From Chlamydiota bacterium (GTDB taxonomy: Bacteria; Chlamydiota; Chlamydiia; Chlamydiales; SM23-39), in the NCBI GenBank assembly GCA_050049995.1, contig JASFVE010000003.1, positions 1 through 49,133 of the forward strand: a stretch of DNA of 49,133 bases, written 5' to 3'. The first letter of the stretch is position 1; every line of letters starts with the position of its first letter. This document shows, one piece after another, positions 1 through 49,133 of the stretch. Both the position numbers and the translations under genes were made by a program. A model generated the notes under the pieces. It did no database searches. It saw only the letters and a program-made list of their open reading frames with translations, and was not told where the DNA came from.

Positions 1-169
1 CCTTCAAATTCATTAAGTCGTTCTCTAGTCGTATTACCCTGAGCTTCTCTTTATCCCACTCAGTTAAATTCATATCTAACATAGTAATGAATTCTGAAGA
101 GCTGATTTCGGGCTCACTGTCTAATGATAAAGGAGCAAGTGAGCTGCCTATAAAATAGTACCGACTCAT
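1..169 (-). CDS. DUF2764 family protein (V-type ATPase subunit C-like, Chlamydia CT309-like), 5' part only; runs off the window edge
   Basis: Not in the ORF track. Manual translation from ATG at 169 gives MSRYYFIGSSLAPLSLDSEPEISSSEFITMLDMNLTEWDKEKL..., open to position 1. It lies directly downstream of V-ATPase subunit E, as in chlamydial atp operons. Confidence 0.75.
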   Translation of the reverse strand, partial: MSRYYFIGSSLAPLSLDSEPEISSSEFITMLDMNLTEWDKEKLRVIRLENDLMNLK

Positions 170-176
170 AGTGCTT

Positions 177-809
177 TTAAGATTTAAAAACTATTTCTCG
201 AAAATCTTTTCGAATATATCGTGCAACAAGTTCCTTAATGGCCTCGTCTGTGATATCAAGGGTAATTTGCATGTCGTGAAGCTTTAGCTTAACGCCCCCT
301 TGAAATTCCCCTATTTCTACGGTTTGATTTCTGAGTTTTTCTAATGTTTCTTGTAAAAGAAGTTTATTTAAGTCTTTAGCTTTAAATGCTTTGGGAACTA
401 AGACACTTAAGTCAGCATCTAGTCCTTTTTCAACAGCCATGTTCACAAATCCTTTAATCATTTCAGAAACTGTTTCAACACCTGAGGTCTCTTTAGTGAT
501 AACCTCAGAAAGCCTTGCATCAAAAAGCTCTTTCTCAACAGATTGTTTCAGTAAATCTAGAGCTTGCTTGCATGACAAGTTCAAAGAAGCTTCAAAAACT
601 TTTTTATGCTCTTCACCTTGTCTTTTAGCCTCTTCTATTATTCTCTCAGAATCTTCTTTGGCTTTCTTAATGATTTCTTGTGACTGTAAATGGGCGTTTT
701 CAACAATTTCCTGAGCCTCTTGCTTAGCTGGATCGACTGTTTCTTTCTTTAAAAGATCGCATATCTTTTCAATTTTGCTTTTACCGGTATCAAGTTTCTT
801 ATCTTGCAT
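177..809 (-). CDS. atpE: V-type ATP synthase subunit E
   Basis: KIEKICDLLKKETVDPAKQEA N-terminus, charged coiled coil and C-terminal GGVKLK...LDITDEAIKELVARYIRKDFREIVF typical of chlamydial V-ATPase E; AGAGGAG RBS upstream. Confidence 0.9.
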   Translation of the reverse strand: MQDKKLDTGKSKIEKICDLLKKETVDPAKQEAQEIVENAHLQSQEIIKKAKEDSERIIEEAKRQGEEHKKVFEASLNLSCKQALDLLKQSVEKELFDARLSEVITKETSGVETVSEMIKGFVNMAVEKGLDADLSVLVPKAFKAKDLNKLLLQETLEKLRNQTVEIGEFQGGVKLKLHDMQITLDITDEAIKELVARYIRKDFREIVFKS

Positions 810-1044
810 TTGACTCCTCTACACAGTTGTAAACTGATGAAAGCATACATCAGTTTCGAATTTTTCAGGAGTTTTTTTAAGAAAACAAAAAAAATTACTT
901 TTTCTTATCTTTTTTGAAATCAAATATTTGAACTCATTCACAACAATAATTAATAGAAAATATATAGAAAAATATTTATATCATGTGTTTCCTTCTTAAT
1001 AGGGAAAGGTAGTGAATACTATAACTATAACCCAGGAGAATCCC

Positions 1045-1266
1045 ATGAAAAAACTAGCGATGGCATTGATGCTTTTTGCACTTTGCTTTTCAAATATACA
1101 GCTTCAAGCGCAACAACGTGGACAAGCTGCAAGAAATGGCGCAACAACAGGCTCATCTGATTGGGCTTGGGGCATTGGGCTTGCTTCATTAGCTGTTTTA
1201 GGAACTGTCAGCGGAATTATCGCTGCAAGTGCAACTGAAAGTCCTACAACATTTTCACATAACTAA
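1045..1266 (+). CDS. small exported membrane peptide, paralog 1 of 3
   Basis: ATG 1045 preceded by AGGAG; signal peptide MKKLAMALMLFALCFSNIQLQA, then GQAARNG motif and a Gly/Ala-rich hydrophobic helix. Confidence 0.75.
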   Translation: MKKLAMALMLFALCFSNIQLQAQQRGQAARNGATTGSSDWAWGIGLASLAVLGTVSGIIAASATESPTTFSHN

Positions 1267-1276
1267 TATAAATTAA

Positions 1277-1303
1277 GCGGCTTTTCTCCTTTAGAAGAGC
1301 CGC
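1277..1303 (+). terminator. intercistronic stem-loop (weak terminator or mRNA stabiliser)
   Basis: GCGGCTTTTCT-CCTTT-AGAAGAGCCGC forms an 11-bp stem with one G-U pair; followed only by ATTT. Confidence 0.6.
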
Positions 1304-1314
1304 ATTTAACTAGG

Positions 1315-1551
1315 ATGAGTATGAAGGGAATAGTACCTTATTTGCTTATCTTGACACTTCCATTTCAGGCTTTTTCTAAACAAAGTACTTCAGAGGAGGC
1401 GCCAGTAGGTCAAGCTTGTCGAGATGGAACAAATACTGCTGTCATAGTATGGGCTGTTTTTGGCGCTGCTTTTTTGGTTACCATTGGAATTATAGCTGCT
1501 GTTGTAATTGCAAAGGATAATAACGATAAAGTTGTAATTGTTCAGTACTGA
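1315..1551 (+). CDS. small exported membrane peptide, paralog 2 of 3
   Basis: Signal-peptide-like N-terminus (MKGIVPYLLILTLPFQAFS), GQACRDG motif, hydrophobic helix VWAVFGAAFLVTIGIIAAVVIA. Confidence 0.7.
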   Translation: MSMKGIVPYLLILTLPFQAFSKQSTSEEAPVGQACRDGTNTAVIVWAVFGAAFLVTIGIIAAVVIAKDNNDKVVIVQY

Positions 1552-1605
1552 ATAATTGAAGTAATTGAGCTTATTGTGAGATAACTCAAAAAAAAGGATG
1601 AACTC

Positions 1606-1845
1606 GTGAAAAAAGCAATATTTTACCTTATGCTTCTTACCCTAATTGTAGAGCCACTCCAAGCACGAACTACTAGCCGCACTACCAAAAGCCAAGCAAG
1701 CGCTGCTGCAGAAGGTTCATTCGACGCAACAGCACTTTCAATGGTTGTCTGGGGAACCGGAATGGCGATTGTCATAGCTACTGCAGCCATTTTAATTCCT
1801 AATAGCACTGATGACAATAGCGGTAATAATTCTCATGCTCACTAA
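1606..1845 (+). CDS. small exported membrane peptide, paralog 3 of 3
   Basis: GTG start after AAGGA; signal peptide MKKAIFYLMLLTLIVEPLQA, SQASAAAEG motif, helix VVWGTGMAIVIATAAILIP, and a C-terminal SHAH resembling the SHN of paralog 1. Confidence 0.7.
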   Translation: MKKAIFYLMLLTLIVEPLQARTTSRTTKSQASAAAEGSFDATALSMVVWGTGMAIVIATAAILIPNSTDDNSGNNSHAH

Positions 1846-2506
1846 GATTTTTCTCATCTTCTGCTGCTTATGTTCCTATGCTTTTTCCGATACATATTAT
1901 TTTTTTAAGCCACCCAAGGGATGGAAAGTGGCTAACCCAGACCTTTTATCGGAATCTGTTGAAGTTGGTTTCATTGGCAAAAGCACTTTTAAATTCAAAC
2001 CTTCTATTAACTTGGCTACAGAAAAAGTATCCTTGTCCTTAGAGAACTACATGAAAGAGGTGAAAAAGATTTATCAAAACGACAGGACAACTTCCTATAG
2101 AGATTTAGGTAGTCTTCCTACTAAGGCAGGTCAATCAAGATTATTAGAAATAACCAAAAAGACTAAGTTTGGGCAAGTAAAAATGCTACAGGCAATTCTT
2201 GTAAAAAATAATAAAGCTTATGTTCTAACAGGAGCTATGGAAAGCAAAGGGTTTATTGAGATGTACAATATTTTCATTAAAGCCTTTCAAAGTTTTACTT
2301 TTACAGAAAACCTTCTCAGCGTTATACAAAACGACGAAAAAAAAGAGAAACTTGAAAAAACCATCTCTTCATTTCAAGCTCAAGAAAATAAAAAAGACAA
2401 ACAGAAGCAGTTCAATAAGCTGCAAAAAATGATTACTAAGAACTTTAATGAACTTGGAACTCATTGGCAGATAGCTATATTACGAGACATTCAAACAGTG
2501 AAATGA
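1835..2506 (+). CDS. exported PsbP/DcrB-like protein (Chlamydia CT311-like by synteny)
   Basis: Likely start ATG 1835 (MLTKIFLIFCCLCSYAFS signal peptide); F-x-PPKGW, PSINLATE and AYVLTGA motifs; position between atpE and tal. Confidence 0.65.
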   Translation: MLTKIFLIFCCLCSYAFSDTYYFFKPPKGWKVANPDLLSESVEVGFIGKSTFKFKPSINLATEKVSLSLENYMKEVKKIYQNDRTTSYRDLGSLPTKAGQSRLLEITKKTKFGQVKMLQAILVKNNKAYVLTGAMESKGFIEMYNIFIKAFQSFTFTENLLSVIQNDEKKEKLEKTISSFQAQENKKDKQKQFNKLQKMITKNFNELGTHWQIAILRDIQTVK

Positions 2507-2988
2507 GATACATTTTTCTACTTTTACTCATTACTTCTTGCACAACTAAATCAAATTGGTATTTATCACGAATAGATTCTCAAGAAGTGCAATACCGCTC
2601 TTCTAGATTTGTCTATCACCCAGATAAGTATTATGACCTAGAACTCGAGATAGTCTGTTATCAAAATGAAACAAAGGCATTTATCAACCTACTACATGAA
2701 GTGCTAATGCAAGAAAACAACAAGCCCACCTTGTTGACCTTTGTCATTGATGGAACATCCTATGAAGGAACAGCCTATTTATTAAAAGGTGGACAAAAGC
2801 TTCAAATCTCAGAACCCTTAACAGACAAACTCATCAATTTCTTGCAACAAGGCAAAGAAATAAGTATTATTCTAAATGACAGTCAATTAGATATTGATCC
2901 GGGGAATTTTACTAAAATCTACGCCAAAAGACATCAAACAAGAAACTCTATTGTTTCCATTCCCCTATTTGAAATTTTTAAAAGATAG
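2503..2988 (+). CDS. putative lipoprotein (CT312-like by synteny)
   Basis: ATG 2503 overlaps the upstream stop (ATGA); [13 protein letters not shown] lipobox; GGQKL motif. Confidence 0.6.
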
Positions 2989-2995
2989 GAATTTT

Positions 2996-3958
2996 ATGAA
3001 AAACCAGCTAGATCAGCTTAAAGAATTCACCACAGTAGTTGCAGATACAGGAGATTTTCAAGCAATTGAAAAATACCACCCAACAGATGCTACTACAAAT
3101 CCTTCCTTGATCTTTAAGGCATCTCAGGAAGAAAAATATGCAAAACTTGTAGATGATGCAGTGGCTTTTGCTAAAAAAAATAGCAATTCTAAAGAAACTC
3201 AACTCGAAACTGCTTTAGATAAAACATTTGTAAATTTTGGAATAGAAACACTAAGTCGCATCCCAGGAAGAGTATCTACAGAAGTTGACGCTAGACTTTC
3301 CTTTGATGTGGAAGGATCCATCAATAAAGCAAGACACCTAATAGCCCTTTATGAAAATGAAGGCATCGACCGCAAGAGGATTTTAATAAAGCTAGCGTCC
3401 ACTTGGGAAGGTGTATTGGCTGCAAGAGAGCTTGAAAAAGACAATATCCATTGCAATATGACTTTGATGTTTTCATTGGTGCAGGCAATAGCATGTGCTG
3501 AAGTGAAAGCCACTTTAATTTCTCCTTTTGTAGGCAGAATTCTCGATTGGTATAAGAAAAAAGAAGGTAAAGAAAGCTATCCACCAGATGAAGATCCAGG
3601 TGTAAAATCAGTGCGCAAGATCTACAACTGTTATAAGAAACACGGTTACAATACGGTTATTATGGGAGCTTCCTTTAGAAATAAAGAACAAATCTTAGCC
3701 CTTGCTGGCTGTGATTTCCTTACTATTTCACCTGAGCTTTTAGAAGAGTTAAAAACTTCTGAAGATCCGGTAGAGAAAAAGTTAGATCCAAAATCAGCTA
3801 AAGAATCAGATGTAGAAAAAATCCATGTAGATGAAAAAACATTTCGCTATCAGCTTAATGAAGACCCAATGGCTACAGAAAAACTAGCTGAAGGAATTAG
3901 AAAGTTTGCTGAAGATATTGTAAAATTAGAAAAAGTTATAGAGAAAAAGCTGGCTTAA
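2996..3958 (+). CDS. tal: transaldolase
   Basis: [29 protein letters not shown] (Schiff-base Lys), [11 protein letters not shown]; start ATG 2996 after AGGA. Confidence 0.97.
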
Positions 3959-3994
3959 TGTTGTTAAACCAGCTTAATGTAAGTTATCTAAAGA

Positions 3995-4019
3995 GGGCTT
4001 TTATAAATTATAAAAGCCC
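3995..4019. terminator. hairpin between convergent genes (likely terminator)
   Basis: GGGCTTTTATA-AAT-TATAAAAGCCC perfect 11-bp inverted repeat between the tal stop and the stop of the 731-aa gene. Confidence 0.6.
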
Positions 4020-4027
4020 GGTCTAAA

Positions 4028-6223
4028 TCAATTTTCAAATGAAACAGTTTTCTTTCTTTTAGCACCCATTGGTTCTGCTGCAGGAGCTGCATATCTAGGC
4101 GTGCTTGGGAAAATAGGTTCAGAATTACTTCTACCACCTACCCCAGGAATACCGCTAAATGAAACCCTTCTTCTAAGGCGAACGGGGCTATTTTCTGTTT
4201 TTGGCGCCCTTATAATACCCCCTGCTGCAGGAGCAGAAGCAGCAGCTTTTTTAGGAGAAAACTTTGGCTTACTCTCATTCATACTTGAGATGCGTTCTTC
4301 ATAAATTGAATGTATATATGGTTTATATATGACTGAAGAAAGTCTTCTTTGATTACCTAACATTTTTTTAATGTTTTTATCTGCTAATTGAATGAATTCC
4401 TTAGCACCAGGAAGGTTTTTACCAAGTTGTTTAAACATTTGACCTACTACTCGGTTTACAAATTGAAAATCTGACATCATTCCAGAAGCTTCTTCAATTA
4501 ACTTTTGAAAAGGTTCATTTAAGATAGATATGATGTAACTTTCTGAGTGTTTTGATGCTTCAGGATCTTTGAAGATTTTTTCATAGGCATTTAAAAACCT
4601 TTTATAATTGTCTAAAGTTCTTTGTAGATTTCTCGTTTCTTCAGGTAAATCTAGATTTTCTCCTAGAGCTTCTTCCAGTAATTGAACTTCTTCTAGCACT
4701 TCGGAATACACTGAGTTTTTTAATGCATCTTGATTTAAAAGCATTCTCAAGGCTTTTGCTTCATGAGAACCCCGACCAGCTACAATGCTTTGATGAAGCC
4801 AAGAAAGCATTTCCTCCGCTGAACTGCTTAAAAACCTTCTATAATTGTCTAAAGTTTTTTGCAGATTTCTCGCTTCTTCATCTAAATCTGCACGTTCTCC
4901 TTCAGGTAAATCTAGGTTTTTTCCTAAAGCTTCTTTCAGCAATTGAACTTCTTCTTGAGCTTTCGAATACACTGATCTTTTCAACGTAACTTGATTTAAA
5001 ACCATTCTCAAGGTTTTTGCTTCGTGAAAATCCTTAGCGTCAAAAATGCTGTGATGGAACCAAGAAATCACTTCTTGCATCGAACTGTTTGAATTTAATG
5101 TATGCGGAATATCTAAATAGTCAAGCCTGGATAAAATTAACTGGACATGCGCGCTTTCTAGTTCTGAGATATTTCCAACTTCTAAATTGTTACTCATATC
5201 TAGCCTAATATCACAAAGGGCTTGTCTTCTTTCTGTCGATAGTTGATTGTATTCAGGTTTTTGAGCTGCAATGATTGAAGCAACATCTGTTCGAAATTTA
5301 TCCGATACCTTTTTAATTTCTTTATTAAATTCTGCTTGAATTTGAGCATTACTCTTATTGCTTTGCTTCAAAGCTCTATCTTTTCTTCTGAAGGCTATAT
5401 CCATTGCTTGATCACGGTCAGCAAAAATTGTATTTAAATCCATAAGAAATACATTAGTCTGACTAGATATTTCACGTAATTCCCTTAATACACCCCATAT
5501 AGATAAGACATCTTTCAATTTTGACGCCATAAAGTCTTTAATAGCCATTAAGTCAGATGGGTGAAAAATTTCGAACTTTTTAAAATCTACTATACTATGT
5601 AAGTCATCCATAGTAAATTGAACTTCTGGATAATCACTAAATAATTTCTGATAAGCCTCATCAAATTCACTGGGAGCTACTATTCGGTCAAATTTTTGTA
5701 ATAAGTACTCTCTTAAATCATCAAAACTTCGAATCTCATCTCTATGTCGTTCACTTACATATAATTCTTTAGCTTGCTGTAATTTATAATCTATTGCAGT
5801 TTGAACAAGTGGCTCGTAGTCTTTACCAAGCATTAACTCTGTTAAATGGTGGGTCCTTCTTTGCTGATCTAACTTTGAAATACCAACCTTTCCTGAAAGG
5901 CCTACTTTTTCACTGGCTTTAAAAAGCCCATAAGCTACATGACCAACAACAGGCACCATCCAAAGGCCAGCTTTTACTCTTTTAGAAACTTTTCCCCACA
6001 AAGATCTTTCTTGAGTTCCTAAATCATAAGTTTGTACTACTCTTCCATGTTTATCAAGAAGTTGTTTAGAGACTACAACTACTTTATCCTTCGAACTTAT
6101 CGAAGAATCTTGAGAATCTAAAGAAGCTTGAGAAGGTTTTGTATTTCTTATCAAGTCAAACGCATGATAGTAAGGAGCGCAAAGCGGATTTGACCTTGAT
6201 TTACTTGTAAGTGAAAAACTCAT
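4028..6223 (-). CDS. hypothetical 731-aa helical protein, candidate secreted effector
   Basis: Long ORF with Ser-rich N-terminus, internal ~80-aa duplication and a disordered C-tail containing RRRVSF and KRKKTVSF; no recognisable family. Confidence 0.8.
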   Translation of the reverse strand: MSFSLTSKSRSNPLCAPYYHAFDLIRNTKPSQASLDSQDSSISSKDKVVVVSKQLLDKHGRVVQTYDLGTQERSLWGKVSKRVKAGLWMVPVVGHVAYGLFKASEKVGLSGKVGISKLDQQRRTHHLTELMLGKDYEPLVQTAIDYKLQQAKELYVSERHRDEIRSFDDLREYLLQKFDRIVAPSEFDEAYQKLFSDYPEVQFTMDDLHSIVDFKKFEIFHPSDLMAIKDFMASKLKDVLSIWGVLRELREISSQTNVFLMDLNTIFADRDQAMDIAFRRKDRALKQSNKSNAQIQAEFNKEIKKVSDKFRTDVASIIAAQKPEYNQLSTERRQALCDIRLDMSNNLEVGNISELESAHVQLILSRLDYLDIPHTLNSNSSMQEVISWFHHSIFDAKDFHEAKTLRMVLNQVTLKRSVYSKAQEEVQLLKEALGKNLDLPEGERADLDEEARNLQKTLDNYRRFLSSSAEEMLSWLHQSIVAGRGSHEAKALRMLLNQDALKNSVYSEVLEEVQLLEEALGENLDLPEETRNLQRTLDNYKRFLNAYEKIFKDPEASKHSESYIISILNEPFQKLIEEASGMMSDFQFVNRVVGQMFKQLGKNLPGAKEFIQLADKNIKKMLGNQRRLSSVIYKPYIHSIYEERISSMNESKPKFSPKKAAASAPAAGGIIRAPKTENSPVRLRRRVSFSGIPGVGGRSNSEPIFPSTPRYAAPAAEPMGAKRKKTVSFEN
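4593..5074 (-). repeat. intragenic tandem duplication, 2 copies of ~220-245 bp
   Basis: About 4593-4813 and 4830-5074 align at DNA level (e.g. AAAAACCTT.TATAATTGTCTAAAGTT, CTTCAGGTAAATCTAG, CATTCTCAAGG.TTTTGCTTC) and at protein level (SW.H.SI...HEAK.LRM.LNQ..LK.SVYS...EEVQLL.EALG.NLDLPE...RNLQ.TLDNY.RFL). Confidence 0.9.
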
Positions 6224-6435
6224 AATATTATACCTAATAATTTATTATTATATTGTCATTAATTAATGTAATATATATTATACAACAATTTTTTATTTAA
6301 AATCTATTAAATAAATAACTACTAATTTGTAATTAATTATTCAATAATAAAAATATTTTTAATACTTATATAGGTAAAAATATTTTTAGTAAATTATTTT
6401 TTTTAATATCAAAAAGTAGTTAGAAAGAATAATGC

Positions 6436-6477
6436 AAAAAAAAACACTATTCTAAAGAATTAGAATAGTGTTTTTTT
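6436..6477. terminator. bidirectional rho-independent terminator after rpoC
   Basis: A9-CACTATTCTAA-AGAA-TTAGAATAGTG-T7. Confidence 0.85.
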
Positions 6478-6498
6478 GTTAACTGAATAAAGATAAGA

Positions 6499-9400
6499 TT
6501 ATTGAACTATAGCTTCTTCTTCATCAAATGAAAACTCAAGCTTTTCTTCAAGCTCTCTATCAATAAATTTTTTCACCTTCTTATGGTACTCATAGCCAGT
6601 TCCACCAGGTATCATATGACCCATAATTAAGTTAGCTTTAAAATCTAACATAAAGTCAGTCTTACCTTCACTGGAGGCTTCTGTAAGCACTCTTGTTGTC
6701 TCTTGGAAAGAGGCAGCTGAAATAAATGACTCAGTTCCAAGTGATGCTTTTGTGATACCTAACAATACAGGAGCTGCTTGAGCAGGTTTTCCACCTTCTT
6801 CAATTGTCCTGCGGTTTATCTCATGAAATTTCTTTTTATCCACGTCTTCACCATACAAGAAAGTTGTATCACCTGGATCAGTGATGCGCACTTTTTGAAG
6901 CATCTGACGTACAATAATTTCAATGTGCTTATCGTTAATATCAACACCTTGTAAGCGATACACTTCTTGAACCTGATTCACAAGATATTTCTGAAGTTCT
7001 CTAACACCACAAATTTCTAAAATTTCTTGTGATACTACAAGCCCTTCCGTTAGCTGCTGACCTTTAATGACCGAATCACCTTTTTGAACGATCAAGTGCT
7101 TAGCAAGCGGAATAAGATGCTCTTCTTCCATACCTGTTGTCTCGTCTCGTACAACAACAATTCTCTTGTTCTTTTGTACACCTCTGAAGTCAACTACACC
7201 ATCAAGTTTCGCAATTTCTGCTGCATCTTTTGGCTTTCTTGCTTCAAAAAGCTCAGCTACTCTAGGAAGACCACCTGTAATGTCCTTTGTTTTAATAGCA
7301 CCACGTGGCAGCTTCGCTAACACCATACCAGCATTAACTTTTTGGCCTTCTTTTACTGATACAATAGCACCAGAAGGTATAGCATAAGTACCTACCAGCT
7401 CAGAGTAATCTTTATCACTATAAATAGATATTTGAGGATGAAGCTCACCTCTGTGCTGCTTAACTATAAGCTCAGTTTGCCCTGTTTGCTTATTTACTTC
7501 CTTCATAGTGGAAATACCTTCCACTAAATCGCCATATTTAGCAAATCCAGGTCTTTCGCAAATAATCGGACTGCTGTGTTGTTCCCACTCAGCAATCTTT
7601 TCCTTAGCTTTTACCTTTGCTCCATCTTCAAATAGAATCTTAGTACCCAGCTCAATCTGGAAAACTTGTAATGGCTCGATAGACTTTGTGCTTAGAAGCT
7701 TTTTATATTCTTCTAAACTTCTACCTTCATCTCTTACAATGCAAAGAGATCCATTCTTATTAAGAGCTAGCCAGTTGTTTTCTTCATTTTGAACAACTCT
7801 AAGATCCATATAAACTAAGACACCATCACTATCAACAACAAGCTCAGGGGATAATGCAGCAGATGCAATACCACCCAAGTGGAACGTTCTCATCGTTAGC
7901 TGCGTTCCTGGTTCACCGATAGACTGAGCTGCAATAATACCAATTGCCTGCCCTTCACCTACTAAGGATCCCGTAGCAAGATTTAGACCATAACATTTTG
8001 CACAAATACCTCTTCGGCTTTCACAAGTAAGTGCTGATCTAATTTTTACTACATCAATACCTGCATCATCGATTTGTTCAGCCTGCTGACTGGTAATAAC
8101 ATCGGATGCATTAGCAAGTTTTTTCGTGCTATCGCCTGGCATGAAGATATCTTCACAAGTAGTTCTACCAAAGATTCTATCTTGCAGTGGTAGCAACTCT
8201 TCTTGGCCTTGCTTAATTGCTGAAACTTCAATGCCATTTAAAGTACCACAATCTTGCTCTGTAATAATGACATCTTGAGATACGTCAACAAGCCTTCTTG
8301 TAAGATATCCAGAGTCAGCAGTCTTTAAGGCTGTATCAGCAAGACCTTTTCTAGCTCCGTGAGTTGAAATAAAGTACTCAAGTACTGTTAATCCTTCCCT
8401 AAAGTTAGCAGTAATAGGAGACTCTAAAATCTCTCCAGACGGCTTGGCCATAAGACCTCTCATACCACCTAACTGTTTTACCTGTGAACGGCTACCTCTA
8501 GCACCCGAATCCATCATCAAGTAAATTGGGTTAAGCTCATCATCCTTGACTTTTTGAATAAGTTCAAAGAGCTCATCAGACAGACGATCAGAAATTTCAG
8601 TCCAAATACTAATAATTTTAGACTTCTTCTCCCCTTCAGTGATGATACCATCTTCGTACTGCTGTTTTACTTCAGCTACACGCTTATTAGCATCTTCAAT
8701 AACTTCACCTTTATCTTCTGGGATTGTAACATCACAAACCCCCATAGATAAGGAAGCTTTGGTAGCTTCAGCAAATCCTAAGTTTTTCATGTCATCCAAG
8801 AAGCGCACTGTTTGCTCTAAGCCTTCTTTTTTATAACACTCTAAAACAAGCTGGGAAAGTCTCTTCTTACGTAAGGCATAATTCTGGAAGCCCATTTTTT
8901 TAGGAACGATAGTATTAAAAATAACTCTACCAGGAGTAGTTTCAATAATAGCTCCTTCAATTCTGACTTTAATCTTCTCATGAATATGGAGACCTCTTCC
9001 TAGATGATCTCTCCTGCCTTCTTTGTCTTTATTATGCCAGTTATAACTACCACTAGCACTTAAAGCTAAAAGTACCTCATCAGTACTACTAAAGACTTTA
9101 GTCGCACCATTTCGATCTTTAGGATCATAAAGTGGATCATGCATTAAGTAGTAAAGTCCTAAAATCATATCCTGAGAAGGAACGGCTACTGGCTTACCAG
9201 AAGATGGTAAGAAAATATTATCAGGAGCCATCATGAGAAGCTTAGCTTCTACCTGAGCTTCAATAGACAATGGCACGTGAACAGCCATCTGGTCACCGTC
9301 AAAGTCCGCGTTAAACGCAGGAGTTACCAGTGGGTGAACCCTAATAGCTTTACCTTCTATAAGAATAGGCTCAAATGCTTGAATTCCTAATCTATGCAAT

Positions 9401-10671
9401 GTAGGCGCCCTGTTTAGCAAGACTGGGTGACCTTTAATAATTTCTTCTAAAACATCCCAAACTTCAGGTGATTGTTTTTGAATCATCTTTTTAGCTGATC
9501 GGATAGTGTAAACATACCCTTGATCTTTGAGGCGTTTAACAATAAATGGCTCAAAAAGCTCTAAAGCCATCTGTTTAGGAAGACCGCATTGATTAAACTT
9601 CAACTCAGGTCCCACAACAATGACGGAACGGCCAGAGTAATCAACCCTCTTACCTAAAAGGTTTTGTCTAAATCTTCCATGCTTACCTTTTAGCATTTCG
9701 GATAAAGATTTTAGAGGTCTGTTTCCAGCTCCCATTACTGGGTGGCCATGTCTACCATTATCAAAAAGAGCATCTACAGATTCTTGCAGCATTCTCTTTT
9801 CATTTCGGATAATGACATCCGGTGTTTTAAGTTTTAAAATAGCCTTTAGACGATTATTCCTATTTATTACCCTTCTATACAAATCATTCAAATCTGAAGT
9901 AGCAAACCTTCCGCCATCTAATGGAACTAAAGGTCTTAAATCTGGTGGGATGACCGGAACTGCCGATAAAACCATCCATTCAGGCTTATTAGATGAACCG
10001 CCAAAACTTTCAACAATTTTTAGCCTTTTAGCTAGCTTCATTCTAGCTTGCATAGACTTTGTTTTACGAAGTTTTTCCTTAAGTTCTAAAACTAAAGATG
10101 ACAGATCTTCTGTGGATAAAAGTTCATAAATAGCTTCCCCACCCATTTTAACTGTAAATGAATCAGGACCCCATTTTTCTAAAGCCTCACGATGTTCATT
10201 ATCATTTAACAACTGCTTCTTTTCTAAGTCAGTTCTACCTGGATCAGTAACTACATACTCTTCATAGTAGATAACTCTTTCTAAATCCGCAGTGGACATT
10301 CCCAAAATATTGCCGATCCTTGAAGGCATTGTTTTGAAAAACCAAATATGAACAACAGGTACCGCTAGATCAATGTGGGCCATTCTCTCGCGTCTAACCT
10401 TTGATAGGGTTACCTCTACACCACAGCGATCACAAACAATTCCTTTGTGCTTAATTTTTTTATATTTACCACAAGCGCATTCCCAATCTCTGGTAGGTCC
10501 AAAGATTTTTTCGCAAAAAAGGCCACCTTTTTCAGGTTTAAAAGTTCGGTAGTTAATCGTTTCCGGTTTTTTGATCTCACCCCGTGACCAATCGTTGCGA
10601 ATGACATCATCACTTGCTATTTTGATTGACAATTTATCAAATTGAGAATCTTTAAAATCCTCATCTAACAT
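6499..10671 (-). CDS. rpoC: DNA-directed RNA polymerase subunit beta'
   Basis: NADFDGD catalytic motif, KPETINYRT, zinc-finger Cys residues, [13 protein letters not shown]. Confidence 0.99.
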
Positions 10672-10706
10672 GTGTAGCTCCCTATGAGAAAATTATTTTT
10701 TTTGAT

Positions 10707-13700
10707 TTATTCTTCAACATATTCAGGTCTAATGTCTAAGCAAAGTCCCTGCATTTCTTTTACAAGCACATTAAACGATTCTGGAGTACCAGCATCTAAA
10801 GTGTTTTCGCCTTTTACGATAGACTCATAAATTTTAGTTCGACCATCAACATCGTCCGACTTAACAGTCAACATCTCTTGCAACAAGTGGCCAGACCCAT
10901 AAGCCTCAAGTGCCCATACTTCCATCTCTCCAAATCTCTGACCACCCATCTGCGCTTTACCGCCTAATGGCTGCTGAGTAACTAAAGAGTATGGACCAAT
11001 AGAGCGAGCATGGATCTTATCAGCTACTAAGTGACCGAGTTTCATCATGTAGATGTAACCAACCACTACTCTGTTATAAAATCTTTCACCTGTTCTTCCA
11101 TCATATAAGTGCAACTTACCATCTTCCGATAAGTTCTGCTCTTTCATCATTTCCCAAATTTTCGATTCAGGGAAACCTTCAAAAACAGGACTCTTAACAT
11201 AGATTCCAGCTTTTTTAGCAGCAAAACCTAAGTGGGTTTCTAAAAGCTGTCCCATGTTCATACGAGATGGTACACCAAGAGGATTCAAAATGATTTCAAT
11301 GGTTTCACCATTTGACAGATAAGGCATATCCTCTTCTGGAACAATTTTAGCGACAACACCCTTGTTACCGTGTCGACCAGCCATTTTGTCACCAACTTGT
11401 AGCTTACGTTTTGTAGCTATATAAACCTTAACTTGTCTAATTACACCTGGATCAAGATCAGTATCACCCTTTTTCATCTGCTCAATTTCAGTCTTATGTT
11501 CAGATTCTAAAGTTTGCTGATCAAGTTCATAATCTCGCAATATGCGCTTAAACTGATGATACATCTCATTATCTTGCATGATGAGATTTTCTGATTCTTC
11601 AGCTTCTATTGTTTCAATCATGTCTTGGGTAATAACGTCACCTTCATTGATGATGATATCACCTGTAATACGGTGCATGATAGGACCAGGTGCCTTTTCA
11701 TTTAATAAAAGGGCTCCTAGTTTTTCATGAAACTCCATTTGAAGTTCTGCAAGTTCAGTTTTAAACTCACTTTGAATATCTTTAATTCTTGTAGCTTCTT
11801 CAACTAGTTCATCATCTGTTTTTGACAAACGGTCTCTTCTAGAATAAACAGCTATTTCTTTGACAATCGCATCAGTTCCAGGAGGAGCAATTAAGGAAGC
11901 ATCCTTAACATCTGCTGCTTTTTCACCAAAAATAGCTCTAAGAAGTCTCTCTTCAGGAGAAAGTTCAGTTTCAGACTTAGGTGTAATTTTACCAACAAGA
12001 ATATCCCCTTCCTTAACTTCTGCACCAATGCGGATAATTCCGTCATCGTCTAAGTTAGCTAATGCTTCTTCTGAAGCATTTGGAATATCTCTTGTAATTT
12101 CTTCTCTACCTAATTTTGTATCTCTAGAAGAAACATCGAACTCTTGTAAGTAAATTGAGGTAAACTTATCTTCCTCAACAACTTTTTGAGAAAGGATAAT
12201 AGCATCCTCATAGTTGTAACCACACCATGGCATAAAGGCTACAAGAACGTTTTTACCAAGCGCTATTTCACCCTTGTCTGTAGAAGGACCATCCGCAATG
12301 ATATCCCCTGCTAGGATCTTTTCTCCAACTTTAACAAGAGGTGTTTGGTTTATGCATGTTCCTGTATTGGAGCGCATAAACTTTTTAAGCTTGTACTCCT
12401 GCTTATTCAATGGATTATCTTTTGGGGCGATAATAATTTTAAAGCCATCCACATACTCTACAACACCGTCTTCTCTAGCTACAATCACAGCTCCTGAGTC
12501 TCTCGCAGCCTTAATTTCTAAACCTGTTCCCACATAAGGAGTTTCCGTTTTAAGAAGTGGTACTGCTTGCCTTTGCATGTTCGAACCCATAAGAGCTCTG
12601 TTAGCATCATCGTGTTCTAGAAATGGTATAAGTCCAGCTACAATAGAAACTGATTGCTTGGAAGAAACGTCCATATGAGTAACCTTAGAAGTTTCTACTT
12701 CCATAGGCTCTCCATTATGCCTACCCCAGCATATTTCATTTTCAAACATCTTGTATTCATCTAATATAGCAGAAGCCTGAGCTATTACATTTTCTTCTTC
12801 ATAGTCAGCAGTCATGTACTCAATTTCTTCTGAAACAACATTATCTCGAACCATGCGATAAGGGGTTTCAATAAATCCAAATTCATTGATTTTTGCAAAT
12901 GAAGACAGTGAAGTAATCAATCCAATGTTTGGACCTTCAGGTGTTTCAATAGGACAAATCCTACCATAGTGTGAAGAGTGAACGTCTCTAACCTCAAAGC
13001 CAGCACGTTCTCTATTCAGACCTCCTGGTCCTAAGCAAGAAAGTCTTCTCTTATGAGTTAGTTCTGCTATTGGGTTTGTCTGATCCATAAACTGAGACAG
13101 CTGAGATCTACCAAAGAAATCTTTTAGTACCCCAGCCAAACCTTTAGCAGATACGATTTTACCTGGAGTCATTGTGTCGGCAGAAAAATCGAAAAGATTC
13201 ATCCTTTCACGGATGATTTTTTCCATTCTGGCCAAGCCAATACGACATTGGTTTTGAACCAGCTCACCAACAGATCTTACTCTTCTATTTCCTAAGTGAT
13301 CAATGTCATCAACATTTACTTCGCTACTTCCAGTCTTTAAATCAATTAGGTATTTCAAAGCTGCAACAATGTCTTCTTTTTTCAATGTTACAGTAGCTAG
13401 CTCTTCATCTGTTGTTGGAAAGCCTAATTTGCGATTCATTTTATATCGACCAACGCGTCCCAAGTTATATCTACGAGGATCGAAGAATAACCTCATAATT
13501 GCAGATCTAGCATTGGAAAGTGTAGCTGGCTCACCTGGTCTAATCTTTCTATAAAAGTCTTTTAAGGCTGATTCATAAGAATCATTAGGATCCTTACTGA
13601 GCATTTTAATAATTGGATGTGTTTCATCTGCTTCTTCTGCTATACGGACTACTGAAATGTTTTCATCCAGCATTCTCTTAAGCATGGCAGTTGTCAGTTT

Positions 13701-14468
13701 TTCTCCAGCCTTACCAAATACTAAACCAGTGTTTTCATCGATAACATCTTCAGCTAAAATTTTACCAACAAGTTTAACAAAGTCTTTTTCTGATTTAATT
13801 TTAACTTTATATGTCTCAAAAAACTCTTCAATTATATCTGCATCAGTTGAGTATCCCAGTGTACGAATAAAAGAAGTTGCTAAAACCTTTCTTCTTCTTT
13901 TTTTACGATCAAAGAAAATATAGATTAAATCGTTATTATCGAATGAAGCTTCTAACCAACTTCCTCTGTATGGAATAATTCTAAATGAGTAAAGAATAGT
14001 CCCTTTTTGATGTCTTTCTTGTTCGAAAGATATTCCTGGGGATCTATGAAGTTGTGAAACAATAACTCTTTCTGCACCGTTAATAATAAACGTTCCATTT
14101 TCAGTCATGATGGGCAGGGTACCCATATATACTTCTTCTTCCTTAATACCTGTTTCATCAGTAAGTCTAAATTTGACTTTGAGAGTTACATTGTAAGTAA
14201 TGCCCCTTCTAATGCACTCCTCTGGAGAATATTTTGGTACACCTAAACTGTAAGAAATATATTCTAAAATGGTTTTTTCATCGTATGATTTGATAGGGAA
14301 AACTTCGCTAAAGACTTCTTGAAGCCCTTGATCTTTTCTTTCGTGAGGTAAATGGTCAGCTTGTAAAAATTGATTGTAAGACTTAATTTGAATTTCAATT
14401 AAGTTTGGAAGATCGATAATTTCTTCCTTTTCACGAAAACTCACCCTTTTAGGCGGCCTATTTTGCAT
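10707..14468 (-). CDS. rpoB: DNA-directed RNA polymerase subunit beta
   Basis: [40 protein letters not shown]. Confidence 0.99.
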
Positions 14469-14561
14469 TGTGTATAGCTCCTGTGGAATTCTTTAGGATT
14501 TTAAAAAATTTACGCAAATACAAGCGCACAATTATAAATACTAACAAATTAAAAAATTTTT

Positions 14562-14580
14562 GGGGAGATAATTACTCCCC
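14562..14580 (-). terminator. rplL-rpoB intergenic hairpin (attenuator-like)
   Basis: GGGGAG-7nt-CTCCCC stem; on the minus strand it is followed by AAAAA then a T run, so it is not a canonical terminator. Confidence 0.4.
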
Positions 14581-14598
14581 TGCTTCTTAAAAAAAATC

Positions 14599-14994
14599 TT
14601 ACAGACCTTTTAAAGAAACTTTTCCGCCTGCTGTTTCAAGCTTTTTCTTGATTTCTTCAGCTTCAGCTTTAGGAGCGCTATCCTTAAGAACTTTAGGAGC
14701 AGATTCTACTAATTCTTTTGCTTCTTTAAGTCCTAAGCTTGTAATTTCACGTACAGCTTTAATGACAGCAATTTTTTTATCAGCAGGTGCTTCTTCTAAA
14801 GTAACTTGGAAGTCAGTAGCTTCTGCTGCTGCTTCTGCTCCAGCTCCGCCTGCTGCAGGAGCTGCCGCTACAACAGCCTGAGCTGCTGCTGCTTTAACGC
14901 CCCATTTCTCTTCCAATGCGCTTTTTAATTCTGCCATCTCTAAAACGGTGAGACCACTTAGTTGTTCTACTAGTTCCTCAATATTCTTACTCAC
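14599..14994 (-). CDS. rplL: 50S ribosomal protein L7/L12
   Basis: [19 protein letters not shown], Ala-rich hinge, [11 protein letters not shown]; GTG start with GAGAGG RBS. Confidence 0.98.
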
Positions 14995-15024
14995 GGTTAT
15001 TACCTCTCAATTGATAAATTAAAA

Positions 15025-15540
15025 TTAACTTGTTTGTTCGCTTTTATTTTGCAAGCAGTACATTACACTTGTAAGTAGACTTTGCATCACAGATAGAGTT
15101 TGTGACATTGGCGCTTCTAACAACCCAATAAATTGAGCACGCATATCTTGCATGCCTGGCAATTTTGATAGTTTTTCTACATCTTCAGAACTATAAGTCT
15201 GACCGTCAAACTTCCCAAAAAGTACTTTAAGTTCAGCTCCATTTTCCTTATTGAATTGAAATAAGAACTTAGCTGGTTCAACAGGCTCTGTTTCAGCAAA
15301 AAGAACGCCAATATGACCATCTAGGTCTTTTAAGTCGACTTCCATGCCACATTCTTCAGCTGCTTTAATAAAAACTCTTTTTTTAACAATTTCATATGAA
15401 CCATTTAGACCCCTTAGTCTATCTCGGAAATCCCAAGAGACATTAGGTGTAAATGCTTGATAATTGGTTACAATCATCGCATTAGATGACTGAATTTTAT
15501 CCTTGATTTCATCTAGTAACAGTTGTTTCTCTGATCGCAT
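15025..15540 (-). CDS. rplJ: 50S ribosomal protein L10
   Basis: MRSEKQLLLDEI, LSKLPG...RAQFIGLLEAPM; position in the operon. Confidence 0.96.
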   Translation of the reverse strand: MRSEKQLLLDEIKDKIQSSNAMIVTNYQAFTPNVSWDFRDRLRGLNGSYEIVKKRVFIKAAEECGMEVDLKDLDGHIGVLFAETEPVEPAKFLFQFNKENGAELKVLFGKFDGQTYSSEDVEKLSKLPGMQDMRAQFIGLLEAPMSQTLSVMQSLLTSVMYCLQNKSEQTS

Positions 15541-15555
15541 AACTTCTCTTTATGT

Positions 15556-16251
15556 TTAGATAATTGAATGTGCATCAATTTTTAAACCTGGCCCCATTGT
15601 TGAGGACAAATAAAAAGATTGAATGTAAGCACCTTTTGCACTTGCAGGTTTTGCTCTAAGTATTGCAGAAAGAATTGCTTTAATATTCTCAAGCAAATCA
15701 TCAATACTAAAAGAAAGCTTTCCAACTAAGTTATTTATAACAGCGCTTTTGTCTACTTTAAATTCAACTTTACCAGCTTTAAGTTCAGAAACAGCTTTTG
15801 AAACATCGTTAGTTACTGTTCCAGCTTTAGGTGATGGCATAAGACCACGTGGCCCTAGAACCTTCCCAAGCTTTCCAACTTCTCTCATCATGTCAGGAGT
15901 TGATACCACTGCATCAAAACCTGTCCAGCCGCTATTTACTTTTTGAAGAATTTCTTCGTTGCCAGCAAAATCTGCTCCTGCATCCAAAGCTTCTTTAACT
16001 TTGTCTCCTTTACAAAAAACCAGAACTTTTAATTCTTTACCTGTTCCCTTAGGAAGAGAGACAGTACCTCTTACCTGCTGATCTGATTTCTTAGGATCAA
16101 CACCCATTTTTAAAGAGATTTCTACAGACTGGTCAAATTTGACAGGAGGACATTTTTTCAAAGCTTCAACAGCTTCCTGTAAAGTATACAGTTTTTTTTC
16201 TTCGTCAATGCACTTTGTTATTTCTTTTTGTCTTTTCGTTTCCTTAGCCAT
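15556..16251 (-). CDS. rplA: 50S ribosomal protein L1
   Basis: [42 protein letters not shown]. Confidence 0.98.
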
Positions 16252-16252
16252 T

Positions 16253-16681
16253 TTATCCCTCTACTATATCAATACCCATGGAACGAGCAGTTCCCATTAC
16301 TATCGCATCAGCAGCTTCATCTGAAGCCACTCTTAAGTCAGGTCTTTTTTTAGTTGCTACTTTTCTCACCTGTGACTTTGTCATTTTTCCAACCTTATCT
16401 CTATTAGGAACGCCTGATCCTGACTGAATACCAACTTCCTTTAAGATTAGCTGCGCCATTGGTGGCTGTTTTGTGACAAATGTAAATGATTTGTCTGCAA
16501 AAACTGATATTTCAACAGGTAGTACATCTCCTGCTTTATCTTGCGTTTTAGCATTAAACTCCTTGCAAAATGCCATGATATTTACACCGGCCGCTCCTAA
16601 GGCAGGACCTATTGGCGGTGCAGGATTTGCTTTACCAGCAGGAATTTGTAATTTAATAAGTTTAACGACCTTTTTTGCCAT
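16253..16681 (-). CDS. rplK: 50S ribosomal protein L11
   Basis: [36 protein letters not shown]. Confidence 0.99.
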
Positions 16682-16692
16682 TGCTTGTCCCC

Positions 16693-17238
16693 TTATAGAT
16701 CACTTTCATTAGTTACTTCTTCAACTTGCCAGAACTCTAAATCATCTACTCGAGTATCCCTTCCAAAGATCGAAACTAAAACACTTAAGCGACCTTTATC
16801 ATGAAATACTTCTGTAACTGTCCCAACAAAATTAACAAAAACACCGTCAGTAATTTTTACCTTGTCACCAACTTCAATTTTATGTTTTTGAACAACACCT
16901 TTTTTCTTTTCTTCTAGCTCATGCAAGATTTGCTCAACTTCTCTTTCACTTAAAGCTGTAGGTTTTTCTCCACCTAAAAAGTCAATGACACCATTAGAAT
17001 TTTTTACATATGCCCAAGACTCATCCGTAAGAGTCATTTTTATTAGGACATAACCAGGCCATAGTCTTTTTTCTGTAACTTTTTGTTCACCTTTTTTTAC
17101 TTCAGAGACTTTTTCGGAAGGAACAACTACTTCTTCGATTAAATCAGCCATACCTTTGGCTTCAATAAATTCTTCAATAGCTTTTTTTACTTTCTTTTCA
17201 TGTCCAGACAATACCTGAAGAACATACCACTTATGCAT
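16693..17238 (-). CDS. nusG: transcription termination/antitermination factor NusG
   Basis: [24 protein letters not shown] domain, [10 protein letters not shown]. Confidence 0.98.
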
Positions 17239-17245
17239 CTTTCAA

Positions 17246-17485
17246 TTATCCTCCGATAAACTTTGCAATTGAAGAAATAAGATAAAGTGATCCTTGAATC
17301 ATTAAATCCATAATATAAATTCCAGTCCCTAATAAAAAAATCGAACCTATTACAATCTTTGTACAGTTTTTTAATTCTTCTTTAGAAGTCCAAGAAACTT
17401 TCTTTAGTTCTTGCTGTACTTCACGAAGAAAAAAACCTTTCTTTTTAGAGGTAGCTTTTGTCTTAAATTGAGCTTTAGCTTGCAT
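17246..17485 (-). CDS. secE: preprotein translocase subunit SecE
   Basis: ELKKVSWTSKEEL followed by a TM helix; true start is ATG 17485, since the longer track ORF reads through tRNA-Trp. Confidence 0.93.
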   Translation of the reverse strand: MQAKAQFKTKATSKKKGFFLREVQQELKKVSWTSKEELKNCTKIVIGSIFLLGTGIYIMDLMIQGSLYLISSIAKFIGG

Positions 17486-17505
17486 AATACTCTCTTTTAT
17501 TTCAT

Positions 17506-17579
17506 CGAGTGCGGAGGGACTCGAACCCCCGACCGGCGACTTTGGAGATCGCTGCTCTACCAAACTGAGCTACACACCC
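17506..17579 (-). tRNA. trnW: tRNA-Trp(CCA)
   Basis: Reverse complement folds as a cloverleaf: acceptor GGGTGTG/CGCACTC, anticodon arm GCGAT-CT CCA AA-GTCGC, T-loop GGTTCGAGTCC; the 3' CCA is not encoded. Confidence 0.96.
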
Positions 17580-17580
17580 C

Positions 17581-17607
17581 TTTGACCCCTTAGCAAAAGG
17601 GGTCAAA
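17581..17607. other. stem-loop between tuf and tRNA-Trp
   Basis: TTTGACCCCTT-AGCAA-AAGGGGTCAAA inverted repeat abutting the tRNA 5' end. Confidence 0.7.
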
Positions 17608-17618
17608 AAAGTTATATA

Positions 17619-18803
17619 CTACTCAATAATTTTTGATACAGTACCAGCACCAATTGTTCTGCCACCTTCTCGGATCGCAAAACGCATACCTTCTTCCATA
17701 GCAACTGGCTGAATCAGTTCAGCTGTAATCTCAACGCTATCACCAGGCATAACCATTTCTGTTCCTTCAGGAAGCGTTAGAGTACCTGTAACATCTGTAG
17801 TTCTAATAAAGAACTGTGGTCGGTAGCCAGTAAAGAATGGCTTATGACGTCCACCTTCATCTTTTGTTAAGATGTAAACAGCACCAGTAAATTTTTTGTG
17901 TGGCTTACATGTACCAGGAGCTGCAAGAACCATTCCTCTTTCAACGTCCTCTTTACCGATACCACGAAGAAGAGCACCTACGTTCTCCCCTGCTTGCGCT
18001 TCATCAAGAACTTTGTTGAACATCTCAAGTCCAGTACAAACTGTGTCTCTTGTTTCTCTAAGACCAATAATTTGAACTTTATCGTTAACTTTTACAACAC
18101 CTCTTTCTACCCTTCCAGTAACAACTGTACCACGGCCAGAGATAGAGAAAACGTCTTCAATTGGCATTAAGAATGGCTTGTCAACTTCACGAGCTGGTGT
18201 TGGGATTTTTTCATCCACAGTTTTCATCAATTCTTCAATAGAAGCAATAGCTTCAGGATCACCTTCTAGAGCCTTCAAAGCAGATCCCCTGATAATAGGA
18301 GCATCTTTATATCCTTTTTCTTCTAATAGCTCAGTAAGTTCCATTTCAACTAGATCTACAAGCTCTTCGTCACCTTTTCCAATTTGGTCCATTTTGTTAA
18401 GAAATACAACAATATTAGGTACACCAACCTGACGAGCAAGTAAGATATGCTCTTTAGTTTGAGGCATAGGTCCGTCTGTAGCTGCAACCACAAGAATGGC
18501 TCCGTCCATTTGAGCTGCACCTGTAATCATGTTTTTTACATAGTCAGCGTGACCTGGACAGTCAACGTGAGCATAGTGTCTATTTTCTGTTTGGTACTCT
18601 ACGTGAGACGAGTTGATTGTAATACCTCTTGCTTTTTCCTCAGGAGAGTTGTCAATAGACTCGTAACTTCTTTTTTGAGCGCCACCTTTATTTGCAAGTA
18701 CATCTGTAATCGCAGCGGTAAGCGTTGTCTTACCATGGTCAACGTGACCAATGGTTCCAATATTAAGATGGGGTTTTGTTCTTTGAAATGTTTCTTTTGC
18801 CAT
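17619..18803 (-). CDS. tuf: elongation factor Tu
   Basis: [38 protein letters not shown]. Confidence 0.99.
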
Positions 18804-18851
18804 TCTAAAATCCTCCGTAAGGCAACTGAATTTTTTAATAGTATTTTTTCT

Positions 18852-18923
18852 TGCCCAGAATAGGAATTGAACCTATGACCTTTTGCTTACCATGCAAATG
18901 CTCTACCTCTGAGCTACCTGGGC
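18852..18923 (-). tRNA. trnT: tRNA-Thr(GGT)
   Basis: Reverse complement GCCCAGG TAGCTCAG...TTTGC-AT GGT AA-GCAAA...GGTTCAATTCC...TCTGGGC A. Confidence 0.96.
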
Positions 18924-19001
18924 ATTTAAATCTTCACAGTATGAAAGCTTAATAGCTTATAGTTTAATTGCAAAAAAATCAATATCTCTTAAAAATAAAG
19001 A

Positions 19002-19220
19002 TTATTTTTGACGATATACAATTCTAGCTTTCGTTAAATCATAGGGCGACATCTCTACGGTAACTGTATCTCCAGCATATACACGAATGTTGCGCATTCT
19101 CATTTTTCCGCAAAGATGAGCGATTACCCTCATCCCATTTTCTAGGATTACTTGAAAAGTCATATTAGGAAGGAGTTCTTCTATGCGGCCTTCAATTCTT
19201 AATGTTTCTTCTTTGGTCAT
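19002..19220 (-). CDS. infA: translation initiation factor IF-1
   Basis: [11 protein letters not shown]...[12 protein letters not shown]...[31 protein letters not shown]; start ATG 19220. Confidence 0.97.
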
Positions 19221-19316
19221 AGGTTTTTGTTTATCATTGTGATATGAAAATGCTATCATGAAACAGTATCAAGAGCTTATTGTCAATAAAAACCATTATG
19301 GATTACATTTTTTCTT

Positions 19317-19745
19317 ATGACTTTTAAAAATAAAATAAAAATTCTTCATCAAGAATTCCCTTCTAACCTATCTAAGGAAGAAAGATACTTAAAAATTATC
19401 TCATTTTCAAAATATATAAACCCTTATTTAAATGAGGGTTTTAAGGATGATCATTTGGTGCAAGGCTGCCAAAGTGTCACTTACATTTCTAGCCATATTG
19501 ATAAAGGCAATATTTTTTTTAAAGCAAAATCAGATGCCTTGATAACAAAAGGGCTTGTTGGAGTTTTACTTTTTTTATTTAACGGTGAAACTCCAGAAAA
19601 AATTTTACAATTTAACGATGCCCTTTTTACTGAACTTCAAATTTTCAGCAGCCTTTCACCCAATAGGTCGAATGGACTTTCACAAATGATTCTGCACTGC
19701 AAAAAGCTTAGTTTGCATTTAATTCTGCAAAATTCTCACCAATGA
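19317..19745 (+). CDS. sufE: SufE family Fe-S cluster sulfur-acceptor protein
   Basis: VQGCQS catalytic Cys, SDALITKGL, LSPNRSNGL. Confidence 0.92.
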   Translation: MTFKNKIKILHQEFPSNLSKEERYLKIISFSKYINPYLNEGFKDDHLVQGCQSVTYISSHIDKGNIFFKAKSDALITKGLVGVLLFLFNGETPEKILQFNDALFTELQIFSSLSPNRSNGLSQMILHCKKLSLHLILQNSHQ

Positions 19746-20959
19746 GAGAGAATATTTTTAATTTGTGAAGTAACAACTAAACAGGAAAATGCTAAGAGTA
19801 CATACATAAGAAACTTATCTCCCCACATCCTGTAAGGTCCCTTTTTGTTCAAATAATATCTACCTGAATAAACCATTAGAATTGGAAGCATCCCATTTAA
19901 GATAGCATCTCCAAAACCTCCCGTTACTTCCAAAGATAAAATAAATGCCCTTGGGAAAATTATACCGAAAGCAAGAGACGGCAACAACACTAGCGCCCCA
20001 AGGCCTAGCTTTCTCATCCCCTTTTTAGTGATTTTAAGTGAATCTGCTAAAAAGTCATAAAGGCTCAATGATATCCCCAAAAACGAGGTGACAATCGCGA
20101 AAAAGGCAAAAAAATCTGAAAATTTTACAAAAATATTATTATCGACAGCATGTCTAATAGACTCAGTTGCAGGGTGCCCTTGTTCTTTTGCAAAACTTAA
20201 ACCGAATTCTCCTTCAAAAGTAATAGAACCTAAAACTATCCATTGCCAAATCAAATAAACAATGAGTGGAATAAACGTTCCCAATAGAATTGCATTTCTA
20301 CATTTCCTCGCATCCCTTTTCAAATAAGGGGTAAGAGAAGGAACAATCATTTGAAAACTAAAAATAGTGAGTAGAATAGGCAAAGTTGTAAAAACATCTC
20401 CCCAACTTTCCCTAACAAGATTGGTAAGTCTTATTTCAGTAACACCGCTAATAATAAGACCTAAATAGGCCATAATCATTCCAACAACTAAAACTCCATT
20501 GATTCTACCTAAAAACTTAGTCCCTAAAAAAAGTATAAAACCAAAAACTATGGTAAAAATAACGGAGCCTTCCCATTGCACCATAGAGACGTCAAAAAAG
20601 TTTTTAAAAAGATTTTCTATGAGCTTTCCCCCGCCTGTAACATAAGCTACAAGCGATGCGTACGCCATAAAAAGAAATAAACCTAAGCTCAAATACTTTC
20701 CGAATCTACCAAGTAAGCGGGAAGCCATGGTCATAATATGCGTACCTTCTTCCATCCACAAATTTGCTTCGATCAAATAAAGGGCTGTAAGAGTCATAAA
20801 AGCCCAAGCGACAAGCATTGCTAGCGATGAAGGAATAAACCCAGCAAGACTAGTATCGACTGGCAGAGCTAACATGCCTCCACCAATACAGGTACCCGAA
20901 ATCAGTAAAGTAGCACCCCAAAAATTCCCGTTGTTGTTACTCATTTTTCTTTTTTCCAT
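19736..20959 (-). CDS. tyrP: aromatic amino acid (Tyr/Trp) permease, HAAAP family
   Basis: GATLLISGTCIGGGMLALP, EANLW, FAIVTSFLGISLSLYDFLAD; multiple TM helices. Start could be ATG 20944. Confidence 0.85.
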   Translation of the reverse strand: MEKRKMSNNNGNFWGATLLISGTCIGGGMLALPVDTSLAGFIPSSLAMLVAWAFMTLTALYLIEANLWMEEGTHIMTMASRLLGRFGKYLSLGLFLFMAYASLVAYVTGGGKLIENLFKNFFDVSMVQWEGSVIFTIVFGFILFLGTKFLGRINGVLVVGMIMAYLGLIISGVTEIRLTNLVRESWGDVFTTLPILLTIFSFQMIVPSLTPYLKRDARKCRNAILLGTFIPLIVYLIWQWIVLGSITFEGEFGLSFAKEQGHPATESIRHAVDNNIFVKFSDFFAFFAIVTSFLGISLSLYDFLADSLKITKKGMRKLGLGALVLLPSLAFGIIFPRAFILSLEVTGGFGDAILNGMLPILMVYSGRYYLNKKGPYRMWGDKFLMYVLLAFSCLVVTSQIKNILSHW

Positions 20960-21009
20960 TTTTTGCTAAAAGTTTAGGCGATTGGTTTTTAAGAAAAAAG
21001 AGCTATTTT

Positions 21010-30446: not shown

Positions 30447-31979
30447 ATGACATCAAAAGCTTGCTTCTTTTTCATAATGGTTTTGATTATTAAAGCCTAT
30501 CCTCAAATTAATTGGTCTTCTCCTGTGGATCTTTCTGCTCCAGGGCAAAATGCAGCAGTACCGCAAGTAGCCGTTTCCCCTAATGGAACTGCAGCTGCGG
30601 TTTGGCAAAGATCCAATGGTAGCAACACTATCGTTCAAGCTTCTACTTTTGATGGCAGCTCTTGGTCTTCTTCTGTAGACCTTTCAGCACCAGGTCAAAA
30701 TGGTACAGACCCTCAAGTAGGTATAGATTCCAGTGGACAGGCTATTGCTATTTGGCATAGGTCTAATGGTTTAAATGCTATTATCCAAACTTCCATTTTC
30801 AATGGAGTGAGCTGGTCAGTGCCAGAAGACATTTCCCTTCCTGGAAACAATGCTTCTAATGCCCAAATTGCAGTTGACCCAACCGGAAATGCTATGGCTG
30901 TATGGCAGAGATCAAATGGAGTGAATTTTATCATTCAAGCCTCTTATTACAATGGATCTACCTGGTCGACTCCAGCTGATGTATCTCTTCCTGGGGCTAA
31001 TGCGTTTGATGCCCAGGTCGGCGTTGATAATACTGGAAAAGCTGCGGCTGTATGGAGAAGATTTGATGGAACCAGTTTTGTGATTCAAGGAGCTGTCTAT
31101 AATGGCAGCACATGGCTTACACCCGAGACCCTTTCTGCTACTGGACAAACTTCTTCAGCTCCTCAAGTGGCTGTTGGTCCTAGTGGTAACGCTGTTGCTG
31201 TCTGGATCAGATCTGACGGATCTAACTTTATAGTACAATCCTCGCATTATAATGGGGTTACTTGGTCTGCAGCAGAAAATGTATCAGCGTCAGGTATCAG
31301 CTCCTTTTCTCCCCAAGTAGGCATAGATGCCAATAATAATGCGATTGCTATTTGGCAAAGTGCTAGCGGGATTGCTCAAGTAGCTACCTTTGATGGATCT
31401 AGCTGGTCTTCCGTTGAAGACATTTCTGAACCAGGACTTTCTGCTTTTGTTCCTCAAATTGCAGTTAATGCAGATGGTACAGCTGTTGCCGTTTGGAGAA
31501 GATCTGATGGAGTAAATACTCTTATACAAACAGCATTTTACTATAACTCGACTTGGTCTACACCTGTTGATATCTCCGAGCCGGGACAAAATGCATCTAT
31601 TCCTCAAGTAGGAATTGACACAAGTGGCAATCCAGTTGTAGTTTGGAGAAGATCCGATGGATCCAACAATATTATTCAGGCTGCTTATGGAATATTTTTA
31701 CCTGCAGTGGCTAATCTCAGAGCAAGCCAAAAAAGTCATTTATTTCCCACACAAACTGATCGCATCAATACTGTTACCTGGGTAAATCCAGTCCCTCTAA
31801 ATATCGTTTTATTCAAAGTTGCAAGAGATATTTCTTTTTCTGAAGTACTGACTGAAACAACAGGAACAATTTATGAGGATCACAACAGGTTGCCAAATGT
31901 TTCAGCGACTTACTATGTACTTTCCATAGGAAGAGATGGAAGCGACGGTGGCATTGGCTTTATTACCTTAAACCCTTAA
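30447..31979 (+). CDS. exported repeat protein, probable 8-bladed beta-propeller plus C-terminal FN3-like domain
   Basis: Signal-like N-terminus from ATG 30447; eight ~50-aa repeats W-S-x-P-x-D-[LI]-S-x-P-G...PQ[VI]...G-x-A-x-A-V-W-x-R-S-[ND]-G; C-terminal FPTQTDRINTVTW...YEDHNR...TYYV domain. Confidence 0.82.
   Translation: MTSKACFFFIMVLIIKAYPQINWSSPVDLSAPGQNAAVPQVAVSPNGTAAAVWQRSNGSNTIVQASTFDGSSWSSSVDLSAPGQNGTDPQVGIDSSGQAIAIWHRSNGLNAIIQTSIFNGVSWSVPEDISLPGNNASNAQIAVDPTGNAMAVWQRSNGVNFIIQASYYNGSTWSTPADVSLPGANAFDAQVGVDNTGKAAAVWRRFDGTSFVIQGAVYNGSTWLTPETLSATGQTSSAPQVAVGPSGNAVAVWIRSDGSNFIVQSSHYNGVTWSAAENVSASGISSFSPQVGIDANNNAIAIWQSASGIAQVATFDGSSWSSVEDISEPGLSAFVPQIAVNADGTAVAVWRRSDGVNTLIQTAFYYNSTWSTPVDISEPGQNASIPQVGIDTSGNPVVVWRRSDGSNNIIQAAYGIFLPAVANLRASQKSHLFPTQTDRINTVTWVNPVPLNIVLFKVARDISFSEVLTETTGTIYEDHNRLPNVSATYYVLSIGRDGSDGGIGFITLNP
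30513..31690 (+). repeat. 8 tandem ~150-bp coding repeats
   Basis: Visible in translation (repeat 6 is 47 aa) and in DNA (GATCTTTCTGCTCCAGG / GACCTTTCAGCACCAGG; GTTTGGAGAAGATC twice). Confidence 0.9.
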
Positions 31980-32106
31980 TTCTACATTAAGCTGGATCAG
32001 CGCCTATTTTTGACAACTTGCCTCAAACTTTTTCAATTGGATTAAAGCACTTATAGTGTTGTAAGCAGATGTCATCCACTGAAGAATATGGGAAGATCAC
32101 AGATGT

Positions 32107-32154
32107 ATAATCCGTTGGTCATGGATTCAACTCCTGCTTACTCCATATCTTTAA
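32107..32154 (+). repeat. degenerate copy of tRNA(CAT) 3' half (attR-like)
   Basis: ATAATCCGTTGGTCatGGaTTCAAcTCCTGCTTaCtCCAtATCTTTAA compared with 29506-29553; 7 mismatches in 48 nt, starting inside the anticodon. Confidence 0.88.
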
Positions 32155-32201
32155 GTTTCAAGAGCTTGATTGTGTACTAAAAAGTTTAAAGTTAATCTCT
32201 T

Positions 32202-33176
32202 CTAAGAGGGATTAAATAAATACCTCCCAAAGATACTCATGAATACAAATCTAATCTTTAGACATCCAAGGGTAAATAAGTTATCACAATTAGATTCTAA
32301 CACATTATATTCCCTTCTAAGGTTTGCCAAATGCTGTGTGACTTCTTCCCGAACTGGTGAAGCTCTATCTAAAGTTAGTAACTCCCTAACTTTTTTGTCT
32401 AAACTGGACAAGTAAGTAAAATCCTCACAGCCTTTAACTTCAACATACCTTGAGCCCAAAATTGACATCTTTACTGAAGCATTTCTTGTAATGGATAAAA
32501 AATCTTCAAATGTTTGTATGCACTTCAACAGGGTAGAAACTTTAGTGTGTATCCTCTTTTCAAAAACCCTACAAGTACGCGCAATATGATCAGTAGGATG
32601 CTCAGAAATTTCTACATAGGCTGTTTCTGGTGGGTTATAGGGTGCAAAATTTCTAACACAAGGTATCTCTAAATTTGGGTTTTGCCGATATGCTTGTTCC
32701 CACTCTTCTTTATCTACACCTCTCCCATTTAAAAAAAATCTTTTAACGCTTAAATATTTGTTAACACAGTGGTCAAAAGTAGCATCACCAATAAACTCTA
32801 TATTTTCACTCTCAAATAATTGACTTGTAAACTCTTCAAAATAATCATTTGCATTAAGTCCAATTACTACATGACGGCCATCTGGGTAAATGCATGTACC
32901 TAACGATTGAGATGTTTCTCCATAAATCCTTTCAATTTCTCTTCCTATTAATTTCCCAATTTCTCTAGTAGCTTCCGTCCAAAGAGGCTTTCTCATGATT
33001 AGTTCTTTTACTTTATTTGCAAGATCGTGTTCCTCCAAATGCCCTGAATAGTCTTGAACGGTAACAAAAGGACTTCTATATATGCGACCTTTATGGCCTT
33101 TTGCCGTTTGGGCAATCGTCAAAACATCTTCAAATGTCCTTGCATTGAATAATTCTACTTTAATATCTGTTCCCAT
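32202..33176 (-). CDS. hypothetical protein with two copies of a ~55-aa domain
   Basis: AGGAG RBS; N-terminal TFEDVLTI...FVTVQDYSG...LANKVKELI and C-terminal TFEDFLSI...YVEVKGCED...LDKKVRELL. Confidence 0.75.
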
Positions 33177-33284
33177 ATTTTCTCCTATAATAAGCCGACA
33201 TCTCTCGGAGGGTTATCAGCATGATAACTATCTGAATAAGTAAAATAACTAGAAGCTGTGTGTGTCGTAAGCCCTCACTCTTTA

Positions 33285-33528
33285 TCAAAAAGCATTCCTA
33301 ATAAAGTAGGGTTTAAGCGAATATCCACCTCCTCTAAGTTCTTGGCAGCAAAGAAATGTAGGCATTGCTCTTTTGATCACTTCAAATACACGATCTGATC
33401 GCGCCCCACTTATATTTTTCTAAAGAAGCTCCAGCTTCAATACATCTGTTTGGATGAACATTACAGATATTGTAAGTCATTGCATCAAAAGAAATTGAAC
33501 GCACTGTGTTTTTAGAAACTGAACTCAT
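33285..33528 (-). pseudogene. truncated, frameshifted endonuclease/exonuclease/phosphatase (EEP) family gene
   Basis: Manual translation from ATG 33528 gives MSSVSKNTVRSISFDAMTYNICNVHPNRCIEAGASLEKYKWGA; after a frameshift near 33400 it continues SDRVFEVIKRAMPTFLCCQELRGGGYSLKPYFIRNAF*. This matches the EEP TYN...W...QE N-terminal pattern. Confidence 0.7.
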
Positions 33529-33669
33529 TGTACCCACCCTTTACTTAGGAGCTGCTCCTATAGTTGATAAGAAAAATTCTCAATATAAATTTTTATACAG
33601 ATAAAGACAAAGCAATTACAAGTTTTCACCACACTAAAATTGCCTTGAAAATCAGAAACTATATCTCGT

Positions 33670-35295
33670 ATGATAAAACGCTATTTTTTCAATATTATGC
33701 GAATTTTATTTTTATTATTATTTTTATTTATTAGTACCCCGGAAACTAAAGAAACATTAAATAGGCCAACCCTTGCTTATAAAGCACGACTGCCACAGTT
33801 GCCACCTCAAAGCAAAGACTACATCAACATCGCCAATTACAATGCTAGAACGAGCTTTTTAGACAAAGGAACACCTAATTCCTGGGAAAACCGCAAAGAA
33901 TATTACCTTAAAACCTTAAAAATTCATGATGAAAGTTATATGCTCTTAGAGCACATGCAAACAAAACTACGAAATTCATTAAATAAATATCTTACGGCCA
34001 GCTCTACTTCACTCCAAACTAAGAAAAACTGCATCACCTGTGAGTACGAAAACAAAGAAGCTTTTCCTGTTTTTGAAACCGAATTTTTTAGAATAGCTTT
34101 GAAAACAGTGTCTTCTGATGAAAAAGGTTTTATTTACGGAAACTTCCCTTATCCTTATCGCTTAATAATTGCACTCAAACGACACGCTTCACAACCTTCT
34201 GAACAAGAATGGTTAGAACTAAGGATAATCTTACAGACTCTTGAAAGGCATGTTAAAAAAGATTTGGGAGCTGACTATACCTCTTATGCTTCTCTTCAGG
34301 ATAATTTTTATAAGAATAAAAAAGATGCTAAACCTATTCCAAAAACTCCTCACTATTTTATTCATTTTATTTTTAGGTTTACGAAAACAATTGAGATAAA
34401 CGGCATCCCCTTTAAAGATCCCAATCCTTTTGATCAGTTCAACTTGCATTTTTCAAATCTGATATCAGAAGAAAAAATAAAATCATATTCAAATTTCATC
34501 TACAAAAGACAGCCTGATATTATCAACATACAAGAATTGACCATCGACCAAACTAATTTTCTTAAAAATAAACTAAAAAAACACAAATTTATTTCTTATG
34601 CTGCTGCAGATGGAAAGCTTTTCGACCAAATAACATCAGATGATTACTATCATGAAATTCTTTCTATAAGTTATCGATCGGATCGCTTTGAATGTTTAGA
34701 CCATGGTGTTCGTTGGATTTCTGCTACACCTGACAAGCCATCAATAGGATATGGGGCCTCAAGACAACGAATTATTATCTGGGGAAAGTTTAAAGATAAG
34801 AGATCAGGCAAATTTTTCTATATTTTCAACGCTCACTACGACCATCTAGGTGGAAATACTAAATATGTAGATTCAGAAATACTAACGATCAAAAAAATAG
34901 CAAAGGACTGCCTTTGGTTTTCTGCTGGAGAACGCTTCTATAAGAGCCAGAATGGCGAGAATTTATACCGGCATTACTTAACTTCCATTGAATGTAACGA
35001 TGTACGAGACATTAGTCTACTCGGACATTTTGGTGAATCTGGTAGTTGGGGAGGATTTCCTAAGGATCAATTTGCATGCTCAGTAAAAGGTGGAAATTTT
35101 GAGTGCGATACTTTAGATGTTTGCTTTACTAATGCAAAAAAAAATCAGATTTTGCTTACTTATTCATTTAGTGGAGCCTATAACCCTAAACAAAAAGAGT
35201 TATATAGTTTTCACAGCTTTATCAATGATCCTTATCAACTTGCTTCAGACCATTTTATGATAGGATTTTATCTGATCTTAAATGAAAATGATTAG
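33670..35295 (+). CDS. EEP-family phosphoesterase with inserted HIT-like domain, N-terminal signal/anchor
   Basis: EEP motifs IANYNAR...SWENRK, PDIINIQE, FNAHYDH, LDVCF, ASDHF. Insert at aa ~121-258 has CITC, RLIIALKRH, PHYFIHFIFRF...FKDP. Start may be ATG 33697. Confidence 0.8.
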   Translation: MIKRYFFNIMRILFLLLFLFISTPETKETLNRPTLAYKARLPQLPPQSKDYINIANYNARTSFLDKGTPNSWENRKEYYLKTLKIHDESYMLLEHMQTKLRNSLNKYLTASSTSLQTKKNCITCEYENKEAFPVFETEFFRIALKTVSSDEKGFIYGNFPYPYRLIIALKRHASQPSEQEWLELRIILQTLERHVKKDLGADYTSYASLQDNFYKNKKDAKPIPKTPHYFIHFIFRFTKTIEINGIPFKDPNPFDQFNLHFSNLISEEKIKSYSNFIYKRQPDIINIQELTIDQTNFLKNKLKKHKFISYAAADGKLFDQITSDDYYHEILSISYRSDRFECLDHGVRWISATPDKPSIGYGASRQRIIIWGKFKDKRSGKFFYIFNAHYDHLGGNTKYVDSEILTIKKIAKDCLWFSAGERFYKSQNGENLYRHYLTSIECNDVRDISLLGHFGESGSWGGFPKDQFACSVKGGNFECDTLDVCFTNAKKNQILLTYSFSGAYNPKQKELYSFHSFINDPYQLASDHFMIGFYLILNEND

Positions 35296-35345
35296 TCTCA
35301 CTTTATTCAAGATCTTAATGCTTAACTTTATTTATGGTTAAAAAT

Positions 35346-37841
35346 TTAGTTAGAATGATTTTTATGCATCTTTTTTATGAACTTAAGGAATTTTTGATGA
35401 TGTGAGCTTTCAAAGTTTAAATGCTTGTAGAAAAGGATTTTTACAAAATCAGCTATAAACATCCAAATAATTGTATATCCCCAAATAAGTCCAATATAAG
35501 CCCAGGGTATTGGTGTCATAAATATGCCTATACCAACTAGTAAAGCAGCAATTAACTGTGTCGTTAAAATAGCACTCAATAAAATTAAAGAAGGAAAAGG
35601 CCTGAAGAAAAATGGTTTTTTGGATCTTGCAAGAAAAAGCGTTTGATGTCCCGCCACAGATAATTTAAGAAAAATAAAAGATTGAATCTGATTTACATCT
35701 AGTTGAAGTATGTCTTTTGCAATATACAATAAAAGAAAAGTAGAAATTATGCCTACAATCCCCAGAGCTGTTGAAATTGTAAGCACTCGCTTCATCTGCC
35801 AACGAACAGGTTTTGGATCGATAGCAGTATTATCATATGCTATAGAAAGCATCGGAATGTCATTTAATATCGCAAGCAAGAGAATCATAATGGCCGATAT
35901 CGGATAAAAATCGAAAACAATGATCGAAATAGTAATAAAAAACATGATTCTTATAGTCTCTGCAATACGATAAATTGAGTAACTATTCATCCTTTCAAAT
36001 ATTCTTCTCGATTCTTCAATAGCTTTAATAATAACGGATAGTCCAGGAATCAAAGAAACCATGGAAGCTGCGGATCTTGCTGCATCAGTTGCGCCACTTA
36101 CTGCAATACCTACATCAGCCTGTTTTAATGCAGGAGAGTCATTTACGCCATCACCAGTCATACCTACAATGTGTTTATCTTTTTGAAGAGCTTTAACAAT
36201 ATCATATTTATGCTCTGGAAAAACTTCTGCAAAGCCATTCATACTTACTATTTTTTTTATAAATGCTTCAGAGTCGACATTTGTATCTTTTGTAATTAAT
36301 TCATCGGCAACGCATAAATTGTCGCCTAAGTTAAGTTTATGTGAAATTTCTCTAGCTATGGCAATATTATCGCCAGTTAACATTTTAATTTTGATGCCAT
36401 GTTCTTTAGCCAAATTAACTGTTTCTATTGAGTCTTCTCTCAAAGGATCAAATAAAGGTAAAATCCCCAAAAACTTCCATGTCTTTTTATCTTTTGAGAT
36501 AGCAATTCCCAATGTGCGATGTCCCTTTTTAGCATAATCATCAATGCTTTTATTTATTTGATTTTCCAAAGAGGATTCTACACTGCAGAGCTTCAAAATT
36601 ATTTGAGGAGCTCCTTTAGAAACATGAAAAGTTTTACCTTCGGCATCTTTTATTTTTGCTTCAGACCTTTTTTTTACCGGGTCAAAAGGATAAAATTCTT
36701 CTTGTTGATACTTTTCTAGCTCATCTTTATTGCTTAATGCTTTTATGATAGCCAAATCTATAGGGTCTTGATTTTCTTCTTTTGAAGCTAAAGCCCCATA
36801 TAAAATCAGAGTATTTTTATCGATATCGGCAAAAATTAGAGGTTCATCAAGTGTTAATTTATTTTGTGTCAAAGTTCCAGTCTTGTCACAGCAAAGAACA
36901 TCAATACCTGCAATTTCTTCGATTGATTCTAATTTAGTTACAACTGTTTTCATTTTAGATAATTTTAGAGCTCCTAAAGCCATAGTAACAGAAAGTACCG
37001 CTGGAAGAGCGACTGGAATAGAAGCTACAATAAGAATTAAAACATACTGAAAAAGGGTTAAGAATGGGGTATGCTTAAAAAGCTGCACAATAATTAATAT
37101 CGAAGACAAAGCAATACTCATATAAATGAGAAAATCGCCAATTTTTAAAACAGCCTTTTGAAAATGTGAAACTGGATGAGCTGTTTCTACTAATTTAGTT
37201 GTTTTTCCAAAAAAAGTATTTTTACCAGTAGCTGTTACAACTGCAACCATTTCACCTTGATTGGCAATCGATCCCGAATAAATGATCTCCCCTGATTTTT
37301 TTGTTACAGGTAGAGACTCTCCTGTAAGAGTCGATTGATCTACCAAAAGATAATCACCTTCTAATAACTTGGCATCTGCAGGAATAATATTACCAAGTCT
37401 CAATTTGATAATATCTCCGGGTACTAGCTTTTTAGTTTCTAGCTGGACCCATTTACCGTCCCGTTTTGCAATACATGTTAAAGATAACTCTTTTTTTAAT
37501 GCTTTTATTGCATTACCAGCCTGGAACTCCTCCCAAAAAGAAACGCCCCCATTGACTACTAGCAAAGAAAAAATAATATAAAAATCAACATAATGACCAA
37601 TGATTAAAGATAAAATTGCTGCAGCTTCTATCATCCATGGAATAGGGCCCCAAAAATAACTCAATACTTTCAAAAAAAGAGATTGTTTCTTTTCTTCAAT
37701 GCTATTAGATCCGCATTTCTTCAATCTTGAGTCAGCATCTGAACTTTTTAAACCTTCCTTAGATGTTTTAAGTGACTTTAAAATAGCGTCTACATTGCTT
37801 TTTTCAGCTTCTTTTGCATCTATAAAACAAATATCATCCAT
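35346..37841 (-). CDS. plasma-membrane proton-efflux P-type ATPase (P3A, H+-ATPase)
   Basis: FWGPIPWMIEAAA, DQSTLTGES, IPVALPAVLSVTMA, CCDKTGTLTQN, KGAPQ, MLTGD, GDGVNDSPALK, YRIAETIR and AILND (TM6 proton-acceptor Asp). Confidence 0.93.
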   Translation of the reverse strand: MDDICFIDAKEAEKSNVDAILKSLKTSKEGLKSSDADSRLKKCGSNSIEEKKQSLFLKVLSYFWGPIPWMIEAAAILSLIIGHYVDFYIIFSLLVVNGGVSFWEEFQAGNAIKALKKELSLTCIAKRDGKWVQLETKKLVPGDIIKLRLGNIIPADAKLLEGDYLLVDQSTLTGESLPVTKKSGEIIYSGSIANQGEMVAVVTATGKNTFFGKTTKLVETAHPVSHFQKAVLKIGDFLIYMSIALSSILIIVQLFKHTPFLTLFQYVLILIVASIPVALPAVLSVTMALGALKLSKMKTVVTKLESIEEIAGIDVLCCDKTGTLTQNKLTLDEPLIFADIDKNTLILYGALASKEENQDPIDLAIIKALSNKDELEKYQQEEFYPFDPVKKRSEAKIKDAEGKTFHVSKGAPQIILKLCSVESSLENQINKSIDDYAKKGHRTLGIAISKDKKTWKFLGILPLFDPLREDSIETVNLAKEHGIKIKMLTGDNIAIAREISHKLNLGDNLCVADELITKDTNVDSEAFIKKIVSMNGFAEVFPEHKYDIVKALQKDKHIVGMTGDGVNDSPALKQADVGIAVSGATDAARSAASMVSLIPGLSVIIKAIEESRRIFERMNSYSIYRIAETIRIMFFITISIIVFDFYPISAIMILLLAILNDIPMLSIAYDNTAIDPKPVRWQMKRVLTISTALGIVGIISTFLLLYIAKDILQLDVNQIQSFIFLKLSVAGHQTLFLARSKKPFFFRPFPSLILLSAILTTQLIAALLVGIGIFMTPIPWAYIGLIWGYTIIWMFIADFVKILFYKHLNFESSHHQKFLKFIKKMHKNHSN

Positions 37842-38165
37842 AATTTGCTTATATCATTAACAAGCAAAAAATCAATTAGCCGAATTCAAAATAGCTCTAA
37901 AGACTGAAAAGCTTATCCTATTTCTTAGCTTCTGCTTCAAGGCAAAGTCACAATGAAATCAACTTTCTCGCTTCGTCTACTGGAAGAATTTCTTGCATAT
38001 TCATCGCCTTTCAATGAATCTTCTACCTCTGAGGTCATAAAATTTAGGATCTTACAAAATCAAATAAAAATTAGTATAATTACTAAGCCACAAAACAATA
38101 ATTTATTGTAAAAATTCCTTCTTAATGTTGATAATATTTCAAAATTTAATAAAAAAAATTTACCA

Positions 38166-38882
38166 ATGAATGCTTTAAATATTGCTCTTACTAATAAATT
38201 TGTAACTTCTTCCTTATGCTTTGCAGGTGGTTATTCACTTAATAGTATTTCTTTGTCAATTAATAGATTGGCTGTTAAATATTTAAAGCTACCAATCGAC
38301 ATACACAATCACCAAGAATATGATGAATACACCAATAATTGCGTTGAAGCTAATAGGCGAGTAGCTAATTTACTAGGCATTGGATTAAATAGACAACTAG
38401 GGACTGCTCTAAGTGATTTCACTATATTCGGAATCCGCGAAGAAATTTCATATCGTTTTCTTTTAGAAAAGATTGTATTACCACATATTTTTCCTCAGTT
38501 TGCTGTCTTTTCATTTGCCAGAACTTGCGTTTCTAGCTTGTTTTTTGCTGCAGCACACTTACAAAATGATGCTCCCAGTGAACCGTTAGCTGGACAATTT
38601 TTTCACACAGCTATTTTAGGTATGGTATGTTCATTAGCCCTAGAAAGAATAGGCCTAGTGGGCTCAGTATTTGTTCATATAGGTTTTAACTTATATGCAT
38701 GGCAGCACATGCTTAATGAGAACCTTACAGGTGTAGTAGAAAAAATAAAAGCAATCCATTTAGTAGATGTCATTAACCCTGCCAAGTTTCTTATGCTTTT
38801 AGGTGGTTTTATTGGTGATGCTACCTTTCCTGCCACTCTGGCGTATCGAGCTACCAAAAAGATAGCAAGTTCTTTTGCTTAA
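38166..38882 (+). CDS. CPBP (CAAX/Abi) intramembrane glutamic endopeptidase
   Basis: Motifs EEISYR (EExxxR), FAAAH (FxxxH) and HIGFN (HxxxN) within hydrophobic helices. Confidence 0.82.
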   Translation: MNALNIALTNKFVTSSLCFAGGYSLNSISLSINRLAVKYLKLPIDIHNHQEYDEYTNNCVEANRRVANLLGIGLNRQLGTALSDFTIFGIREEISYRFLLEKIVLPHIFPQFAVFSFARTCVSSLFFAAAHLQNDAPSEPLAGQFFHTAILGMVCSLALERIGLVGSVFVHIGFNLYAWQHMLNENLTGVVEKIKAIHLVDVINPAKFLMLLGGFIGDATFPATLAYRATKKIASSFA

Positions 38883-38962
38883 AAGCAAAAAACTACTAAA
38901 AAAAGTTTTACTTAATAGGAAACGTTGTACTAAATTACTAGCTCTTCAAAAGGAGATATGAA

Positions 38963-40201
38963 ATGCTCAAAAGATTACAGCAAGAAGAGGCTATTTCCAA
39001 GAGAACCTTGCACCTTACAGCGAATGAAAACATCATGTCCCAGCTTGCTCTTAGCTTTTGCTCTAGTGAGCTAGGATATCGTTACCATGTAGGTAGCTAT
39101 GATGATGCACCTGATCTTACAAATGTGCCTTATTATATTACCCATAACCTTATGCTTCGCAATCTTCCTTCGGTTTTTGCTCTGGAAAAAATAGCACGAC
39201 ATTTTGCTTGTGAGATGTTTCATGCTAACTATTGCGACTTTCGCCCTCTTTCAGGGATGCATGCGGCATTTTCAATTTTGCTAACAACCACAAAACCTCA
39301 AGATACTGTATATATTTTTTCCACGGAAAGTGTTGGTCATCACGCAACCCTTTCTCTTCTTAAACACCTGGGCAGAAAGATTCAGTTTATCCCATGGGAC
39401 TTTTCTAGTTGTAATGTCGACCTTCATGCTTTTGCCTCTCTGGTAAAATCACATCCCCCATCTGCTATTTTTTTTGATTTTGGAACAACCTTTTTTCCTC
39501 TTCCTCTCAAAGAGATGCGTGCTATTGTTGGAGAAGGCCCACTTATGATTTATGATGGATCGCATGTGCTTGGTTTAATTGCTGGAGGGCAATTTCAAGC
39601 TCCTCTTGAAGAGGGATGTGATATCCTTATTGGCAATACACATAAAACGTTTCCTGGCCCTCAAAAAGGGATGCTTTTGTACAAAAATCCTTTTTTTGGA
39701 AAGGAAATTGCAGACGAGTTATTTTTGAGTGTTCTTTCCACACAACATACCCATCACTCCATTGCTTTATACCTAACTTTGATTGAAATGCATCAATTTG
39801 CCAAGGACTACGCAGCTCAAATTTTAACTAATCGAGAAGCTCTCGCCCAGGCTCTAATCGAAGAAGGGTTTCAAGTACACAACTCACAATCACATAAGCT
39901 CGCCCTTATCGGAGGGCCATTTCATGAGGAATGTGCCTTATTACACCAGAATCAAATTAGTACAAATTCTAGAAAATTATTTGATGCTCCATCCATTCGA
40001 ATGGGTGTACAGGAAGCAACTCGAAAAGGCATGAAAGAACATGAAATGATTCGTATTGCTAAATTGATTCGTCGATGTTTGGACGGAGAAAATGTAAAAA
40101 GAGATGTCGAAGAGCTTCTTCAAGATTTTTCAACTATTTGGGAGGGAAATATACATGAAAACATGCACCTTTATCGCGAACTCGCGCCATGCTTACTTTA
40201 A
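38963..40201 (+). CDS. SHMT-fold PLP enzyme, L-threonine transaldolase-like (not canonical GlyA)
   Basis: LHLTANEN, DFRPLSGMHA, GHHAT, YDGSHVLGLIAGG, GNTHKTFPGPQKG (PLP Lys); lacks GlyA YAEGYP and TTHKTLRGPRGG; AAGGAG RBS. Confidence 0.82.
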   Translation: MLKRLQQEEAISKRTLHLTANENIMSQLALSFCSSELGYRYHVGSYDDAPDLTNVPYYITHNLMLRNLPSVFALEKIARHFACEMFHANYCDFRPLSGMHAAFSILLTTTKPQDTVYIFSTESVGHHATLSLLKHLGRKIQFIPWDFSSCNVDLHAFASLVKSHPPSAIFFDFGTTFFPLPLKEMRAIVGEGPLMIYDGSHVLGLIAGGQFQAPLEEGCDILIGNTHKTFPGPQKGMLLYKNPFFGKEIADELFLSVLSTQHTHHSIALYLTLIEMHQFAKDYAAQILTNREALAQALIEEGFQVHNSQSHKLALIGGPFHEECALLHQNQISTNSRKLFDAPSIRMGVQEATRKGMKEHEMIRIAKLIRRCLDGENVKRDVEELLQDFSTIWEGNIHENMHLYRELAPCLL

Positions 40202-42071
40202 CCTACCTTCTCTTCCAAGTGAAGGTTGGAATTTTGAGTTAATTATTGAAGAACCTTATGAGGTTTCTTCTGATTTTGCAGCACTGATGACTCAAATTCA
40301 CCGCGTAAAAAAGATAGACTTTGCCACTTGTCGTCCGATCATATATAAGGCTACAAAAGCTATTGTCTGCTGCGATGAAAAGCTGTTACTAACAGCTGCT
40401 CAACTCCGAAAATCCCTTAATATTCCTGGAGCAAAACCGAGTCAGTATTTTCCATTCAGCTCCAAACGTATTATGAAAGAAATTTTATCTTGCATTCCTC
40501 TTAAAATCCCTTCATTTGTCGACTTCGATTCCCGCTTTTCTCTAGAGGAGCTGCATGCAAATTTCTCTCGACTTTTTCCTAATGGGTATATTGTAAAACC
40601 GCTAGATAGTGGCGCCAGCATGAACGTTGCTAAAATCCATTGTTTCCAGGAATTAGAAGCTTGGTACAATCAAGCCTTTGATCAAAGCGAAGAATATACT
40701 GCAGAAGAACTTATCGAAGGTGACATGTATTTTTGCGATTCTTTTGTTCTTGATGGAAAAATCCAGTTTAGCACAGTCTCAAAATATCTTTATCCTTGCC
40801 TTGACTTTGTCAATGGAAAGCCTCTTGGAGCCTATCCTGTTGAGCAAGAAGCCGTGTCTCGTTTCAATCAAAAAATTATCGAAGCGCTTGTTCCACCTGA
40901 TGGAGGACTTCACATGGAATGCATTGAACAAGATGGAGAGCTTTTTTTTATTGAAATTGGAGCAAGGCCTCCAGGAAAAAGTGCAGTTGCTTGCCATGAA
41001 AAAAATTTTGGCATTAATCTCTATGAATGTACCCTGAGAAATGAACTAGGTCTTTCGATAGATTTTACAATGAAAACTGACCTTTACCACAGCTGGGTCG
41101 TTCTTTCGACCTACCCAGGAGTTGTGCATCAGTTAAATCCCCCAGCTCTTAAAAGCCATCATAAAATCCATTGGAAAATTCAAAAAGGTGACACCATAGC
41201 TTCTTATCCACCTCATATAAACAAAGGATATTCTGCTTTTTTAGAATTACACAATAAAGACTATAAAGAATTTTTAGAAGATTTAGAGTACCTTAAAACA
41301 CATAAGCCCTACCTGGACTGGGGATCTGTTTCTGAAGAATACGCTCTTTTCCGACCTCCTCCCCCTGCCTCCTTTTTTGAAAGACTTCAAAAAGTAGGGG
41401 TAGGGTTACCTAATCAAAGGGTTTTAGACTTGGGTACAGGAACTGGTTTTTTAGCCAGACAGTTTGCACTTCAAAAAGCTATTGTAACTGGGGTTGATAT
41501 CTCGGAAAAACAAATTCAAATGGCCAAGTCTCTTTCAGAATCTTTATCAATTGAATACCTTGCCTCTCCAGTAGAAAACATATCTTTTCCCGATGCTCAC
41601 TTTGATGTCATCACGGCTATGCAGTGCTGGCCCTATTTTAACCAAGAAACTCTTTTGCCTATTTTAGAAAAAATTTTAAAACCCAATGGTGTTTTAATGA
41701 TTGGCAATTTTGATCACCTTTCTAAACAGAGCGAAATTGCTTCCATGACAGAAGAGCTGATTTTGAAATACAATCCTAACTGGACTCAGGCAGGCTACAA
41801 CGGAGAACTTTCTCCTCCTACAAATATCACCGTGCAAAAAATGTTTTACTATGATGAAGAAATTGCTTTTACCGCAAACAGTTGGATACAACGTATGGTT
41901 GCCTCACAGGCAATTGGCACTATTTTGTCTCGCCAAAGAATTCAAGACTTTAAAGAGGAGCTCTCGACCTTATTAAAACCATTTCCCTCTTTTACTATTC
42001 CTCACCGTTTATCCGCATATATTAGTTCTTTTAAACCTTCAGCTGCTGCTTTAGAAAATAGGGTTTTATAA
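40155..42071 (+). CDS. ATP-grasp ligase fused to class I SAM-dependent methyltransferase
   Basis: ATG 40155 after GGAGG. ATP-grasp motifs YIVKPLDSGASMNV, EELIEG, HMECI, FFIEIGARPPG; from ~41316 DWG..SEEYA.FRP, VLDLGTGTG, VTGVDISEKQI, FDVITAMQCW. Confidence 0.87.
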   Translation: MKTCTFIANSRHAYFNLPSLPSEGWNFELIIEEPYEVSSDFAALMTQIHRVKKIDFATCRPIIYKATKAIVCCDEKLLLTAAQLRKSLNIPGAKPSQYFPFSSKRIMKEILSCIPLKIPSFVDFDSRFSLEELHANFSRLFPNGYIVKPLDSGASMNVAKIHCFQELEAWYNQAFDQSEEYTAEELIEGDMYFCDSFVLDGKIQFSTVSKYLYPCLDFVNGKPLGAYPVEQEAVSRFNQKIIEALVPPDGGLHMECIEQDGELFFIEIGARPPGKSAVACHEKNFGINLYECTLRNELGLSIDFTMKTDLYHSWVVLSTYPGVVHQLNPPALKSHHKIHWKIQKGDTIASYPPHINKGYSAFLELHNKDYKEFLEDLEYLKTHKPYLDWGSVSEEYALFRPPPPASFFERLQKVGVGLPNQRVLDLGTGTGFLARQFALQKAIVTGVDISEKQIQMAKSLSESLSIEYLASPVENISFPDAHFDVITAMQCWPYFNQETLLPILEKILKPNGVLMIGNFDHLSKQSEIASMTEELILKYNPNWTQAGYNGELSPPTNITVQKMFYYDEEIAFTANSWIQRMVASQAIGTILSRQRIQDFKEELSTLLKPFPSFTIPHRLSAYISSFKPSAAALENRVL

Positions 42072-42190
42072 TTTTTTTTAATTTTAAACTAATAATAGTA
42101 AATAAATATTTTTTAATTTTTTATTTAAAAAAAATCAATTTATGTTAACATTTGTGCTCTTTAATTTTTTTTAACCTTAAAAGTAAAAAA

Positions 42191-43429
42191 ATGACACCAA
42201 CTTTTTCTGCCTATTTTAAAGCTCTATATTATACAAATACTTATTTACCTCCATGTGATTTAAGTGAGCAAGCCTTATCGAAACATTTACTTGAAGCTGA
42301 AGATCCGCGCCTAGCAGCAACGGCTCAACGACTAATCTCTCAAACACAAGTGCAAAAAGTTCTTTCTGAAACATTGAGTTATGATTTAGAGTTTGCAATA
42401 CCACAAAAAAACCAAACTCTTAGAGATCATGACTTTACATTGTTAAGTAGTAAACCTGACGCTTACGGTAACATATATCCCTTCTATAGTGTTATTGAAC
42501 ATAATGATTTACCTGGCTGGGTAATCAAATCAGGAGCCAACAGAGTTCCAGAAAATTTCCACTTATCTGGACCGTTAAATAATAGACATGAAAAAGCCTC
42601 TTATACAAAAGAAGAAAGCATTTTAAGGTTAGAGCTAGCAAAGAGAATAACTCAAGTAGCTCAAAAAAATGGTCTTGATATTATTGTTCCTAAAAAGAAG
42701 CTCGTTAAATATGCAAATTCAGAAAACCCTTCAGACCCTTGTAGAACGTATTGCGTTCTTTCGCAAAAAGTCAATATCTTAACCCTTGCAGAGACTGTTC
42801 AGGTCATTAAATCAATGACTGCAACTCAGCAAATAGAGACTGCTCAAAAAATATGTTCGATCATTAAAAAAATAGGTTTTGTTGATGCTTCTTTCAGTAA
42901 CATTCGCTTAACTCCTGACGGAAAAATTGCGTTTATCGACACGGAACCTTCAGGCCTTTTGGTTGCCCAAAAACCAGGCTTGTGGAATAGATTATTTCCC
43001 CCAAAAGGATCTAGCGTTGAAAAATGCGCCCGTATTGGATTGTACTCCTTACTACACCAAACTTCACGAGCAGCACTTAGAACAGGGCCATCATTTAGCT
43101 GCGAACCTGGTCTAGAAGCTTTCCGAGAAGAAGTACAGTCCCAATACGATAGATCAGCACCAAGTTTATCGAAATGGAAAATTGGATTAAGCATTGCTAG
43201 CCTAGGTCTTATTCCTGTAATAAATGCAATTGTATCTCTAGTGGCAACGATCCGGATAAGAAAAGCTTTTGAAAAAATGCAAAAAATTGATACTGCATTT
43301 GAATCAATAAAACGTACTTTACCTGGAGAAACTCCAGATGAGCAACGACGCCAAATATATGAATATCGCTTTAATAGGTCTCCAATAGAAAAGCAATTTT
43401 TAGCCCTTACCGAAGGGATCCCCTATTAA
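42191..43429 (+). CDS. hypothetical protein with protein-kinase-like motifs and C-terminal hydrophobic helix
   Basis: WVIK (VAIK-like), GFVDASFSNI (DxxxxN catalytic loop), IAFIDTE (DFG-equivalent); likely start ATG 42191. Confidence 0.65.
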   Translation: MTPTFSAYFKALYYTNTYLPPCDLSEQALSKHLLEAEDPRLAATAQRLISQTQVQKVLSETLSYDLEFAIPQKNQTLRDHDFTLLSSKPDAYGNIYPFYSVIEHNDLPGWVIKSGANRVPENFHLSGPLNNRHEKASYTKEESILRLELAKRITQVAQKNGLDIIVPKKKLVKYANSENPSDPCRTYCVLSQKVNILTLAETVQVIKSMTATQQIETAQKICSIIKKIGFVDASFSNIRLTPDGKIAFIDTEPSGLLVAQKPGLWNRLFPPKGSSVEKCARIGLYSLLHQTSRAALRTGPSFSCEPGLEAFREEVQSQYDRSAPSLSKWKIGLSIASLGLIPVINAIVSLVATIRIRKAFEKMQKIDTAFESIKRTLPGETPDEQRRQIYEYRFNRSPIEKQFLALTEGIPY

Positions 43430-43494
43430 GTATAGCAGGCCTTTTTTGTTTAAATTAGGTTAAATTTATTAAATAAGACTTATTTAGTGTGTAA

Positions 43495-44073
43495 ATGCCA
43501 GCTCCATCCCTATTAACTAAAAGACTTCTACTCCGACAGTGGAAAGAAAGTGATCTTTCTCTTTTTGCTAACATAAATAGTGATAGGCGTGTTATGGAGT
43601 ACTTCCCTTCTACCCTCTCTAAAAAGGAAAGCGACTCTTTAGCTGAAAAGATTCAAAAAGAACTTAAAGAAAAAGAATATGGATTTTGGGCTATTGAAGT
43701 CATTGGAGTCGCTCCTTTTATTGGCTTTGTTGGCTTACATTACCCTGATTTTCAAGCCTCTTTCACTCCTTGTATCGAAATAGGCTGGAGACTTGCCTAT
43801 GAACATTGGGGTAAAGGATATGCTTTCGAAGCGGCAAGCAAAGTTATTGATTATGCCTTCAACACACTGAACCTTCAAGAACTTGTCTCTTTCACTACCG
43901 TAAAAAATAAACGCTCTAGAAAGTTAATGGAAAAATTAGGAATGACCCACAATCCTAGTGATGATTTCGACCACCCAAAGTTGCAAAAAAACCATCCTTT
44001 ACGCCCTCATGTGCTCTATCGAAAAAAAACTCATAATGAGAATGTGGCTCATTTATCTCAAATAATTCGTTGA
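43495..44073 (+). CDS. GNAT acetyltransferase, RimJ/RimL (Acetyltransf_3) family
   Basis: TKRLLLRQW, FIGFVGL, IEIGWRL...WGKGYAFEAA, NKRSRKLMEKLGM, FDHP...HVLY. Confidence 0.92.
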   Translation: MPAPSLLTKRLLLRQWKESDLSLFANINSDRRVMEYFPSTLSKKESDSLAEKIQKELKEKEYGFWAIEVIGVAPFIGFVGLHYPDFQASFTPCIEIGWRLAYEHWGKGYAFEAASKVIDYAFNTLNLQELVSFTTVKNKRSRKLMEKLGMTHNPSDDFDHPKLQKNHPLRPHVLYRKKTHNENVAHLSQIIR

Positions 44074-44130
44074 TTTTTATAAAAAAAAAACAATATTGTC
44101 TTCGCTCTTTCAATCATAAAGAGGTAATTT

Positions 44131-46278
44131 ATGAGTTCTAGTCACTTGAACCTAATTAAGAATTTTTTCACTGAAAATTATGGTCAAACCCACCCATCAT
44201 CCATACAAGAAGAAGATTTTCAAGCTGGCATTCAGCTATTTACTAAACTAGCTGAAGAATTAAGTATAAATACACCAGAGGCAAGCTCAAGGCTTTCTAA
44301 AAAAAATGTCAGAATAGAAAATGAACCTATCAATAATACGACAGCAAAAATACAACAGTTTCTCAAAAAACACTCCTACCGTTTTTGGAGTGCTTGTGAA
44401 GTTGGATTTCCTTTTTCAAAGCTCGAGCCCATGGAATCAGAAGCGGCATTGAAAAAATCTTTAAACAATTACCAGTCCATAATTGTAAATTTTCTTAAGC
44501 AAGATGACTCAATATGGTTAACTGAAGAAGATCTTAATAGTAAATTTGGCAAAGCATTTTATCTTTTAAATGTTAAAAAAGTTGGAGCTGCCTGTGAAGA
44601 ACTTAAAGTAGCATATCTCCGCGATAAAGATATAAAGGCAGGATATTATATGCTGTGGTTGATAAAACATGTATCAGGTTGTGACTTCAAGATCCCTCCT
44701 AAAGAATCATTTAATGCCTCCACGGTAATTAAAGTGCTATCCGATTTCGTCACTTCTCAAGACTTAGTAAGATACCCAACAAACTATATTGAACTTCTGC
44801 AATTTAGAAGTTCAAGAATAACACCTCCTCTAAATTGGGGTTTCTTAGATCAACAAACTACTATAAAGTTTATAAAATATACAGTAGCTCAACTTCAATC
44901 TATACCTATAGCAAATTGGCCTAATAAAGCAGGCATCATTACTGATCTTTTAGAAATCTTAACAACCGATGGTAAAAAGGTAGTTGCTACAGCTCTACAA
45001 TCTAGCTCTGATCACCAGACAGCAGAGGTAGGTAGTCATGTTTTAAACGCTTTAGAAGCTACCTCATTAAAAGAAGCTATTCCTCATTTCTATGCCTTGA
45101 ATGACCTTCTTTCTAATTTTAACTATACTCATGTTGAGGTAATTTTTGGCAGGCCATTTCCTCCATTCAGACATGACAAAATGGCCTTTAAAAATGATCC
45201 TGATTTCACGAGAAGATTGAATTTTAATGAAATGCGCAAAGTGTTTATCTGCGGAGATCTTATGTTAGGGGTTTATGCTCCTAATACTACATTTGGTGGT
45301 AAAGGAGTACCTCCGCACTTGCTAGCCTACAATAGGCAAACTGAAAAAATGGAATGGGGTATACCACTAACTCTTGAGCAGCCTGAAGATCTATCTCTCG
45401 TTACTACTCAAGTACCTATGACTTATGGTCTCCCTAGAATGGGACCTGCAGAATATAGCATAGGTCAAGCTGGTAAAAGTATTACCCTTCAATTTGTGGG
45501 TGAAAAAAGAGTGCATTGTATCGATTCCAACACGGGAGAAATTATAGATACTATTTTACTACCTTATGAAAAACAAAATGGTAACGATCGCCTTTATTTA
45601 ACACCTGAAGGTATTGGCTATCAAATGGTCTTTTTGGAGGATAGCATAAAATTAATTGGTGGAAAAATCTCTAACTCTTGCTTAAACCCTGATTTTGAAG
45701 TGGCTGCTCCTCATGGTTTTCTCCTTCCGCTTTCTACACATGTTGGCTTTAAAGATCCTTTTGAAGATGAGCTCATTCTCTTTAACTCTAACGGAAAGCA
45801 TGTGACCCTTGACTGTCTGTCAGCATATGCTGTTGGAACTACACTCTATCTAGTAGAGCCTAATTCTTCTCAAGAAAACACATGTAAGGTGACTGTAAGG
45901 ACCATGACTACAGATGACCAGGTAGTATCTGAGGTAGAAAAAAGTATTGTCCTCAATGTACAATCACCCTCAATAGAAAAAATATGTGACAATGGTCAGT
46001 TAGTCTTGATTAATGGCTATTTCAATAAATTTCCTATTTTTGTCGGCCTTGAGAATGGCGAAGTTGTTTATAGTGACCACAAAATACCTTCCTATGGTGC
46101 ATATCATGTAAATACCCTATCAGGAGATATATGGACCTGGGATACAGTCAGCCGAAAAATCTGGAAAGTATCTTCCAGAGAAAAAGTTTTGATGGGATCA
46201 TTGGAAAGTGGTCGAGGTACAAGTTTACTTCATGTTGATCAAAATGATCATTTATTTTTTGTAAATATTCCTTATTAA
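44131..46278 (+). CDS. hypothetical 715-aa protein (helical N-terminal half, beta-rich C-terminal half), effector candidate
   Basis: Long ORF, GAGG RBS, MSSS start, no signal peptide; no family recognised. Confidence 0.75.
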   Translation: MSSSHLNLIKNFFTENYGQTHPSSIQEEDFQAGIQLFTKLAEELSINTPEASSRLSKKNVRIENEPINNTTAKIQQFLKKHSYRFWSACEVGFPFSKLEPMESEAALKKSLNNYQSIIVNFLKQDDSIWLTEEDLNSKFGKAFYLLNVKKVGAACEELKVAYLRDKDIKAGYYMLWLIKHVSGCDFKIPPKESFNASTVIKVLSDFVTSQDLVRYPTNYIELLQFRSSRITPPLNWGFLDQQTTIKFIKYTVAQLQSIPIANWPNKAGIITDLLEILTTDGKKVVATALQSSSDHQTAEVGSHVLNALEATSLKEAIPHFYALNDLLSNFNYTHVEVIFGRPFPPFRHDKMAFKNDPDFTRRLNFNEMRKVFICGDLMLGVYAPNTTFGGKGVPPHLLAYNRQTEKMEWGIPLTLEQPEDLSLVTTQVPMTYGLPRMGPAEYSIGQAGKSITLQFVGEKRVHCIDSNTGEIIDTILLPYEKQNGNDRLYLTPEGIGYQMVFLEDSIKLIGGKISNSCLNPDFEVAAPHGFLLPLSTHVGFKDPFEDELILFNSNGKHVTLDCLSAYAVGTTLYLVEPNSSQENTCKVTVRTMTTDDQVVSEVEKSIVLNVQSPSIEKICDNGQLVLINGYFNKFPIFVGLENGEVVYSDHKIPSYGAYHVNTLSGDIWTWDTVSRKIWKVSSREKVLMGSLESGRGTSLLHVDQNDHLFFVNIPY

Positions 46279-46336
46279 TGTTTCGGTGGTTCTTATTTCT
46301 CTATCAATTACATGAGATAAGAGTCACTTTAAATAC

Positions 46337-46360
46337 AGAAGATGGGATAGCTCATCTTCT
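46337..46360 (+). terminator. intergenic hairpin
   Basis: AGAAGATGGG-ATAG-CTCATCTTCT, preceded by a second, longer imperfect hairpin at 46286-46326. Confidence 0.4.
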
Positions 46361-46384
46361 TCTATATTAAAATTTAATAATAAT

Positions 46385-48094
46385 ATGACTTCTAGCATTT
46401 CAAGTTCCGCTTCATCAGTTCTCGAGAGTTCCTCCTTGCCGTCTTACTTGGATAACGTTCCATTGGATATCATTAAAAGTATTTTTAACAATTTAACCGA
46501 GCATGATGCTTTTAATCCTTTTATTTACGCCTCTAGAGTACGCCTAAGAATTAGCCCTGAAGAAAGTACACAACTTGAAATGGAAGCTCGCAAAGCTCTC
46601 ATAATTGCTAGCGCTAACCTTTCTAATAATCCATTAACTAAAATTTATCAGTTATTACATATTGCTGATGGTTATTTTGATTTAGGAATCTCATTTGAAG
46701 GTTTTTTTGATGCCATTACAAAGAATAAGACTAAACTAGAGTTGGATGAGTATGATGCATGGTCACTTGGGGGAAAGTTAAAAAAATCCATTAAAAAGTG
46801 CCTTGCATTAGGTAGGATTAATGAAGCGGAAACCTTACTATGCAGCATGAATGACATCATTCACCGTAGAGTGCATATCGAAATCTTAATGATTCTCATT
46901 AAGGATTACGCTGATGTAGGTAACCTCTTAAAGGTTTCAAAACTTGCGATTATGGTAAGAGATGAGGCAATGTCCCCTATAACCCATTCACCCAGACATT
47001 TTATAAACTACCAAGTTAATTCAGGTTTAATTGAATATTCCACTAAAGCTTTAACAAAACTTGCTGGGGATTTTGCTGAGCTACATATGTATAAAGAAGT
47101 TGTTAGTGTATTTCATTCTATCAAAGACTTTATAAGCGACCACAATCCTGACCATTTAAAGTATGAAAACCAAAAAGAATTTTGCTTAACTCCAATCGAT
47201 ATTGTAAAAGGTTGTATTGATCTCAATAAACTTAATAGTGCAAATCATCTTTTGCGTGTTTGGGAAGACATCGTCTCTCAATTTCACCATTGGCCAGTTA
47301 CCGAGTCATTTCAAATTGAAGCATTCACTGAAATTGCCAATGGATATATTCAATTAGGAAATCATACTAAAGCATTGGATCTTCTTGAAACATCTGAAAA
47401 CCTGTTAAAGCATACTAGGCCTTTTTCTACTGATGGCGAAATAAAAATTAAGACTTTCACAAGAGTTGCAAAAGGATATGCACAGCTTGGAGTGCATGAT
47501 AAAGTAAAAAGAGTTTTGAATAACTGTAAAGCTTTATTAGAAAAGGAAAGAGAAAAAAATGTATTTACTCGTTTATTAAACGAAGAGCTTTTTCCAAAAG
47601 ACATAGTAGCTATCGCTAAAATATTTATAGAAAAGGGAGATACAATTTTTGCTGAGGTTTTATTACATGATGCTGAAGATTTTACAGCTGACATTTTTCA
47701 TGAAATTTCAGTTTATGAAGATATTGCTGAAGCATACATTTGCTTAAATAAATTAGATAAAGTTGATCGGATTATAAACCATGTTACATCTTTAAGAAGA
47801 AGCGTTGGCTTTGAAACAACTAATTTCCTCCTTCATTTAGCTAAAATTTTTACGCAAATGGAACTGTGGGTAAATTCGGAGGACATTTTAAAGTACATTG
47901 TAACAAGAAATAATTTTAATAATACATCAGTTGATACATTAATTGAAGTTTGTAAAAATTGTATCCAATATGAAAAATATAACCTTACTATACAGTTTTT
48001 AGAAGTAACAAAAAAAATTATTAAACACCACTGGATTACAGGAAGGCCCCTATTACTCGAGAAAGTAAATAAAATTGCCAACAAACTACCCTGA
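46385..48094 (+). CDS. F-box-like plus TPR/helical-repeat protein, effector candidate
   Basis: Very Ser-rich N-terminus (MTSSISSSASSVLESSS), LDNVPLDIIKSIFNNL F-box-like segment, repeated EIANGYIQLGNHTKALDLL / RVAKGYAQLGVHDKVKRVL / DIAEAYICLNKLDKV helices. Confidence 0.7.
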   Translation: MTSSISSSASSVLESSSLPSYLDNVPLDIIKSIFNNLTEHDAFNPFIYASRVRLRISPEESTQLEMEARKALIIASANLSNNPLTKIYQLLHIADGYFDLGISFEGFFDAITKNKTKLELDEYDAWSLGGKLKKSIKKCLALGRINEAETLLCSMNDIIHRRVHIEILMILIKDYADVGNLLKVSKLAIMVRDEAMSPITHSPRHFINYQVNSGLIEYSTKALTKLAGDFAELHMYKEVVSVFHSIKDFISDHNPDHLKYENQKEFCLTPIDIVKGCIDLNKLNSANHLLRVWEDIVSQFHHWPVTESFQIEAFTEIANGYIQLGNHTKALDLLETSENLLKHTRPFSTDGEIKIKTFTRVAKGYAQLGVHDKVKRVLNNCKALLEKEREKNVFTRLLNEELFPKDIVAIAKIFIEKGDTIFAEVLLHDAEDFTADIFHEISVYEDIAEAYICLNKLDKVDRIINHVTSLRRSVGFETTNFLLHLAKIFTQMELWVNSEDILKYIVTRNNFNNTSVDTLIEVCKNCIQYEKYNLTIQFLEVTKKIIKHHWITGRPLLLEKVNKIANKLP

Positions 48095-48134
48095 ATTCCT
48101 GGTAATAAAAAATTTAAAAAAATGGAATGTAAAA

Positions 48135-49133
48135 ATGACCTCAGCCTTAACAATAAAACAGCGCGAACCACTTCATATATCCTCTATTGCAAGCGACGAT
48201 AACCCCGAAAATCCTTTTTATACGACTAAACTACCGATAGAAGCATTTAGATATATATCTGAACTTATACCAGAAAACCTTTCCTTTCTACCCACAGCTG
48301 TCTCCATCCTCAAAAAAGAAGGATTGAGTGAAAAAGCAAAAAAAGTTGCATCTATTGCAATAGAAAATTTAACAAGAAGCTCAAAAAATGAACTTTTAGC
48401 TCCTGGATCTTTGGAAGCTATTACACAGCTTGGGAATTTATTAACTGAACTTGGAAACGCAAGAGATGGGCAAAAAATTTTACATTTAGCTGATAATATC
48501 CGTTCAAGATCTGAACATAGCACTGCTTCTGCAATAGATAGAGAGTTAGAAAATTTACAAAATATAGAAAACTCTTTTGCAGCAAACCTAACTAATTCAG
48601 AACTAAAAGCCTTATTTTTAGAACAGTCTCAAAAGTATTGCCAAAAATTAACTCTTAGCCAAAGTAATTTAAGAGTCTTAAGCAACCATTATGAGCTAGG
48701 GTTTGCTCAAGTTGATATTGAAGATAAGATATTCAGACTTATTGCTACTCTTACCGGCTCTGGCACTTCATACATTGTACAAGTTGTTTGTGAAAATGAT
48801 CCCTCTCTTAATATACATAAAGGCGAAATGGCTTCATTCTTTAATGTTGTTCCACCCGAATGGCATGAAAAAATTCTTGAAAGATTAACTCCTCAAAATA
48901 GAAGTTTTCTTCATGAGAAAATTGAATTAATAAATAAGGATGTAGACCATATTGAGTATCTTGGAAAAAGTATTTCTCAAGGGATTATTGAAAGTCTTGA
49001 GCTTTCAAAAAATGATCTAAATGAAATTCAAAACTACACAACTTTATCTGGAGGTGGCTTTTATAAGCTAAAAGTCGATAATGAAGAATTTTCCTTACAT
49101 GTACGAACTACCTTCTTTTCTAATCACGATTCA
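48135..49133 (+). CDS. hypothetical protein, partial (runs off window); weak F-box-like and TPR-like N-terminus
   Basis: Not in the ORF track because no stop is reached. Manual translation from ATG 48135 is open for 333 codons: MTSALTIKQREPLHISSIASDDNPENPFYTTKLPIEAFRYISELIPE...LEAITQLGNLLTELGNARDGQKILHLA... Confidence 0.75.
   Translation, partial: MTSALTIKQREPLHISSIASDDNPENPFYTTKLPIEAFRYISELIPENLSFLPTAVSILKKEGLSEKAKKVASIAIENLTRSSKNELLAPGSLEAITQLGNLLTELGNARDGQKILHLADNIRSRSEHSTASAIDRELENLQNIENSFAANLTNSELKALFLEQSQKYCQKLTLSQSNLRVLSNHYELGFAQVDIEDKIFRLIATLTGSGTSYIVQVVCENDPSLNIHKGEMASFFNVVPPEWHEKILERLTPQNRSFLHEKIELINKDVDHIEYLGKSISQGIIESLELSKNDLNEIQNYTTLSGGGFYKLKVDNEEFSLHVRTTFFSNHDS

Follow-up and report, generated by a model that had tools for sequence, protein, structure and literature searches.

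Organization of the locus

Within the window, i.e. the whole stretch of 49,133 nt of DNA that was analysed, a pair of overlapping genes is located on the forward strand together with the following neighbouring features.

38166..38882, + strand: CPBP/CAAX (Rce1-like) intramembrane protease gene, upstream of gene 1
38963..40201, + strand: gene 1 (412 aa), SHMT-superfamily PLP enzyme of a threonine-transaldolase-like clade
40155..40201, + strand: 47 nt shared by genes 1 and 2
40155..41315, + strand: N-terminal aa 1-387 of gene 2, ATP-grasp domain of the L-amino-acid-ligase type
41316..42071, + strand: C-terminal aa 388-638 of gene 2, class I SAM-dependent methyltransferase (Methyltransf_11) with the motif LDLGTGTG
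42152..43429, + strand: strain-specific ORF, 425 aa with the TTG start or 412 aa with ATG at 42191
43495..44073, + strand: GNAT acetyltransferase (Acetyltransf_3, RimL/RimJ-like; Pfam)

The reading frame of gene 2 is open from position 40104, and its start was placed at 40155 (MKTCTF...), in line with 12 of the 14 homologues in the alignment; the other two, P0133 and P0134, are extended at the N-terminus. The length of the overlap with gene 1 follows from this start, and the overlap probably reflects translational coupling. An earlier note, made from the sequence alone, had described two co-oriented ORFs overlapping by 47 nt, each with a ribosome-binding site (RBS). Indeed, both ORFs lie on the + strand and both sites were found, namely a purine-rich AAGGAG 8 nt before position 38963 and a purine-rich GGGAGG at 40140-40145, 9 nt before 40155.

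The pair had further been described as isolated by AT-rich spacers. The AT-rich flanks were recovered, with a GC content of 0.24-0.29 around 41850-42299 and of 0.26 around 37950-38399 compared to 0.39-0.40 inside the gene pair, and the intergenic spaces flanking the pair measure 80 nt on each side. Scans for consensus promoters and terminators returned 16 promoter-like sites (18.1 expected) and 5 terminator-like sites (4.6 expected), none of them above chance, and therefore the isolation of the unit is one of composition and spacing only.

Gene 1 and its relationship to threonine transaldolases and SHMTs

The proposed affiliation of gene 1 with enzymes of the threonine transaldolase type is supported by model scores and by the missing catalytic Glu of SHMTs, and the clade obtained in phylogenetic trees agrees with it. 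All of the motifs that had been quoted for gene 1 were found (TANEN at aa 19, RPLSG at 94, GHHAT at 125 and GNTHKTFPGPQKG at 224). The sequence YRYHVG occupies the position of the Y-S-E-G motif of GlyA, which reads DKYSEG in the GlyA of the same genome, and Val43 replaces the catalytic Glu of SHMTs (Y-x-E-G). ObiH has FYHCS at this position, and the Glu is likewise absent from most LTANEN-clade rows of the 141-row table. The residues Y41, H126, D198, K228 (the PLP lysine) and R346 align with Y55, H131, D204, K234 and R366 of ObiH; since their counterparts are conserved in SHMTs too, they do not discriminate between threonine transaldolases and SHMTs.

Gene 1 passes the Pfam SHMT cut-off of 27 bits with 67-68.5 bits, which assigns it at the superfamily level only, compared to 321 + 88 bits to PF00464 for a canonical glyA on contig C65; the presence of such a separate gene in the genome had been named as a point to check. 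The score of gene 1 on the fluorothreonine-transaldolase model TIGR04506 of NCBIfam amounts to 241 bits at a cut-off of 650, so that it is no FTase equivalog, and it also stays below the cut-off of the SHMT model NF000586 (206 bits, cut-off 335).

FastTree was run on 141 rows and IQ-TREE in its quick mode on 46, and the supports from both are weaker than full bootstraps. Gene 1 groups in one clade, at supports of 99 and 100, with P0179 and P0173, whose TIGR04506 scores of 810 and 666 bits exceed the cut-off of 650; the threonine transaldolase anchors comprise only proteins passing the curated model and leave out the assayed ObiH, LipK, PbTTA and KaTTA. P0224, which passes the SHMT model, and the SHMT-type rows (LIASEN, some with Y-x-E-G) are located outside this clade, i.e. 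gene 1 is placed outside the true SHMTs in both trees. An identity of gene 1 with GlyA is ruled out by the glyA gene on C65, by Val43 in place of the Glu and by this placement. From these sequence comparisons we conclude that gene 1 is a putative SHMT-superfamily paralogue of the threonine transaldolase type, and this assignment is supported. However, clade membership does not guarantee transaldolase activity, since three SHMT-like candidates (NoTTA, TmTTA and DbTTA) gave no transaldolase product in a published screen (PMC10495429).

The AlphaFold model of gene 1 (pLDDT 92.9) matched ObiH best in Foldseek (E 1.1e-32, TM 0.86), nearly equalled by the SHMT of M. jannaschii (TM 0.83), which is also the strongest sequence match of gene 1 among solved structures.

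Gene 2 as a ligase fused to a methyltransferase

Gene 2 had been read as an ATP-grasp ligase joined to a methyltransferase, and both halves of this reading agree with our results, the first by its profile match to L-amino-acid ligases (LALs) and the second by passing Methyltransf_11. The profile A1, built from gene 2 orthologues, matched the PDB entry 4wd3 ('L-amino acid ligase'), which we take to be RizA of rhizocticin, with an E-value of 3.9e-38 and 3vot with 9.5e-19, followed by weaker matches to BacD (3wo1; 1.5e-10) and to the best Ddl (2.1e-10). Gene 2 alone scored 19.3 bits for ATP-grasp_4, under the Pfam cut-off of 27, and its orthologues carry PF13535 or PF02655; its matches to Ddl are weak (Dala_Dala_lig_C, 16.9 bits; NCBIfam Ddl, 23 bits). 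The Pfam scan revealed no LAL_C2 (LAL C-terminal domain 2, PF18603) in gene 2 at E<=0.01; P0136 and P0275, two unrelated fusion proteins, do contain this domain. Stand-alone orthologues of the ligase are 395-414 aa in length.

The C-terminal domain scored 63.7 bits for Methyltransf_11 (cut-off 21.2), four further methyltransferase families of Pfam pass as well, and LDLGTGTG is invariant in an alignment of five sequences. Its model (pLDDT 82.7) has HvrF (9e72) as the top TM-score match (TM 0.76; 17-18% identity), and the predicted fold resembles carboxyl O-methyltransferases (HvrF, trans-aconitate methyltransferase). The domain is orthologous, with 47-52% identity, to separate methyltransferase genes located upstream of the SHMT-like gene in the loci L005, L006 and L046, and the fusion was found in two loci with DNA (the window and L004) and in the protein P0122. 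Three loci thus encode the methyltransferase as an adjacent gene of its own, and the fusion present here is therefore secondary. Gene 2 is thus supported, at the level of sequence profiles, as a putative L-amino-acid ligase of the RizA/BacD type fused to a SAM methyltransferase.

Conservation of the gene pair and its genomic context

An SHMT-like gene is located immediately upstream of the ligase gene in all eight distinct orthologous loci, which originate from Chlamydiota, Victivallales and metagenomes; the pairing with an ATP-grasp gene, whose recurrence in other genomes the earlier note had left to be checked, is therefore a recurrent one. This number is based on ten retrieved loci with a ligase at least 40% identical, all of which have the upstream SHMT-like gene and which represent seven distinct loci, or eight with the window. 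Among 55 other loci, encoding more distant ATP-grasp relatives, none has an SHMT-like gene upstream of the ligase. In another subclade, whose ligase is only 23% identical to gene 2, P0136 and P0275 represent two independent single-chain fusions of a LAL and an SHMT-like enzyme. One further protein (P0276) is an NRPS C-T fusion. The coupling of a transaldolase-like enzyme to the ligase is confirmed, backed by these independent gene fusions. In 400 sampled Chlamydiota genomes the ligase was detected four times (E<=1e-20), and only two of these four genomes, the one studied here and G150 (locus L005), harbor the orthologous cassette.

The designation as a two-gene unit holds in that the pair is real, but it is too narrow, as a GNAT gene joins the pair in L004 and other loci encode the methyltransferase on its own. 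In L004, the nearest relative, the GNAT gene begins 9 nt after gene 2, and thus the ancestral unit consists of three genes. The strain-specific ORF, which sits between gene 2 and the GNAT gene in the window and is missing from L004, is outside the conserved cassette, and the same applies to the CPBP/CAAX protease gene, which is missing from L004 and all other orthologous loci. No Pfam or NCBIfam family was assigned to the strain-specific ORF; a weak kinase-like fold lead was observed for it.

The GNAT scored 125.7 bits for Acetyltransf_3 (cut-off 25.4) and reached no NCBIfam equivalog. A GNAT gene is found near the ligase in three of the eight loci (window, L004 and L006) and in the distant locus L010, where its product is 45% identical and the gene overlaps that of a related ligase. 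The GNAT is probably the third member of the unit, with a presumed role in self-protection or N-acetylation.

Further accessory genes vary between the loci. An MFS transporter of the exporter type is adjacent in five of the eight loci, and POT peptide transporters are located near the pair in two. The window and L004 have neither an adjacent exporter nor an aldehyde-making enzyme, so that the acceptor would be a primary metabolite. A PaaK-like adenylating enzyme and an aldehyde-dehydrogenase-family protein are encoded upstream in the same tight operon in L005. An amino-acid dehydrogenase of the ELFV (Glu/Leu/Phe/Val) family adjoins the pair in L007, L042 and L044 (3/8 loci); for the L042 copy, the only one compared, the best NCBIfam match was ScyB with 260 bits at a cut-off of 600. 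This context fits a secondary metabolite, and the variety of the accessory genes (acid-to-aldehyde pair, amino-acid dehydrogenases) suggests a family of related products and not a single compound.

Proposed pathway and alternative explanations

We propose that the cassette encodes a compact NRPS-independent small-molecule route, for which we infer the substrates, the order of steps, the site of methylation, export and bioactivity, and which as a whole explanation we consider slightly better than an even bet. Gene 1 would form a glycyl-quinonoid, most likely from L-Thr as the presumed donor, or possibly from Gly or Ser, and would add it to a carbonyl acceptor to yield a β-hydroxy-α-amino acid. 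The ligase domain of gene 2 would then join this amino acid to a second one via an acyl-phosphate intermediate, the fused class I SAM methyltransferase would add one methyl group, and the downstream RimL-type GNAT would probably acetylate the free α-amine as a self-protection or tailoring step. The product would be a methylated dipeptide containing a β-hydroxy amino acid, with a possible role as an antimetabolite, as the earlier note had envisaged. A more far-reaching version, according to which the cassette represents an undescribed NRPS-independent class that delivers a toxic β-hydroxy amino acid as a methylated 'Trojan-horse' dipeptide, with the GNAT as immunity factor, and that serves as a weapon against the host or competitors, is unlikely in our view.

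The same chemistry could also yield a benign product for the cell's own use, such as an osmolyte, a signal or a metal-binding dipeptide, with the GNAT as a tailoring enzyme and not as an immunity factor. Dipeptide solutes made by GNAT and ATP-grasp enzymes are known (NAGGN/Ngg), and such a product would agree with the lack of an adjacent exporter in the window and L004 and of a resistance-type target copy near the locus. However, the transporters flanking the pair (MFS in five of the eight loci, POT in two) speak against it, the rarity of the cassette (two orthologous copies among the 400 Chlamydiota genomes sampled) suits an accessory trait, and the set of O-methyltransferase, GNAT, ATP-grasp and MFS proteins also occurs in the pantaphos toxin cluster (PMC7858074). 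We regard a benign product as doubtful.

A little less credit still is given to the possibility that gene 1 is no threonine transaldolase, i.e. that it acts as a plain aldolase or retro-aldolase, uses a 2-oxo acid acceptor or catalyses another PLP reaction, in which case the ligase product would not be a dipeptide with an ObiH-type β-hydroxy amino acid. Gene 1 is equidistant from the archaeal SHMT and ObiH, the amino-acid dehydrogenases in three of the eight loci yield 2-oxo acids rather than aldehydes, and after the PLP-stacking His the LAL-paired clade has the signature VGHHA, IGHHA or VAHNA, not GGHFA; inactive SHMT-like candidates have been published as well (PMC10495429). Against this, LTANEN, RYH(L/V)G and GNTHKTFPGPQKG are common to gene 1, ObiH and the FTase-type anchors, the SHMT Glu is missing from all of them, and L005 encodes the acid-activating enzyme and the aldehyde-dehydrogenase-family protein as a pair in its operon.

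A housekeeping pair, composed of an alternative SHMT or threonine aldolase of one-carbon or glycine metabolism and a Ddl-like cell-wall ligase, could account for the Pfam SHMT match of gene 1 and the weak Ddl matches of gene 2. It is disfavoured and very improbable, given the canonical glyA elsewhere and the missing catalytic Glu of gene 1, a ligase profile far nearer to L-amino-acid ligases than to Ddl (E 3.9e-38 vs 2e-10), no detection of the ligase at E<=1e-20 in 396 of the 400 sampled Chlamydiota genomes, and the fused methyltransferase of gene 2. Even less credible is a ribosomal peptide or protein, instead of free amino acids, as the ATP-grasp substrate (RiPP or RimK-like), for which RiPP macrocyclases among ATP-grasp enzymes and the CPBP/CAAX gene upstream in this genome could be cited, as the nearest structural relatives of the ligase are free-amino-acid ligases, a precursor gene would not fit into the 80-nt spaces and the CAAX gene is not part of the other orthologous loci.

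Implications of the proposed pathway

Threonine transaldolases are sought-after biocatalysts for β-hydroxy amino acids, and the known natural pathways that rely on such enzymes are few (obafluorin, fluorothreonine, nucleoside antibiotics and clavams). A conserved coupling of a transaldolase to an L-amino-acid ligase would represent a novel and very compact way of making modified dipeptides, and the size of the cassette, two to six genes, would make expression easy. Chlamydiota are intracellular bacteria that are commonly viewed as metabolically reduced, and the cassette would rank among the few specialised-metabolite pathways in this phylum, therefore possibly bearing on the interaction of symbionts with hosts and competitors. 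If the 'Trojan-horse' version were true, environmental chlamydiae, as obligate intracellular symbionts, would possess a chemical weapon of their own.

Comparison with known systems

Gene 1 shares with L-threonine transaldolases, among them ObiH/ObaG of obafluorin, the fluorothreonine transaldolase and LipK, the SHMT-like fold-type I PLP fold, and with ObiH (28% identity, 130 bits) LTANEN, GNTHKTFPGPQKG and the absence of the SHMT catalytic Glu. As for differences, gene 1 carries no class II aldolase domain, E107 of ObiH is replaced by Ala, and its loop 1 exceeds that of ObiH by 9 residues, with a predicted β-hairpin at aa 57-66. The archaeal M. jannaschii SHMT (PDB 4uqv/4bhd) aligns to aa 71-393 of gene 1 (175 bits, 31-32% identity), whereas the N-terminal 70 residues, comprising the folate/pterin loop and the region of the catalytic Glu, remain unaligned. 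The partner of gene 1 is an ATP-grasp ligase and not an NRPS or a nucleoside pathway.

The ligase domain of gene 2 resembles known L-amino-acid ligases of the ATP-grasp superfamily, among them BL00235 (3vot) and BacD/YwfE of bacilysin (3wo1), in its size of about 400 aa and in the conserved ATP-grasp K, E and R-x-x-G, and many loci of the gene 2 type include an MFS transporter, as do those of bacilysin and rhizocticin. It differs from these enzymes in being fused to a methyltransferase, and in the literature searched an SHMT-like, warhead-forming partner is unreported for any LAL pathway.

The pantaphos (hvr/HiVir) cluster encodes the O-methyltransferase HvrF, the N-acetyltransferase HvrG, the ATP-grasp proteins HvrH/HvrL and an MFS transporter; according to PMC7858074, the roles of HvrF, HvrG and HvrH are proposals, with the GNAT proposed to confer self-resistance. 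The cassette has the same accessory set, comprising a methyltransferase of the small-acid type, a GNAT and an ATP-grasp enzyme, with the MFS transporter only in sister loci, whereas the core chemistry differs entirely, being that of a phosphonate in pantaphos and a PLP aldol reaction as proposed for the cassette.

A recurrent pair of a transaldolase-like enzyme and a putative L-amino-acid ligase

The analysis is centered on two co-oriented genes:

38963-40201, plus strand: gene 1, SHMT (GlyA)-like PLP enzyme, 412-aa ORF
40104-42071 (ORF; start ATG at 40155), plus strand: gene 2, predicted ligase-methyltransferase fusion, 638 aa

The start of 12 of the 14 aligned gene 2 homologues (M-K/R-x-C-F...) matches the ATG at 40155, and N-terminal extensions are present on P0133 and P0134 (2 of the 14). 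Based on these homologue starts, gene 2 encodes 638 aa and overlaps with gene 1 by 47 nt, which bears out the overlap claimed in the earlier note. RBS-like sequences are located 8 nt upstream of gene 1 (AAGGAG) and 9 nt upstream of the gene 2 start (GGGAGG). The GC content of the pair is 0.39-0.40, drops to 0.24-0.29 directly downstream and is 0.26 upstream; a promoter and terminator consensus scan revealed nothing above shuffled expectation. Since the shift of the cassette against the window (GC 0.358) and in GC3 (0.30 vs 0.23-0.26) is too small, we do not argue for a recent horizontal transfer.

Pattern scans based on the ligase alignment yielded 37 loci from species-representative genomes and 28 from metagenomes, the neighbours of which were judged by tblastn with the window proteins (E<=1e-5). 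Each of the 10 loci with a ligase at least 40% identical carries a co-oriented SHMT-like gene directly upstream; none was found in the remaining 55 (23-39% best-segment ligase identity; same tblastn cutoff), several of which lie on contigs shorter than 2.2 kb, so that its absence is uninformative there. After merging of identical loci (L004 with L041, L006 with L043, L007 with L045), the pairing of an SHMT-like with an ATP-grasp gene, initially proposed from the window sequence, recurs in 8 of 8 distinct loci, the window counted. Within the phylum, the ligase was detected (E<=1e-20) in 4 of 400 sampled genomes, only two of which, the organism itself and G150 (the genome of locus L005), harbor an orthologous ligase. 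Among the homologous proteins, the ligase orthologue P0122 and P0002 share a longest-contig figure (21590), as do the ligase orthologue P0129 and P0004 (10438), which suggests that each of these couples is encoded on one contig.

The partners of the pair vary. The methyltransferase (MT) is fused to the ligase in the window and in L004, the nearest relative (a Chlamydiae MAG); in L005, L006 and L046, it is encoded by a gene of its own, ahead of the SHMT-like gene. Loci L007, L042 and L044 are MT-less and encode a Glu/Leu/Phe/Val-type dehydrogenase directly upstream; the best NCBIfam match of the L042 enzyme is the tryptophan dehydrogenase ScyB (260 bits, below cut-off). An MFS transporter adjoins the pair in 5 of the 8 loci, and POT peptide transporters are encoded nearby in L042 and L044; no transporter was found adjacent to the cassette in the window organism. 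L005 represents a tight six-gene operon, in which a PaaK-like adenylating enzyme, an aldehyde-dehydrogenase-family protein and an MBL hydrolase are followed by MT, SHMT-like gene and ligase.

Placement of gene 1 in a putative transaldolase-like clade

All gene 1 motifs quoted in the earlier note were found (TANEN at aa 19, RPLSG at 94, GHHAT at 125 and GNTHKTFPGPQKG at 224), and the GlyA Y-x-E-G motif is missing as stated, with YRYHVG at that position. A separate canonical glyA is present in the genome, on contig C65 (PF00464, 321 + 88 bits, one 512-aa frame). In an alignment with this GlyA, LIASEN...DKYSEG...THKTLRGPRGG corresponds to LTANEN...YRYHVG...THKTFPGPQKG in gene 1 and its relatives; since YRYHVG replaces DKYSEG, the SHMT catalytic Glu is Val43 in gene 1. 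The Pfam match to SHMT is weak (68.5 bits), and the best NCBIfam model is the fluorothreonine-transaldolase (FTase) equivalog (241 bits, cut-off of 650 not reached), followed by SHMT (206 bits, cut-off of 335 not reached).

Aligned to ObiH, an L-threonine transaldolase (TTA; chain 7k34), gene 1 Y41, H126, D198, K228 and R346 correspond to Y55, H131, D204, K234 and R366, which are named in the TTA literature (PMC10495429). ObiH E107, which according to the same paper varies between clusters, is Ala in gene 1. Because the Y/H/D/K/R set is also conserved in SHMTs, the discriminating features are limited to the absent Glu and the signatures LTANEN and PGPQKG. By sequence, the closest solved structure is the M. 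jannaschii SHMT (MjSHMT; 175 bits, alignment from aa 71 only), followed by ObiH (130 bits, alignment from aa 13), with bacterial SHMT structures at 86 bits or less. The predicted model (pLDDT 92.9) matches ObiH first (E 1.1e-32, TM 0.86) with MjSHMT as a close second (E 3.0e-32), and we therefore rejected the fold comparison as a discriminator between TTA and archaeal SHMT. Loop 1 of the model exceeds that of ObiH by 9 residues and is predicted to contain a beta-hairpin (aa 57-66); the active enzyme PbTTA is described with a comparable inserted beta-sheet in PMC10495429. According to this paper, other TTAs benefited from a SUMO tag on expression. Since some SHMT-like candidates, NoTTA and TmTTA among them, are reported as inactive, and since gene 1 is equally distant from archaeal SHMT and ObiH, we keep in play that gene 1 might catalyze another PLP chemistry.

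The transaldolase-like assignment was further examined by phylogeny. HMMER, run exhaustively against 1.84 billion representatives, found 1834 matches with E<=1e-3 and 254 with E<=1e-30. A 141-row motif table, in which gene 1 and the own GlyA were joined by eight close homologues and by representatives with a length of 370 aa or more, was used for a FastTree tree (local support), and 46 chosen rows for an IQ-TREE "quick" LG+G4 tree (SH-aLRT). In these trees, from both of which ObiH, LipK, PbTTA and KaTTA are absent, gene 1 does not cluster with true SHMTs, in line with the earlier note: it is placed inside a clade with LTANEN and GNTHKTFPGPQKG (local support 99; SH-aLRT 100), and P0224 (over the SHMT cut-off, 439 bits) as well as the LIASEN rows, some of which also carry Y-x-E-G, are located outside. 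The clade includes P0179 (SHMT-like plus class II aldolase, 810 bits) and P0173 (666 bits), both over the curated FTase cut-off. The ligase-paired homologues group with gene 1 (7 rows; support 100 in FastTree, 94 in IQ-TREE).

Four members of the LTANEN-type clade (P0154, P0157, P0159 and P0183) carry H-Q/H-E-G at the Y-x-E-G position plus SSGMHA; their Glu may have been regained or retained within the transaldolase-like clade. The Burkholderia homologue P0115, considered as an ObiH anchor for the tree, was rejected as an ObiH orthologue, as it reaches 143 bits to 7k34 with the same profile as gene 1.

Gene 2 combines predicted ligase and methyltransferase domains

Residues 1-387 of gene 2 align, at 41-46% identity, to ATP-grasp proteins that stand alone (395-414 aa). 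A profile of these orthologues matches best in the PDB to 4wd3 ("L-amino acid ligase", E 3.9e-38), which we take to be RizA, followed by BL00235 (9.5e-19) and BacD (1.5e-10), with far weaker matches to D-Ala-D-Ala ligases. Residues 388-638 represent a class I SAM methyltransferase (Methyltransf_11, 63.7 bits) with 47-52% identity to the separate MT genes of L005, L006 and L046. By TM-score, the domain model (pLDDT 82.7) comes closest to HvrF (0.76), a trans-aconitate-MT-like O-methyltransferase of the pantaphos cluster. Because the sequence matches are scattered among O- and N-methyltransferases, carboxyl O-methylation is only a lead.

Boundaries of the unit

The following features surround the pair:

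33670-35295, plus strand: 541-aa ORF
35346-37841, minus strand: 831-aa ORF, P-type ATPase-like
38166-38882, plus strand: CAAX gene, CPBP/CAAX protease, Rce1-like (37 bits)
42152-43429, plus strand: ORF425, exactly between gene 2 and GNAT, with a hydrophobic C-terminal stretch
43495-44073, plus strand: GNAT, acetyltransferase gene
44131-46278, plus strand: 715-aa ORF

At the nucleotide level, genes 1 and 2 share 92.4% identity with L004, in which two window segments are missing, namely 37946-38872 (the CAAX gene; only 22 bp in L004) and 42042-43492 (ORF425). Both were rejected as cassette members, since neither occurs in this relative (92% identical) or in any of the sister loci; we treat them as unrelated indels. 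The GNAT is probably the third member of the unit, since it begins 9 nt past gene 2 in L004 and since GNAT and ligase overlap in the Thiotrichales locus L010. The segment 32155-37704, which includes the 831-aa ORF and two other ORFs, has no counterpart in L004, with the exception of a 240-bp match at 37705-37945. Gene gain and loss between close relatives is concentrated around the cassette.

For ORF425, no Pfam or NCBIfam family was found; ESM Atlas gave weak kinase-like leads, by structure (TM 0.43-0.46, ABC1/Ser-Thr kinase clusters) and by feature score (0.87, NleH/OspG-kinase cluster). The 715-aa ORF, which is kept in L004, and the 541-aa ORF likewise lack a Pfam family.

Other contexts of the two enzymes

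Five gene 1 relatives longer than 721 aa have at least 179 bits. P0136 and P0275 are fusions of an L-amino-acid ligase (LAL) and an SHMT-like domain. P0136 belongs to another subclade than gene 1, and its ligase, which over an aligned 166 aa shares just 23% identity with gene 2, was rejected as an orthologue; this fusion is therefore an independent association, from which we conclude that ligase and transaldolase-like enzyme were joined more than once. P0276 (Streptomyces, 1440 aa) combines the SHMT-like domain with NRPS condensation and carrier domains (C-T), whereas a transaldolase-like SHMT domain is fused to a PALP-type PLP enzyme in P0274 (773 aa) and to a Gfo/Idh/MocA oxidoreductase in P0206 (789 aa). 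Judged from their domains, these three are candidates for further undescribed pathway contexts of the clade. The weaker long matches, among those listed, are all GcvT-SHMT fusions of primary metabolism.

At L010:5476-9706 (Thiotrichales MAG), a D-2-hydroxyacid dehydrogenase, an MFS transporter, an ATP-grasp ligase and a RimL-type GNAT follow in order. The ligase, 30% identical to gene 2, is overlapped by the GNAT, which is 45% identical to the window GNAT; no SHMT-like gene was found in the operon. A TauD-like dioxygenase is divergently encoded upstream. Distant ligase relatives also occur as tandem ATP-grasp gene pairs (L008, L013, L019, L028, L054-L056), which suggests possible tripeptide-type pathways.

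Proposed pathway and comparison with known systems

Taken together, the results show a cassette that is specialised, rare and mobile-looking, with an invariant core of a TTA-like PLP enzyme and a predicted L-amino-acid ligase, and variable partners putatively involved in making a carbonyl compound, methylation, acetylation or export. In the simplest mechanism, a beta-hydroxy-alpha-amino acid would be formed by an aldol-type reaction, joined to a second amino acid in an ATP-dependent manner and methylated; the GNAT could contribute to immunity or tailoring. Among the open-access papers searched, we found no link between a threonine transaldolase and an L-amino-acid ligase. The parts are of known kinds, and their conserved combination is undescribed. 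The accessory set of the cassette is shared with the pantaphos cluster, for which such roles have been proposed (PMC7858074).
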